Assembly (NCBI GenBank): GCA_018651725.1
Contig: JABIDK010000014.1
Location: 70,625 to 134,624 of the forward strand
DNA from: Candidatus Falkowbacteria bacterium
GTDB taxonomy: Bacteria > Patescibacteriota > Patescibacteriia > JAACEG01
Reading direction: 5' to 3'
Length of the DNA: 64,000 nt
Made by a program: the position numbers and the translations under genes. The notes under the pieces are model-generated. The model ran no database searches. It saw nothing but the letters and a program-made list of their open reading frames with translations, and was not told the DNA's origin. Below, in pieces: positions 1-64,000 of this stretch (position 1 is the first letter of the stretch; every line of letters starts with the position of its first letter).

Positions 1-66
1 AAAATTTCCAAAAACAACTTCTGGAAATAGTTCGTGCTTTGGCCGATAAAAGTGTAAAAAAACAAG

Positions 67-552
67 ATGAGAATAAATAATTTTATGACCCCAGATTTTT
101 TTAGAAAAGGTAAAATCCCTGAGAGTCTGCCGGAAGGTATGACGGTTGTTATTAGTGATTTGAAGAATTTAACAAACAAAGAAGAATGTCTAAAGCAGGC
201 TTATGATATTTTATCTGAAAAATATCGAGGATATAGGATAGAAACTTATTTAAAATTATTTAATCTATTTGAGTCTAATTTGAACAAGATTTGGAATAGG
301 TCAGGTTTCCTTCATTGTAATACTTTAAATTATTTGTTAAGAATTTTGCTTATCAAAAGTGGTTTTTTTAGCGAAGAAGATATAAAATTAAAATGGACTC
401 TGGTTTATTATATTTCTCCGCATCAGTATTTGAGAATTAAGACTGACAAAGGCGAGTGGGTAAATATTGATCTTTGGGGAAAAACTTACGGAATAAAATT
501 TGGAAATTACGCCCACGGTTTTAACAGCAGATTATTTTCTGTAAAAAAATAA
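67..552 (+). CDS. Hypothetical protein, transglutaminase-like cysteine protease fold
   Basis: 161-aa ORF; spacing of HC(N), H(QY) and W..ID resembles a transglutaminase Cys-His-Asp triad. Confidence 0.5.
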   Translation: MRINNFMTPDFFRKGKIPESLPEGMTVVISDLKNLTNKEECLKQAYDILSEKYRGYRIETYLKLFNLFESNLNKIWNRSGFLHCNTLNYLLRILLIKSGFFSEEDIKLKWTLVYYISPHQYLRIKTDKGEWVNIDLWGKTYGIKFGNYAHGFNSRLFSVKK

Positions 553-686
553 TCAAATAAGATTATAATAAATTTACTAAAAAAGAACAAAAATCCCGTT
601 ATTGTTTTAGTGGGATTTTTATTTTTTTAAAAAATTTGGTATACTGTAATTAGTCAAAAGTTGTTTGAATTATTTTTTTATTTTTT

Positions 687-1577
687 ATGGCTTATTTGCT
701 GAGTGATTTTAAATTGAAAGTTGGGTATTGGATTGTTACGCATAAGATTTTTATTAAAAAATTAGCGGTTTTTGGTTTGTTTGTTTTAAATATTTTGTTG
801 GTTAGTTTTTCTTTTGTAAAATTGGTGGAGTATTATTCTGTTGGCTCGGTTCAGTTTGAGAAGATGATTCATCAGCTCGGTATTTATAATATTGATTATG
901 TTAGTTATCAAAGAAAAAACGCTCCGCAGAATATTAAGATTATAGAAATAGACTCCATAAATTTAGGGAATAATAAATATAGCTTTATTGCCAAGGCAAA
1001 AAATCCCAATATAAATAAATGGGTGGCAACAGAACTGGAATATTATTTTGTATATAATAATCAAAAAACCGAGAAAAGCAAAACTTTTATTTTACCTGGA
1101 GATGAAAAATTTTTTGGAAGTTTTAATATTGAAAGTCCTACAAAAATTGCACGTCCTCGACTTGTTATCTCTGGCGTAAAATGGGAAAGAATCAGAGCCG
1201 GGGATCTGGAGGATTTTTTAAACAAAATAAAAGAGCATGTTAATTTTAGCATTACAGACGAGAAATTTTTAAACGCAAGTGATCTTGGGGTTCAAAGTGA
1301 GGGACCAATGAGCGCTATTAGATTTACTGCTGAGAACAAAACAATCTATGGTTACTATGAAGTTGGTTTTTTTGTAGTTACTTATGTTGGGCCGGTTATT
1401 ACGAGTGCTAACTTTTTTCAAATAGATAGTTTTTTACCACAAGAAAAAAGAGAAGTTGAGCTTCGTTGGCATGGAGCTATTTCTCGGCCATCGCGGATTG
1501 AGATTATCCCGGAGATAAATATTATGGACAAAAATTTTATTATGCGAGAGAATGATACTGTCGGGCTACCTAAGTAA
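687..1577 (+). CDS. Membrane-anchored hypothetical protein with extracellular beta-rich domains
   Basis: 296-aa ORF, single N-terminal hydrophobic segment, lies directly upstream of rodA. Confidence 0.6.
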   Translation: MAYLLSDFKLKVGYWIVTHKIFIKKLAVFGLFVLNILLVSFSFVKLVEYYSVGSVQFEKMIHQLGIYNIDYVSYQRKNAPQNIKIIEIDSINLGNNKYSFIAKAKNPNINKWVATELEYYFVYNNQKTEKSKTFILPGDEKFFGSFNIESPTKIARPRLVISGVKWERIRAGDLEDFLNKIKEHVNFSITDEKFLNASDLGVQSEGPMSAIRFTAENKTIYGYYEVGFFVVTYVGPVITSANFFQIDSFLPQEKREVELRWHGAISRPSRIEIIPEINIMDKNFIMRENDTVGLPK

Positions 1578-1595
1578 TTATTTAAACAAACAGTA

Positions 1596-2690
1596 ATGAT
1601 TAAAATTAAAAATTTAGGTTTTATTGAGTGGGGGTTATTTACAATAACCCTTATTTTATTATTGTTTGGTTTAGTGATGATCTACAGTCTTGATTTGGCT
1701 CAGGATAATGGTTTTTTGTTTTTTAAAAAGCAGTTAATCTTTGCTTGTATCGGAGTGGCCTTGTTTTTTATTTTTAGTAATTTTAACTATAAAATTTTAA
1801 AAACTTATAGTTATTGGTTTTATTTATTTGCCTTAGGATTACTTTTCGCAGTGTTATTTGTTGGAGAAACTATCAGAGGAACCAAGGGTTGGTTTGCTTT
1901 GCCAGGATTTCAATTTCAGCCCGTGGAGCTTACGAAGATATTTTTGATTCTGGTGTTAGCTCGTTTTTTTGCCTATCGCGCTTATGAGATTAAAAGATTT
2001 CAAACAATTATTTTAAGCAGTGTTTTATTTGCACCTTCTTTTTTATTAGTAATGTTTCAGCCCGACCTTGGTTCAGCCATAGTTTTGTTTATGATTTGGT
2101 TGGGAATGGTTTTGGTTAGCGGAATTAAGAAAAAACATCTGGCTATCATTGGAGTGATTTTGCTTGTTGTTTTTATTTTGGCTTGGTTTTTTGGTTTTAA
2201 AGATTATCAAAAAGCCAGGATAGCCACTTTTTTAAATCCGGCTTCTGACTCACTCGGAATAGGCTATAACGTTATTCAATCAACTATTGCGATTGGCTCC
2301 GGACAAATATTTGGCAGAGGAATTTCTTTGGGAAGCCAGAGCCAGCTTAATTTTTTGCCGGAGGCTCACACTGATTTTATCTTTTCCAGCTTGGCCGAGG
2401 CTTTGGGTTTTTTAGGAGCAAGCTTAGTTTTATTTTTATATGGATTTTTATTTTTTAGAGTAGTAAGAAAAATAAAATCAATAAAAGGAGATTTTGCTGT
2501 TTTTTTAGTGGTTGGTATTTTGATTTATTTTATTTCTCAGATTGTTTTAAACATCGCTATGAATATGAGTATCGCTCCTGTTGTCGGATTGCCTTTACCG
2601 CTTCTCAGTTATGGTGGTAGTTCACTTGTAGTAAGTATGATAATGCTTGGGATTATTTCTCAAGTCTTAATAAGGGCTAAGTATGAGTAA
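1596..2690 (+). CDS. rodA: SEDS-family peptidoglycan glycosyltransferase RodA/FtsW
   Basis: Motifs QPVELTK, QPDLGSA, AIGSG, LPEAHTDFIF, SYGGSSL; multiple TM helices. Confidence 0.93.
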   Translation: MIKIKNLGFIEWGLFTITLILLLFGLVMIYSLDLAQDNGFLFFKKQLIFACIGVALFFIFSNFNYKILKTYSYWFYLFALGLLFAVLFVGETIRGTKGWFALPGFQFQPVELTKIFLILVLARFFAYRAYEIKRFQTIILSSVLFAPSFLLVMFQPDLGSAIVLFMIWLGMVLVSGIKKKHLAIIGVILLVVFILAWFFGFKDYQKARIATFLNPASDSLGIGYNVIQSTIAIGSGQIFGRGISLGSQSQLNFLPEAHTDFIFSSLAEALGFLGASLVLFLYGFLFFRVVRKIKSIKGDFAVFLVVGILIYFISQIVLNIAMNMSIAPVVGLPLPLLSYGGSSLVVSMIMLGIISQVLIRAKYE

Positions 2691-4107
2691 ATCAAAAATA
2701 TTGTTATTTTCTTCTATTTCTTTTATTCTCGGTATTGCTTTTTCAGAATTTTTAGCAGTACCTTTTTTTATTGTTTATACAATATTTATTTTAACAGTTG
2801 TTACCCTGTTTTTAAAAAATAAAAAAAGATTTTTGTTATTTTTTTTACTTTTCTTTTTAGCTGGAATATTGCGCTTTGATTTTTCCAGACCAAAAGAAAT
2901 AAATGTAGAAGAAAAAATAATTTTTAACGGAATTATTATAGAAGAAGTAGAAGATAGAAATGATTATCAAAATTTAGTTGTTCAAGATGAGATAGGCAGA
3001 AGAGCTCTGGTTAGGGTCAATAGCTATCCAAAATATTTTTTTGGGGAGAGTTTAAAAATAAACTGTAAGCCAAAAGCAATTGACTTGGAAAGCTCTTATG
3101 GTCGATATTTAACAAAGAATAAAATAAACTATATTTGCTATTATCCAAAAATTGAAGTTTTATCTTCCGTGTCAGGCAATACGGTATACTCGCAAATTTT
3201 AAAATTCAAGCAAAATGGAAAAGAGATAATTAACAAAAACGTTCCTTCCCCGGAAGCGGAAATTTTAGGAGCTATGCTTTTGGGGTATAAAAAAGAAATT
3301 CCCCAAGAATGGAGAGGGCGTTTTTCAATAGCTGGCATAAGTCATATTGTGGCGATATCCGGAATGCATTTGGTTATAATAAGTATTATTTTAATGATCG
3401 GTTTAATTCGTGTCGGACTTTGGCGTCAACAAGCTTTTTACGCTACTATAATTTTTTTGTGGCTTTACATTACAATGATTGCTTATCCGGCTTCGGCTGT
3501 GCGAGCCGGAATTATGATTAGTTTAGTTTTATGGGCGCAACATTTAGGGCGAGCTCGAAATGTAATTTCTGTAATTTTTTTCGCAGCCGCTATTTTGCTT
3601 TTAGTTAATCCTTTATTTTTATTAAGCGACATTGGTTTCCAGCTTTCTTTTTTAGCTGTTTTGGGTATTATTTATTTAACTCCGATTTTTTCTTTTTGGT
3701 TTCGTAAAGTTCCGGACTTTTGGGATTTAAAGAAAATTTTACTCGTCACTTTATCTGCCCAAATCGTCACTCTGCCACTTTCGGTTTATTATTTTGAAAT
3801 TATTCCGCTTTTGGCTCTTCCTATTAATCTGATTATTATTCCGTTATTGCCGATTATTTTTATTTTAGGGATGTTGATTATATTCACAGGATTTTTTTGG
3901 TCGAGTGTTTCAATTTTTATTGGATATTTAGTTTGGGCAATTTTAAATATTGTGCTTAAAATAGTTTTAGCGATTTCTTCATTAAAATTCAGTAGTTTTC
4001 AAGTAGAAGAAATTAATCTTTTCTGGATATTCGGAGTTTACGCAATTTTAATTTTTGCAGTTTATAAAATAAAAAAGAAGCAAGATTTTGAAATAATGAT
4101 GGAGTAA
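2683..4107 (+). CDS. comEC: ComEC/Rec2 competence channel, membrane (Competence) domain half
   Basis: GISHIVAISGMH, SAVRAGIM, GFQLSF motifs; many TM segments; no C-terminal MBL domain. Confidence 0.9.
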   Translation: MSKSKILLFSSISFILGIAFSEFLAVPFFIVYTIFILTVVTLFLKNKKRFLLFFLLFFLAGILRFDFSRPKEINVEEKIIFNGIIIEEVEDRNDYQNLVVQDEIGRRALVRVNSYPKYFFGESLKINCKPKAIDLESSYGRYLTKNKINYICYYPKIEVLSSVSGNTVYSQILKFKQNGKEIINKNVPSPEAEILGAMLLGYKKEIPQEWRGRFSIAGISHIVAISGMHLVIISIILMIGLIRVGLWRQQAFYATIIFLWLYITMIAYPASAVRAGIMISLVLWAQHLGRARNVISVIFFAAAILLLVNPLFLLSDIGFQLSFLAVLGIIYLTPIFSFWFRKVPDFWDLKKILLVTLSAQIVTLPLSVYYFEIIPLLALPINLIIIPLLPIIFILGMLIIFTGFFWSSVSIFIGYLVWAILNIVLKIVLAISSLKFSSFQVEEINLFWIFGVYAILIFAVYKIKKKQDFEIMME

Positions 4108-4111
4108 TTTT

Positions 4112-4987
4112 ATGCTTCTAACTAAACAACAAAAAGTTCAAATTTTTTCACTGATTATTTTTTTAGCGGGATTTTTTGGATTTAATATTTTTTCAACTCA
4201 AGAAAATAGCGATAAACTAAGAGTGACATTTTTTGATGTTGGACAAGGAGATTCTTGCTTAATCCAAACTCCTTTTGGACAGGACATTTTAATTGATGGC
4301 GGTCCGGATAAAAGCGTTATTCAGAAGTTAAGTAAAGCAATGCCTTTTTACGATCGAACAATTGATATGATAATTATCACTCATCCGCATGCTGATCACA
4401 TCACCGGCATCATAGAAGTTTTGCAAAAATACAAAGTTGAAAAAATTTATTACAGCGGAGTTATGTATCCGTCTGATTTTTATGTTGAGTTGCTGCAAAA
4501 AATTGAAGAACACAATGTTCCAAAAATTGTGATTAATAAAAATCAAGAAATAAATTTGGAACAAGATTTAAATTTAAAATTTTTATTTCCAAACGAAGAT
4601 TTGCGAGGAAAAGAAGTTTTAAATTTAAATAATACCTCTTTGGTTGTAAGAATGGATTATAAAAAAGATTCTTTTTTATTTATGGCAGATGCCGAGCAAG
4701 AAGTAGAACAAATTTTACTAAAAGAAAGTTTAGATTTAAAAGCAGACATTTTAAAAGTAGGCCACCAAGGCGCGGCTGATTCCAGTAGCCAAGAATTTCT
4801 AAAAGTAGTTTCTCCGGAAATCGCCATTGTCTCGGTTGGAGAAGACAACAAATACGGCCACCCCTCAAGAAGAGTTTTAAAGCGTTTAGAAAAATTAAAC
4901 GCAGAAATATTCCGCACAGATCACAACGGAGACATTAAAATAATATCTAGTGGAGATAATGATTATAAAGTTATAGTTGAAAGATAA
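4112..4987 (+). CDS. ComEC-associated metallo-beta-lactamase-fold nuclease (separate C-terminal half of ComEC)
   Basis: DVGQGD, LIDGG, THPHADH, KVGHQG, YGHP motifs; N-terminal TM anchor; starts 4 bp after comEC. Confidence 0.88.
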   Translation: MLLTKQQKVQIFSLIIFLAGFFGFNIFSTQENSDKLRVTFFDVGQGDSCLIQTPFGQDILIDGGPDKSVIQKLSKAMPFYDRTIDMIIITHPHADHITGIIEVLQKYKVEKIYYSGVMYPSDFYVELLQKIEEHNVPKIVINKNQEINLEQDLNLKFLFPNEDLRGKEVLNLNNTSLVVRMDYKKDSFLFMADAEQEVEQILLKESLDLKADILKVGHQGAADSSSQEFLKVVSPEIAIVSVGEDNKYGHPSRRVLKRLEKLNAEIFRTDHNGDIKIISSGDNDYKVIVER

Positions 4988-4995
4988 AGCTTGTA

Positions 4996-5024
4996 TTGAC
5001 TTTTTCTATATTTATTGCTATAAA
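4996..5024 (+). promoter_or_regulatory. Sigma70-type promoter upstream of purL
   Basis: TTGACT(4996-5001)-17 bp-TATAAA(5019-5024) with TG extended -10. Confidence 0.6.
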
Positions 5025-5040
5025 ACAGGAAACAAAAGAG

Positions 5041-5073
5041 GAGGGACAACCTAGGAAATAGGCTGTCTTTTTT
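5041..5073 (+). terminator. Terminator/attenuator-like hairpin in purL leader
   Basis: GGGACAACCTA-GGAAA-TAGGCTGTCTTTTTT stem-loop with U-tract. Confidence 0.5.
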
Positions 5074-5167
5074 GATTTTTGAACTTTGACAATTTAAGGA
5101 GAAAATAGATTGTAATGTAATTTTTGGCTTTTAAATTAAAGAAAAACTCAAACAAAGGAGAACGAAG

Positions 5168-8100
5168 ATGAAGAAAAAAGTTAAACAGTTTTACCGCATG
5201 ATTGATGGCATGGAATTTTGCTTCAATGTGGAGCACACAGAAACTTTGACCGATGCAGAATTAGGTCAATTAAAACTTTTATTTGCAGATGGCTTTATTG
5301 CTGAAACTGTTACAGAGAAACCAGGTATAGCAGATGAGGTAGTAGCTGAGGTTGGACCTCGGCTTAACTTTGAAACGGCTTGGTCGTCCAATATGGTTTC
5401 AATTTGTCATGCAACCGGCTTGGACAAAGTTACTCGCGTTGAGCGATCGAGGAGATATTTTGTTGATAACGATGTGAACAGACAAGAGTTTATTGATTCT
5501 CATCACGACAGGATGACAGAATGTCATTATCTTGAATCGCTTTCAACTTTTGATACCGGTATTGAACCCGAATCTGTGTACGATGTGGAACTTATTGATG
5601 GTGGAGCAGATCTTCTCGAGAGTATCCCTGGTATCTCCATGGATTCGCGGGATCGTAATTTTTACTACGATTACTTTGTAGGTAAGCATGAGCGTAACCC
5701 AACGATTGTAGAGATCATGGATCTGAATAATGCCAACTGTGAACATTCACGGCATGGTTATTTCAGAGGCAAGCATGTGATTAACGATGAAGAAATGGAC
5801 GAAACTCTTTTAGAGATCGTCCAATCAACTCTCGCGGGAAAGGAAGAAAATAGCATTATTGCTTACACGGATAACTCCAGCGGGATTTACGGCAGACCAA
5901 TTAATACAATTATACCGGAAAATCCTGGCTATCCATCCAAGTTTGAAAGCAGTTATCCAACTTATCATATTCTTTTTACCGCGGAAACTCATAATTTTCC
6001 AACCGGCGTGGCTCCTAAACCTGGAGCTGAAACCGGAACAGGTGGAAGAATTCGTGATATTCAGGGAACAGGAAAAGGCGGATTTGTAGTTGCCGGAACT
6101 GCTGGATATTGCGTGGCGAATTTGCATATTTCCGGATACGATCTTCCTTGGGAAGAACGGCTTGAATATCCGTCGAATTTGGCAAGCGCCCTGCAGATTG
6201 AAATTGAAGCCAGTAACGGTGCCTCCGACTATGGCAACAAATTTGGTGAACCGGTTATTCAAGGCTTTACTCATTCTTTTGATATGCGTTTTCCAAACAA
6301 TGAACGATGGGGATTTTTAAAACCCATCATGTTCACCGGCGGAATCGGTCAGATTGATGATCGACACATTGAAAAAGAAGAACAAGAAAAAGGAATGCTT
6401 ATCGTTCAAGTAGGCGGACCGGCCTATCGAGTTGGCTTTGGCGGTGGCGCGGCATCGAGTATGTTACAAGGTGACAACGTTGAAGATCTTGATTTTAACG
6501 CTGTTCAGCGTGGTAATGCTGAAATGGAGCAGAAGATGAATCGAGTTATTCGCGCTTGCAATGAAATGGGTGATAAAACTTTAATTGATGTCATTCATGA
6601 TCAGGGTGCCGGTGGTCCAGGCAATGTCTTAAAAGAACTGGTTGAAAAATCAGGTGGTTGGATTGAAATTCGCAGAATTAATGTTGGTGATCCAACTATG
6701 TCGGTGCTTGAGATTTATGTAGCTGAGTATCAGGAGCGAAACGGTTTTCTGATTTGCCCTGAGAATATTGAGCGTTTTCAAGCGATCTGTAATCGTGAAA
6801 AAGTCAACTGTGAAGTGTTGGGTGAAGTAACCGGTGACATGCGCTTTGTTGTTCGTGACGAACAAGATGGCTCAACCCCGGTTGATGTTGAACTGGACGT
6901 TGTTTTAGGGGATATTCCTCAAAAAACATTTGAAGCTGTTCATGTTGATCCGCACCTTAAACCATTAGTTTTGCCAGAAGAATTGACTGTGAAAGATGCG
7001 CTTCGCGATGTTTTACGTCTTATGTCTGTTGGTTCAAAGCGTTTTTTAACTAACAAAGTTGACCGAGCTGTGACCGGACTGGTTGCTCAGCAACAATGTT
7101 GCGGTCCTTTGCAGCTTTCGGTTGCTGACGTGGCTGTGATTGCGCAAAGCCATTTTGTAAAAAGTGGCGCAGCCACTGCAATTGGCGAACAACCAAATAA
7201 AATGTTGGTTGATCCGAAAGCAGGTGCGCGTATGGCCGTTGGTGAAGCTTTGACAAATCTGGTTTGGGCAAAAATCGATGACTTAGACAGTGTAAAATGT
7301 TCCGCTAACTGGATGTGGGCGCCAAAACTCCCAGGTGAGGGAGCGGCGCTTTATGATGCGGTTGATGAAATGCGTGGCTGTATGAAAAAACTTGGCGTTG
7401 CAGTTGACGGCGGTAAAGATAGTTTGTCAATGGCGACCCGCGTTGGTAAAGAGACTGTTAAATCTCCGCGACAACTTGTACTTTCAACATACGCAACTAT
7501 GTTGGATATCAACAAAGTTGTTACCCCGGATATTAAAAGACCGGGCGAAAGTCGAATACTTTTTATTGATCTTAGTAATGGAAAAAATCGATTGGGCGGA
7601 TCTGCTTTAGCGCAGGTTCATAAGCAAATCGGCAACGAATCTCCGGACATGGATGATCCGGATCTTATCAAACGAGCATTTCAAGCAACACAGGAACTGA
7701 TTGGCAGAGATATTATTCTTGCCGGTCACGATCGAAGTGATGGTGGATTTATAACCACTGTTCTGGAGATGGCTTTTGCTGGAAATTGCGGATTCGCAAT
7801 AGATGTAGCAAAAACAGACGATGTTCTGGCAACACTTTTTTCCGAAGAGCTTGGGTTGATTATTGAAGTTGCTAGTGAACAGGTAAAATTGGTTCAAGAA
7901 ACTTTTGATAATCACAGGGTTCCATGTATTGAAATTGGACATACCAAGAAAGAAAAACTCATAACGATTTTTTCTGATTCCGGTTTTGTCCTGTGGAAAG
8001 ACATGAGAGTGTTGCGTTCGTGGTGGGAAGAAAGTAGCTATCAACTTGAAAAACAACAGATGAACCCGGACTGCGCAAATGAAGAAAAGGAAAATATTTA

Positions 8101-8986
8101 TGATCGCAAAGGACCGAGTTATAATTTGAGTTTTACACCTCAAAAAACATCATCGGAAATTCTTCTGATGAACGATAAACCCAAAGTAGCAATTTTGCGT
8201 GACGAAGGCAGTAACTCCGATCGCGAGATGGCCTCGGCGTTTTATCAAGCCGGGTTTGAGCCATGGGATGTGACCATGACCGATCTGCTTGAAGACCGGA
8301 TTAATTTAGAACAATTTCGCGGTCTGGCTGCAGTTGGAGGTTTTTCCTACGCTGATGTCCCAGAAAGCGCTAAAGGCTGGGCAGCAACGATCATGTTTAA
8401 TGAAAAGTTAAAGGCGATGTTTAATGAATTTTATACTCGCCCCGATACTTTTTCATTAGGTGTGTGTAACGGTTGTCAGTTGTTTGCACTCATTGGCTGG
8501 GTTCCATGGCAAGGAATTGCGCCGGAGGACCAACCGCGATTTGTTAAAAATAAATCCGGTCGTTTTGAATCTCGCTGGTCAACAGTTAAAGTGCTGGAAA
8601 GCTCTTCAATTATGCTCAGTGGCATGGAAGATATGATATTTGGTATTCATGTTGACCATAGTGAAGGACAACTTGTTTTTCCAAACAAGGATGTTTTTAA
8701 AGAGGCAGCAACTAATCTCCAACTACCTGTTGCCTATGTTAATGACAACAATAAAATAACTGAAGATTACCCGTTTAATCCGAACGGATCTGCGAACGGA
8801 TTGACAGCCATTTGTACAGAAGACGGTCGTCATCTGGCAATGATGCCTCATCCGGAAAGATGCTTTCTGCCTTGGCAATGTCATTGGTTACCGGAAGAAA
8901 TGAAAGAAGAATTACGCCAAATTGGTGTGTCGCCTTGGATGAAAATGTTCCAAAATGCATACGATTGGTGTATAAAAGCTGAGTAA
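5168..8986 (+). CDS. purL: Phosphoribosylformylglycinamidine synthase, large single-chain type
   Basis: 1272 aa; EHSRH, AETHNFPT, HDQGAGG, GGKDSLSM, glutaminase GVCNGCQ and MPHPER; SD AAAGGAG. Confidence 0.96.
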   Translation: MKKKVKQFYRMIDGMEFCFNVEHTETLTDAELGQLKLLFADGFIAETVTEKPGIADEVVAEVGPRLNFETAWSSNMVSICHATGLDKVTRVERSRRYFVDNDVNRQEFIDSHHDRMTECHYLESLSTFDTGIEPESVYDVELIDGGADLLESIPGISMDSRDRNFYYDYFVGKHERNPTIVEIMDLNNANCEHSRHGYFRGKHVINDEEMDETLLEIVQSTLAGKEENSIIAYTDNSSGIYGRPINTIIPENPGYPSKFESSYPTYHILFTAETHNFPTGVAPKPGAETGTGGRIRDIQGTGKGGFVVAGTAGYCVANLHISGYDLPWEERLEYPSNLASALQIEIEASNGASDYGNKFGEPVIQGFTHSFDMRFPNNERWGFLKPIMFTGGIGQIDDRHIEKEEQEKGMLIVQVGGPAYRVGFGGGAASSMLQGDNVEDLDFNAVQRGNAEMEQKMNRVIRACNEMGDKTLIDVIHDQGAGGPGNVLKELVEKSGGWIEIRRINVGDPTMSVLEIYVAEYQERNGFLICPENIERFQAICNREKVNCEVLGEVTGDMRFVVRDEQDGSTPVDVELDVVLGDIPQKTFEAVHVDPHLKPLVLPEELTVKDALRDVLRLMSVGSKRFLTNKVDRAVTGLVAQQQCCGPLQLSVADVAVIAQSHFVKSGAATAIGEQPNKMLVDPKAGARMAVGEALTNLVWAKIDDLDSVKCSANWMWAPKLPGEGAALYDAVDEMRGCMKKLGVAVDGGKDSLSMATRVGKETVKSPRQLVLSTYATMLDINKVVTPDIKRPGESRILFIDLSNGKNRLGGSALAQVHKQIGNESPDMDDPDLIKRAFQATQELIGRDIILAGHDRSDGGFITTVLEMAFAGNCGFAIDVAKTDDVLATLFSEELGLIIEVASEQVKLVQETFDNHRVPCIEIGHTKKEKLITIFSDSGFVLWKDMRVLRSWWEESSYQLEKQQMNPDCANEEKENIYDRKGPSYNLSFTPQKTSSEILLMNDKPKVAILRDEGSNSDREMASAFYQAGFEPWDVTMTDLLEDRINLEQFRGLAAVGGFSYADVPESAKGWAATIMFNEKLKAMFNEFYTRPDTFSLGVCNGCQLFALIGWVPWQGIAPEDQPRFVKNKSGRFESRWSTVKVLESSSIMLSGMEDMIFGIHVDHSEGQLVFPNKDVFKEAATNLQLPVAYVNDNNKITEDYPFNPNGSANGLTAICTEDGRHLAMMPHPERCFLPWQCHWLPEEMKEELRQIGVSPWMKMFQNAYDWCIKAE

Positions 8987-8994
8987 ATTAAAAT

Positions 8995-9028
8995 TGGTCC
9001 TTGTTGAATATTATTCCAACAAGGACCA
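8995..9028. repeat. Intergenic inverted repeat between purL and purM (no U-tract)
   Basis: TGGTCCTTGTTG...CAACAAGGACCA 12-bp stem. Confidence 0.7.
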
Positions 9029-9052
9029 CAACTTTTCACAGGAGGAAAAAGA

Positions 9053-10192
9053 ATGACTGATAAGTACAAAGAAGACGGTGTTGATATTGACGTGGGAGAT
9101 GCTTTTAGTAAGCTTGCAGGATTAATTGCCAGATCTACTTATGATATTTCTCCGTTTGTGAAAGTGCATGATCTTTCCAAAGGAATGTTCAGAGGCCCGA
9201 GAGGATTTACCTGGCAAAATCTTCCAAAAGGATGCATTAACACTGGAACAGTAGACGGTATTGGTACAAAAGTTGTGATCATTGTTGCGTCAGGAAAAGC
9301 GGAGACCAGCGCCAATGATGTGATAGCCATGACAGCAATGGACATTACCCGTTGGGGTGGGTTGCCATTGGTGTTTCTCAATGTTTTTGATGTCAGAACT
9401 CTTGGAGAGATTGGCTCTGAAACCTATCAACTTTGTCAGAATGTTATGGCTGGCCTAGGAACCGTTGCTAAAGAACATGGATATGTTGTTTTGACCGGTG
9501 AGACCGCTGAGCTTGGCAAATGTGTTGGATCTGAAGATGAACAAGCAAAGCTTATGTTTAATTGGGCCGGCACAATGTTGGGAGTCTATCATCCAAATAA
9601 AATGATCTTGGGTGACACGCTTGCTCCCGAACAAAGCATTATTGTCTTTGCTGATTATTTTCGCAGTAACGGCATCAGTAGTGTGCGCAGAGGATTAGCC
9701 AATCATAGAGGACGTATGTGGTGGCAAAATTCTCAAGCAAAAGAAGATATCATTGCTTGTGCAACTCCATCAAAGCAATATGATCGCATGTTCAATGAGG
9801 CTCATGGATGGCTCAATGAGCCAGAATTTGATTCTCTTGTTAAAATGCATTTGATTGTTCATCTTTCAGGAGGTGCGTTTGAATCAAAACTGGGTGAAGA
9901 TATACTTAAGCCCCTTTGTTTGTCGGCTGAACTTTCGGATTTATTTGACCCGCCCGATATAATGAAAAAATGCGCTAATTGGAGGGAAATGGAACCTCAG
10001 GAATGTTATAAAACCTGGAACGGGGGACAGGGTGCATTAGCGGTAGTTGATAAGAAAGATGAAGGAATAATGCTTGCCTTGGCTGAAAAATATGGCATCC
10101 GGGCAAGAGTTGCCGGACAAATCACCGAAAGAAAAGAGCACACCGTTACCATTAAATCAAAATTTGGCAATGGAGAGATGATTTATTATTAA
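9053..10192 (+). CDS. purM: AIR synthase (phosphoribosylaminoimidazole synthetase), divergent
   Basis: YKEDGVDI, DGIGTK, GETAEL, SNG, TWNGG motifs; follows purL. Confidence 0.85.
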   Translation: MTDKYKEDGVDIDVGDAFSKLAGLIARSTYDISPFVKVHDLSKGMFRGPRGFTWQNLPKGCINTGTVDGIGTKVVIIVASGKAETSANDVIAMTAMDITRWGGLPLVFLNVFDVRTLGEIGSETYQLCQNVMAGLGTVAKEHGYVVLTGETAELGKCVGSEDEQAKLMFNWAGTMLGVYHPNKMILGDTLAPEQSIIVFADYFRSNGISSVRRGLANHRGRMWWQNSQAKEDIIACATPSKQYDRMFNEAHGWLNEPEFDSLVKMHLIVHLSGGAFESKLGEDILKPLCLSAELSDLFDPPDIMKKCANWREMEPQECYKTWNGGQGALAVVDKKDEGIMLALAEKYGIRARVAGQITERKEHTVTIKSKFGNGEMIYY

Positions 10193-10221
10193 TAAAATTC
10201 TCGTTCTTTAATAACAATAAC

Positions 10222-10250
10222 AAGCCGTTGGTTTACCAGCGGCTTTTTTT
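10222..10250 (+). terminator. Rho-independent terminator after purM
   Basis: AAGCCGTTGG-TTTA-CCAGCGGCTT followed by T run. Confidence 0.8.
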
Positions 10251-10450
10251 CTTGATTTAAAGCCAAATGCTTGCTTGTACTTTTTATAGTTATAAAGTTT
10301 AGAACCGCTAAACCTATTATTATTGACTTTTAAGGTGAAAAATGTAAACTTAAATAAAATTAACTTTTTTTATCAGGTTAATTTTATTTAAGTTTGAACA
10401 TTACAATTTATTTTATTTTCAATTTTTAAAATCATACAAAGGAGATTAGC

Positions 10451-11428
10451 ATGAAACTTAGAGGGATTGATTTTGGTAATGTTTTTTCGGCTTCAGGCAC
10501 TTTGAATAATTTTGGTGAGGGGTGGGAACCATTTCACAGTTTGAAGAAAAAACTTTCAGGATTTGATTTTACAGGGTCTACTTTTATTTCAAAAACTACA
10601 ACAATCGATTCGCGGATGGGAGAAAAAGAGAAAGAACAAGGTAATTTGGAACTTAATCCGCAGACATTGCAACCAGTAAAGTTATTTCCCGATTGTATTA
10701 AGGTTAATTGGAGAAAAGGCGAAGTTTTAAACGCTGTTGGGTTAAGCGGACCTGGATTTGAGACTCTGCTTAGAACGGGGCGTTGGCAAGAAATTAAACA
10801 ACCATTCTTTATCTCTTATATGGCTACTCGAGCAACTAAAGAGGAGCGATTAAAAGAGGATGAAGAATTTGTAAGATTGCTTTTGGAAAATATTGAAGAT
10901 TTTAAAACTAAAATTGGAATCCAGTTAAATATTTCCTGTCCAAACATAAAAGGTGATTTAACTAGCTTTATACATGAAACAGATGATCGTTTAAAAGTTT
11001 TAGCTCGTCTAAATATTCCAATTAGCGTTAAGATTAATGTTTTGACTCCTATTGAAGCCGTTCAGAAAATTATTGATGGTGGAAATTGTGACGCAATTGA
11101 AATTCCTAATACTTTGCCGTATGGGGAGTATCCTAGTATAGTAAATTGGGAAAAAAAATTTGGACTTGAATCACCATTAAAAAAATATGGTGGCGGAGGA
11201 TATTCAGGAAGAGAAAATTTTTTTCTAGCAGTAAATTGGACTAATAGAGCTAGGCGAGCTGGAATCAGTATTCCGATTATATGCGGAGCAGTTTCTAATA
11301 AGAGCGAGGTAGAGTTAGCGCATAGTGTTGATGCCAGTGGAATCGCCTTTGCTCGTCTATCTATAGTGCGACCATCGCAAGTAAAGCCAATAATTGATTG
11401 CGGAAAGTATATTTTTCGTGACAGGTAG
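10451..11428 (+). CDS. pyrD: Dihydroorotate dehydrogenase-like protein (class 1)
   Basis: ASG, KTTT, NAVGLSGPG, LNISCPN (catalytic Cys), GGYSG motifs; adjacent to pyrC. Confidence 0.8.
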   Translation: MKLRGIDFGNVFSASGTLNNFGEGWEPFHSLKKKLSGFDFTGSTFISKTTTIDSRMGEKEKEQGNLELNPQTLQPVKLFPDCIKVNWRKGEVLNAVGLSGPGFETLLRTGRWQEIKQPFFISYMATRATKEERLKEDEEFVRLLLENIEDFKTKIGIQLNISCPNIKGDLTSFIHETDDRLKVLARLNIPISVKINVLTPIEAVQKIIDGGNCDAIEIPNTLPYGEYPSIVNWEKKFGLESPLKKYGGGGYSGRENFFLAVNWTNRARRAGISIPIICGAVSNKSEVELAHSVDASGIAFARLSIVRPSQVKPIIDCGKYIFRDR

Positions 11429-11438
11429 GAGGTAGATA

Positions 11439-12491
11439 ATGATAAAGACTTATAGAAAACCTTATAATATGCATATACATTTTCGGACAGGGCCAATGTT
11501 GATTAATGTTTTGCCTTTTACATCTATTGCTTTTCAAGGCGCAGTGCCTTTCGGTAATACTTTTGTAACAGAAGCAGATGACGTAGTTCGTTATAGAAGA
11601 GAGATTCTAGTTCATGCTCATAAAGGTTTCAACCCTATTATGTCTATCATGCTGGTAAACAAAACTACGCCTGAAATAGTTGAAGAATCTTTTTTGGCAG
11701 GTGCTCGAGTTTTAAAATGGATTCCTGGTGGAACATCCACTAATTCCAAAGACGGTGTCTCTCTCCTGGATATGAAAAAGTATTATCCGGTATTTGCTAA
11801 AGCTGAATCTTTGGGAATGATTGTTTCTGTTCACTGGGAAGCTATTTTGAATTTTGCCAGCGGAAAAGAAATCCCAATGTTATATCGAGAAGAGGCCGCA
11901 ATTCAATTTTTTGTTCAACTTGCAACTGATTTCCCAGGTTTGAAAATTGTTGCTGAACATATTACAACTAAAGAGATGGTTAAAACAGTTGAAATATTGT
12001 ATGGTATGGGTTGTAATGTAGCAGCCACTATTACCTCACATCATCCAGTGCTTACTTATAGTGATGTGTGTGATGCTGATGGTAATGTAATTAATCCTTT
12101 GAATTATTGTTTGCCAATTGCCAAGTTGGATCAAGATAGATTAGCTATCAGAAAGGCTATGGTAAGTGGAAAGCCATATAATTTTTATGGAGGAGACAGT
12201 GCTCCACATCCAATTTTTTGGAAGTCACTTAAGTTGTTAAAAGGGAAGAGTCCAAGGGCAGGAATTTTTTCTGCGCCTGTTGAAATACCGCAACAACTTG
12301 AAACTTTTGAAAAAGAGGGTGCATTGGACAAGTTTGAAGATTTTCATTCTGTATTTGGGCCACAATTTTATGGCATACCACTAAGCCAGGAGACTTTAAC
12401 CGTAAAAAAAGAAACCTGGCGCGTTCCTTATGAATACGAAGGTATTCCAATTTTTCGAGGGGGAGAAGAGTTAAGTTGGCAAATAGCCTAA
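11439..12491 (+). CDS. pyrC: Dihydroorotase (type II, E. coli PyrC-like)
   Basis: HIHFR, K..PGGTSTNS, VHWE, EHITT, YCLPIAK, GDSAPH motifs. Confidence 0.9.
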   Translation: MIKTYRKPYNMHIHFRTGPMLINVLPFTSIAFQGAVPFGNTFVTEADDVVRYRREILVHAHKGFNPIMSIMLVNKTTPEIVEESFLAGARVLKWIPGGTSTNSKDGVSLLDMKKYYPVFAKAESLGMIVSVHWEAILNFASGKEIPMLYREEAAIQFFVQLATDFPGLKIVAEHITTKEMVKTVEILYGMGCNVAATITSHHPVLTYSDVCDADGNVINPLNYCLPIAKLDQDRLAIRKAMVSGKPYNFYGGDSAPHPIFWKSLKLLKGKSPRAGIFSAPVEIPQQLETFEKEGALDKFEDFHSVFGPQFYGIPLSQETLTVKKETWRVPYEYEGIPIFRGGEELSWQIA

Positions 12492-12558
12492 TGAATTAAA
12501 AAACAAGATAAGATTAAAATATTTGATCCAAAAGGATTATATATACTTTTAGAATGTT

Positions 12559-12590
12559 AACCCCGCTGAGCAGAATTCAGTGGGGTTTTT
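12559..12590 (+). terminator. Rho-independent terminator after pyrC
   Basis: AACCCCGCTGA...TCAGTGGGGTTTTT. Confidence 0.75.
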
Positions 12591-12847
12591 AATTGCTACA
12601 ATAGTGAAGTAAAGGGAAAATATATGAAACCGATTGATTAGAGTCCGGACACTAGGGCAAACATAATAAATAAGTACACTTTTTAGTGTATTTTTTTGTT
12701 TATCAATTGTTTGAATAAATAATAAATTAAATAAAAAATGTTTTAGGCACATTACCCTATTTTTCTTGACTATTTTTTTATTTTATATATAATATAGATA
12801 ACTCTTAAATAGACCTGCAAAGGGTCTATTTTAAAATACAAAAATTT

Positions 12848-13051
12848 ATGATTATTACGAATAATAAATTAGTAAATTATGTTAAAGCGTCTTATTCTGA
12901 GATGCGGAAGGTTACTTGGCCAACTAAAGAAACAACCATTAAATTAACATGGGTTGTGGTTCTTATCAGTCTTTTTGTAGCTGCTTTTTTAGGTAGTTTA
13001 GATTTTGGTTTTTCTCAAGTAGTTAAAAAGATAATTTCTACTTTTAATTAA
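12848..13051 (+). CDS. secE: Preprotein translocase subunit SecE
   Basis: EMRKVTWP motif plus one TM helix; precedes nusG. Confidence 0.93.
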   Translation: MIITNNKLVNYVKASYSEMRKVTWPTKETTIKLTWVVVLISLFVAAFLGSLDFGFSQVVKKIISTFN

Positions 13052-13066
13052 TAAAAAAGCTAATAT

Positions 13067-13609
13067 ATGGCTAAACAAATTTCTCAAGGTAGACGTTGGT
13101 ATGTAATTCATACTTATTCCGGTTATGAAGAAAATGTTGCTTATAATTTAAGGCAGCGTATTGAATCTCTTGGCATGGAAGATAAGATTTTTAATATTTT
13201 AATTCCAACAGAAAAGAAAATAAAAATAAAAAACGGTAAAAGAAAAGTAATTACAGAAAAGATTTTCCCAGGTTATGTTTTAGTTGAAATGACCGTAACA
13301 GATGAATCTTGGTACGTTGTTAGAAACACTCCGAATGTGACTGGATTTATTGGTTCAGGAATTACACCGGTACCGATTTCACAGCAGGAAATTGAAGGCT
13401 TACAAAAAAGAATGGGAGTGGAAGAGCCAAAGTTCAAGATTGATTTTACTGCCGGAGCAGTTGTAAAAATTATAGACGGACCTTTTAAAGGTTTTGAAGG
13501 AAAAGTTTCAGAGATAGACGAAGACCGAGGAAAAATTAAAGTCATGGTATCGATGTTCGGGAGGGAGACCCCGGTAGAGTTAGATTCTCTGCAGGTTAAG
13601 AAAATATAA
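13067..13609 (+). CDS. nusG: Transcription elongation factor NusG
   Basis: WYVIHTYSGYE, FPGYVLV, KOW domain, FGRETPVEL. Confidence 0.97.
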   Translation: MAKQISQGRRWYVIHTYSGYEENVAYNLRQRIESLGMEDKIFNILIPTEKKIKIKNGKRKVITEKIFPGYVLVEMTVTDESWYVVRNTPNVTGFIGSGITPVPISQQEIEGLQKRMGVEEPKFKIDFTAGAVVKIIDGPFKGFEGKVSEIDEDRGKIKVMVSMFGRETPVELDSLQVKKI

Positions 13610-13631
13610 TTAAAATTAATCATTAAACAGT

Positions 13632-14057
13632 ATGGCTAAAAAAGTAAAAACAATTATTAAATTACAAATTCCAGCAGGGAAAGCTAATCCGGCTCCTCCG
13701 GTTGGTCCGGCCTTGGGTCAACACGGTTTGAATATTGCTGAGTTTTGTCAAAAGTTTAACGCTGCTACTCAGGATAGGGGCGGAGATGTTGTGCCTTGTG
13801 AAATTTCTGTTTATGAAGACAGGAGTTATGATTTTATTTTAAAAGTTTCTCCGGCTTCAGCTTTAATCAAAAAAGCGATTAATTTAAAAAAAGGATCAGG
13901 GAAACCTTTGACCGATAAAGTTGGGGAAATAACCAAAGCTCAATTAAAAGAAATCGCTGAAAAGAAAATGCCTGATTTGAATGCTAACGACATTGACGCA
14001 GCCATGAAAATTATGGCCGGAACCGCCAGACAAATGGGGGTAGAAGTTGTTGATTAA
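13632..14057 (+). CDS. rplK: 50S ribosomal protein L11
   Basis: [13 protein letters not shown] motif. Confidence 0.98.
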
Positions 14058-14072
14058 AATTATTAATTAAAT

Positions 14073-14110
14073 TGTGGGAGGTGGATTTTATTTTCATCGT
14101 TAGTACCACG
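14073..14110 (+). promoter_or_regulatory. Ribosomal protein L1-binding leader (autogenous control element)
   Basis: GTGGGAG...ACCAC signature in the rplK-rplA intergenic region, matching the known L1 mRNA operator architecture. Confidence 0.65.
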
Positions 14111-14121
14111 AATAAAACATT

Positions 14122-14802
14122 ATGAAAAAAGAAAAAAAAGAAGTAAAAGCTACAACAGTAGTCGACAAAAATAAAGCCTACCCTATTGAGGAGGCTGTAA
14201 AATTAACCAAAGAACTTTCAAAAACAAAATTTGATTCTTCAATTGAAATTCATCTTCGTTTAGGGATTGATGTTAAAAAAGGTGATCAACAGGTCCGGGG
14301 AACAGTAGTGTTACCACACACCGTGAGCAAGCCAAAAAAGATTATTGCTTTTGTGGATGCAAGTAAAGAAAAAGAAGCCAAAGATGCCGGAGCGGATATT
14401 GTTGGGACAGAAGAAGAGATTCAAAAAATAAAACAAACTAAAAAAATAAATTTTGATATCGCGATTGCTACTCCGGATATGATGAAAAAATTAGCTCCGA
14501 TTGCAAAAGTTTTAGGACCAAAAGGAATTATGCCTTCTCCTAAAAATGAAACTATTACCACTGACTTGAAAAAAACCATTGGTGAGTTAAAGAAAGGAAA
14601 GGTTGCTTTTAAAAATGATGATACCGCTAATATTCATCAAATAGTCGGAAAAATTTCTCTTGACGATAAAAATATTTTAGAAAATTATCAAGTATTTTTA
14701 ACGGCGATAAATAAAGCTAAGCCCTCCGGAGCAAAAGGAATTTATATTAAAAATATTTCCATGTGCTCAACAATGGGGCCTGGAATAAAAATTGAGTTAT
14801 AA
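14122..14802 (+). CDS. rplA: 50S ribosomal protein L1
   Basis: KFDSSIE, RGTVVLPH, LGPKGIMP, STMGPG. Confidence 0.97.
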   Translation: MKKEKKEVKATTVVDKNKAYPIEEAVKLTKELSKTKFDSSIEIHLRLGIDVKKGDQQVRGTVVLPHTVSKPKKIIAFVDASKEKEAKDAGADIVGTEEEIQKIKQTKKINFDIAIATPDMMKKLAPIAKVLGPKGIMPSPKNETITTDLKKTIGELKKGKVAFKNDDTANIHQIVGKISLDDKNILENYQVFLTAINKAKPSGAKGIYIKNISMCSTMGPGIKIEL

Positions 14803-14874
14803 TACTTTAATACGTTTGTTTGGTAGATTTTATTTTCTAAAAATAAATTTTACTCAGCACCCTGTGAATAATTT

Positions 14875-15228
14875 ATGTTAAATGCTAAAAAAAAGGAAAA
14901 AGTTATTAAGGAGTTTCAACTCCACAAAGGAGATACCGGTTCGTCTGAAGTTCAAATCGCTATTTTAACCAAAGAAATTGAAGAACTGGCAAAACATTTG
15001 AAAAAACATTACCATGATTTTTCTTCTCGAAGAGGACTTCTTAAAAAAATTTCGCAAAGAAAGAAATTAATAAAATATTTAATGAAAGAAAACGCTGACA
15101 GCTTGTTTAAATTGGCTAAAAAGTTAAAGTTAAAAATCGCTAAAAAAATAGAAGAACAACGAGCCATTGAAGCAGAGGAAAAAGCTATTTTAGAAGAAAA
15201 GGCTAAGAAAGAAAATAATAAAAAATAA
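14875..15228 (+). CDS. rpsO: 30S ribosomal protein S15 with charged C-terminal extension
   Basis: DTGSSEVQIAILT, HDFSSRRGL. Confidence 0.96.
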   Translation: MLNAKKKEKVIKEFQLHKGDTGSSEVQIAILTKEIEELAKHLKKHYHDFSSRRGLLKKISQRKKLIKYLMKENADSLFKLAKKLKLKIAKKIEEQRAIEAEEKAILEEKAKKENNKK

Positions 15229-15235
15229 AATTATA

Positions 15236-15267
15236 TTCAAGAGACGCGATAAATCGCGTCTCTTGAA
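15236..15267. repeat. Perfect 15-bp inverted repeat after rpsO (REP-like core)
   Basis: TTCAAGAGACGCGAT-AA-ATCGCGTCTCTTGAA. Confidence 0.8.
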
Positions 15268-15277
15268 AGTTTAAACA

Positions 15278-15506
15278 ACTTGGTCTATAGATAAATAGCA
15301 CTGTGAAATATATTTTTCATAGTTCTGTAATTCCATAGATTTGTTACATAATAAGCTATGTAACGAAATTTCCAGATTTTGAGGAAATTTCTATGTAAAA
15401 TTTTTTGCTTATGCCTTAGCATAGGCCAAAAATTTTACAGAGAAATTTACCAAAATATGGGGATTGCAGTAGTAGTTTATTATTTAATAAATCTACCAGA
15501 CCAAGT
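15278..15506 (+). ncRNA. Large structured 5' leader of pnp (candidate cis-regulatory RNA)
   Basis: Nested complementary arms: ACTTGGTCT(15278-86)/AGACCAAGT(15498-506) enclose several internal hairpins, incl. a long 15372-15460 stem. Confidence 0.6.
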
Positions 15507-15514
15507 CAAAATTT

Positions 15515-17749
15515 ATGAGAAAAATGAATGGTGAACAATCGTTTACCACCAAATGGCTTGGTCGAGATCTTACCTTTAAAACAGGTAAATTGGCCAAACA
15601 TGCAAATTCAGCCGTAACTGTACAGTACGGCGAAACAGTTGTTCTAGCAACAGTTGTAGAGTCAAAAGAAGAAAAAGATATAGACTGGTTTCCTTTGATG
15701 GTAAGTATTGAGGAGCGTCTTTATGCTGCCGGAATTATTAAAGGATCTCGTTGGATAAAACGCGAAGGTCGTCCAACCGACGAAGCTGTTTTAGCCGGTA
15801 GAATGATCGATCGATCTATTCGCCCGTTGTTTTCAGGGGAGTCAAGAAAAGATGTTCAAGTTATGTTAACTGTTTTGTCGGTTGACAAAGAGAACGATCA
15901 CGACATCGTTGGCCTTGTTGCTGCTTCTGCGGCTTTGGCTATTTCCGGTGTTGATTGGGATGGACCGATTGGCGGAATTCGTGTTGGTAAAATTGAAGAT
16001 AAATTTGTTTTTAACCCTACCTATGAAGAGCGCGAAAAAAGCAATTTGGATTTAATCGTAGTTGGAACAGAGCAGAAGACAATTATGATTGAGGCCGGAG
16101 CAAAAGAGGCTAAAGAACAAGAAATATTTGAGGCAATTAAAGCCGGGCAAAAAGAATTGCAAGGCGCTGTGGAATTAATTAAAGAAATGAAAAATAAAAT
16201 TGTTGTGGACGAAGATAAGAAAGTAGAAGAAAAATTAAGCGAAGCAGAAATCGAAGCTAGAGAAGAAAAAACAAAACTTATTAACATTGCCAACGAGTGG
16301 TTAAAAGAAAATGTTAATAAAATATTATTTAATAAAGAACACTATAAAACAAAGAAAGAACGCAAAGCTTCAGTTACGGCAATTAAGACTGGTTTGAATG
16401 ATTATTTATTTGATAAAGGAATTGAAAAAAATGACCGTACATTTGCTATTAAAAAAACAGTTGAAAAGGCAATCGATGGCGAGGTTACAAGAGAAATAGT
16501 AGACAACGAAAGAAGAGTTGACGGAAGAGGGTTAACAGAGATCAGAGGATTGGAGGCCGATGTTGAGATTTTGCCAAGAAATCACGGAGCTGGACTTTTC
16601 TCCAGAGGAGAAACACAGGTAATGTCTATTGTTACTTTAGGACCTCCGGGGTTGGAACAACTTTTAGAAGGAATTGAAGGAACAGGCACTAAGAGATTTA
16701 TGCATCACTATAATTTTCCTCCGTTTAGCGTTGGTGAAGCAAGACCTGTTTTTGGCCCAAGTCGAAGAGATATCGGTCATGGCGCTTTAGCTGAAAAAGC
16801 TTTGGAACAAGTTATTCCTTCTAAAGAAGATTTCCCATATATTATTAGAATAGTTAGTGAAACTCTTGGTTCAAACGGATCATCTTCAATGGCATCAACT
16901 TGTGCCGCTACCCTAGCTTTGATGGACGCTGGAGTACCAATCAAAAAACCAGTCGCTGGAATTGCAATTGGTTTGGCATCAAATGATGATATGAGTAAGT
17001 GGAAAGTTTTAACAGACATTCAAGATTTGGAAGACGGTAAAGGTGGAATGGACTTTAAAGTCACCGGAACCAGCGAAGGTATTACCGCTATTCAACTTGA
17101 TACAAAAACAAACGGCTTAACCGAAGAAATTATTGCTCAAGCCTTAAAGCAAGGTCGTGAAGCAATTAATCAAATTTTGAATGTGATAAATGAATCAATC
17201 GCAGCACCAAGAGAAGAGCTTTCAAAATATGCGCCACGAGTTATTACTTTGAATATTAATCCCGAAAGAATTAGAGATGTTATCGGGCCGGGTGGAAAAA
17301 TTATCAACAAAATTATTGACGAAACAGGAGTATCTATTGATATCGAAGACGACGGAAGCGTGTTTATTGCATCTGCTGAAGCCGAAGGATTAGAAAGAGC
17401 TGTGCAGTGGGTGAAAGATTTGACTCACGAAGTGGAAGCCGGAGAAGTCTATGAAGGAAAAGTTGTACGAATTATGGACTTCGGTGCTTTTGTAGAAATT
17501 TTACCAGGCAAAGATGGTTTAGTTCATATCTCTGAACTGGCTCACGCCAGAACTGAAAAAGTTGAAGATGTTGTAAAAATTGGAGATGTTATCTCCGTGA
17601 AAGTAATCGAGATCGATAAAATGGGAAGAATTAATTTGTCATTTAAAGCTACACAACCAATGCCGGACGGTCCAATAAGTAAAGATTTTAATAGTAGAAA
17701 AAAAGATGACAAACCAGGTGGATTTTTCAAAAGAAAACCAAGGAGATAG
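15515..17749 (+). CDS. pnp: Polyribonucleotide nucleotidyltransferase (PNPase)
   Basis: RRVDGR, SNGSSSMA, GMDFKV, KH (IGPGGK) and S1 domains; follows rpsO. Confidence 0.97.
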   Translation: MRKMNGEQSFTTKWLGRDLTFKTGKLAKHANSAVTVQYGETVVLATVVESKEEKDIDWFPLMVSIEERLYAAGIIKGSRWIKREGRPTDEAVLAGRMIDRSIRPLFSGESRKDVQVMLTVLSVDKENDHDIVGLVAASAALAISGVDWDGPIGGIRVGKIEDKFVFNPTYEEREKSNLDLIVVGTEQKTIMIEAGAKEAKEQEIFEAIKAGQKELQGAVELIKEMKNKIVVDEDKKVEEKLSEAEIEAREEKTKLINIANEWLKENVNKILFNKEHYKTKKERKASVTAIKTGLNDYLFDKGIEKNDRTFAIKKTVEKAIDGEVTREIVDNERRVDGRGLTEIRGLEADVEILPRNHGAGLFSRGETQVMSIVTLGPPGLEQLLEGIEGTGTKRFMHHYNFPPFSVGEARPVFGPSRRDIGHGALAEKALEQVIPSKEDFPYIIRIVSETLGSNGSSSMASTCAATLALMDAGVPIKKPVAGIAIGLASNDDMSKWKVLTDIQDLEDGKGGMDFKVTGTSEGITAIQLDTKTNGLTEEIIAQALKQGREAINQILNVINESIAAPREELSKYAPRVITLNINPERIRDVIGPGGKIINKIIDETGVSIDIEDDGSVFIASAEAEGLERAVQWVKDLTHEVEAGEVYEGKVVRIMDFGAFVEILPGKDGLVHISELAHARTEKVEDVVKIGDVISVKVIEIDKMGRINLSFKATQPMPDGPISKDFNSRKKDDKPGGFFKRKPRR

Positions 17750-17755
17750 TAAACT

Positions 17756-18661
17756 ATGTTTTTAATTTTTAAAAACATTACTAAAGCAATCAACAAAAAA
17801 CCTCTTCTGCAAAAAGTTGCAAGAGGTTTTTTGGTTTTAGTTATTTTAATTTTTGTTTGGTGGATTTTTGGATTAGAGTTTAAGGATCAGACAGTTATAA
17901 AAATTAAAAATAATACACATTTGTCGTCTTGGGAAAAAGCAAAAATATTTTTTTACAAACCATTTTACAATAAAGCCTCTGTCATTCCTGTAAAGACAGG
18001 AATTCAAAAGAATATTACAATAAATAATATTAACTTAAAAGATTTGTTATTAGCATATGAAAATTTAACTAAAAATTCTTTTGTTTCAATTTTAGGTTTA
18101 GATAGTTTAACAAATAATTTTTCAAAAGAACAAGAAGAAGGTATTTTAGAAATTTTAAATGGACAAGCAAGCGTAGTTATAAATACGAAAGACGGAAATT
18201 ATTATGGAAAAATAAAATTAGCTAATACTAAAAACATTGAAACTAAACTTAATAATTTTGAAAAAGCGATTACGCGATCCCTGGCTATTTTATCACCGGA
18301 AAGTAAAAAAGTAATTTTGCCTGACAGCACTTATATTTATGAGTTAGTGATGAATCAGGAAAAATTTTCTTTTGAAGACAAAGAAATAGACAATAAAAAT
18401 GCAAGATATATAAAAGAAGATAGTTTTAATTTCGAGTTTATATATTATATAGAAGACGACACAATATTTTTCTCTAATTTATTTGATGAGTTAATACAAG
18501 AAGATAACAATAAAGAAGAGTCGTTCGTTACGATCCCAATGAAGTTTTTAGATAATTTTGATTTTGTCCAAGAAATTTTAGGTGAGAATAAAGAAAAATA
18601 TAATATAGTTGTTTTAACGGAAAATAAAAAATTAAAAGAAACAGTTTTGATTTTTAGATAA
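17756..18661 (+). CDS. Hypothetical membrane-anchored protein (start uncertain, possibly TTG 17831)
   Basis: 301-aa ORF, one TM segment; its first codons overlap a terminator-like hairpin. Confidence 0.55.
   Translation: MFLIFKNITKAINKKPLLQKVARGFLVLVILIFVWWIFGLEFKDQTVIKIKNNTHLSSWEKAKIFFYKPFYNKASVIPVKTGIQKNITINNINLKDLLLAYENLTKNSFVSILGLDSLTNNFSKEQEEGILEILNGQASVVINTKDGNYYGKIKLANTKNIETKLNNFEKAITRSLAILSPESKKVILPDSTYIYELVMNQEKFSFEDKEIDNKNARYIKEDSFNFEFIYYIEDDTIFFSNLFDELIQEDNNKEESFVTIPMKFLDNFDFVQEILGENKEKYNIVVLTENKKLKETVLIFR
17795..17832 (+). terminator. Probable pnp terminator
   Basis: AAAAAACCTCTTCTGC-AAAAAGTT-GCAAGAGGTTTTTT. Confidence 0.6.
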
Positions 18662-18739
18662 TGTTGTCTTGGCAACTTTTGTTAATATGATAAACTGTAA
18701 GTAAGAGCAAAATATATTTGCAGTTCACAAGATTTAATC

Positions 18740-20491
18740 ATGTTTAAAACAAACTCTAAAATTGAAGATAAATTTACAAACCTTGTTGTCAAGGAGATTT
18801 TTGGGTTGCTTGGGAAAGTTTTAGATAAAAAAGATTTGAAAAATTTGGAAATTGTTTACTCTCCGGAGCCGGAGATGGGGGATTTTAGTTTGCCTTGTTT
18901 TACTTTGGCAAAAACAGAGAAAAAGTCTCCGGTACAAGTTGCTAAAGATTTGGCAGGGAAAATAAAACTAAAAAAAACCGGGATTATTAAAAAAGTAAAA
19001 AACGATGGCCCTTATTTAAATTTTTTCGTTAATGATGTTAAAAGAGCTGAAATTGTTTTGACTGATATTTTTAAGAAAAAAAATAAATTAGGCGAAAATA
19101 ATTTTGGCAAGGGTAAAACCGTAATGATTGAATATGTTTCACCAAACACTAATAAACCTCTTCATCTTGGACACGGCCGGAATGCTTTTTTAGGGTTTGC
19201 TCTTTCTAATATTTTGGAGGCTAATGATTACAAGGTAGTTAAAGTTTGTTTAGTTAACGACCGAGGAATACATATTGCCAAATCAATGCTTGCTTATCAA
19301 GAAAAAGGCAAGAACGTAATTCCTGAAGATATTGGAATGAAAGGGGATCATTTTGTTGGCGATTATTATGTTTTGTTTGATGATATGAAAAAGAAGAATA
19401 AAAAAGTAGAAGATGAAGCTTATGAATTACTTAGAAAATGGGAGAAAGGAGACAAAAAAACAGTTGAACTTTGGAAGAAAATGAACAACTGGGCGCTAGT
19501 CGGGATGAAAAAGACCTTTAAAAAAATTGGAATTGAATTTGATAAGCTTTATTTTGAAAGTGATATGTATAAGGAAGGTAAAGATATTATTGAAAAAGGT
19601 TTAAAAGAAAAAAAGTTTGTTAAAAAAGATAAAGCTGTTACAGCCGATTTAAGTAAGTATAATTTGCCGGATAAAATTTTACTTCGTAGCGATAACACAG
19701 CTTTGTATATTACTCAGGATATTTATTTAACTTATTTAAAATATAAAGATTACAAGCCAGAAAAAATAATTCATATTATCGGCTCTGAACAAGACTTGGC
19801 ACAAAAACAACTTTTTGCCATAATGGATAGCTTAGATTTTAAACAAGCAAAAAATTTGCACCACTTAAGTTATGGAATGGTTAATGTTGAAGGAGGAAAA
19901 TTAAAATCCCGAGAAGGTACTAGAGTTGATCTTGATACTTTAATAAAAGATTTAGGTAAAATGGCAAGTTTGGAGATCAGAGCCAGGAATGAAAAATTAA
20001 ACGAAGAAAAATTGGAAAGAAGAAGTGAAAAAATCGCTCTTAGCGCACTTAAATATTATATTCTACAATACGGACCAAAATCAATTGTGAATTTTAATCC
20101 CAAAGAGTCTTTATCTTTTAATGGAAAAACCGGGCCATATTTACAATACTCTTATGCTCGGATAAAAAGTATTTTGAAAAAGTCAGGAGAAAAAATTGAC
20201 AAAAAAGTTGATTTTTCAAAATTAAAAAATAAAGAAGAAAAAGAACTCTTAAACTTACTAGGCAGATTTTCTGAAACTATTAAAGAGTCTGGAGAAAAAT
20301 ATGACCCTTCAGTTTTGGCAAAATATTTATATGAACTCGCTAAAGCTTTTCACGGTTTTTATCACTCTTCTCCGGTCTTGGATACAGACAAAAAAACAAA
20401 ACAAGCCCGCTTGCTTTTAATCCACTCTACTGCCGAAGTTATCAAAAAAGGACTGAATTTATTAGGAATTGAAGTGTTAGAGGAAATGTAA
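18740..20491 (+). CDS. argS: Arginine--tRNA ligase
   Basis: SPNTNKPLHLGH (HIGH), KLKSREG, GPYLQYSYAR, LGIEVLEEM terminus. Confidence 0.96.
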   Translation: MFKTNSKIEDKFTNLVVKEIFGLLGKVLDKKDLKNLEIVYSPEPEMGDFSLPCFTLAKTEKKSPVQVAKDLAGKIKLKKTGIIKKVKNDGPYLNFFVNDVKRAEIVLTDIFKKKNKLGENNFGKGKTVMIEYVSPNTNKPLHLGHGRNAFLGFALSNILEANDYKVVKVCLVNDRGIHIAKSMLAYQEKGKNVIPEDIGMKGDHFVGDYYVLFDDMKKKNKKVEDEAYELLRKWEKGDKKTVELWKKMNNWALVGMKKTFKKIGIEFDKLYFESDMYKEGKDIIEKGLKEKKFVKKDKAVTADLSKYNLPDKILLRSDNTALYITQDIYLTYLKYKDYKPEKIIHIIGSEQDLAQKQLFAIMDSLDFKQAKNLHHLSYGMVNVEGGKLKSREGTRVDLDTLIKDLGKMASLEIRARNEKLNEEKLERRSEKIALSALKYYILQYGPKSIVNFNPKESLSFNGKTGPYLQYSYARIKSILKKSGEKIDKKVDFSKLKNKEEKELLNLLGRFSETIKESGEKYDPSVLAKYLYELAKAFHGFYHSSPVLDTDKKTKQARLLLIHSTAEVIKKGLNLLGIEVLEEM

Positions 20492-20514
20492 TTTTAGCTT
20501 ATAGCTTTTAGGTT

Positions 20515-21447
20515 ATGTCAACTCAAAATAAAATTCAAAAATTGATTACAGAGTTTTTAGAGTATTTAGAGATTGAACGGGGAGTGTCGCTTAAGACTAT
20601 CCGGAACTATAAGTTTTATTTGGAGAGGTTTGTTGGTTTTTTAGAAATTACTTCTCCTAGCCAAATTACTTTAGAGAGCGTGAAAAGATTTCGGCTTTGG
20701 CTAAACAGGCAGAAGAATTTTAAAGGTGATACTTTGAAGAAATCTACACAGAATTATCACTTGATTGCTATTCGAAATTTTTTAAAATATTTAGCTCGGT
20801 TAGATATAAAAAGTTTAGCTCCGGAAAAAATAGAACTATCAAAACTTGGTGAGCGAATAGTGGAGTTTTTAATAAAAGAAGATTTGGAGCGATTTTTAGA
20901 AGCTCCATTAAAAACAGATAACCTATCTATCATCAAAAAAAGAGATAAAGCGATCTTAGAACTGTTTTTTTCTACCGGACTTCGTGTTTCCGAACTTGCT
21001 AGTTTAACCAAAGAATCAATAAATTTAAAAAGAGACGAATTTACGATTCGAGGAAAGGGCGATAAACCTAGAATTGTTTTTTTATCTGAAGTAGCAAAAA
21101 AATATATTAAAGAGTATTTAGACATTAGGCCAGACATGAGCCCATATCTTTTTGTTCGTCACGATAAAGCTTCAAAGAGGATTCAGAACCAAGAAGATAA
21201 TTCTTTAACTCCAAGATCAATCGAAAGGTTAGTTCAAAAATACGCGCGTCTTGCCGGTATTACCAAAAAAGTGACTCCGCACACAATTCGGCACAGTTTT
21301 GCCACTGATTTATTATATAACGGAGCTGACATCAGAAGCGTGCAGTCTATGCTCGGGCACTCTTCAATCACAACAACTCAAATCTACACTCATATTACAA
21401 ACAGACAGTTAAAAGAAGTCCACAAAAAATTTCACGATAAAAAATAA
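20515..21447 (+). CDS. XerC/XerD-type tyrosine recombinase
   Basis: TGLRVSEL, GKGDK, HTIRHSFAT, LGHSSITTTQIY catalytic motifs; N-terminal SAM-like domain. Confidence 0.9.
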   Translation: MSTQNKIQKLITEFLEYLEIERGVSLKTIRNYKFYLERFVGFLEITSPSQITLESVKRFRLWLNRQKNFKGDTLKKSTQNYHLIAIRNFLKYLARLDIKSLAPEKIELSKLGERIVEFLIKEDLERFLEAPLKTDNLSIIKKRDKAILELFFSTGLRVSELASLTKESINLKRDEFTIRGKGDKPRIVFLSEVAKKYIKEYLDIRPDMSPYLFVRHDKASKRIQNQEDNSLTPRSIERLVQKYARLAGITKKVTPHTIRHSFATDLLYNGADIRSVQSMLGHSSITTTQIYTHITNRQLKEVHKKFHDKK

Positions 21448-21448
21448 G

Positions 21449-22288
21449 ATGAAACAAGCCTACTTTATTTTTACAATTTTAATTTGCTTGCCCCTTATCG
21501 GGGTTTTTATTTTTCAGAATAATAACTTTGATAAAGAGCTTGTTTTAATGTACGATGAATTACTTTTTGATTTTGAGAAGCTGGCGAAGACAAGCTTAAA
21601 GCCTGATCAGGTTTTAGATAAAAAAATTGAGAATACGTCCGAAGACGAAAACAAAAAAGATGAAAACATTAAAGAAAAAGAAGAAAAAATCGAGTTTGAA
21701 GTTTTACCAAATAAAATTCATTACAACGTTCCTTTTACCTCGCAAGCCCCATTTCGTGATTGGAGTTATCCGTGGCAAGAGTTTTGTGAGGAGGCAGCGG
21801 TTTTGATTACTATGAGATATTTTGATGGTCGGGGAATTAAAGATAAAGATGATGCTAATGATGCTTTGCAGGAAATTATGAAATGGGAAAATGAAAACCT
21901 TGGTTTTTATAAAGATACAACTGCGACAACAACTATGAAAATCATTACTGATTTTTACGAATATGATAATGTAGAATTAAGTCATGACACAACAATAGAA
22001 AAAATAAAACAAGAATTAGCTAAAGGTAATTTAATCATAATTCCAACGGCCGGGCGTAATTTGGAAAACCCATATTTTACTCCACCTGGACCGATTTATC
22101 ATAATTTAGTGTTAGTAGGCTACGATAATGAAAAACAAATTTTTTACACCAACGACCCCGGAATAATGAGCGGTAAAGATTTTAAGTACAGTTATAAAAA
22201 TATAATAGAATCAATAGCTGATTGGAGCTACGAGAAAGAAACTATTGATAAATCAAGAAAAGTTATGATAATTGTGCGAGGTGGTTAA
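21449..22288 (+). CDS. Membrane-anchored C39-like cysteine peptidase
   Basis: VPFTSQAP, CEEAA (Cys), YHNLVL (His), NDP; N-terminal TM. Confidence 0.75.
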   Translation: MKQAYFIFTILICLPLIGVFIFQNNNFDKELVLMYDELLFDFEKLAKTSLKPDQVLDKKIENTSEDENKKDENIKEKEEKIEFEVLPNKIHYNVPFTSQAPFRDWSYPWQEFCEEAAVLITMRYFDGRGIKDKDDANDALQEIMKWENENLGFYKDTTATTTMKIITDFYEYDNVELSHDTTIEKIKQELAKGNLIIIPTAGRNLENPYFTPPGPIYHNLVLVGYDNEKQIFYTNDPGIMSGKDFKYSYKNIIESIADWSYEKETIDKSRKVMIIVRGG

Positions 22289-22360
22289 AATATTTAAGTA
22301 TTGATTTTTTGAAATTATGTTGTATAGTTTTAATTAAGATGTTTAATAATAACTTCACAT

Positions 22361-24337
22361 ATGGAAAATCCAAATTTTTTAAAACAAAAATACAACTTAC
22401 ACAACACTCCGGAAGCAGATTCAGCCGCCAAAAGAACAAAAAAAAGAACAGGCGAAAAAGTTTCTCAAAAGCCGGGCGAGAAAATACAGAATTATTTAGA
22501 TAGATTCAATGAAATTATCGAACGCAAAGATCCGGACAAAAAAGAACGAGGCATTGGAGCGCTTAAAAGAATACTCCATAATAAATTTGTTCTTAAAGAG
22601 GATGAGATTCCGCAAACATATTACAATTTACAAGGCGAAATCGCCGTAGAGGAAGGCAGGACACAGGAGCTTATTGATAGTGGCGTAGAAATAGAAAATA
22701 AAAAAACTAAAAACAAGAAAGGTGAAGAAATTGAAGAAAAAGAATTTATTTTTCCAAATAAGATAAAAAAGGAATTATCAGAAGTCATTATTGCCGATCA
22801 AGAAAGCACTATGGATAACTGGATTGATTATTTATCATCAGATGATGCTCAATATCCTGATTGGCTTAAGTATTATGCTTTTCGAAATATGCTTAACTTA
22901 GGTAAATACGACAAGGAAAGAAAAAAGTTTCCGCCAAGAGAGCTTCCTGACCGCTCGGATAAGCCAAAGAAAAAAGAAAATTTAACCACCGCCCCTTTTC
23001 CCGACTTAAATCGTGAAGCCCTGGCTTATGTTTTGGATGCAATCGAAAAGAAGCATAAAAAAGAAGGCATTAACCTGGAATTCCAAGACGAAGAAGAAAA
23101 AAATAATTTTCAAAAAATACTTCAAGGAGAAAATTTTGCCAAGCTCTACGCCTGGGCGATTGAAAAAGTAACTCCGGCCTCACAAGAAGTCTTGGAAACC
23201 GTCAAGGGCAAATGGATAAAATACGACCAAGGCACAGATCATATGCCTTTGGTTAACTCTCTCCAGGGCCACGGCACTGGCTGGTGCACAGCCGGAGAAT
23301 CAACTGCTCGGACCCAATTACAAGGAGGAGATTTTTATGTTTTTTACTCTGAAGATGAAAATAATAATCCAATTATTCCTCGCGCCGCTATCAGAATGGA
23401 GGGGCAAAGCAAAATAGCCGAAGTAAGAGGCATTGCCCATGAGCAGAACTTAGACGCTCATATCACAGATACGGTTAAAGAAAAAGTGAGCGAATTCGGA
23501 GAAGAGGGCAAAAAATACGAGAAAAAATCAAAAGACATGAAGCACTTGACTGAAATAGAAAATAAAACTAAAAATAACCAAGAATTAACTAAGGATAATT
23601 TAATTTTTCTCTATGAGATAGATGACCCTATTGAAGGCTTTGGCTACCAAAGAGATCTAAGAATCGAAGAAATCCGAAAGATAAGAGACACGGAAAAAGA
23701 TGCATCTATTGTTTTTGAATGCGACTCAAATCAAATCGCCAAAAACATAAGCGAAATAAACGAAAACACCGAAGCCTATATCGGAGAGTGGGATCCAAGT
23801 ATCTATCAAGAAATCAGAAAATACCCAAACATCAAACATCTTTACGAATCTTTTCCGGATAAAAAGATATTCAAGATGAATTTGGAGACTGATCCAAGTA
23901 TCAATTCTCCTCAAACCGCCCTAGAAGCGCTGGAAGGCGAAAATATATATTTAACAAACTGGGCAAAGGATATTTTAAAAGAAACTAAGTTCAGTAAAGA
24001 AAAACAAAACCAAAACCACGAATTAGTCAGATTTACAGTTAAAGAGCTTGGATTTCCAAACGGAGCAACAACCAAAGAAATTTACGATAAACTAGAAGAG
24101 CTTGGGCTGGATCTTTGCCCAACTGAAACAGGACCACAGCTCAGGCTAAAGTATCCGGGCAAAGAGTGGATGTTGATTGCCATGGAACCGATTGCCGACT
24201 CCGATGGCGATCCGGACGTGTTCGATCTGCGCGGGGCTTACGGGCAGCTGGGGCTCCTTGCCCATGACGCTCGGCCCGGCGACAGGTGGCGTCCAGGCGA
24301 CAGGTTCGTCTTCCGTCCCCGCAAGTTGGATTCTTAG
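22361..24337 (+). CDS. DGR target protein; uncharacterised N-terminal region plus C-terminal variable domain (probably C-type-lectin-like)
   Basis: 658 aa; its last codons contain the VR; C-terminal RFVFRP motif typical of DGR targets; no signal peptide seen. Confidence 0.88.
   Translation: MENPNFLKQKYNLHNTPEADSAAKRTKKRTGEKVSQKPGEKIQNYLDRFNEIIERKDPDKKERGIGALKRILHNKFVLKEDEIPQTYYNLQGEIAVEEGRTQELIDSGVEIENKKTKNKKGEEIEEKEFIFPNKIKKELSEVIIADQESTMDNWIDYLSSDDAQYPDWLKYYAFRNMLNLGKYDKERKKFPPRELPDRSDKPKKKENLTTAPFPDLNREALAYVLDAIEKKHKKEGINLEFQDEEEKNNFQKILQGENFAKLYAWAIEKVTPASQEVLETVKGKWIKYDQGTDHMPLVNSLQGHGTGWCTAGESTARTQLQGGDFYVFYSEDENNNPIIPRAAIRMEGQSKIAEVRGIAHEQNLDAHITDTVKEKVSEFGEEGKKYEKKSKDMKHLTEIENKTKNNQELTKDNLIFLYEIDDPIEGFGYQRDLRIEEIRKIRDTEKDASIVFECDSNQIAKNISEINENTEAYIGEWDPSIYQEIRKYPNIKHLYESFPDKKIFKMNLETDPSINSPQTALEALEGENIYLTNWAKDILKETKFSKEKQNQNHELVRFTVKELGFPNGATTKEIYDKLEELGLDLCPTETGPQLRLKYPGKEWMLIAMEPIADSDGDPDVFDLRGAYGQLGLLAHDARPGDRWRPGDRFVFRPRKLDS
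24191..24326 (+). repeat. DGR variable repeat (VR)
   Basis: 136-bp ungapped copy of 24667-24802 with 22 mismatches, all opposite TR adenines. Confidence 0.96.
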
Positions 24338-24389
24338 AAACTTTGAACCTTTGTATTTTTTGAAATTTGGACACTTTGACATTTTTCCG

Positions 24390-24402
24390 CCGCCAGAGGC
24401 GG
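24390..24402 (+). other. Candidate DGR hairpin/cruciform downstream of VR
   Basis: CCGCC-AGA-GGCGG, about 64 bp after the VR; GC-rich in an AT-rich context. Confidence 0.5.
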
Positions 24403-24432
24403 TCGCTGTAATTTTTAAGATTGACGATATTT

Positions 24433-24441
24433 TGCTATAAT
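24433..24441 (+). promoter_or_regulatory. Extended -10 promoter element, candidate for TR-RNA transcription
   Basis: TG-C-TATAAT. Confidence 0.5.
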
Positions 24442-24666
24442 GAAATTAGCTTGATTTTATCAGGCGGTTACGGCTTCCTGAGATTTGGCTGGCAAATATG
24501 GATTTAGAGTGCAAGCGGCCATGGCTTTTTGCAGAGTGATTTATATTTTGTCTTTAAAAAAGAAATTAACTTTGTGTATCGCGCTAAGGCATTTAAGATG
24601 TCGGATAAAATACAGCCAGATCTTTTTTGCATCAGGTCGGCAGTGGCAAATGGAGGTGCGATATAC

Positions 24667-24802
24667 ATTACCGACTCCGATGGCGATCCGAACGTGTTCA
24701 ATCTGAACGAGAATAACGGGCAGCTGAAGCTCAATGCCAATGACGCTAAGCCCGGCAACAGGTGGAATCAAGGCAACAGGTTCGTCTTCCGTCCCCGAAA
24801 GT
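24667..24802 (+). repeat. DGR template repeat (TR)
   Basis: 39 adenines, 10 AAY codons in the VR reading frame; non-A positions identical to VR. Confidence 0.96.
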
Positions 24803-24813
24803 CGTTTCTTTTT

Positions 24814-24845
24814 CCGCGGTTACCTAAAATTGCGGTTTTTCTTTT
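24814..24845 (+). terminator. Hairpin plus U-tract just 3' of TR (candidate end of TR RNA)
   Basis: CCGCGGTT-ACCTAA-AATTGCGG-TTTTTCTTTT. Confidence 0.45.
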
Positions 24846-25224
24846 CAAAGTTTTTTAGACTATTTTTCCAACCCCCAAACATTTTACCGATTTCATCCAA
24901 CTTGAAAACAATTTCTTCATATTGTTTATTTGAAATAAATTTTGCTTCCCAAGCAACATGAATCAAAAATTTAAGCGTATCTAAAATAAGGATACACTTT
25001 GAAATTTTATCCATCTTCGTTTCTTTTTTAGAAAAATATGCGATATAGGAAATTTCAAGCAAATCAAGAAATTTATTTTCAATTCTAGCGCCAATGGTAA
25101 AGCGCGCAGTTTTCTTAATATGAGGAACAATATTAATCCAAATCAAATATCCCTCTTTGATGCGTTGCAAAATAGAAGATTTATCGAGAGAGAGAGAGAG
25201 AGAGAGAGTAAAAGGCTTCGCCAT
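24820..25224 (-). CDS. avd: DGR accessory variability determinant Avd (four-helix bundle), antisense orientation
   Basis: 134 aa, basic and helical; R(F)TIG.RI, LDTLKFLI, EIGKMFGGW motifs; lies between TR and RT. Confidence 0.85.
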   Translation of the reverse strand: MAKPFTLSLSLSLDKSSILQRIKEGYLIWINIVPHIKKTARFTIGARIENKFLDLLEISYIAYFSKKETKMDKISKCILILDTLKFLIHVAWEAKFISNKQYEEIVFKLDEIGKMFGGWKNSLKNFEKKNRNFR

Positions 25225-26193
25225 ATTTACAATAATATCATTTCTTTTGATAATTTGCTAATTTCCTGGCAGGAATTTTTGCGAGGGAAAAGAAAAAGAA
25301 AGGATGTCGCGGAATTTCAACTTAATTTTAGTGATAACGTTTTACAGCTTCATCATAATCTTCAAAATAAGACATATAATCATGGTGCTTACCAGGCGTT
25401 TAAAATAAACGATCCGAAGCCAAGAAATATCCATAAAGCTAGCGTGCGAGATCGGATGGTACATCACGCGATTTATAGAATTCTATATCCTTATTTTGAT
25501 AGAAAATTTATTTATGATTCTTATTCTTGTAGAATTAATAAAGGGACACATAGGGCAATAAATAGATTTCGGGATTTTAGCTATAAAGTTTCAAAAAATA
25601 ATATCCGTATTTGTTGGATTTTAAAATGCGACATCAAAAAATTTTTTGCCAGCATTGATCATAAAATTTTGAAAGATATTTTAGAAAAATATATAGCGGA
25701 CAAAAACGCTTTGTGGTTGCTCTTGCGAGTTATAGATAGTTTTAGCAGTAAAAATAAAATAGGAGTCGGCTTGCCGCTTGGAAATTTAACTTCACAACTT
25801 TTAGTAAATATTTATATGAACGAGTTTGACCAGTTTATGAAGCGTGAAATTAAAGCAAAATATTATATCCGCTATGCCGATGATTTTGTTATAATAAGTG
25901 AAAATAAAAAATATTTGGAGGATCTTATTCCAAAAATTTCAAAATTTCTTGAAGAAAAATTAAAGCTCTCACTTCATCCAAATAAATTATTTATCAAAAC
26001 GTTAAATTCCGGAGTTGATTTTTTGGGTTGGGTTAATTTTTCTTATCATCGGGTATTGAGGACGACAACAAAAAGGAGAATGATTAAAAAAGTTACATTG
26101 AAACATAATACGGAATCAATTGCTTCATATTTAGGAATGCTTTCGCATGGAGATGCTTATAAGCTTTCCGAAGAAATTTTATCTAATTTATAA
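25120..26193 (+). CDS. DGR reverse transcriptase
   Basis: RDRMVHHA, LKCDIKKFF, GLPLGNLTSQ (DGR-type), YIRYADD, GVDFLG; 357 aa with no maturase, endonuclease or RNase H domain. Confidence 0.95.
   Translation: MRNNINPNQISLFDALQNRRFIERERERESKRLRHIYNNIISFDNLLISWQEFLRGKRKRKDVAEFQLNFSDNVLQLHHNLQNKTYNHGAYQAFKINDPKPRNIHKASVRDRMVHHAIYRILYPYFDRKFIYDSYSCRINKGTHRAINRFRDFSYKVSKNNIRICWILKCDIKKFFASIDHKILKDILEKYIADKNALWLLLRVIDSFSSKNKIGVGLPLGNLTSQLLVNIYMNEFDQFMKREIKAKYYIRYADDFVIISENKKYLEDLIPKISKFLEEKLKLSLHPNKLFIKTLNSGVDFLGWVNFSYHRVLRTTTKRRMIKKVTLKHNTESIASYLGMLSHGDAYKLSEEILSNL
25186..25208. repeat. G(AG)11 dinucleotide microsatellite inside the RT/avd overlap
   Basis: GAGAGAGAGAGAGAGAGAGAGAG; encodes ERERERES on + and LSLSLSL on -. 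Confidence 0.95.
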
Positions 26194-26270
26194 TTAAAAT
26201 AAATTTATAATTGAAGTCAAAGCACCTCATTTTATTCGTTGATTAACAGATTTGGTCATATTAGTTGGTA

Positions 26271-26299
26271 TTGACATTTAGCTAAAATTGTGCTAAATT
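26271..26299 (+). promoter_or_regulatory. Promoter of tRNA-Arg
   Basis: TTGACA-17 bp-TAAATT with TG extension, 13 bp before the tRNA. Confidence 0.6.
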
Positions 26300-26312
26300 G
26301 TTTTTATTGTTT

Positions 26313-26384
26313 GCGCCCGTAGTTCAACGGATAGAACACCAGCCTTCTAAGCTGGTTATGGGGGTTCGATTCCCTCCGGGCGTA
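26313..26384 (+). tRNA. tRNA-Arg(TCT), CCA not encoded
   Basis: Acceptor GCGCCCG/CGGGCGT; anticodon arm CCAGC-CTTCTAA-GCTGG; T-loop GGTTCGATTCC. Confidence 0.93.
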
Positions 26385-26472
26385 CTGAGTATTTTATAAA
26401 ACGGTAGAGCGATAAGAATAACCACAAACCGTTGACTTTACATTTTATATTTTAGTGGTATACTTAATATGT

Positions 26473-26943
26473 ATGTCGCAAACAAAATGTAAAATTTGTC
26501 AAAAAGAGTTTTATATTAGGCCTAGTCGTTTAAAGATTGGTTGGGGAAAATATTGCTCAATTAAATGTAGAAACGTTTCACAGCGAACAGGACGATATCT
26601 TTTTTGCGCAGTATGTAAGAAGAAAATATGGAAAACTCCCAAAGAAGAAAGATGTTCAAAGAGCGGAAAATTTTTTTGTAATAAATCTTGTCAAACAAAA
26701 TGGAGAAATAAATATTATTCTAGAGAAAAACACCATTTTTGGATTAATGGTAAAAATGTTTATCGGACAATAATGTTAGAGCAAAAAGATAAGCCAGTTT
26801 GTAAAAAATGTAAAGTTAAAGATGTTAGAGTTTTAGTGGTTCATCACAAGGATCATGATAGGGAAAATAATAAAATAAATAATTTAATGTGGTTATGCAG
26901 AAATTGTCATCATTTAGTACATATTCACGATAAAAAAGTTTAA
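26473..26943 (+). CDS. Zinc-finger-repeat HNH endonuclease
   Basis: Repeated CxxC...(Y/F)CxxxC modules and C-terminal CKKC..VHHKD..NN..NL.WLCRNCHHLVH; ATG 26473 preferred over GTG 26455. Confidence 0.85.
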   Translation: MSQTKCKICQKEFYIRPSRLKIGWGKYCSIKCRNVSQRTGRYLFCAVCKKKIWKTPKEERCSKSGKFFCNKSCQTKWRNKYYSREKHHFWINGKNVYRTIMLEQKDKPVCKKCKVKDVRVLVVHHKDHDRENNKINNLMWLCRNCHHLVHIHDKKV

Positions 26944-26951
26944 TATATCAT

Positions 26952-27025
26952 GGCGGGGTTGGTGAAATTGGTTATCACTCGAGTTTGTGGTACTCGCGTC
27001 ACGGGTTCAAATCCCGTACCTCGCC
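26952..27025 (+). tRNA. tRNA-His(GTG) with encoded G-1
   Basis: G-GCGGGGT/ACCTCGC-C acceptor; anticodon arm CGAGT-TTGTGGT-ACTCG; GGTTCAAATCC. Confidence 0.92.
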
Positions 27026-27040
27026 CAGAATTTATAACAT

Positions 27041-27379
27041 ATGATTATTTTAAATTGGTTGATAATGGCTTTGTCAATTTTAATTGCAGCCTATATTGTG
27101 CCAGGGGTAACAATCAGTGGGATTTGGGCGGCTTTGTGGCTGGCGATATTTTTAGCTTTAGTTAATGTTATTTTAAAACCGCTTTTAATTTTAATAACTT
27201 TGCCGATTAATATTTTAACTTTAGGACTTTTTACTTTTGTTATAAATGCTTTGTTAATTTTATTATCATCAACTGTTATAAAAGGTTTTGAAGTTAGTGG
27301 ATTTTTAGCAGCAATATTATTTAGTATTTTGCTTTCAATTATTAGTTATATTTTAGGAGCTTTGATTAAGACAAAATAG
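27041..27379 (+). CDS. YvlD-like / phage holin family 4 membrane protein
   Basis: 4 TM; KPLLILITLPINILTLGLFTFVINA signature. Confidence 0.85.
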   Translation: MIILNWLIMALSILIAAYIVPGVTISGIWAALWLAIFLALVNVILKPLLILITLPINILTLGLFTFVINALLILLSSTVIKGFEVSGFLAAILFSILLSIISYILGALIKTK

Positions 27380-27438
27380 TTTTAAATATAGTTTATAGTA
27401 ATGTCCTTTTAAATTTAAGCATAAAACAGGAGGTTGTT

Positions 27439-28119
27439 ATGGATTGGCATAAAGCAGTAGATTTAGAAAAATTAAACAAATTAGCAGAAATTAATCCAGA
27501 AGGCTTTGAAAAAAAAGTAAAAGCTATTACTGATAAGTTTATCAGTAGTTGTGGTAGAGAGAGCAGAAAGATGTTAGTGGAAACACAGGTTAGAATAAAC
27601 AGTGGAAAGATTTTATACAAAGCTGATTTGCCGGACGATTTAAAAGAATTTGAAATTAAACGCAGGACGCTTATCGATGAATTACTTCAAGAAAATAAAA
27701 ACAAGGATGTTTTGCGTTCAGTTAACAAACTTCAAGTTGCTATTGATAACGGCCTTAATGAAGCCTTGTTTAATCTAGAGAGATTGGAAGAGCTGGCAGA
27801 AAGTGATTTAGATTTGTTTGAAAAAGAGAAAGAAATTTTAGTCCTGAGGTATATTTTATCTCAACCACAAGAAAAAAGACATAAGGCAAAACAATCTCAA
27901 TGGAAGATTGATGCTGTTTGCAAAACTGCAAAAAATCGTTTGGATCGTTTAGTGAAATTTCAAACATTGTTTTATAAAGGTGTTTATGGAGAGGGAGGCT
28001 TTGTTGATTCGTTGAAATCGTTTAGTCCTGTGAGCCAGAAATTTCAAGAATCAGCAACTAAAGTTGTTGCAGAAGAAAAGAAACAAAAAAGAAGAGCTCA
28101 CCTAACGGTAATGAAATAA
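27439..28119 (+). CDS. Hypothetical protein with internally repeated DUF3135-like helical modules
   Basis: LEKLNKLAEINPEGFEK...Q.RI and LERLEELAESDLDLFEK...QWKID repeats; SD AGGAGG. Confidence 0.55.
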   Translation: MDWHKAVDLEKLNKLAEINPEGFEKKVKAITDKFISSCGRESRKMLVETQVRINSGKILYKADLPDDLKEFEIKRRTLIDELLQENKNKDVLRSVNKLQVAIDNGLNEALFNLERLEELAESDLDLFEKEKEILVLRYILSQPQEKRHKAKQSQWKIDAVCKTAKNRLDRLVKFQTLFYKGVYGEGGFVDSLKSFSPVSQKFQESATKVVAEEKKQKRRAHLTVMK

Positions 28120-28134
28120 TAGAACGCTTAATTT

Positions 28135-28167
28135 AACCGTCAAGACGAAAAGTTTTGGCGGTTTTTT
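28135..28167 (+). terminator. Rho-independent terminator
   Basis: AACCGTCAAGAC-GAAAA-GTTTTGGCGGTTTTTT. Confidence 0.75.
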
Positions 28168-28203
28168 CATTGCCTAAATTTTTTTAGATGATAATATTAA
28201 ATT

Positions 28204-29415
28204 ATGAGTAAATTTATTAAAAATTCACCTTTGGCTGATAGGGTGCGGCCGGATAGTTTGGATAATCTTTTGGGTCAAGATGAGATAATTGGAAAAGGAA
28301 AATTGTTAAGAGAGGCGATCAAAAAAGACGAACTGCCGTCGATGATTTTTTGGGGTCCGCCAGGGTCAGGGAAAACAACCTTGGCTTTTATTATTGCCAA
28401 AAAAACAAAATCAAATTTTATAAAAATCAGCGCTGTTTCTAGTGGCTTAAAAGATTTGCGTAGTATTATAGAAGAGGCCGAGACAAATAAAAGGCTTGGA
28501 GAAAAAACAATTTTATTTATCGATGAAATTCATCGTTGGAATAAAACTCAACAAGACGCGCTTTTGCCTTATGTTGAAAATGGCACAGTTATTTTAATAG
28601 GAGCAACAACGGAAAATCCCAGCTTTGAGGTGCGGAGTGCTATTTTATCGCGAGCTAGAGTTTTCGTCTTACAAGAATTAAAAGAAAAGCAACTTATAGA
28701 TATTTTAAACAAAGCCATAAAAGATAAAGAAAAAGGATTGGGAAAGTTAAATTTGAAAATCAGCAAAGATGTTGTAAAAACAATTGCCAAAATGAGCAAT
28801 GGAGACGCCCGGACAGCTTTGAATGTCTTGGAGTACGCCGGTTTAATCAGTAAAAAAATAACCTTGGAAATAATTAAAGAATCTTTTCAAAAATCACATC
28901 TTTATTACGATAAAGACGGTGATGAACACTATAATATAATTTCCGCTCTTCATAAGTCAATGCGGGGAGGAGATGAAAACGCATCCTTGTATTGGTTAGC
29001 AAGAATGTTAGAGGCTGGAGAAAATCCACTTTATGTTGCCAGAAGAATTGTACGGTTTGCTTCAGAAGATATTGGCCTTAAAAATTCCCGCGCTTTAGAA
29101 CAGGCAGTGGCGGCTTACCAGGCCTGCCATTTTATCGGCATGCCGGAGTGCAATGTAATTTTAGCCCAAGCCGTAGTTTATATGGCAAAATGCCAGAAAT
29201 CAAACGAGCTATACACAGCCTACGGAAAGGTAGCTAGAGATGTAAAGGAATTTGGCAATTTGCCGGTGCCACTTCATCTGAGAAATGCGCCAACTAAATT
29301 AATGAAAGACCTAGACTACGGAAAAAATTATAAATACAGTCCAGAGCATAATTATGAAGAGCAACAGGAATATTTGCCAAATGAGCTTAAAGGAAGAAAA
29401 TACTTTAAAAAATAA
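28204..29415 (+). CDS. rarA: Replication-associated recombination protein A (MgsA/RarA AAA+ ATPase)
   Basis: PLADRVRP, GPPGSGKTT, DEIHR, GATTENP, SALHKSMRG, VPLHLRNAPT. Confidence 0.95.
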   Translation: MSKFIKNSPLADRVRPDSLDNLLGQDEIIGKGKLLREAIKKDELPSMIFWGPPGSGKTTLAFIIAKKTKSNFIKISAVSSGLKDLRSIIEEAETNKRLGEKTILFIDEIHRWNKTQQDALLPYVENGTVILIGATTENPSFEVRSAILSRARVFVLQELKEKQLIDILNKAIKDKEKGLGKLNLKISKDVVKTIAKMSNGDARTALNVLEYAGLISKKITLEIIKESFQKSHLYYDKDGDEHYNIISALHKSMRGGDENASLYWLARMLEAGENPLYVARRIVRFASEDIGLKNSRALEQAVAAYQACHFIGMPECNVILAQAVVYMAKCQKSNELYTAYGKVARDVKEFGNLPVPLHLRNAPTKLMKDLDYGKNYKYSPEHNYEEQQEYLPNELKGRKYFKK

Positions 29416-29418
29416 AAA

Positions 29419-30729
29419 ATGTTAAAAATTAATAAAAAAATAATATTACTCGTGGTTTTTAATTTTTTTATTTTAATGAGTTTGATAACTTTATTAAACC
29501 CTTCTTGGATTATTGCTGGTGACGGTTATGGTTATTATATTTATTTGCGTTCACTTATTTTTGATCATGATTTAAATTTTCAAAATGAATATTCACAGTT
29601 CGATGCTATCTACGGAGCTCATATGAGCACTAATATAACCCCGTTAGGTAAAGTTGGTAATATGTTTTCTGTTGGGCCGAGTATTTTGTGGGCGCCATTT
29701 GTCTTTATTGCTTTTTTAATTGATTTGTTTTTTAATTTCTCTCAAAATTATTTTTTACCTGGTTTTAATTATCCTTTTGAAATAGCAATTGCTATTGCAG
29801 CTTTTTTTTATTTTTTTATTGGACTTGTTTTTTTGTACTTAGGACTTAAAAAGCTATTTGCAGAAAAAATATCTTTTTGGTCAACCACAATAATTTGGCT
29901 TACCTCCCCTTTGGTTTATTATTTAGTTTACGAACCATCAATGTCTCATGCTCTATCGTTTTTTTCTGTAAGCGGATTTTTATATTTTTTTATAAAATAT
30001 AAAAATAGTTTTGACAGAAACAATTTTTTAATTATTGGATTTTGGCTAGGACTTGCTATGCTTGTTCGTTGGCAGAATCTATTGTTTGCAGCCTTGCCGG
30101 TTGTTTGGATTTTGTGGCAACAGAAAATTGTGATTAAAAATAGATTAAGATTGTTATTTTATTTTTTTACTTCGGCTTTTGTTGTTTTTTCACCACAACT
30201 TTTAATGTGGAAATATTTATATGGTTCATTTTTGGTAGCTCCTCAAGGGGGTAAATTTTTTGATTTATTTAATCCGCATTTTGTTAAATTTTTATTTTCC
30301 GGTTACCATGGTTTTTTTGTTTGGCACCCATTTTTATTGTTTTCTGTTTTAGGATTATTTTTTTACATAAAGAAAAATAAAAAATTAGCTGTTCTTTTTT
30401 TATTAACTCTTTTTTTACAAATTTATATGAACAGCGCTTTATCGGATTGGTTTGGAGGAGGATCTTTTGGGGCAAGAAGAATGATCAGCTCTATTTTTAT
30501 TTTAGCAATTGGTTTGACTTTTATTATGTCGCAGTTGAATAGAAAAAGAATAGCCCTAATTTTTTTTAGCTTGATTATTTTTTTAGCAATTAGCTGGAAT
30601 ATTCTTTTAATGATAAGTTGTGCTAGAGGAGTAGTGCTGGTTAATGTACCGATCACAACAAAAGAATTGTTTAGCGAACAAAAAAAAATATTTTTAAATA
30701 TTGTAGAACGGAAATTTTTAAATAATTAG
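29419..30729 (+). CDS. GT-C (PMT/ArnT-like) membrane glycosyltransferase
   Basis: Polytopic membrane protein; DGYGYY..LRS..FD.DL, GGGSFGAR motifs. Confidence 0.65.
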   Translation: MLKINKKIILLVVFNFFILMSLITLLNPSWIIAGDGYGYYIYLRSLIFDHDLNFQNEYSQFDAIYGAHMSTNITPLGKVGNMFSVGPSILWAPFVFIAFLIDLFFNFSQNYFLPGFNYPFEIAIAIAAFFYFFIGLVFLYLGLKKLFAEKISFWSTTIIWLTSPLVYYLVYEPSMSHALSFFSVSGFLYFFIKYKNSFDRNNFLIIGFWLGLAMLVRWQNLLFAALPVVWILWQQKIVIKNRLRLLFYFFTSAFVVFSPQLLMWKYLYGSFLVAPQGGKFFDLFNPHFVKFLFSGYHGFFVWHPFLLFSVLGLFFYIKKNKKLAVLFLLTLFLQIYMNSALSDWFGGGSFGARRMISSIFILAIGLTFIMSQLNRKRIALIFFSLIIFLAISWNILLMISCARGVVLVNVPITTKELFSEQKKIFLNIVERKFLNN

Positions 30730-30797
30730 AAGTCTTGCAAATTATTAATAAAACTGTAAAATAAAACGTAATCAACTAATAACTAAATAATTTTTCT

Positions 30798-31454
30798 ATG
30801 AAACAAATAGCAACTATTTTATTTTTATTAATTTTTTTAACAGGTTGTACAAAAAACACTATGACTACAAACACAAATGAAAATGATTCTAAGAATCAAG
30901 AGGTAAAAGAAGAAGTTAATTTAATTCAGGAGCAAATTAAAAAAATGGGGCATGAGGATTTGGTTTCTGTTTATGATAAAGCGGTGATGAAAACCAATTT
31001 AGGGGATATTAAAATTAAATTTTATAACAGTGCTTCGCCAGTTACGGTTAATAATTTTTTGAATTTAGCTAAAACTGATTTTTATAATGGAACAAAATTT
31101 CATCGGGTTATGAAAGACTTTATGATCCAAGGTGGAGACCCTTTGAGTAAAGACGATAATTGGGCAATTCATGGTTCTGGCGGGCCAGATTATAAGTTCG
31201 ATGATGAATTTAATAACTACCCAATTGTCAAAGGAAATTTAGCCATGGCTAACTCCGGACCAAATACCAATGGTTCCCAGTTTTTTATTGTTACAGCCGA
31301 GAGCACCCCATGGTTAGACGGTAAACATACTAACTTTGGAGAGGTAACCGAAGGCATGGAAGTAGTGGAAAAAATTGAAGTTGTAGAAACTAACGAACGT
31401 GATCATCCACTAGAAGACATAATTGTCGAAAGTATTGAGTTAATTGCCAAATAG
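30798..31454 (+). CDS. Cyclophilin-type peptidyl-prolyl isomerase, lipoprotein
   Basis: Lipobox LTGC; FHRV..FMIQGGD, AMANSGPNTNGSQFFI, WLDGKHT. Confidence 0.93.
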   Translation: MKQIATILFLLIFLTGCTKNTMTTNTNENDSKNQEVKEEVNLIQEQIKKMGHEDLVSVYDKAVMKTNLGDIKIKFYNSASPVTVNNFLNLAKTDFYNGTKFHRVMKDFMIQGGDPLSKDDNWAIHGSGGPDYKFDDEFNNYPIVKGNLAMANSGPNTNGSQFFIVTAESTPWLDGKHTNFGEVTEGMEVVEKIEVVETNERDHPLEDIIVESIELIAK

Positions 31455-31537
31455 AAAGTTTGGGCAAAAACTAAAAATATGTTATAATAAAAGTGTAAAA
31501 GTTTTAAGCTTTACATTTTGAGCTTTAAGTTTTATTT

Positions 31538-32302
31538 ATGCTTATTCAACCGGAGAAAGTTACTAAAATTCAAAAAAGACATACATTTGAGGCATTATTT
31601 AGAGATAGCACCCCAAGCTATGATTTTTTTCTAATGCTTATTCTATCGGCCATTCTTGTGGCGATTGGTCTTTTAATAAACAACGCAGTTGTTGTTATCG
31701 GCGGGATGTTGGTGGCGCCGATTTTGTCTCCTATTTTAAGTTTTTCAATGGGAATGGTTGTTGGGGATGTAAAATTAATGAAAAGGTCAGGCGAAGTTAT
31801 TCTGCAGTCGATTTTAATTGTGGTAGTTGTGTCTCTTGTTATTTCTTTTTTAACTATTAATCGGGAGTTAACTCCGGAGATTTTTTCTCGCGCTCATCCG
31901 AGTCTAGCTTATTTTTTGATAGCCCTTTTTTCTGGTTTAGCCGCTTCTTATTCTTTAGTTCGTCCCAATTTATCGGAAAAATTGTCAGGTGTAGCGATTT
32001 CTGTTGCTTTAATTCCGCCTCTGGCTTCTCTTGGGATTGCTTTTTCTTTTTTTGATGTTCGAGTCATCGTCGGTTCTTTAGGTCTTTTTGCTTTGAACTT
32101 AGTTGGCATTATTTTGGCGGCCTTAGTTGTGTTTGCAATATTTAAATTTTATGAAGTTAAAGAATCAATAGAGAAAAAAATTAAAGCCGAAGAAAGAATA
32201 ATTAAAGAAGAAGAAAAGGAAAAAACACAAGAAAAAATTGAAGAAATAGAAAAACAAGTCAAAGAAGCAACTGAATTTTTAAAAGAAAATAAAAAGAAAT
32301 GA
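31538..32302 (+). CDS. DUF389/TIGR00341-family membrane protein
   Basis: IGGMLVAP, GVAISVALIPPL motifs, about 7 TM. Confidence 0.8.
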   Translation: MLIQPEKVTKIQKRHTFEALFRDSTPSYDFFLMLILSAILVAIGLLINNAVVVIGGMLVAPILSPILSFSMGMVVGDVKLMKRSGEVILQSILIVVVVSLVISFLTINRELTPEIFSRAHPSLAYFLIALFSGLAASYSLVRPNLSEKLSGVAISVALIPPLASLGIAFSFFDVRVIVGSLGLFALNLVGIILAALVVFAIFKFYEVKESIEKKIKAEERIIKEEEKEKTQEKIEEIEKQVKEATEFLKENKKK

Positions 32303-32356
32303 GTTAGTCCGTAAAGTCTGTAAGGCCCATAAAGTCGAAAGTCAGTGGAAATTTAT

Positions 32357-32398
32357 AAAATAAAAAAGTACGTACTCGAGTACGTACTTTTTTATTTT
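32357..32398. terminator. Bidirectional terminator, perfect 42-bp palindrome
   Basis: AAAATAAAAAAGTACGTACTC|GAGTACGTACTTTTTTATTTT between convergent genes. Confidence 0.85.
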
Positions 32399-32408
32399 CA
32401 GATTTTAT

Positions 32409-32699
32409 TTATCTTCCTTGTTTTGCTCTGTGACAATCTCTACATAACAATGTAGATTCGTCATTTGGTTGGAATGGAAGTTGAGTGATACCTGTTCCGC
32501 ATTCACTGCATTTCCAGTTTCCTTCAAACATTTGTCGTGGAGAGAAGTTGTCTCTTTTTGCTCTGTGGCATTCACGACAGAAGATTGGTCGACTTCCATC
32601 CGGTTCGAACGGAAGTTCTTTGATTTCAGCTCCGCAGTCACCGCATTTCCAATCACCTTGAAACATTTGGCGTGGAGCGAAAGATCCTTGATTGTCCAT
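32409..32699 (-). CDS. Tandem CxxC-x17-CxxC zinc-ribbon protein
   Basis: Two repeats of PRQMF.G.WKC..CG..I..LPF.P......CR.CH. Confidence 0.88.
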   Translation of the reverse strand: MDNQGSFAPRQMFQGDWKCGDCGAEIKELPFEPDGSRPIFCRECHRAKRDNFSPRQMFEGNWKCSECGTGITQLPFQPNDESTLLCRDCHRAKQGR

Positions 32700-32896
32700 T
32701 TTTGTTTTTTGTTACGTTTAACTAAAGTTTGAAATTTATTTAAAAACAATTTAAAATTAAACTGAACAAAACATTTTATAGACTTGTTATGCAACAAATC
32801 TAATTAATTTATAAAAATAGTATACTATAAGAACAATGGCTTGTCAATAGTTAGAGAGTTATGCTATAATAACATCATAAATTTTAATCAAAATAT

Positions 32897-33268
32897 ATGG
32901 CTAAAAAAGTCCAAAAAATTTTAATTGGTGAAGACGAAAAACCAATGGCTCGCGCTTTAGAGCTTAAGCTTAAAAGTTTGGGTTTTGAAGCAAAAATTGC
33001 CTTTAACGGCGAAGAGGTTCTTCAGGCTCTTCAAAAAGAAAAGTTTAATTTAGTTTTACTTGATTTGATGATGCCCAAGGTAGACGGGTTTTCTGTTTTG
33101 GCTAAGATGCAGGAAAATAAAGATAAAACACCTGTTATTGTAGCGTCTAATTTAAGTCAAAGCGAAGATTTGCAAAAAGCCAAAAAATTGGGTGCAGTTG
33201 ATTACTTTGTTAAATCAGATACACCCATCGCCGAAGTTGTTGTGCGTGTAAAAAAAGCTCTTAATTAA
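32897..33268 (+). CDS. Single-domain response regulator (receiver)
   Basis: EDE, LLDLMMP.VDG, K motif. Confidence 0.92.
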   Translation: MAKKVQKILIGEDEKPMARALELKLKSLGFEAKIAFNGEEVLQALQKEKFNLVLLDLMMPKVDGFSVLAKMQENKDKTPVIVASNLSQSEDLQKAKKLGAVDYFVKSDTPIAEVVVRVKKALN

Positions 33269-33338
33269 TTTAGTAAGATTAGGAGGACTGGGATTATTAG
33301 GATTTTAAATCCTAAATATCTTAAGAATCTTATTAATT

Positions 33339-35000
33339 ATGTCAAAGAATTTAAATATAGACGACAAAAAAATAGCGGATATTTTACTTAAAGAAAGTTA
33401 TATCAGCGAAGAAGATTTTAAAAAAGGCGCGGAGTTTGCCAAGAATTTTCATTCAACGATTGTAAAATATCTTTTATCTGAAGAACTTATTAATAAGGAT
33501 TTATTAGGACAGGCTATTGCCGAGTCTTTTAAGGTTTCTTACTCTGACCTTAATACAAATATTCCCGCGAAGGAACAGGTCTTAAAAATACCGGAGGCTT
33601 TAGCGAAAAAATACAGAGCCGTTCTATTCACAGAAGAAAAAAATAGCGTTGTTATAGCAACCGATAATCTTGAGCAAAAAAACTTAAAAATCGGACTAAA
33701 GAAAATATTTAAAACAAAAAAGATAATATTAAGTTATTCTTTGCCGGAAGATATAGATGAAATTTTTATTTTCTATCGTAAAACACTTGATACTCGTTTT
33801 GCGAGCATAGTTAAAAATCAAAATAAAATTGCCCCGGAAATTATAACAGAGATTTTCCAGGATGCTTTGCTGTACCGGGCATCTGATATCCATTTTGAAC
33901 CTCAGGAAAAAGAAGTTGTTATTCGTTTTCGGGTCGATGGACTTTTGTACGAAGCCGGTCGTTTGCCAAAAGAACACTACGAAAATATTTTGAATAAAAT
34001 AAAGGTAATGGCTAATTTACGAATGGACGATCATTTTTCCGCTCAAGACGGAGCTATTCGTTATACGGCCGAAAAAGGAGTGGCGGTTGATATGCGTATT
34101 TCCATTTTACCGGCCTTAGATGGAGAAAAAATAGTTGTTAGGCTCTTGGCTGAATATGTTAAAGATTTTTCTTTGAGTGACGTTGGTCTTTTAGAAAAAA
34201 ACCAGGAGATGTTACTTAAGGCGGCTAGAAAACCTTTTGGTATGATTTTAGTTTCCGGACCAACCGGATCCGGGAAAACCACGACTCTTTATTCGCTTGT
34301 AAAATATATTAACAAGCCGGAGGTAAATATTACTACTATTGAAGATCCGGTAGAATATAAAGTTGTCGGAGTTAACCAGATTCAGGTTAATCAGCGCACA
34401 GAACTTACTTTTTCTAAAGGACTTCGTTCTATTGTTAGGCAAGATCCGGATATAATTTTAGTTGGAGAAATAAGAGATAAAGAAACAGCTGAAATAGCTG
34501 TTAATGCCGCTTTAACAGGACATCTTCTTTTTTCCACTTTTCATGCTAACGACGCCGCCACCTCAGTCCCGAGATTGTTAGATCTTGGCGCAGAGCCGTT
34601 TCTCTTGGCTTCTACTTTAGAGCTTTTAATTTCCCAGCGTCTGGCCAGACGAATTTGTGAAAATTGTCGCTATAGTTATAAGGAGACAATTTCCAGTCTT
34701 CAGAAAAAAATACCAAACGCGAAAAAATATTTTAACAGTAAATCCTTAACGTTATATAAAGGCAAAGGATGTAAGTCGTGCAATGATACAGGCTATCATG
34801 GACGGACAGCTATTTTTGAATTTATTCAAATTACTAAAGAGTTGGAGGAATTAATTTTAACAAGCCCTTCCAGCCAGCAAATCATCGCACTTGCTAAAAA
34901 ACAAGGATTTAATTCTTTGTTCGATGACGGACTGGAAAAGGTTAAAAAAGGAATAACCACTTTAGATGAACTTTTACGCGTAGTTCCTTTAGACCAGTAG
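33339..35000 (+). CDS. pilB: Type IV pilus assembly ATPase PilB/GspE
   Basis: ASDIHFEP, GPTGSGKTT, TIEDPVEY, RQDPD..VGEIRD, CxxC...GCxxC. Confidence 0.93.
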   Translation: MSKNLNIDDKKIADILLKESYISEEDFKKGAEFAKNFHSTIVKYLLSEELINKDLLGQAIAESFKVSYSDLNTNIPAKEQVLKIPEALAKKYRAVLFTEEKNSVVIATDNLEQKNLKIGLKKIFKTKKIILSYSLPEDIDEIFIFYRKTLDTRFASIVKNQNKIAPEIITEIFQDALLYRASDIHFEPQEKEVVIRFRVDGLLYEAGRLPKEHYENILNKIKVMANLRMDDHFSAQDGAIRYTAEKGVAVDMRISILPALDGEKIVVRLLAEYVKDFSLSDVGLLEKNQEMLLKAARKPFGMILVSGPTGSGKTTTLYSLVKYINKPEVNITTIEDPVEYKVVGVNQIQVNQRTELTFSKGLRSIVRQDPDIILVGEIRDKETAEIAVNAALTGHLLFSTFHANDAATSVPRLLDLGAEPFLLASTLELLISQRLARRICENCRYSYKETISSLQKKIPNAKKYFNSKSLTLYKGKGCKSCNDTGYHGRTAIFEFIQITKELEELILTSPSSQQIIALAKKQGFNSLFDDGLEKVKKGITTLDELLRVVPLDQ

Positions 35001-35063
35001 ATAATAGAAACTTAGAAAAATTTTGATATTTGGCGATAGCCTCGTTATGAAACAAGTTTAAAT

Positions 35064-36509
35064 ATGCCTGAAAAAAAACAACAAAAAAAGAAACCACAAA
35101 AAAAACAATCAAAAAAACAACAGTCAAAGTTTGTTATTTTTTTAAACAAGTTGTTTGCCGGCAAAGAGAAAGATTATTTTATTGAAAATTTAACAATGTT
35201 AATCGGTTCCGGGATGAGTATGTCGATTGCCTTACGATCTATAAAACAAGAAACCAGAAACGAATGGATGATAGAAACAATTGATGATATCACAGAATCA
35301 ATCGAAGGCGGGTCTTCGCTTTCTTCTTCATTTAAAGGTAAAGATCTTTTGTCCAGCCATGATTTGTCGCTGCTTCGAATCGGAGAAGAGTCCGGTTATC
35401 TTTTGGAAAATTTAAAAGTTATTGTGGCTGAGCAAAAAAAGGAAAAGATATTCAAGTCAAAAATACGCTCCGCCATGATGTATCCGATCTTTATTTTAGT
35501 TTTGACTGCAATTATTGGGCTTGGTATTGCCTGGTTTATCTTGCCTCGTTTGGCTTCTGTTTTTTCTTCTTTAAAACTAGAGCTACCTTTAGTTACCAGA
35601 ATTTTAATAGCTACTGGAAAATTTTTGGAAGGAAATGGTTTTTGGGCTATCCCGTGTGTTGTGTTAATTTTAGCAATAATTTTTTTCTTTGTATTTATTT
35701 TTTCTAAAACAAAATTTATTGGCCAAAAGATTTTAATCTCTACCCCGGGAGTTAAACAGCTTATTAGAGAAGTGGAGTTGGCTCGTTTTGGTTATTTACT
35801 TGGAACACTTCTAAAAGCATCTTTACCGATAGTGAAATCACTTGATTCGATGAGTAAGGCTACCACTTTTCGCAGCTACCAAAGATTTTATGTGCATTGT
35901 CGCGATTCTATTATGGATGGAAACTCTTTTCAAAAAAGTTTTTTATCGTACCCTAAATCGCATAAATTTATTCCAACCCCGATTCAACAAATCATAATTT
36001 CTGCTGAAAAATCAGGTAATTTAGCTGGATCTTTGATAGAGATAGGAAAAACTTTCGAAGAGAAAACAGACAACTCCACTAAAAACTTAGCTGTTATTTT
36101 GGAGCCAGTTTTATTGGTGGTTGTCTGGGTTGGAGTTGTAGGAGTGGCCTTAGCAGTAATTTTACCTATTTATAGTTTAGTTGGAGGGTTAGGTAATCAG
36201 CAGAATAGTATTTCATCACCACCACCAATAAAAATAGAAAAATTAGAAGAAAATGCGACCATAACAGGGGAGTTTCAAGAAGAAAAATTAATAGAGTTTG
36301 ATAATGGATTAAAAATTTTAAAAACAAACCTTGGTTATTTAAGTGTTCGAGACAAGCCATCTTTAGACGGAGTGATTATCGATGAAGTTAACCCTGATGA
36401 TATTTTTGAATATAAAAAAGAAGAAAATGGTTGGTACGAAATTATTTTAGATAAGGAGGCTCAAAAAACAGGCTGGGTTGTTGAAAAATATATTGAAGTA
36501 ATAAAATGA
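35064..36509 (+). CDS. pilC: Type IV pilus platform protein PilC/GspF with C-terminal SH3-like domain
   Basis: Two GspF repeats (GEESG.L, AMMYP, EKSG.L, ILEP); C-terminus LSVRDKPS...GWYEI....GWV. Confidence 0.88.
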   Translation: MPEKKQQKKKPQKKQSKKQQSKFVIFLNKLFAGKEKDYFIENLTMLIGSGMSMSIALRSIKQETRNEWMIETIDDITESIEGGSSLSSSFKGKDLLSSHDLSLLRIGEESGYLLENLKVIVAEQKKEKIFKSKIRSAMMYPIFILVLTAIIGLGIAWFILPRLASVFSSLKLELPLVTRILIATGKFLEGNGFWAIPCVVLILAIIFFFVFIFSKTKFIGQKILISTPGVKQLIREVELARFGYLLGTLLKASLPIVKSLDSMSKATTFRSYQRFYVHCRDSIMDGNSFQKSFLSYPKSHKFIPTPIQQIIISAEKSGNLAGSLIEIGKTFEEKTDNSTKNLAVILEPVLLVVVWVGVVGVALAVILPIYSLVGGLGNQQNSISSPPPIKIEKLEENATITGEFQEEKLIEFDNGLKILKTNLGYLSVRDKPSLDGVIIDEVNPDDIFEYKKEENGWYEIILDKEAQKTGWVVEKYIEVIK

Positions 36510-36970
36510 TTTTACCAACTACCAACTACCAACTGTCAACTACCAAGGGTTTTACCTTGCTTGAAATTCTCCTGGTGGTCGCAATAATCGTTATTATCGC
36601 TGGATTTTCTATGCCGGTTCTTCAGTCTTTTCAGAATAGAAACGATTTGGATATAGCCACGAATATTTTTGTTCAAAGTCTAAGAAGGTCTCAAGTTCTT
36701 TCTCGATCTGCCGAAGAAGACTCTTCTTGGGGGACTTATATTCAGGCAGGGAATATTACTATTTTTCAAGGATCAACCTATGCGGGCCGAGATAGTGATT
36801 TTGATGAAGTGTTTGAAATATCATCCAGTATTAATTTGTCAGGAGATCAGGAAATTATCTTTGGGAAAGTAACCGGAACGATAAGTTCCTCTAAATCAAC
36901 CATACTTACTTCTTTAAATAATGATTCCAGAACAATAGATATAAATGTAAAAGGAATGATTTCTTATTGA
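36506..36970 (+). CDS. Minor pilin (FimT/GspH-like)
   Basis: Prepilin motif KG|FTLLE plus hydrophobic helix. Confidence 0.88.
   Translation: MILPTTNYQLSTTKGFTLLEILLVVAIIVIIAGFSMPVLQSFQNRNDLDIATNIFVQSLRRSQVLSRSAEEDSSWGTYIQAGNITIFQGSTYAGRDSDFDEVFEISSSINLSGDQEIIFGKVTGTISSSKSTILTSLNNDSRTIDINVKGMISY
36513..36546 (+). repeat. 7-bp tandem repeat (TACCAAC) in pilin leader
   Basis: TACCAAC x3, TGTCAAC, TACCAA. Confidence 0.8.
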
Positions 36971-36998
36971 TTATTAACTATTAAACGTTAGCTTATGC

Positions 36999-38978
36999 TT
37001 GATGATTAATAATATGTTTAAAACAACTACAAACCACAAACCACAAATCACAAACCACAACGGTTTCTCCCTTATTGAAGTTCTTTTAGCCGGATCTATT
37101 TTTGCCTTAGCTGTAACTGCTCTTGTTGGGGCTTTTATTTTTGGGCAAGAAAGTACAATGCAGGCCGGTGTAAGAAGTAGGGCAGTATTTTTAATTGAAG
37201 AAGAGGCAGAGGCGCTTCGTTCTATTCGTGACGGTGCTTGGAATGAGCTTACTTATACTCAGAGTGCTGTTGAAATAAGTGATAATAAATGGATTTTTTC
37301 CGGCGAAGGAACAGATGAAACAGTAGGAGATTATACACGCTCTATAATTTTTGAAGATGTTTGTCGGGATAGCTCTCATGATATTGTTAGTTGTCCGGGT
37401 GATTATACAGATGAACAATCTAAAAAAGCAACTATTGAAGTTACTTGGACCGAGGCCAAAGTCGGTTCACAATCAATTAGTCAAGAGATATATCTGACAA
37501 ATTGGGACTCTCGTCATTTTGAGCAAACAAATTGGGTTGGTGGCAGTGGTCAAAGTACTTGGTCGGATAGTACAAGATATTTAAGCGATAATGGAAATAT
37601 AGACGTTTCAACAACTGGAGCTATTAAGTTAAATAGTATAGAAGAAGAAGAGTGTGCAACGAATACTTGGTCCTTTAACGATGGAGGTAATTACACCTTT
37701 GATTCGAATGACATTGAAGTTACCGGCGGCGTAGCACAGTTAAAGTCAGCTGAAGAAACCCAGAGTGGACAAACTGTAAATTCAGCCTTTAACACAAGCT
37801 CTAATTGGACAAGTGGAAACTGGGCATATAGCTCAGGAGATTATGTAAATAATCAACGAATGAGTTCGAATGGCAATCCAAGCTATTGGGTTTATAGTCA
37901 TATCAGGCTGAATAACAACGATACAGCCGGTGGGTACTGGCAGCAAAGTTTTGTTACTACGGTAGATAATCCAGATATTGTTACTTTAGAATTTGATTAT
38001 CAGCCGTATTATCTAACCGTAAGTCCAGGAGATCGGGCATGGTTTTATGTTTTTGTGGAAACAACTTCCGGAGCCCCGTCTAGTATTGGAAACGCTATTT
38101 GGTCTCATGAGTTTACTGGTAGTGACAGTAGAATGGTGTGGGTGGAAGATATTTCCGTTGATGCGTCAAGTAAGGTTGGAGCAGCCGGAACATACTATGT
38201 GAAAATGGCTATGTGGTTTGATACGGCTTATGTTGCTCCTGATGCTTATGGGAATGTGCCGGATCGTTATACATTAGGAGGTTATGATAATGTGACACTT
38301 TCTTGGTCAAATACTTCTTCCAGTTATCCTATTGACGAGCCTTCTATTAACCCAAATAATTCTTATGAGCCAAGTTCTATTGATTCCTGGGCAGGCTTTA
38401 GTGAAACAGCTACAAAAAACGGAGGAGAAATTTATTATCAACTTTCAGATGGATCTGGCTGGAAATATTGGAACGGAAGCAGCTGGACAACGGCTGGAGC
38501 AAGCGACTATAATACAGTTAGTGTTGTTAATAGTAATATCTCAGAATTTAGTGCAGCTACACAAAGCATTATGTTTAAAGCATTCTTAGAAAGTAATGGA
38601 ACGCAGCTTGTTAAATTGGATGATATTAGTATCGAGTGTGATGCGAGTGAAAGCGGGGGTGGCGGATATGTCACTAGTGGAGAATTAATTTCTTCAGCTT
38701 ATGATGCCGGGGCAACATCGCGAGCAGTTCAATCCATTGAATGGGATGAGATAATTCCATCTTGTTCACCTGCCTGTGATGTTACTTTTCAAATTAAATC
38801 AGCAACCACAGAAGGAGGTCTAAGCTCAGCAAGTTGGAGTAGTAGTTATACTGATCCGGATGGAAATATATTATCAACCTCACATAATGCAAATAGATGG
38901 CTACAATACAAAACTATTCTAACCGGAGACGGAACAGAGACACCAACCTTAGAAGAGATAAGACTAAACTATAAATAG
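36999..38978 (+). CDS. Large pilin-anchored protein (PilV-like N-terminus plus S/T/G/W-rich beta domains, putative adhesin); start may be ATG 37014
   Basis: NG|FSLIE prepilin motif; about 500-aa extracellular tail. Confidence 0.8.
   Translation: MMINNMFKTTTNHKPQITNHNGFSLIEVLLAGSIFALAVTALVGAFIFGQESTMQAGVRSRAVFLIEEEAEALRSIRDGAWNELTYTQSAVEISDNKWIFSGEGTDETVGDYTRSIIFEDVCRDSSHDIVSCPGDYTDEQSKKATIEVTWTEAKVGSQSISQEIYLTNWDSRHFEQTNWVGGSGQSTWSDSTRYLSDNGNIDVSTTGAIKLNSIEEEECATNTWSFNDGGNYTFDSNDIEVTGGVAQLKSAEETQSGQTVNSAFNTSSNWTSGNWAYSSGDYVNNQRMSSNGNPSYWVYSHIRLNNNDTAGGYWQQSFVTTVDNPDIVTLEFDYQPYYLTVSPGDRAWFYVFVETTSGAPSSIGNAIWSHEFTGSDSRMVWVEDISVDASSKVGAAGTYYVKMAMWFDTAYVAPDAYGNVPDRYTLGGYDNVTLSWSNTSSSYPIDEPSINPNNSYEPSSIDSWAGFSETATKNGGEIYYQLSDGSGWKYWNGSSWTTAGASDYNTVSVVNSNISEFSAATQSIMFKAFLESNGTQLVKLDDISIECDASESGGGGYVTSGELISSAYDAGATSRAVQSIEWDEIIPSCSPACDVTFQIKSATTEGGLSSASWSSSYTDPDGNILSTSHNANRWLQYKTILTGDGTETPTLEEIRLNYK
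37029..37060 (+). repeat. 7-bp tandem repeat (ACAAACC) in pilin leader
   Basis: ACAAACC x2, ACAAATC, ACAAACC, ACAA. Confidence 0.8.
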
Positions 38979-38981
38979 TTT

Positions 38982-39506
38982 ATGAAGCAAGATAATTTAT
39001 CAATTTCAAATTCCAACGCTTTCACTCTTATTGAACTTATTTTGTATATTGGAATAGCAAGCATATTACTTGTTACAATATCAAGTTTTTTATTTATACT
39101 TTTAGAGTCAAGGGTAAAAAATCAAACCATTGCCGAGGTTGAACAGCAAGGAATTCAGGCTATGCAAATAATTACTCAAACGATTCGGGATGCTGAGGGG
39201 GTTAATTCACCAACCCAAGGCACAAGCGGATCAACTTTATCACTTGATGTTATAACCGCCGGGAACGACCCAACTGTTTTTGATCTTTCAAGTAATACGC
39301 TTCAAATAACCGAAGGATCCGGAGGTGCTGTTTCAATTACAAATTCAAGGATCATTGTTTCTGATTTAACTTTTCGTAACTTATCTTATTCAAATGCTCA
39401 AGGAGCAATAAAAATTGAGTTCACGTTAACCCATATTAATCCGGAGGGAAGACAGGAGTATGGTTATTCAAAAACTTTTTATGGTTCAGCCTCGATCAGA
39501 AAATAG
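38982..39506 (+). CDS. Minor pilin (PilW-like)
   Basis: NA|FTLIE prepilin motif. Confidence 0.85.
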   Translation: MKQDNLSISNSNAFTLIELILYIGIASILLVTISSFLFILLESRVKNQTIAEVEQQGIQAMQIITQTIRDAEGVNSPTQGTSGSTLSLDVITAGNDPTVFDLSSNTLQITEGSGGAVSITNSRIIVSDLTFRNLSYSNAQGAIKIEFTLTHINPEGRQEYGYSKTFYGSASIRK

Positions 39507-39891
39507 TAATAAAGGCTATATTATGCTTTTAAGTATTCTTATTATCAGTGCGATTGGGTCGGCAATCGCTGTTTCATTGTTATTGCTTGGGCTTAGTTCT
39601 TCACAAAACAGTTTCTCCTTACAGCAATCTTATCAAGCTAAATCTTTAGCCGATACTTGCGCAGAAGAAGGTTTAGAGCAGATTAGAAATTTATCTTCTT
39701 TCACAGGGGCTGGTAATTTGACTTTAAGTAATGGCACTTGCTCTTATACAGTTGCAAATTTAGGAGGAGAAAACAGAACTGTTTCAGCAATCGGTTATGT
39801 TGGAGATTTAACAAAGAGAATAAAGGTGGTAATAGACCAAATTAACCCGCAAATAAATATTATTTCCTGGCAAGAGGTAGCAGGGTTTTGA
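39481..39891 (+). CDS. Minor pilin (PilX-like, lacks E5)
   Basis: KG|YIMLL..., A..LA..C.E.GL motif, C-terminal ISWQEV; ATG 39481 preferred over 39460. Confidence 0.75.
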   Translation: MVQPRSENSNKGYIMLLSILIISAIGSAIAVSLLLLGLSSSQNSFSLQQSYQAKSLADTCAEEGLEQIRNLSSFTGAGNLTLSNGTCSYTVANLGGENRTVSAIGYVGDLTKRIKVVIDQINPQINIISWQEVAGF

Positions 39892-40129
39892 TTTTTTTTA
39901 AATTGTGTTATTATATAAGAGTCAAAAGTCATACCACTTTCGACTGATGCCTTATGACTAAAAGAGAAAGAATACTTTTAATAATCAATATTTTTCTTTT
40001 AACTATTTTTATAGTTACATTTTTTGCGTCGTTTGGCGTGGCGATTTGGTTTTTTTAATTCATAGAGTTATTAATTAATTTTAAATTATAAAATTTTATT
40101 AAAATCTTATAGTTTAATAAAAAAAATAT

Positions 40130-40597
40130 ATGAAAATAAACTGTAAAAAACAAGAAGGGTTTACCTTGTTGGAAATTCTTTTGGTAGTAGCGGCAATTGC
40201 TATTTTAGCCGGAATAGTCATTGTGGCAATTAATCCTTCAAAACAACTGGCTGATACAAGAAATGCACAGAGACGCGCTAATGTTAACACTATTTTAAAC
40301 GCTGTTTACCAGTACGCTCTTGACAATAGTGGTACATTGCCGGCTAGTATTCCAACATCCTCTACTTGCTCAACAACAGCTACCAATGAAGTTTGTGTTA
40401 CCGATGGTACCTGTACAAGCTTGGTTGACTTGTCTGTCATCACTGCTAGTGAAACTTATTTGACCTCTATTCCGACCGATCCAACAGGGTCCACCACTAA
40501 CGGTGCAGGATACCATATCGCGAAAAGCTCAAATGGTCGCGTAACAGTTTGTGCTCCTGACGCCGAGCAAAGCGCCACTATCAGTGTTACTAGGTAG
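40130..40597 (+). CDS. Probable major type IV pilin
   Basis: EG|[17 protein letters not shown]; paired Cys; YL..IPTDP; long upstream intergenic region suggests its own promoter. Confidence 0.88.
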
Positions 40598-40607
40598 ATT
40601 TTAAGTT

Positions 40608-41039
40608 ATGCGTTCAGAGAAAAATAAAAAAATAATTAAAAATATAATAGAACCATTTTTATTTTTAGCTGGTTTTTTAGGTGGCTATCTTTTTGCTCGT
40701 CAATTAAGCTGTAGAGGGTATAAGCATTTTTCAGTTTTGTCACAAGAAATCGGTTATATTTTTGTGATTTTAGGACTTTTGCTTTATATTTATTATTTAT
40801 CTAAAGAATCTAAAAGAAACAAAGAAAAACTTATTTTGCAAAATTTAAATCTTAAAAAGGCTAAAAAGTCTGCGGAAGAAGATGAAAAATCTGTTGAAAA
40901 AAGTAAAACTGATATTGAAAACTCTTTGCAACAAGTAGAAAAAAGTAAAGAAGAATTGGAAAAAATGAACGAAATGATGATCGGTAGAGAGTTAAAGATG
41001 ATAGAGTTAAAAAAAGAAATAGAGAAATTAAAAAAATAA
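40608..41039 (+). CDS. 2-TM coiled-coil protein ending in MIGRELKMIELK signalling-type motif
   Basis: Two TM segments then a K/E-rich coiled coil. Confidence 0.6.
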   Translation: MRSEKNKKIIKNIIEPFLFLAGFLGGYLFARQLSCRGYKHFSVLSQEIGYIFVILGLLLYIYYLSKESKRNKEKLILQNLNLKKAKKSAEEDEKSVEKSKTDIENSLQQVEKSKEELEKMNEMMIGRELKMIELKKEIEKLKK

Positions 41040-41043
41040 TTAT

Positions 41044-41355
41044 ATGAACCAAAATATTGATTTAAACGAAGTTACCACACCTCTGATGGTAAGGGATGCC
41101 ATTATAAAATGTTTTAATGAAGCTCATTGCGCTGATGCCGGCGTTGAAGGCGACAAGCAGTTAAACGAAAATTATTGTCGTAGTATTGTAGAAAAAGCTT
41201 TTAAAGATGTGGGTGGAGATTTTAATAAACCCACTAGGGTGGCCATTATAGGTGTATTGGATAAATTGGCCGAGTTTGCTAAAAATTTTCGCGACAAAAG
41301 TATGATTGAAAAACATTATAATGGAATGATAAAGATGGTCAAGAGAATGAAATAG
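41044..41355 (+). CDS. Conserved-looking small helical hypothetical protein in signalling operon
   Basis: 103-aa ORF tightly spaced between signalling genes; RDAII.CF..AH motif. Confidence 0.6.
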   Translation: MNQNIDLNEVTTPLMVRDAIIKCFNEAHCADAGVEGDKQLNENYCRSIVEKAFKDVGGDFNKPTRVAIIGVLDKLAEFAKNFRDKSMIEKHYNGMIKMVKRMK

Positions 41356-41366
41356 AAATTTTTTAA

Positions 41367-43706
41367 ATGAAAATAAAAACAAAAATTTTTTTAATTGTTG
41401 CTTTTTTTGCCTTACTTTCCATAGTTGTTGTAGCCGGTGTTTTTAATTATTTTTACGTTGATTCTTTGAATAAAGAAATTAGCGAACATTTGCGGAATAT
41501 AACTTACGCAAAAAGTCTCCATGTTGACACTATCTTAACAGGAAAAATAGAAAAAGTTGAATTATTAACAAGAGGAGCCGTACTATTTTCAGAAATTTTA
41601 AAAACTCCCATAGGTAGCGAGGGGTATAGTGAAAATTTTATCAAAGTTCAAAATAGATTAAAGCAAATTTCACAAGATAATTTTTACGAAGTCAGCTTAC
41701 TTAATAATAAAGGAGTTATAATTTCCTCAAATAACAGTGAGAGAATAGGTGAAGATAGGTCCGGGCATAAATATTTTTCTAAACCAAGAAATAAAATATT
41801 TATATCTAAAGTTTATTTCTGCGATACCAGCCAGCAATATGCGCTGGCTATTTTTGTACCTATTTTTGATGTTGATAATAAAGAAAAAGTAGTAGGAACA
41901 TTTGTTGCTAAAACAGGTATAGATGATATAAGTAATATAGTGACAAATGAATTTAAAGAAAATAGAGAGTTTTATTTAATTGACAAAGATAGGCTAATGG
42001 TAACACAGTCAAGATTTATTGAAGACAGTATTTTAAAACAAAAAATTGACTCAAGAACCGCACAGGATTGTTTTGCGCTTAAAGAAAATTATTCTCTTGG
42101 GCATAATCTTGAAGATAAGATTGTTGTTCCTTATATGAATTATCGAGGGAGATCGGTTATTGGGCATTATGCCTATTTTCCTCAGATGAACTGGTGTTTA
42201 ATCGCCGAGATTGAAGAGGATGAAGCGTTGGCTCCGTTACAACAAGCATGGAAATTTGGAATAATATTAATTGGTATTATGGCTGTTTTTATTTTATCTT
42301 TGTCTAAAGTAATGGGAAATAGAATCAGTCGTCCGATTGAAGATCTAACAAAAAATGTAAAAAAAATACAACAAGGGGATTTGAGTAGTAAAATTATTAC
42401 TAAAACAGAAGATGAAATAGGAGTATTAGCAAAAGTTTTTGATAAAATGAGAATAACACTGAAGGATTCTTTAGATAATATTAATAAAAAAGTTAAACAA
42501 CAAACAGCTTCGCTTGAACAAAAACAAGTTACAATGGAGAACCAGCAAAAAGCTTTAGTTAATATTTTGGGAGATATTGAAGAAGAAAAAGAAAAAACAC
42601 AGTTTTTAGCTCATGATTTGGAAAAATTTAAACTGGCCGTGGATAATACCTCTGACCATGTGGTAATTACCAATACGGAAGGAATAGTTTTGTATGCTAA
42701 CCGAGCAGCCGAAGAAATGACTGGTTTTAACTTAAAAGAAATTCTTGGAGAAAAAGCCGGTGTATTTAATAAAAGAAAAAAATTAGTTGGTCAAGAGTTT
42801 TGTGATAATTTGTCAAAACAAGTGTTAAAAAATAAAAATTCATTTTTAGGGGGAACCAAAAGAAAAAGAAAGAACAAAGAAGAATACGACGCGCTTGTCA
42901 GTGTTTTTCCTATTTTAGATAAAAAAGAGAACGTATTGTTTTTTGTTGATATAGAAAAAGATATTACTAAAGAAAGAGAAATTGATCAAGCTAAAACAGA
43001 GTTTGTTTCTTTAGCAAGTCATCAACTTCGGACACCTCTTTCAGCAATCAATTGGTATACGGAAATGCTCTTAGACGGTGATGCCGGAAAAATAAATAAA
43101 GCGCAAAAAGAATATTTACAAGAGGTCTCCAAGGGTAGCAGAAGAATGGTTGATTTGGTAAACTCACTTTTAAATGTTTCCAGATTAGAACTCGGAACAT
43201 TTACGGTTGAACCGGAGTTAACAGATATTAAAATTCTTGCCAAGGAAATGGTTAAAGAGTTAACTCCAAAAGTTAAAAAGAAAAAATTAAAGTTAACTGA
43301 AAAATATGACGCTAAATTGTCAAAAATGCAGTTGGATAAAAAATTAGTGACAATGATATTTCAAAATTTATTGTCTAATGCAGTTAAATATACTCCCGAA
43401 AAAGGCAGCATTAGTTTAAAGATTTTAAAGAAAAAAAAGTTTGTTGAGATTACTGTAGCTGACACCGGCATGGGAATTCCCAAATCTCAACAGCATAAAA
43501 TATTTTCAAAGTTATTTAGAGCTGACAACGTTAAAGAAGCAGACTCTGAAGGAACAGGTCTGGGTCTTTATATTATTAAATCAATCGTAGATCATTCCGG
43601 CGGGCAAATATCTTTTATCTCAAGAAAGAACAAAGGAACAACTTTTAGTGTCAAAATTCCTTTAAGCGGGATGAGGAGAAGAGGAGGTACTAAACAATTA
43701 GGTTAA
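41367..43706 (+). CDS. Sensor histidine kinase (TM-Cache-TM-HAMP-PAS-HisKA-HATPase)
   Basis: H-box ASHQLRTPL, N-box NLLSNAVKY, DTGMGI, GTGLGL; HAMP DEIGVLA. Confidence 0.93.
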   Translation: MKIKTKIFLIVAFFALLSIVVVAGVFNYFYVDSLNKEISEHLRNITYAKSLHVDTILTGKIEKVELLTRGAVLFSEILKTPIGSEGYSENFIKVQNRLKQISQDNFYEVSLLNNKGVIISSNNSERIGEDRSGHKYFSKPRNKIFISKVYFCDTSQQYALAIFVPIFDVDNKEKVVGTFVAKTGIDDISNIVTNEFKENREFYLIDKDRLMVTQSRFIEDSILKQKIDSRTAQDCFALKENYSLGHNLEDKIVVPYMNYRGRSVIGHYAYFPQMNWCLIAEIEEDEALAPLQQAWKFGIILIGIMAVFILSLSKVMGNRISRPIEDLTKNVKKIQQGDLSSKIITKTEDEIGVLAKVFDKMRITLKDSLDNINKKVKQQTASLEQKQVTMENQQKALVNILGDIEEEKEKTQFLAHDLEKFKLAVDNTSDHVVITNTEGIVLYANRAAEEMTGFNLKEILGEKAGVFNKRKKLVGQEFCDNLSKQVLKNKNSFLGGTKRKRKNKEEYDALVSVFPILDKKENVLFFVDIEKDITKEREIDQAKTEFVSLASHQLRTPLSAINWYTEMLLDGDAGKINKAQKEYLQEVSKGSRRMVDLVNSLLNVSRLELGTFTVEPELTDIKILAKEMVKELTPKVKKKKLKLTEKYDAKLSKMQLDKKLVTMIFQNLLSNAVKYTPEKGSISLKILKKKKFVEITVADTGMGIPKSQQHKIFSKLFRADNVKEADSEGTGLGLYIIKSIVDHSGGQISFISRKNKGTTFSVKIPLSGMRRRGGTKQLG

Positions 43707-43727
43707 TTAATTTAAAATATCAATCCT

Positions 43728-44162
43728 ATGAAAAGTAATTCAGGTTATAAAATTGAATGGAAGGATGAATATAGTGTCGGAGTTAAAGAGATTGATAAGC
43801 AACATCAAAAATTAGTTGATTTGATAAATAAAACCATCGATGCTGTACATGCAAAAAATATGAAATTAGTCCTTGAGTCTGTTATTGATGAAATGGAAGA
43901 ATATGTGATAGTTCATTTTTCAACAGAAGAAAAATATTTTAAAAAGTTTAAATATGTAAATACTAAAAGCCATATGCAAGAGCATAAGATTTTTGTAGAT
44001 AGGGTTGGTTATTTTAAAAATAAAATATTAAAAGCAAAACAAGAAGATGTTTTGGCGTTAATATATGAAGTAATTGATTACCTGGAGGATTGGTTAATTA
44101 GACATATAATAGAGAATGATCAAAAATATATTAAATGTTTTAAAAAACACGGACTTTCTTAA
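43728..44162 (+). CDS. Bacteriohemerythrin (di-iron O2-binding)
   Basis: W...YSVG..EID.QH, HFSTEE, H...H, WL..HI...D; all seven iron ligands recognisable. Confidence 0.92.
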   Translation: MKSNSGYKIEWKDEYSVGVKEIDKQHQKLVDLINKTIDAVHAKNMKLVLESVIDEMEEYVIVHFSTEEKYFKKFKYVNTKSHMQEHKIFVDRVGYFKNKILKAKQEDVLALIYEVIDYLEDWLIRHIIENDQKYIKCFKKHGLS

Positions 44163-44205
44163 AAAAGAAAATAAAAGTAAAAAATAAATTAATTATAAGA
44201 AATTT

Positions 44206-44613
44206 ATGAAAAAGCTAGCGCAAGTCAAAACAATTTTAGTCGTAGAGGATGAAATGCCTTTGCAAAAAGCTATTCGAATAAAACTGGAAAAAAATAATTT
44301 TTCCGTGGTTACAGCCAGGAACGTAAAACAAGCTATAAATCATTTAAAAGACATTGAGGGCATAGAAGCGATTTGGCTTGATCATTATCTTTTAGGGAAA
44401 GAAACCGGACTTGATTTTGTGGTTAAGTTAAAAGATGATAAAAATTGGAAAAAAATTCCTTTATTTATAATTTCCAATACTGCTAGTCCAAGAAAAGTAC
44501 AAAATTATATAAAACTGGGAATAAATAAGTATTACACAAAATCAGATCATCGTCTTGATCAAATTATCTCTGATATCACAAAAGGGCTGAAACCGAAAAG
44601 GAAATGTAAGTAA
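44206..44613 (+). CDS. Single-domain response regulator (receiver)
   Basis: VEDE, WLDHYL...TGLDF, SN, K motifs. Confidence 0.88.
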   Translation: MKKLAQVKTILVVEDEMPLQKAIRIKLEKNNFSVVTARNVKQAINHLKDIEGIEAIWLDHYLLGKETGLDFVVKLKDDKNWKKIPLFIISNTASPRKVQNYIKLGINKYYTKSDHRLDQIISDITKGLKPKRKCK

Positions 44614-44654
44614 AAATTGACTTTTGTTAATATTGGGTTAGTATAGAAATTACT

Positions 44655-46394
44655 ATGAGTAATAAGATACAAAACAATTTAGAAATTATGCGTCATTCTT
44701 TGGCGCATATTTTAATGCAGGCTCTTGAGAATTTATATGGAGCTATTCCCGGGGTTGGTCCGGCTATTGAGGATGGTTTTTATCATGATTTTGATGCTAA
44801 GCATCAAGTTGTTTTAGATAACTTGCCTAAAATAGAAGAAGAGATGAAAAGAATAATTAAAGAAAATTATAAGATAGAAAAAGAAGAGATGAAAATTAAA
44901 AACGGAACAAAATTTTTAAAAGATAAAAAGTATAAATACACTTTAGAGCTGGCTAAGGACTTAGAAAAAGACAATGAAAAGAAAATTACTTTTTACAAAC
45001 AAGGAGGTTTTATTAATATGTGCAAGGGTCCACATGTGGAATTTACTGGAAAAATAAATCCAAAAGCTTTCAAGTTAACAAAGGTAGCTGGGGCTTACTG
45101 GAAGGGTTCAGAAAAAAATAAAATGATTCAGAGAATTTATGGTTTGGCCTTTGAAAGTCCTAAAGACTTAAGGAAACATATTGCCATGCTTGAAGAAGCA
45201 AAAAAAAGAGATCACCGAAAAATAGGTAAAGAAATGGGCTTGTTTAGTCTGCACGAGGAAGGCCCGGGCTTTCCTTTTTGGCATCCAAGCGGGGCTGTTC
45301 TATATACTGAACTCGAATCTTTTATTAGGCAGGAAAATTTAAAAAGAGATTACAGCGAAGTTAAAACACCGATGATTTTAAATAAAAAATTATGGGTGAC
45401 TTCCGGGCATTGGGAGAAGTTTAAAGAAGATATGTATTTTACAGAAATTGACAAAGACGAATATGCGGTCAAGCCTATGAACTGTCCAGGAGGGCTTTTG
45501 ATTTACAAAGAAAATAAGCACTCTTATCGAGAGCTTCCGATTCGTAACGCTGAGCTTGGCTTGGTACATCGCCATGAACTTTCCGGTGTTTTGCATGGAC
45601 TTTTTAGAGTGCGCGCTTTTACCCAGGACGACGCCCATTCTTTTTGTACAACTTCTCAATTAAACAGTGAAATTATTGATATGGTTGATTATGCAATGGA
45701 TGTTTATTCTCAATTTGGATTTAAAGAATACGAAATCTTTATTGCTACCAGGCCGGAAAAATATATTGGAACAGATAAAGAATGGGATAGTGCTACAAAA
45801 GCTTTGGAAAAAGCTTTGAAGAAAAAGAAAATAAAATATAATATCAAAGAAGGAGAAGGTGCTTTTTACGGACCGAAAATTGAGTTTAATATTAAAGACT
45901 CTATCGGACGCAATTGGCAGTGCGGAACTGTTCAGGTTGATTTTTCAATGCCAAAAAGATTTGATGCAGTTTATACGGATAAAGACGGAAAAGAAAAAAT
46001 CCCGGTAATGGTGCATCGAGCAATCTTAGGATCTTTGGAAAGATTTCTAGGAATCTTAATTGAACATTATGCCGGTATTTTCCCGGTTTGGCTATCGCCA
46101 ATACAAGTTAAAATTATCGCTGTTGGAGAAGGTCATATTGAATATTGTCAGAAATTTGCCAGCGAATTTAAAGAAAAAAATATTAGAGTTGAAGTGGATT
46201 CATCTGACGAAACAGTGGGTAATAAAATTAGAAAAGCAGCTCAAGAAAAAGTTCCATATATGTTGGTAGTCGGAGACAAGGAGATGAAAGGCAAAAAATT
46301 AAGTGTTCGTGATCGAGGACAAAAACAGACCAGAGAAGTGAAAAAACAAGATTTTATAGCCGAAATACTGGACAAGATCGAAAAAAAGTGCTAA
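44655..46394 (+). CDS. thrS: Threonine--tRNA ligase (no N-terminal TGS domain)
   Basis: RHSLAH, CKGPH, RDHRKIG, KPMNCP, RVRAFTQDD, HRAILGS.ERF. Confidence 0.97.
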   Translation: MSNKIQNNLEIMRHSLAHILMQALENLYGAIPGVGPAIEDGFYHDFDAKHQVVLDNLPKIEEEMKRIIKENYKIEKEEMKIKNGTKFLKDKKYKYTLELAKDLEKDNEKKITFYKQGGFINMCKGPHVEFTGKINPKAFKLTKVAGAYWKGSEKNKMIQRIYGLAFESPKDLRKHIAMLEEAKKRDHRKIGKEMGLFSLHEEGPGFPFWHPSGAVLYTELESFIRQENLKRDYSEVKTPMILNKKLWVTSGHWEKFKEDMYFTEIDKDEYAVKPMNCPGGLLIYKENKHSYRELPIRNAELGLVHRHELSGVLHGLFRVRAFTQDDAHSFCTTSQLNSEIIDMVDYAMDVYSQFGFKEYEIFIATRPEKYIGTDKEWDSATKALEKALKKKKIKYNIKEGEGAFYGPKIEFNIKDSIGRNWQCGTVQVDFSMPKRFDAVYTDKDGKEKIPVMVHRAILGSLERFLGILIEHYAGIFPVWLSPIQVKIIAVGEGHIEYCQKFASEFKEKNIRVEVDSSDETVGNKIRKAAQEKVPYMLVVGDKEMKGKKLSVRDRGQKQTREVKKQDFIAEILDKIEKKC

Positions 46395-46456
46395 GATAAT
46401 TCTATTGTAAAAAATAGGTTTTACAATAAAATGAACCTTTAAAACAGGAGAAAAAC

Positions 46457-46705
46457 ATGGCAGAAAGTAAAGTTTACATCGAAGGAACCAGGGGAGAGAA
46501 GTTCGGTGTAGAACATTTCGCACAGAACTCAACAAAAGAAGCGTTAAACTCTGTTGTTGATAATTGTTTTTTTGACGATTTTAAAAAAGTACAAATTGTC
46601 AAATATCATGAAAATAGTCTTCGTGAAGTAGTTTACGATGATGAATATATAGAAGGTCAGCTAAAACAAGAGCTGGCAAGATTTAGAGATATTACTATTG
46701 CCTAG
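46457..46705 (+). CDS. Hypothetical protein
   Basis: 82-aa ORF with SD AGGAG. Confidence 0.6.
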   Translation: MAESKVYIEGTRGEKFGVEHFAQNSTKEALNSVVDNCFFDDFKKVQIVKYHENSLREVVYDDEYIEGQLKQELARFRDITIA

Positions 46706-46714
46706 GAGGTAATC

Positions 46715-46927
46715 GTGGAAAAGTTGAGAAGAGAACTATTGAAAATTATCACCGCTAATCCAGAAGGTATCTCTTGGGAGGGTATTAAACAAAGGTATTT
46801 TATAACTGGTATAGACGATAAGAAATTTGATGATGTGCAAAACGCATTAACCAAATTAGCTGAAGCAAGAAAAATTAGTATTCAGTGGATTCCTTGTCAG
46901 GGGACTAACTTGTATAGTCCTATATAA
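46715..46927 (+). CDS. Hypothetical protein, possibly winged-helix
   Basis: 70-aa ORF, SD AGGAGG, GTG start; helical pattern ..V..AL..L...RKI. Confidence 0.5.
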   Translation: MEKLRRELLKIITANPEGISWEGIKQRYFITGIDDKKFDDVQNALTKLAEARKISIQWIPCQGTNLYSPI

Positions 46928-46943
46928 TCATCTTGCCATCACT

Positions 46944-46982
46944 CACCGCAGAGGCTTTCAAAGCTCTGCGGTTTTTTATTGC
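46944..46982 (+). terminator. Terminator, copy 1 of identical 39-bp repeat
   Basis: CACCGCAGAGGCTTTCAAAGCTCTGCGGTTTTTTATTGC. Confidence 0.88.
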
Positions 46983-47081
46983 GAATAAAACACTAGACAA
47001 AATTAAAAAAAGATTTACTATATAATAAAAAGTAATTTTATAGTTAAAACGAACCCTACAATATAATAAAGGAGGCAAAAA

Positions 47082-47822
47082 ATGGATGCTTGTGTTTTTA
47101 CTCATAAAGGTGACAGAGAGTATATGGAAGACACGATTTCTTTGGTTGAATGCTTTGGCGATCGTAAGGATTGGCTTTTTGGAGGAGTTTTTGATGGACA
47201 CGCCGGAGATAAGGTGGCGAAAAAAGCAGAAAAAAATTTGGCAAACGCTTTTTTGTATAATTTGAACACCTCTTTGTCTGTTCCAGGGGCTTTTAGGCAA
47301 TCGTATAAAACGATTTCTGAAGCAGAAAATTTTTTATTTTCCGGTTGTACCGCCCTTTGCTTTTTTGTAAACAAACAAGATATGTTTATAGCTAATGCCG
47401 GAGACTCACGATTAATTATAGTTGTTGATGGAGACATTGATCAAATAACAGAAGAGCATACTGTTAATAATCTTAAAGAACAAAAAAGAATAGAGAGCAA
47501 AGAAGGTAAAATTGAAGATGGGTATGTCTGGAAAGGACTGGACGGAAGAGTGCCTACTCGTGCTTTAGGTGATCATTATTTTGAGAGCGTTGGCGTAATT
47601 TCTGAACCGGAAATATTTTTTAGAACACTTCCAAAAAATAAAGAAGTTTTTATTATCGCTGCTACCGATGGTCTCTGGGATGAAGTAGATAACAGGGCAG
47701 CCGCAAAAATGGTTAAAGGGAAAAAATCACCCAAAGAAGCCGGTGAAGAGATTATGAACTCTTTTACCGCCTTTAGCACAGGTACATTGGACAACATCAG
47801 CTTGATTGTTGTCAAAATATAA
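47082..47822 (+). CDS. PP2C/PPM-family protein Ser/Thr phosphatase
   Basis: R.YMED, VFDGHAG, SGCTA, ANAGDSR, TRALGD, ATDGLWD, DNIS. Confidence 0.92.
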   Translation: MDACVFTHKGDREYMEDTISLVECFGDRKDWLFGGVFDGHAGDKVAKKAEKNLANAFLYNLNTSLSVPGAFRQSYKTISEAENFLFSGCTALCFFVNKQDMFIANAGDSRLIIVVDGDIDQITEEHTVNNLKEQKRIESKEGKIEDGYVWKGLDGRVPTRALGDHYFESVGVISEPEIFFRTLPKNKEVFIIAATDGLWDEVDNRAAAKMVKGKKSPKEAGEEIMNSFTAFSTGTLDNISLIVVKI

Positions 47823-47844
47823 AAAGGTTGTATTATCAATTATC

Positions 47845-47883
47845 CACCGCAGAGGCTTTCAAAGCTCTGCGGTTTTTTATTGC
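47845..47883 (+). terminator. Terminator, copy 2 of identical 39-bp repeat
   Basis: Identical to 46944-46982. Confidence 0.88.
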
Positions 47884-47961
47884 TATTTTAAATAATTATT
47901 GATATAATTTTATTTAAGCCATTGCTTAAATGCTTAAATGTTTATATGTTAAAATGATTTT

Positions 47962-48600
47962 ATGTTTATTATTTTTTCAATTTTTGTTTTAATTTATTCA
48001 GTTATTATTCATGAATACGCTCACGGTTGGATGGCCGACAGATTGGGCGATCCAACCGCTAGACACGCCGGACGGTTGACTTTAAATCCGATGCCGCACA
48101 TTGACCCGATCGGGAGTATTTTGATCCCAGGATTTTTAATTATGTCCGGCGCAAATTTTTTAATTGGTTGGGCAAAGCCAGTTCCGTTTAATCCATATAA
48201 TTTAAAAGACCAAAAGCACGGTTCAGCTAAAGTAGCTATTGCCGGTCCAGCGTCTAATTTTTTAATTGCCCTAACCTTTGGCTTAATTTTAAGATTTTTT
48301 CCAGCTGAAATGTTGTCTAACTATAATGTAGCTGTTTTTGCTCAGTTGCTATCTTACGTTGTTTGGCTTAATTTATTGTTGATGATTTTTAACTTAATCC
48401 CAATCCCGCCGCTCGACGGCTCAAAGGTTTTAATGACTATTCTTCCGTCGCATTACCAAGAAATTTTTCACCGCCTAGAACAGTGGGGAATGGTTATTTT
48501 GATTTTTTTCATCTTTGTTCTTTTCCCTTATGTTGTCCTCCCGATCTTATCTTTTCTCTTCAAATTAATAGTCGGAGCCCCATTTTATTTCTTCTTATAA
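47962..48600 (+). CDS. Site-2 protease family (M50) metalloprotease
   Basis: HEYAH, GDPT, AGPASN, NLIPIPPLDG. Confidence 0.92.
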   Translation: MFIIFSIFVLIYSVIIHEYAHGWMADRLGDPTARHAGRLTLNPMPHIDPIGSILIPGFLIMSGANFLIGWAKPVPFNPYNLKDQKHGSAKVAIAGPASNFLIALTFGLILRFFPAEMLSNYNVAVFAQLLSYVVWLNLLLMIFNLIPIPPLDGSKVLMTILPSHYQEIFHRLEQWGMVILIFFIFVLFPYVVLPILSFLFKLIVGAPFYFFL

Positions 48601-48712
48601 AGAGCTCTTGACATATTTTTTAAATATGATTTAATAGTAATTAAGGTAATGAATTACTCTTGCCTTTTTTATTTTACATAAAAAAGCTAGTAAAACTAGC
48701 GAAGATAAAAAG

Positions 48713-49132
48713 ATGCCAACAATAAATCAATTAGTTAGAATAGGAAGAAAAAGGACTATTAAGAAAACTAATACTCCGGCTCTTCGGACTACTTTGAATA
48801 CTTTAAGAAGAAGATCAAGAGAGTTACCAAAAGGTAGCCCTTTTAAGCGCGGGGTTTGTTTGAAGGTAACAACTACTACTCCGAAAAAACCAAACTCAGC
48901 TCTTCGTAAAATTGCCAGGGTAAGACTTTCTAACGGGATGGAAGTAACAGCTTATATCCCGGGAGTTGGTCATAATCTTCAAGAGCATTCAATTGTATTG
49001 ATTCGAGGAGGAAGGGTTTCTGATTTGCCGGGTGTACGATATCATATTGTTCGTGGAGTATATGATACTCAAGGAGTAGAAGGTAGAAAACAAAGCAGAA
49101 GTTTATACGGAGCAAAGAAAGAAAAAAAATAA
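48713..49132 (+). CDS. rpsL: 30S ribosomal protein S12
   Basis: [22 protein letters not shown]. Confidence 0.98.
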
Positions 49133-49153
49133 AAAATAATTTTAATAAAAAAT

Positions 49154-49624
49154 ATGCGAGGAAAAAAAGCGCCAAAAAGAAAAATTAAACCAGATGCAAA
49201 ATTTAACAATCTTAATATTGCTAAATTTATTAACTATATAATGGATGCAGGGAAAAAGTCTACTGCTGAGGCAATTGTTTATAATGCTTTTGATATTATT
49301 TCGGAAAAAACTAAGGACGACCCGGTTGTTATTTTTGACAGAGCTGTTAAAAATATAACCCCATCTTTAGAGGTAAAAGGAAAAAGAGTTGGTGGAGCTA
49401 ACTATCAGGTACCAATGATGGTTAAGGGAACAAGAAAATTTCAATTAGCCAGCCGTTGGATTATTGCAGCAGCTAAAGCAAGAAAAGGAAAACCAATGCA
49501 AGAAAAATTAGCCTTTGAATTAATGGACGCAGCCAAAGGAGAAGGCGCTGCTATGAAGAAAAAAGAAGATGTCAGAAGAATGGCTGAAGCAAACAGAGCC
49601 TTCGCCCATTTTGCAAGATATTAA
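49154..49624 (+). CDS. rpsG: 30S ribosomal protein S7
   Basis: RVGGANYQVP, MAEANRAFAH. Confidence 0.98.
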   Translation: MRGKKAPKRKIKPDAKFNNLNIAKFINYIMDAGKKSTAEAIVYNAFDIISEKTKDDPVVIFDRAVKNITPSLEVKGKRVGGANYQVPMMVKGTRKFQLASRWIIAAAKARKGKPMQEKLAFELMDAAKGEGAAMKKKEDVRRMAEANRAFAHFARY

Positions 49625-49633
49625 AAAATTAAT

Positions 49634-51727
49634 ATGCCAAGAGAATTTCCACTTGAAAAATTAAGAAACATTGGGATTATTGCTCATATCGACGCCGGTA
49701 AAACTACGGTTACCGAGCGTGTTTTGTATTACACAGGAAAAAAACATAAAATCGGTGAAGTTCATGAAGGAGCAGCTGAAATGGATTGGATGGAGCAAGA
49801 GCAGGAAAGAGGAATTACAATTACCTCTGCTGCCACCACTTGTTTTTGGAAAGATCACAACATTAATATTATCGATACCCCGGGACATATTGATTTTACA
49901 GCTGAGGTACAAAGATCTCTCCGCGTACTAGACGGTGGGATTGTTATTTTTGATGGAGTAGCCGGAGTAGAGCCACAGTCAGAAACTGTTTGGCATCAAG
50001 CCGATGGCTTTAAAGTTCCGCGTTTAGCTTTTGTTAATAAGCTGGATAGAACCGGAGCTGATTTTTATTATGACTTAAAAACTATTCACGAAAGATTAAC
50101 TAAAAATGCTTACCCTATCCAATTGCCGATTGGAGCAGAGGCTGATTTCAAGGGAATTATTGACTTAATTGAGGAAAAAGCTATTATCTATCAAGATGAT
50201 ATGGGGACCAAATGGGAAGAAACAGACATCCCGGAAGATATGAAGGAAAAAGCAAAAAAATATCGCGGAGAGCTAATTGAAGCGGTTGTTGAAAACGATG
50301 AAGAGTTAATGAATAAATATTTAGAAGGTAAAGAAGTATCTGTAGAGGAGATTAAAAAAACTTTAAGAAAAGCTGTTATCAATAATAAAATCGTACCGGT
50401 CTTATGCGGGACAGCCCTTAAAAATAAAGGAGTTCAATTTTTATTGGACGCAGCTGTAGAGTATTTACCAAGTCCACTTGATGTTCCGGCAGTTGAAGGT
50501 TATGACCCAAAAGATGAAGAGAAAATTATTCAAGCAAGTCCTTCCGATGATGAGCCTTTTACAGCCTTAGCTTTTAAAATTGCGGTAGATCCATTTGTTG
50601 GAAAGCTATGTTTTTTCAGAGTATATTCAGGATCGTTAAAATCAGGATCTTATGTGTTGAATGTTAATACCGGAAAAAAAGAAAGAGTTGGGAGGATCGT
50701 GAAAATGCATGCCAACAAAAGAGAAGAAGTTCCTGAAATTCACGCTGGTGAAATCGCTGCTATGGTTGGTCTTAAAAGTACTTTTACCGGACACTCTTTA
50801 ACAGATCCGAACAGACCGGTAATGCTTGAAACTATTACATTCCCAGAACCGGTTATCTCTGTTGCTATTGAACCAAAAACAAAGGCTGATCAAGAAAAAA
50901 TGGGGATTGCTCTACAAAAGTTAGGAGAAGAAGATCCAACCTTTAGAATAAAAACAGACGAAGAAACAGCCCAAACTATTATCTCTGGAATGGGAGAATT
51001 GCATTTGGATATTATTATCGATAGAATGAAAAGAGAATTTAAAGTTGAAGCAAATATTGGTGAACCGCAGGTAGCTTACAAAGAAACAATTAAAAAGATG
51101 GCAAAAGCTCAAGGAAAGTATGTTCACCAATCAGGTGGACGTGGGCAATATGGTGATTGTTGGTTAAGGATTGAACCGCTTGAAGACGATGAAAAAGAAT
51201 TTGAATTTTCCAGTGAGATTAAAGGAGCATCAATTCCTAATGATTATATCCCGGCAATTGAAAAAGGCGTAAAAGAAGCCTTGGGTAGCGGAGTAGTGGC
51301 TGGATATCCGATGCTTAATATCAAAGTAGCTGTTTATGACGGATCTTATCATGAAGTTGATTCATCTGAAGTAGCTTTTAAAATAGCCGCAACAAGAGGT
51401 TTTCAGGAGGCAGCTAAACTGGCTAATCCGATTTTGCTTGAACCGATAATGAAAGTTGATGTTGTTACTCCGGAAGATTTTATGGGAGATGTGATTGGAA
51501 ATCTTAATTCAAAGCGTGGACAAATTGAAGAAATGGAAGACAGGGGACAGGGGGTAATGAAGGTAAAGGTTGTTAAAGCTAAGGTGCCACTTTCTGAAAT
51601 GTTTGGTTACGCCACTGAACTTCGATCGATGACTCAAGGAAGAGCATCGTATGCTATGGAGTTTTCTAACTACGCTGAAACACCAAAAAATGTAACAGAG
51701 AAGATTGTTGAAGGAAAGCAGAAATAG
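49634..51727 (+). CDS. fusA: Elongation factor G
   Basis: [23 protein letters not shown]. Confidence 0.98.
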
Positions 51728-51855
51728 TTTTTAGATCAACGCTTGACAAGTTCTAAAAATGTGTTAATATAAATAAAGTTTTTAATAAATAATTAATCTA
51801 AGCAATTGGATAAAACTCCTTTATTAGGAGGTTGCTTATTAAGGAGAATAAAAAA

Positions 51856-53046
51856 ATGGCAGAAAAATTTGAGAGAACAAAACCGCATGTTAACATTGGT
51901 ACCATTGGTCACGTTGATCATGGTAAAACAACTTTAACTGCGGCTATGTTAAAAGTTTTAGCAGCTAAAGGTCTTGTTGCTTCAACTAAAAATGTAGACC
52001 AAATTGATGCTGCTCCGGAAGAAAAGGAGCGCGGTATTACTATTGCAACTGCTCACGTTGAGTACGAGTCAGAAAAAAGACATTACGCTCACGTTGATTG
52101 TCCGGGACATGCTGATTATGTTAAAAACATGATTACCGGTGCCGCTCAAATGGACGGAGCAATTTTAGTAGTAGCGGCTACTGACGGACCTATGCCTCAA
52201 ACTAGAGAGCATATTCTTTTAGCCCGTCAAGTTGGTGTTCCTTCTATCGTTGTATTTTTAAATAAAATCGATCAAGTAGAAGAACCGGAACTTGTTGATT
52301 TAGTTGAACAAGAAGTTCGAGATCTTCTTAATAAGTATGACTTTCCTGGAGACACAACTCCTATAATTAGAGGTTCAGCTCTAAAAGCTTTAGAAAACCC
52401 TGATAACGACGAACACGCTAAGCCGATTATGGATTTACTTGATGCTGTTGATGAACATATCCCAGAGCCGGAACGTGCAATTGATCAACCATTTTTAATG
52501 CCGATTGAAGATATTTTTTCTATTGAAGGTCGTGGAACAGTGGTTACCGGAAGAGTTGAAAGAGGTATTGTTAAAGTTGGTGAAGAAATTGAAATAGTTG
52601 GTATTAAAGATACTTTTAAAACAACCGTTACCGGAGTAGAGATGTTTAATAAACAACTAGACGAAGGTCGCGCTGGAGACAACGCCGGAATTTTGCTTCG
52701 TGGTATTAAAAAAGATGAAGTAGAAAGAGGTCAAGTTTTAACTAAACCGGGAACAGTTACCCCTCATACTGAATTTGAAGGTGAAGTATACGTATTAAGT
52801 AAAGAAGAGGGAGGAAGACATAAACCGTTTTTTAAAGGTTACAAACCACAATTTTATATTAGAACAACCGATGTTACAGGAGAAGTAATTTTACCGGAAG
52901 GAACAGAGATGGTGATGCCCGGAGATACTGTAAAGATTAATATTAAATTGATTGCTCCTATCGCGCTTGAAGAAAAGCAAAAATTTGCTATTCGTGAAGG
53001 TGGGCGAACAGTTGGGGCAGGAGTAGTTACAAAAGTTATTAAATAG
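51856..53046 (+). CDS. tuf: Elongation factor Tu (start ATG 51856)
   Basis: [21 protein letters not shown]; SD AAGGAG before MAEKF. Confidence 0.98.
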
Positions 53047-53056
53047 TTTTATTATT

Positions 53057-53088
53057 TGTTAAGCCCGACTTTAAAGTCGGGCTTAACA
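53057..53088. repeat. Perfect 32-bp palindrome between tuf and rpsJ (no U-tract)
   Basis: TGTTAAGCCCGACTTT|AAAGTCGGGCTTAACA. Confidence 0.8.
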
Positions 53089-53098
53089 CACATAACAC

Positions 53099-53449
53099 AT
53101 GACTGACAAGAAAACAACTGAAGAAAAAACTGAGAATACGAGCAAAGAACAAAGAATTCGTATCAAGATTAAAGCATTTGACAGCAAAGTGATCGATAGA
53201 TCAACTAAGACGATCATTGAAACCGCTGAAAGATCAGGGGCTCAAGTTAAAGGACCAGTGCCTTTGCCAACATCTATTAAGAAGCACACCGTTCTTCGTT
53301 CAACTTTTGTTCATAAAGACGCCAGAGATCAGTACGAGATGAGAATCCATAAAAGATTAATCGACATAATCAACCCGAACCCTAAAGCAATCGATGATTT
53401 AATGAGTTTAAATTTACCGTCAGGCGTGAATATTGAGATTAAAATGTAA
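53099..53449 (+). CDS. rpsJ: 30S ribosomal protein S10
   Basis: [23 protein letters not shown]. Confidence 0.97.
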
Positions 53450-53572
53450 AAAGATCGTTTTATTTATATAATTTTCAAGTCAAAGAACTTCTAAGTTTTT
53501 AGAAAAGTATTGATAAGAAAATTCGTATATTATTAAGGAGGAAATAAAATAAAGCATAACCACTAGAGGAAA

Positions 53573-53627
53573 ATTAAATTTATTGCATAATAATTTATTT
53601 AATGAATTATTATGTAATAAATTTAAT
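53573..53627 (+). promoter_or_regulatory. Long AU-rich hairpin in rplC leader
   Basis: 27-nt arms complementary except for two G-U wobbles. Confidence 0.55.
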
Positions 53628-53661
53628 AAGCTGGCTTTATTTATAGTCAGTTTTTATTTAT

Positions 53662-54444
53662 ATGAAATTTATTTTAGGACAAAAAAGAGAAATGTCTCAG
53701 ATATATGTAGAGAACAATGTAATTCCTGTTACAGCGATTGAAACAGGTGACTGTAAGATTGTTCAAGTTAAAACGATTGATAGCGATGGATATGAAGCTA
53801 TTCAAGTAGGTTTTTTGACTAAAAAAAATATAAATAAACCAGCCAAAGGGCATTGCAAAGGGTTGGGAAATTTTAAGCATTTAAAAGAGTTTAGATCTGA
53901 GAAAAATGAATTTAAAATTGGTGATATTTTAGATATAAATAGCTTTGAAGTAGGAGATAAGGTTCAAGTAACAGGATCGTCAAAGGGAAAAGGTTTTCAA
54001 GGAGTTGTTAAGCGACATGGTTTTCATGGAGCACCTGCTTCTCATGGAACAAAAGATCAATTAAGAATGCCCGGTTCAATCGGAGCAACCGGTCCGGCCC
54101 ATGTTTTTAAGGGAACAAAAATGGGGGGACAAATGGGTAATCAGCAGTCAACTGCTAAGGGCTTAGAAATAATTGAAATTGACAAAGAAAATAATTTAAT
54201 TAAAGTAAAAGGAGCTATTCCAGGTGCAAGAAATTCGTTAGTAGCTGTTAGTTGCGATGGTGAGATGAAAATCATTGAAAATAAAAAACCAGACAAGGTG
54301 AATTCCGGAGGAAAAGAGAGTGACCTGAGTCAAAAAACAGCAGATAAAAAGCAAGAAAATAAAGATTCAAGTAATCAGAAGATCGAGAAATCAACAAAAC
54401 AAGAAGATATCAAAAAAGAAGAAAAGAAAGAAGATAAAAAATAA
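53662..54444 (+). CDS. rplC: 50S ribosomal protein L3 (charged C-terminal tail)
   Basis: SKGKGFQG.VKRH, PGSIG, KGAIPG. Confidence 0.97.
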   Translation: MKFILGQKREMSQIYVENNVIPVTAIETGDCKIVQVKTIDSDGYEAIQVGFLTKKNINKPAKGHCKGLGNFKHLKEFRSEKNEFKIGDILDINSFEVGDKVQVTGSSKGKGFQGVVKRHGFHGAPASHGTKDQLRMPGSIGATGPAHVFKGTKMGGQMGNQQSTAKGLEIIEIDKENNLIKVKGAIPGARNSLVAVSCDGEMKIIENKKPDKVNSGGKESDLSQKTADKKQENKDSSNQKIEKSTKQEDIKKEEKKEDKK

Positions 54445-54456
54445 ATTTTTTTAAAT

Positions 54457-55110
54457 ATGTCTGATATTAAAGTAAAATTATATAATCGAAAAGCAGAAGA
54501 AGTTGGAGAAGAGAAATTAAGCTCTGATATTTTTGGCTTAACAGTAAATCAGGAGCTAGTTAAACAGGTAGTAGTGGCTCAGAACGCTAATTCAAGACAA
54601 GTGTTAGCTCACACGAAAGGTAGAAGTGAAGTTAGAGGTGGTGGTAAAAAGCCATGGAAACAGAAAGGAACTGGTAAAGCCAGAGCCGGATCAAGTAGAA
54701 GTCCTATTTGGATCGGCGGTGGAGTTACTTTTGGTCCAACAAAAGACAGAAATTTTTCTTTAAAAATAAATAAAAAGATGAAAAGAAAAGCACTTCTTAT
54801 GGGAGTGTCTGATAAAGTAAAAAATAATAGTATAATACTTTTGGATAAGTTGGAAATGGATAAAATCAAAACAAAAGAAATGGCTAAAATATTTCAAAAT
54901 TTTCAAGAAAAAGTTATAGATAAAAAAACAAAAGCCAGTATGTTATTGATTCTGGGAGATAAAAATGAAAATGTTATTAAGTCTGTTAGTAATATTAACA
55001 AAGTAACTGTAATGGGAGCAGATAGTTTAAATATAGTGGATATTTTAAGATACGAGTATTTATTAATTACTGCAGAAGGTGTTAAGAAAATGGAAAAGAT
55101 ATATAAATAA
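54457..55110 (+). CDS. rplD: 50S ribosomal protein L4
   Basis: GGGKKPWKQKGTG.AR.GS. Confidence 0.97.
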   Translation: MSDIKVKLYNRKAEEVGEEKLSSDIFGLTVNQELVKQVVVAQNANSRQVLAHTKGRSEVRGGGKKPWKQKGTGKARAGSSRSPIWIGGGVTFGPTKDRNFSLKINKKMKRKALLMGVSDKVKNNSIILLDKLEMDKIKTKEMAKIFQNFQEKVIDKKTKASMLLILGDKNENVIKSVSNINKVTVMGADSLNIVDILRYEYLLITAEGVKKMEKIYK

Positions 55111-55117
55111 TTATTAT

Positions 55118-55582
55118 ATGGGAATTTTTGATAAAATTAAAAAAAAGGTAATAAAAGATGAAGATAAAAAGATCAAGAAACCATCTTCTGTTAAAGTTGT
55201 GGCTGATAAAGAAATAAAGAAAGACGATGTAAAAAAAGGGCAAGACAAAAAAGTAGAAAAACCAAAACAAGATGTAAAAGCAACGGTTAAGGGTAGAAAA
55301 ATCGCTTACGATGTTTTAGTGAGACCGCTTATTACAGAAAAGGTTACAGATATGGGAGCTTTTAATAAATATGCTTTTGAGATTTCTATTAAATCAAATA
55401 AGCAAGAAGTTAAAAAAGCAGTACAAGAAGTTTACGGAGTAACACCTATTTCAGTTAACATTATAAATACGAAAGGTAAAAAAACAAGATCAGGTAGAAG
55501 GGCGGGAAAAAGAAAGGATTGGAAAAAAGCTATTATTACCTTAAAAAAAGGAGAAAAAATAGAAGTTTACGAAGGAGTTTAG
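55118..55582 (+). CDS. rplW: 50S ribosomal protein L23 with long K/D-rich N-terminal extension
   Basis: PLITEK, WKKAIITL; ATG 55118. Confidence 0.93.
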   Translation: MGIFDKIKKKVIKDEDKKIKKPSSVKVVADKEIKKDDVKKGQDKKVEKPKQDVKATVKGRKIAYDVLVRPLITEKVTDMGAFNKYAFEISIKSNKQEVKKAVQEVYGVTPISVNIINTKGKKTRSGRRAGKRKDWKKAIITLKKGEKIEVYEGV

Positions 55583-55594
55583 ATAATTATTTAT

Positions 55595-56437
55595 ATGCCT
55601 ATTAAAAGATACAATCCAACTACGCCGGGAAGACGCAAATCATCTGTGCAGGATTTTTCTGATATTACAAAAAAGGAACCGGAAAAAGCATTAACAATGA
55701 TTAAGAAGAGATCCGGTGGAAGAAATAATCAAGGGAAAATTACAGTTAGGCATAGAGGTGGTGGCGCTAAAAGATATATTCGTATTATAGATTTTAAACA
55801 AGATAAATTTGATGTTCCGGCTAAAGTTACAGCAATTGAATATGACCCAAATAGAGGAGCAAGAATTGCTTTGCTTGAATATAAGGATAAGGTAAAAAAA
55901 TATATGATTGCGCCGATAAATGTTAAAGTTGGAGATACGATCGTATCGTCTAAAGATAAGGAAACAGAGATAAAGGAAGGAAACAGAATGATGTTGGAAC
56001 ATATTCCGGCAGGAATGAATGTTTACAGTATTGAGCTTATTCCAGGCAAAGGTGGTCAAGTTGCCAGAGGTGCCGGAACAGCAGTAAAGTTAATGGCGAT
56101 TGAAGGAAAATATGCGCAATTAAAAATGCCATCCGGAGAAATAAGATTGGTTCAAAAAGAATGTATGGCAACGATCGGTCAAGTTGGTAATCCTGATTAC
56201 AGATTAGTTCGATGGGGTAAGGCCGGAAGAACAAGGCACAAAGGAATTCGCCCGACTGTTCGTGGAAAAGTAATGAATCCGGTAGATCATCCTCACGGTG
56301 GAGGAGAGGGAAATCAACCTATTGGTTTGAAACATCCTAAGACCCCCTGGGGTAAACCGGCTCTTGGAGTTAAAACAAGAAAGAAAAATAAAAGTTCAAG
56401 CAAATTTATCTTACAAAGAAGAAAAAAGAAACGATAA
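55595..56437 (+). CDS. rplB: 50S ribosomal protein L2
   Basis: [26 protein letters not shown]. Confidence 0.98.
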
Positions 56438-56454
56438 TTAATAATTTAAATCTT

Positions 56455-56733
56455 ATGTCAAGAAGTTTAAAAAAAGGTCCATATATAAATGAAAAATTGA
56501 TGAAGAAGATTCAGAATTTGAAGCAAGGTGATAAGACCGTGATTAAAACATGGGACAGAGCCTGTACTATTGCTCCGGAAATGGTTGGCTTTACGATCGG
56601 AGTTCATAACGGTAGAGAGCATACCCCAGTTTTTGTATCAGAAAATATGGTTGGGCATAAGTTAGGTGAGTTTTCTCCAACAAGAAAGTTTATATCCCAC
56701 GGAGGAAAAATGGCCAAAACACAAGTAAAGTAA
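56455..56733 (+). CDS. rpsS: 30S ribosomal protein S19
   Basis: [16 protein letters not shown]. Confidence 0.98.
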
Positions 56734-56765
56734 GTAGATAATTCACAGTTTATAATTAAATTCAT

Positions 56766-57269
56766 ATGGAAATTAAAGCTAAAGCCAGATACATTAAAAT
56801 GAGCCCGAAAAAAATTCGGTTGGTTATTGATGTTATCAGAAACATGGAAGTTGTTGATGCTTTAGCTCAGCTTAAATTTATAAATAAGCTTGCCACAAAG
56901 CCGGTTGATAAACTTTTAAATTCAGCTGTTGCTAACGCTAAGCATAATTTTGACACAGAAAAAGATAACCTATATATTAAAGAAATAAGAGTTGACGAAG
57001 GTCCAACCACAAAAAGATGGAAACCAAGAGCTTTTGGAAGAGCCAGCACGATTAGAAAAAGAAGTTCACATATTTCTATAATATTAAAAGCAAAGAAAGA
57101 GACTATTAAGAAAGAAGATGTTAAAAAAGAAAAATTAGCTAAACCAGAAATTGTTAAAGAAAAGATAAAAGAGTCATCTGAAAAAGAATCTCATAAAGAC
57201 GATAAGGGAAAAGCAGTAAAAACACAAGAAGGAACTTCTAAAAAAATGTTTAGAAGAAAAGCAGTATAA
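56766..57269 (+). CDS. rplV: 50S ribosomal protein L22 with charged C-terminal extension
   Basis: SPKK.RLV, SAVANA, PRAFGRA. Confidence 0.97.
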   Translation: MEIKAKARYIKMSPKKIRLVIDVIRNMEVVDALAQLKFINKLATKPVDKLLNSAVANAKHNFDTEKDNLYIKEIRVDEGPTTKRWKPRAFGRASTIRKRSSHISIILKAKKETIKKEDVKKEKLAKPEIVKEKIKESSEKESHKDDKGKAVKTQEGTSKKMFRRKAV

Positions 57270-57293
57270 ATAATAATATAAACATAATATTGT

Positions 57294-57983
57294 ATGGGAC
57301 AAAAAGTTCATCCAAAATCATTTAGACTAAATAGTATTTATAACTGGGGATCCAGTTGGTTTTCTGAAAAAAAATTCGGTAAATTTTTACGTGAAGATAT
57401 TTTGATAAAAGAATACATAAAAAAGAAGTTAAAAAATATGGGTATTGCCGAGGTGAATGTTAAAAGATCGGGTGAATCTTTTGAAATAGATATTTATTCT
57501 TCTAAACCGGGAATGATAATCGGTCGTGGAGGATCAGGAATTGAAACTTTGCAGAATGATATTATGAAAGATTTTTTCAAAGAATATAATAATAAAAAAG
57601 TTAAACCTTCTATTAATTTAAATATAAAAGAAGTTAAAAATATTAATTTAACAGCTGAACTGGTTGCAGAAAATATTGTAACAGATATAGAAAAAAGAGT
57701 TCCTTTTAGAAAGGTTATAAAACAGGTTGCCGGTAGAGTGAAAAAGGCAGGAGCCAAAGGAGTTAAAATCATGGTTGCGGGTCGTTTAAACGGAGCTGAA
57801 ATTGCCAGAAGTGAACATGTTTCAGAGGGGAATTTACCACTTCATACTTTAAGAGCGGATATTGATTACGCGTCTAAGCCTGCAAATACTATTTATGGAG
57901 TAATTGGAGTAAAAGTATGGATTTATAAAGGAGAAATTTTTGATAAAAAGAATAATAAAATAAAAGATAATAAAGTTTTATAA
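57294..57983 (+). CDS. rpsC: 30S ribosomal protein S3
   Basis: [28 protein letters not shown]. Confidence 0.98.
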
Positions 57984-57984
57984 T

Positions 57985-58395
57985 ATGTTAGCACCTAAGA
58001 AAACAAAATATAGAAAAGCCTTTAAAGGAAGAAGACGCGGAAGAGATTTGGCTACTGCCGGGACAGAGGTGTCTTTTGGTGAGTATGGGTTAAAAGCTCA
58101 ATCAGCAAGTTGGATTACTTCTCGCCAAATTGAATCAGCCAGAAGAACAATGACTAATTTTCTTAAGCGTAAGGGAAAAATGTGGATAAGAATTTTCCCC
58201 GATAAACCGGTAACAGCTAAAAGTGCTGAGGTCCCGATGGGTTCAGGAAAAGGAGCGGTTGATCATTATGTGGCGATTGTAAAGAGTGGAATGATTTTAT
58301 TTGAAATGTCAGGGATAGAAGAAAGTGAAGCCAGAAAAGCAATGAAACTCGCAGAATATAAATTACCGGTTAAATGTAAATTTATTGTTAAATAA
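57985..58395 (+). CDS. rplP: 50S ribosomal protein L16
   Basis: RIFPDKP, MGSGKG, KLP. Confidence 0.98.
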
Positions 58396-58410
58396 ACAAA
58401 ATAGTATTAT

Positions 58411-58593
58411 ATGGATATCAAAGAAATAAAAAATAAATCAAAAAAATCATTAGATATATTATTGGCTGATAAAAGGGAGAAATTACGAGAAATGCGTTTT
58501 AAGGTTAGTAATCGTCAGCTTAAAGATGTAAAAAGTATTGATAAAATGAAAAAAGATATTGCTCGAATTTTAACTGTGAAAAATAACATATAA
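58411..58593 (+). CDS. rpmC: 50S ribosomal protein L29
   Basis: KKDIARILT; operon position. Confidence 0.92.
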   Translation: MDIKEIKNKSKKSLDILLADKREKLREMRFKVSNRQLKDVKSIDKMKKDIARILTVKNNI

Positions 58594-58599
58594 ATATAT

Positions 58600-58845
58600 A
58601 TGGAAAATAAAAAAACAATCAAAAGAACGTTTAGCGGTGTAGTAACTTCAGATAAAATGGATAAAACCATTGTAGTTAAAATTGATAGGGTTAAAGTACA
58701 TCCTAAATATAAAAAAAGATATACAGTAAGTAAAAGTTATAAAGTGCATGATGAAAAAAATAAGTTTAAAACAGGAAGTAAAGTAACTTTTACAGAATGT
58801 CGACCATTAAGCAAAGATAAAAGATGGAGAGTAATTTATAATTAA
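58600..58845 (+). CDS. rpsQ: 30S ribosomal protein S17
   Basis: KMDKTIVV, HPKYKK, RPLSK.KRW. Confidence 0.97.
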   Translation: MENKKTIKRTFSGVVTSDKMDKTIVVKIDRVKVHPKYKKRYTVSKSYKVHDEKNKFKTGSKVTFTECRPLSKDKRWRVIYN

Positions 58846-58851
58846 TTTTTT

Positions 58852-59223
58852 ATGATTCAACACAGAACAATGCTAAAATCAGCTGATAACAGTGGAGCCA
58901 AAAAGCTCCAGTGTATTGGTTTGCCTGGAGGAACAGGAATTAGGTATGGAAGAATTGGCAGTATTGTAAAAGTTTCTGTAAAAGAAGCTCAGCCACACAG
59001 CTCTGTAAAAAAAGGTGAAGTATTAGATGCTGTGCTTGTAAGAAGCAGAAAAGAAACCAGAAGAAAAGACGGCACTTATATTCGTTTTGATGAAAACGCT
59101 GTTGTAATAGTTGATAAAAAAAATAAAGAACCAAAAGCAACGCGTATTTTTGGTCCGGTTGCTAGAGAATTAAGAGATATGGGATTTACAAAAATTGTTT
59201 CCCTAGCTCCCGAGGTACTGTAA
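58852..59223 (+). CDS. rplN: 50S ribosomal protein L14
   Basis: [24 protein letters not shown]. Confidence 0.98.
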
Positions 59224-59239
59224 AACAAATAATTATTAT

Positions 59240-59548
59240 ATGAAAATCAAAAAAGGAGACAAGGTAAAAATAATCAATGGAAAAGATCGCGGTAAAAGCG
59301 GTAAAGTTTTGAAAGTGTCCAAAACAGCAGGAAAGATTTCCGTAGAAGGGTTGAATCTAAGAGTTAAGCATATGCGCCCTAAAAAGCAAGGAGAAAAAGG
59401 ACAAAGAATTCAATTTCCAGCCGGAATAGATGTTTCAAATGTAAAATTAGTTTGTCCGAAGTGCAGTAAAGATGCTCGTATTGCTTATAAAGTATTAGAA
59501 GATAAAAATAAAGTAAGAATTTGCAAAAAATGCAAGGAGATAATATAA
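59240..59548 (+). CDS. rplX: 50S ribosomal protein L24
   Basis: KKGDKV..GKDRGK; contains CPKC/CKKC. Confidence 0.96.
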   Translation: MKIKKGDKVKIINGKDRGKSGKVLKVSKTAGKISVEGLNLRVKHMRPKKQGEKGQRIQFPAGIDVSNVKLVCPKCSKDARIAYKVLEDKNKVRICKKCKEII

Positions 59549-59555
59549 AAAAAGT

Positions 59556-60095
59556 ATGACTTTTAAAGAAAACTACAATAAAGAAATAATACCAGCTATA
59601 AAGAAAGAGTTTGGTTACAAAAATGATTTAGAAGCGCCAAAGCTAGAAAAAGTTACTATTAATGTTGGTCTTGGTAGTGATATTAATGATTCAAATTTTG
59701 TTAAACTGGTTGAAAAAACACTAACAACAATTGCCGGGCAAAAACCAATTAGAAATAAAGCAAGAAAATCCATTGCCGGATTTAAAATTAGAGAAGGAAT
59801 GACAGTCGGAGTATCTGTTACTTTAAGGAATAAAAAAATGTATGATTTTGTTGATAAATTAATAAATATTTCTTTACCGCGTGTCCGTGATTTTAGAGGA
59901 ATTTCTTTAAAAAGCGTTGATGAAAATGGAAATTTAAGTATTGGTATTAAGGAGTATATAATATTTCCGGAAATTCATATGGATGATGTTGAAAAAATAC
60001 ACGGCCTTCAGATGGTAATCACGACAACCGCAAAGACAAAAAAAGAAGGAACAGCATTATTTAAATTACTGGGAGTTCCATTCAAGAAAAAATAA
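59556..60095 (+). CDS. rplE: 50S ribosomal protein L5
   Basis: IAGQKP, FKIREG, LPRVRDFRG. Confidence 0.98.
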   Translation: MTFKENYNKEIIPAIKKEFGYKNDLEAPKLEKVTINVGLGSDINDSNFVKLVEKTLTTIAGQKPIRNKARKSIAGFKIREGMTVGVSVTLRNKKMYDFVDKLINISLPRVRDFRGISLKSVDENGNLSIGIKEYIIFPEIHMDDVEKIHGLQMVITTTAKTKKEGTALFKLLGVPFKKK

Positions 60096-60104
60096 AATAT
60101 TTTT

Positions 60105-60290
60105 ATGGCTACAAAAGCACAGATAGTAAAATCAAATAAAAAACCGAAATTTTCCACTCGAAAAGTTAACAGATGTTGGAAGTGTGGACGTAATAGAAGT
60201 TATATGAGAAAGTTTGAGCTTTGTCGGATTTGTTTTAGGGAGCTGGCAAGAGACGGAGAAATTACCGGAATAAAAAAATCAAGTTGGTAG
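60105..60290 (+). CDS. rpsN: 30S ribosomal protein S14 (zinc-binding type Z)
   Basis: RCWKCGR...LCRICFRE, KSSW. Confidence 0.96.
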   Translation: MATKAQIVKSNKKPKFSTRKVNRCWKCGRNRSYMRKFELCRICFRELARDGEITGIKKSSW

Positions 60291-60328
60291 ATTTTGTAAA
60301 ATAATTAATAAATAAATTAATAAAAAAT

Positions 60329-60706
60329 ATGACTGATCCAATAGCAGATATGTTAACAAGAATGAGGAATGCTTTGGCCACTAAAAAGGCCAAGGTTGTT
60401 ATTCCTATGTCTAAAATAAAATTGGATATAGCAAAAATTTTAGAGCGTGATGGTTGGATTGAAAAAATGAAAAAAGAAGACGATCAGATTATTGTTAAAC
60501 TTAAATATAATAAAGAGGATCCAGTAATTACTCTTTTGAAGAGAATCAGCAAGCCGGGATGTAGAATCTATGCTAAGAGTAAAGAGATGCCGATAGTTCT
60601 GGATCATTTAGGAATCGCAATTATTTCAACACCCCAAGGTTTAATGACTAACAAAGAAGCAAAAAGAAAAAAAGTGGGAGGAGAAGTTTTGTGTGAAATA
60701 TATTAA
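60329..60706 (+). CDS. rpsH: 30S ribosomal protein S8
   Basis: DPIADMLTR.RN, SKPG.R.Y, GGEV. Confidence 0.98.
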   Translation: MTDPIADMLTRMRNALATKKAKVVIPMSKIKLDIAKILERDGWIEKMKKEDDQIIVKLKYNKEDPVITLLKRISKPGCRIYAKSKEMPIVLDHLGIAIISTPQGLMTNKEAKRKKVGGEVLCEIY

Positions 60707-60720
60707 ATAACCAATTTTTT

Positions 60721-61266
60721 ATGTCTAGAATAGGAAAACAACCAATAACAGTACCGGACGGAGTAGAGATTACAATCTCTGACAAAGTTGTTATTGCTAA
60801 AAATTCAAAAGGAGAATTAACATTAATGCTTAATTCTTATGTTAAAGTTGAGCAAAAAGATAAAGAAATTATCGTAAGTATAAAAGACGAAAACAATAAA
60901 AAGCAAAAAGCTTTTTGGGGTTTAACCAGAACACTTATTTTTAATATGATAGAAGGATTAACAAAAGGATTTGAAAAAACTTTGGAAGTTAATGGGGTTG
61001 GTTATAAAGTTGCGCTTGCTGGGAATAAATTAACTTTAAATGTTGGTTATTCTCAACCGGTTGATTTTGAAATCCCGCAAGGTTTAACAGCAAAAGTAGA
61101 AGGAAATAAAATAACTTTAAGCGGAACAGACAAACAACTGGTTGGACAGACAGCAGCCAAAATAAGAAAAGTAAGAAAACCTGAGCCGTACAAAGGTAAG
61201 GGTATTAAATATATAGACGAAATAATAAGAAGAAAAGCCGGTAAAGCCGCTAAAGCAAGCGAATAA
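60721..61266 (+). CDS. rplF: 50S ribosomal protein L6
   Basis: [15 protein letters not shown]. Confidence 0.98.
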
Positions 61267-61270
61267 ATAT

Positions 61271-61636
61271 ATGAAAGACAAAAACACAATTAAACAAGAG
61301 ACAAGATTAAGAAGACACGGTAAGGTGCGTTCAAAAATTTTTGGAGATAGCCAGCGTCCTCGTTTGTCTGTTTTTAGAAGCAATAAATATATATTCCTTC
61401 AATTAATAGATGATAAAAACGGAAAAACTTTAGCCAGCGTTAAAGACAGTGAAATTAAAAATATTCAGAAAATAAAAGGGAAAGTAAAAAGAGCGTATGA
61501 AGCAGGAAAGCTATTAGCTGAAAAAGCAAAAAAAGCAGACATTAAAAATGTTGTTTTTGACAGAGGCGGATATAAATATCACGGCAGAGTGAAAGCCGTT
61601 GCTGAAGGAGCTAGAGAAAATGGATTAAAATTTTAA
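61271..61636 (+). CDS. rplR: 50S ribosomal protein L18
   Basis: [22 protein letters not shown]. Confidence 0.98.
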
Positions 61637-61674
61637 GATTTAGACTTATTATATAATAAGCTATTACTACTATT

Positions 61675-62235
61675 ATGCAGAGAAAAAATAGAAAACAAAA
61701 ATTTAAAAGACAAGAAAAAGAATTTGATCAACAAATTGTTGATTTGGCAAGAGTTACTCGTGTTATGGCAGGAGGTAAACGTTTGCGATTTAGAGCAACT
61801 GTTGTTATTGGTGATAGAAAGAAGAGAGTTGGGATAGGAACCGGTAAGGGAAAAGATGTTAGTTTGGCTATTTCTAAGGCTGTAAAAGTTGCTGAAAAAA
61901 ATATAATGAATACTCCGATAGTAGAAGGAACCATCCCTTGCCAAATAACAGAAAAATTTGGAGCAGCAAAGATTTTGTTAAAATCGGCTAAAGAAGGAAC
62001 CGGTATTATTGCCGGTGGAGCAGTTAGAACAGTGCTTGAGTTAAGCGGATTACAAAATGTAGTTGGAAAAATTTACGGATCAAAAAATAAAATTAATAAC
62101 GTTAAGGCAACTATAAACGCTCTTCAGAAAGTGTCAAAAATGATAGAAAAAAGAGAAGAGATACTTAAAAAAGCAAAAAAACAAAAAGATATTAAAAATA
62201 AAGAAGAAATTAAAAAAGACGAAGAAAAGAAATAA
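61675..62235 (+). CDS. rpsE: 30S ribosomal protein S5
   Basis: RVTRVMAGGKR, GTGIIAGG. Confidence 0.97.
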   Translation: MQRKNRKQKFKRQEKEFDQQIVDLARVTRVMAGGKRLRFRATVVIGDRKKRVGIGTGKGKDVSLAISKAVKVAEKNIMNTPIVEGTIPCQITEKFGAAKILLKSAKEGTGIIAGGAVRTVLELSGLQNVVGKIYGSKNKINNVKATINALQKVSKMIEKREEILKKAKKQKDIKNKEEIKKDEEKK

Positions 62236-62253
62236 TAATGTTAAAATATTTAT

Positions 62254-62709
62254 ATGAAACTCGGTTTACACAATTTACAAACAAAAAAAGGAGCAATTAA
62301 AAAGAAGAAAAGAGTTGGTCGAGGAAATGCTTCTGGACACGGTACTTATAGCACCAGAGGTCTAAAAGGGCAGCGGTCTCGTTCCGGTGGAAAGGGCGGA
62401 CTTAAACGTTTAGGTTTAAAGTCTTTGATTTTGTCTACTCCTAAAAAGAAAGGTTTTAAAAGTGCTAGACCTAAAAATCAAGTTGTTAATTTAAGTGATT
62501 TGAATAATAAATTTAAGGATGGATCATCGATAAACGCTGAATCTTTGCTTAAGGCAAAATTAATCAAGGACGCTAAAGCACCAATAAAAGTTCTTGGAAC
62601 AGGTGAATTAAAGTTGAAAAAAATAGAAATTAATGGTATAAAGATAAGTAATACCGTTAAAGAACAAGTTGAAAAATTAGGCGGAAAAGTTCTATGTTCA
62701 AAAAAATAA
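62254..62709 (+). CDS. rplO: 50S ribosomal protein L15
   Basis: RVGRG..SG.G...RG.KGQ.SRSG. Confidence 0.96.
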   Translation: MKLGLHNLQTKKGAIKKKKRVGRGNASGHGTYSTRGLKGQRSRSGGKGGLKRLGLKSLILSTPKKKGFKSARPKNQVVNLSDLNNKFKDGSSINAESLLKAKLIKDAKAPIKVLGTGELKLKKIEINGIKISNTVKEQVEKLGGKVLCSKK

Positions 62710-63971
62710 TCCAAATTTGGAAAATAAAAGATTTACGAAACAGTATACTGTTTGTTCTTGCCATGCTGGTTATTTTTCGTGTGGCTGCTCAGATTCCGAT
62801 TGCCGGAGTTAATGTTAGTGCTTTAAAAGATTATTTTGATAACAATCAGTTTTTAGGTTTAGTTAATATTTTTACCGGTGGAGGTATGAGTAATTTTTCA
62901 GTTGTGATGCTTGGGATTGGACCTTACATTACCTCTTCAATTATCTTTCAACTTTTAACAATGATTGTGCCACGACTTGAAGAGATGAACAAAGAAGAAG
63001 CCGGAAGAAGAAAAATAAATCAATATACTCGTTTAGCAACCGTGCCTTTAGCCATTCTTCAGGCTTACGGAATGATTACTTTACTTCAAAAAACTTCCAG
63101 TGTTCCGATTATTACCGATTTAACTCTTTTTAAATACTTTACAATGATCGCAACGATTGTCTCCGGAACAATGTTCTTGGTTTGGTTAGGAGAACTTATC
63201 TCTGAAAAGAAAATCGGGAACGGTATTTCCATTATGATTTTTGCCGGTATTGTGTCTAGTATTCCAACAGCAGTTGGACAAAAAATAGCTACATTTGATG
63301 CAACTCAAATTACAACTTTAATTGCTTTCGCCGCTATTGCCGTATTCACTACCGCTTTTATTATCTTTATAAACGAAGGACAAAGAAATGTCCCTGTTTC
63401 TTATGCTAAGCGAGTGCGTGGAATGAAAATGTACGGCGGAATGGATACTCACTTGCCTCTGAAGGTTAATCAAGCCGGAATGATTCCAATTATCTTTGCA
63501 ATTTCCATTATTATGTTTCCGCCAATGGTGGCTCAACTTCTCTCACGATCAAGCAGTGCTTTTATCCAAAGTGCCTCTACTTTTGTGATTGATTTGCTTT
63601 CTCCCGGAACATTTTTCTACGGATTAATTTATTTTGTCTTAGTGGTTGCTTTTACATATTTTTATACTTCAATTATATTTCATCCAAATCAAATCGCAGA
63701 AAACTTACAAAAACAAGGCGCTTTTATCCCTGGAATTCGTCCGGGAAAAATGACCGAAGAATATTTGGCGAACACTGTTCATAGAATAGTATTTACTGGA
63801 GCTCTTTTCTTAGGTTTAGTCGCAATTTTACCTCTTCTTTTACAGTTTATAACTAAAGACCCGTCTTTAAGTATCAGCGGAGCTAGTCTTTTAATTGTGG
63901 TTGGAGTAGTAATTGAATCAATGAAACAAATAGATTCTCAATTAACAATGAGAGATTACGAAGGATTTTAA
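62694..63971 (+). CDS. secY: Preprotein translocase subunit SecY
   Basis: LGIGPYITSSII, GNGISI, PLKVNQAG.IP.IFA, IPGIRPG. Confidence 0.98.
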   Translation: MFKKIIQIWKIKDLRNSILFVLAMLVIFRVAAQIPIAGVNVSALKDYFDNNQFLGLVNIFTGGGMSNFSVVMLGIGPYITSSIIFQLLTMIVPRLEEMNKEEAGRRKINQYTRLATVPLAILQAYGMITLLQKTSSVPIITDLTLFKYFTMIATIVSGTMFLVWLGELISEKKIGNGISIMIFAGIVSSIPTAVGQKIATFDATQITTLIAFAAIAVFTTAFIIFINEGQRNVPVSYAKRVRGMKMYGGMDTHLPLKVNQAGMIPIIFAISIIMFPPMVAQLLSRSSSAFIQSASTFVIDLLSPGTFFYGLIYFVLVVAFTYFYTSIIFHPNQIAENLQKQGAFIPGIRPGKMTEEYLANTVHRIVFTGALFLGLVAILPLLLQFITKDPSLSISGASLLIVVGVVIESMKQIDSQLTMRDYEGF

Positions 63972-64000
63972 AATATAGTTAAAAGTTTGAAAAGTCGAAA

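Follow-up and report, generated by a model that had tools for sequence, protein, structure and literature searches.

An AG repeat in the head-to-head overlap of RT and avd as a candidate phase-variation switch of a Patescibacteria DGR

Introduction

Phase variation driven by simple repeats is well known from the CT repeats in outer-membrane genes of Helicobacter and from the poly-G/C tracts of Campylobacter and Neisseria. The DGR locus described here and its relatives resemble such SSR contingency loci in that the repeat lies in the 5' coding region, length alleles shift the reading frame, the body of the gene is intact in the off state, and mismatch repair is weak or absent. The known loci, however, control genes of a single strand, for surface or restriction-modification functions, whereas here the genes under the control of one tract would be two, would lie on opposite strands, and are themselves a mutator.

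For DGRs, it is somewhat more probable than not that Paul et al. 2017 described poly-G or AG purine tracts close to the 5' end of RT genes in CPR and proposed slippage as a form of regulation, as is reported of that work; it is not known to deal with the gating of an antisense avd, with an in-register double overlap, or with avd-only as opposed to avd-plus-RT types. If the attribution is right, the RT half of the present finding is already in print. A full-text literature search that covered neither Paul et al. 2017 nor Macadangdang et al. 2022, where a prior account would most likely be found, returned no repeat tract tied to DGR regulation. Likewise, no repeat tract in DGRs was found in the portions consulted of the main texts of PMC8144416, PMC8632793, PMC5758913, PMC8867640, PMC10907252, PMC10053308, and PMC4372165.

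In the prototype DGR of Bordetella phage BPP-1, avd is encoded on the same strand, upstream of TR, in the order avd-TR-RT, and Avd is essential, according to passages of Wu et al. (PMC5758913). The B3 architecture, TR-(avd)-RT, makes up 90% of the CPR DGR set of Wu et al. 2018, as stated in the same passages. With the CPR-type B3 DGRs described in parts of PMC5758913 and PMC8144416, the present element shares a target with VR, a TR, an antisense avd, an RT, adenine-specific differences, and a remote second target; no 5' overlap or repeat was found in these parts of the two B3 descriptions. The activity of clade 2 (CPR) DGRs is given as lower than average in the relevant passage of Roux et al. 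2021 (PMC8144416).

Materials and methods

Relatives were counted in two sets. The genome set consists of the best 80 of at least 545 confirmed RT relatives in species genomes, aligned on the RT start region, and almost all of these 80 loci come from Patescibacteria lineages. One locus (L075) was too short for the tract count, leaving 79 loci, and nine of the 80 contained no tract or no avd match, leaving 71 loci for the frame analysis. The metagenome set was obtained by a pattern scan, which gave at least 118 AG-type loci; among the 118 listed, six without an RT match and one (L126) with most of RT deleted were excluded, leaving 111 usable loci, 95 of them distinct. The search pattern fixes 13 of the 66 leader bases in the metagenome set, and related loci are not independent, so that P values overstate the significance; the genome set (best 80 of at least 545) is independent of the pattern and serves as an internal control. 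The search pattern itself dictates the stop count in the +2 frame, and this count forms no part of the evidence. A further 60 relatives were examined for a close copy of the locus; none was found among them (best, 74%), and these loci stand outside all counts.

For the source population, contigs of four sequencing runs (X1–X4) were used. Runs X1 and X2 date from 2016 and 2018, belong to one study, and are possibly the source of the window; X3 dates from 2019. Two RNA runs, in which under a tenth of the words were present, were left out of the comparison.

Results and discussion

Organization of the DGR locus

The window, i.e. the whole stretch of 64,000 nt that was analysed, contains a complete DGR consisting of a target gene with VR, TR, avd, and RT. 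Its features are as follows.

22361..24337, + strand: target gene, 658 aa, no Pfam match
24191..24326, + strand: VR, at the target gene's 3' end
24667..24802, + strand: TR, 22 mismatches to VR, 22 of 22 at TR adenines
24814..24845, + strand: hairpin and T-run, terminator-like, just 3' of TR and across the avd stop
24820..25224, - strand: avd, 134 aa, bAvd-like, PF22296; ATG at 25224, predicted to be read through the tract
25120..26193, + strand: RT, 357 aa, PF00078
25120..25185, + strand: RT leader, ATG followed by 21 codons, antisense to avd codons and in register with them, kept stop-free in relatives
25186..25208, no strand assigned: repeat G(AG)11 / C(TC)11, the proposed switch, allele in frame
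25222..25224, no strand assigned: CAT, a His codon of RT on the + strand and the avd start codon on the - strand

The mismatches between TR and VR are at adenines, RT and Avd are of the DGR type, and VR varies within the population; between TR and RT, avd runs on the opposite strand, as in the B3 architecture. The DGR is an ordinary one for its group. Residues 31-340 of RT align with residues 3-302 of the homologous Bordetella bRT (E = 7e-43), and the best solved relative is PDB 8UB7. RT residues 1-30 form a leader, encoded antisense to avd and then by the tract, but a leader of this kind is lacking in bRT. None of the solved structures was matched by Avd at the sequence level.

The repeat tract and the two-frame overlap

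An earlier note, made from the letters of the window, had singled out the tract at 25186-25208 (23 nt) as the only long dinucleotide run. It is indeed the sole dinucleotide run of at least 10 nt in the window and, beyond that claim, the only one longer than 11 nt in the whole genome (920,786 bases), where the next-longest run measures 11 nt. The genome-wide first-order Markov expectation for a run like G(AG)11 is 2.6e-9. The same note described RT (+ strand, ATG 25120) and avd (- strand, ATG 25224) as overlapping by 105 bp at their 5' ends, and both ORFs were confirmed, with matches to PF00078 and PF22296, respectively. The overlap is head to head and in-register antisense, both frames stay open through the tract, and the assembled allele is thus in frame for both genes, as had been noted.

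Start codons in the RT frame are ATG 25120 and TTG 25165, and none follows until TTG 25255, which encodes the L of the conserved ...FDNL, and ATG 25456; the statement that RT has no ATG, GTG, or TTG between the tract and its first helix therefore stands. In the avd frame, the starts are ATG 25224 and an alternative TTG at 25170. A His codon of avd spells the start codon of RT, and a His codon of RT spells that of avd. A change by one AG unit was expected to frameshift RT, and avd too if it starts at 25224, and this is what computation gives: the gain or loss of one or two units truncates the RT product at 29-47 aa and that of avd at 13-27 aa, and a change by three units brings both proteins back to full length.

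Conservation of the repeat among relatives

In 75 of 79 relatives (from the best 80 of at least 545), a simple repeat lies no more than 100 bases from the conserved N-terminus of RT, and the remaining 575,485 bases of the genome-set loci contain 10 comparable runs. The units of these 75 tracts are G (60 tracts), AG (13), GT (1), and CT (1). On an RT tree of 74 rows, which is weakly supported (6 of 71 branches strong), the unit changed at least six times and an own RT start was gained or lost seven times. Because the unit changes at least six times at the same place, slipperiness rather than sequence seems to have been kept, i.e. what is conserved, judging from the aligned loci, is a slippery run at a fixed place and not its sequence.

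Four of the 79 relatives (from the best 80 of at least 545) lack the tract, i.e. L008, L030, L067, and L074. In L008, L067, and L074, the avd ATG is in frame with the avd core, and these three loci look as if they were locked on; in L030, avd lies further upstream and has a short AC-type repeat of its own. Interrupted or mixed tracts, in which AG repeats contain an embedded G-run or a T, were observed in L020, L036, L106, L143, and L216 and are possibly intermediates between AG and poly-G tracts or stabilised alleles. In the excluded AG-type locus L126, the deletion of most of RT begins directly behind the tract.

Translation of RT and avd through the tract

The proposal that RT probably must be translated through the tract is supported for loci that lack an own RT start, including the present one, but not for the 45 of 71 genome-set loci (best 80 of at least 545) that have an ATG or GTG for RT behind the tract; no such codon is found in the other 26. 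An ATG located 50-80 nt before the tract and followed by an open frame in the avd register is present in 23 of the 26 loci without an own RT start and in 3 of the 45 with one. In the first 17 avd codons, antisense-stop codons amount to 2/83 in the former group versus 52/161 in the latter, and the corresponding figures for the rest of avd are 146/397 and 204/708 (all from the same best 80).

A similar picture was obtained for the AG-type loci of the metagenome set, among the matches listed. An ATG at the place of 25120 is found in 93 of 95 distinct loci, and the leader is stop-free in 94 of 95. Leu codons of avd are TTA or CTA in 0/243 cases in the overlap versus 227/891 in the rest of the gene, and TCN codons are TCA in 0/133 versus 109/327 cases. 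The RT ATG at 25120 is the antisense of an Avd His codon, and the ratio CAT:CAC is 98:3 in the overlap versus 35:21 in the rest of avd (matches listed). An in-frame ATG behind the tract is present in 18 of 111 listed AG-type loci. Homology to bRT begins right behind the tract, and a start at ATT 25225 would cost only five homologous residues.

For avd, the RT His codon that spells its ATG shows a CAT:CAC ratio of 59:1 in the genome set (best 80 of at least 545), versus 587:415 elsewhere in RT, and of 96:1 among the listed metagenome matches, versus 641:440 elsewhere; a CAT in the RT register was found in 111 of 111 listed AG-type loci, and a nearby CAT is missing in a minority of the best 80 genome-set loci. 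Between the avd ATG and the tract, TTA, CTA, and TCA, i.e. antisense stops, make up 0 of 48 RT-frame Leu/TCN codons, compared with 905 of 2821 in the RT core (relatives listed). The alternative TTG at 25170, raised earlier as a caveat, does exist, but its weight is reduced by comparison: the codon at this place is TTG in 43 of the 95 listed AG-type loci, and the surrounding stretch has no ATG, GTG, or TTG in 50 of them and an ATG in none. Since the CAT is kept, antisense stops are avoided, and TTG 25170 is poorly conserved, the start of avd most probably lies ahead of the tract in the majority of these elements.

Taken as codon-level comparisons, these data show both leaders to be under selection as coding sequence, and at AG-type loci both RT and avd appear to be translated through the repeat. 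Avd appears to be gated in most relatives and RT in a subset only, which includes the present locus. As at SSR contingency loci, the repeat is placed by this codon-level selection in both leaders inside a translated region, and its unit is not a multiple of three.

Tract length alleles and reading frame

The comparison of tract length and frame in homologous CPR DGR loci that the earlier note called for revealed five near-identical sets of relatives with unequal tracts, i.e. length alleles, taken from assemblies, between otherwise identical loci, as known from contingency loci. Among the matches listed, tract length differs in 3 of 13 multi-member clusters with identical flanks and is equal in the other 10, some of which may represent the same sample assembled twice. 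The tracts of L127, L175, and L210 measure 19, 17, and 15 nt, respectively, and each of the three frames is represented; over 1,834 bases, L127 and L175 share 99.7% identity, and their alignment contains a single 2-base gap. The other two clusters have tracts of 27 and 29 nt (L148 and L206) and of 29 and 37 nt (L155 and L195). Two further pairs were found across the sets: L003 and L118, with tracts of 25 and 19 nt and no mismatch in 2,886 flanking bases, and L004 and L212, with tracts of 37 and 21 nt. In-frame and out-of-frame members occur together in three of the five sets. These length alleles are those of assemblies, in which dinucleotide runs can be mis-assembled.

In-frame tracts were found in 21 of 95 listed AG-type loci and in 10 of 71 genome-set loci (best 80 of at least 545), both shares being lower than the one third expected by chance. 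RT is intact in 40 of 42 listed metagenome loci and in 59 of 61 genome-set loci (best 80 of at least 545) that are out of frame and have enough sequence, as would be expected of a reversible state.

Alleles in the source population

In the three runs whose contigs cover the tract (X1, X2, and X3), its length is the same 23 nt, with neither a gap nor a length variant in 3/3; X4 has no coverage there. The tract is thus not an artefact of one assembly, and the in-frame allele is dominant in the samples of 2016-2019. An invariant tract length across reads and relatives had been named as one observation that would speak against switching; relatives do vary, and 23 nt is the only length in the contigs of X1-X3. 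A single allele limits but does not refute switching, because contigs drop rare variants.

A second VR allele is present in X3 and X4 and differs at 17 places, every one of them (17 of 17) facing an adenine of TR; a single allele was found in X1 and X2. Because the changes lie only opposite TR adenines, the in-frame element has worked. Two VR alleles amount to modest activity, and being in frame does not equal high activity. The contig with the variant VR was also considered as the remote VR and was rejected on account of 20 differences.

At position 24770, TR has A in the window and C in all four runs, VR also having C there, and the A may stem from an error in assembly or represent a minority allele. 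Breaks in the contigs of X1-X3 lie at 25117-25146. In X2-X4, a contig is present that shares 25120-25161 and then continues into unlike sequence ending in a G-run. This contig probably belongs to the DGR of another organism with a poly-G tract, and the shared leader stretch suggests that the doubly coding leader is conserved at the DNA level.

Proposed switch and alternative explanations

We consider it likely that the repeat acts as a translational phase-variation (contingency) switch on both genes. RT and avd would each start on their own side of the overlap, and both would have to cross the tract. Slipped-strand mispairing during replication would change the tract by one AG unit and throw both frames out together, and every third step would restore them. 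Out-of-frame cells would lose both RT and Avd, and hypermutation of the two target genes would be confined to the in-frame subpopulation. In the relatives with an own RT start behind the tract (about two thirds), only Avd would be gated. A profile search of the 94%-complete genome gave no match to MutS_V or MutL (11 of 14 controls were found), which would favour slippage, and NucS gave a weak match only, under the cut-off.

Leakage is an alternative, in which RNA polymerase or the ribosome slips on the tract, out-of-frame alleles still yield low amounts of RT and Avd, the tract length adjusts these amounts, and alleles at the DNA level are secondary. Consistent with it, about four-fifths of the assembled relatives listed have intact genes although they are out of frame, selection acts on both leaders in out-of-frame relatives as well, and VR diversity is low in the in-frame population. 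We nevertheless regard it as unlikely: DNA length alleles exist between near-identical loci, four different repeat units are in use, and a single recoding signal would not readily serve genes that cross the tract on opposite strands. We give still less credence to the tract being a purine-rich ribosome-binding or other RNA element for an RT that starts at a downstream ATG, or at ATT 25225 here, with the frame irrelevant. The distance from the tract end to the start, 9-52 nt and mostly 13-20 nt, is long for a Shine-Dalgarno sequence, CT and GT tracts exist, and such an element leaves unexplained the avoidance of stops in both leaders, the CAT ratio of 96:1 (matches listed), and the loss of stop avoidance in exactly those loci that have their own RT start. 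These points outweigh the starts behind the tract (45/71 loci from the best 80 of at least 545; 18/111 listed AG-type loci), the purine bias of the + strand (73 of 75 tracts from the best 80), and the onset of bRT homology behind the tract, all of which it would accommodate.

It is hardly credible, finally, that the tract is a neutral microsatellite, or an artefact of assembly, within an N-terminal extension that the protein can spare, with the out-of-frame copies dead or mis-assembled. Repeat lengths do come from short-read assemblies, and two of the best 80 genome loci (L006 and L016; of at least 545) begin inside the tract. The run is, however, the sole one of its kind in the genome and of equal length in three runs, a tract occupies the same place in 75 of 79 relatives (from the best 80 of at least 545), the out-of-frame copies are intact, and many of the length differences concern tracts of 15-25 nt, shorter than a read.

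The phase-variation switch may also be part of a wider arrangement. RT and avd, interlocked in register, would form a stochastic master switch built into the DGR, in which a single slippery repeat activates the entire mutator in a minority of lineages and which has been kept across the Patescibacteria radiation, with repeated changes of the repeat unit and of the reach, which is either confined to Avd or extends to RT as well. We hold the chances of this reading to be evenly balanced, including its claim that the two-strand form of such a switch has not yet been described. A switch of the proposed kind would be one of mutation rate, itself set by mutation, on two strands at once. The frame can be read from the sequence, so that the idea is testable in existing metagenomes, where in-frame elements should show more VR diversity than those out of frame. 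Gating could also account for the lower activity of the Patescibacteria clade given in the passage of Roux et al. 2021 (PMC8144416), an agreement that is not a test. Such a switch would also mean that in many CPR genomes avd and RT starts are probably mis-called and elements discarded in error as truncated.

Other features of the locus

The hairpin/T-run motif 3' of TR is kept in 54 of the 61 listed AG-type loci whose sequence reaches far enough, and that at 24814-24845 may be the end of the TR RNA. If so, RT would need its own promoter inside the antisense avd. A candidate promoter of the TR RNA is TG-N-TATAAT at 24433-24441, about 230 bases before TR, which corresponds to the extended -10 consensus. 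A promoter scan gave 8 matches compared with 7.8 in shuffled sequences, i.e. no excess, and this candidate is absent from its list.

Just 3' of RT, genes for tRNA-Arg (26313-26385) and tRNA-His (26953-27026) flank an ORF with an HNH domain (26455-26943), and the GC content of the DGR region is only modestly above that of its flanks. A second, remote target (690 aa) is encoded outside the window on the same contig, 82 kb away (G000:C13:10600-12672), and its C-terminal 364 residues share 49% identity with the local target. Its VR (C13:12526-12661) differs from TR at 22 places, 21 of which are at adenines.
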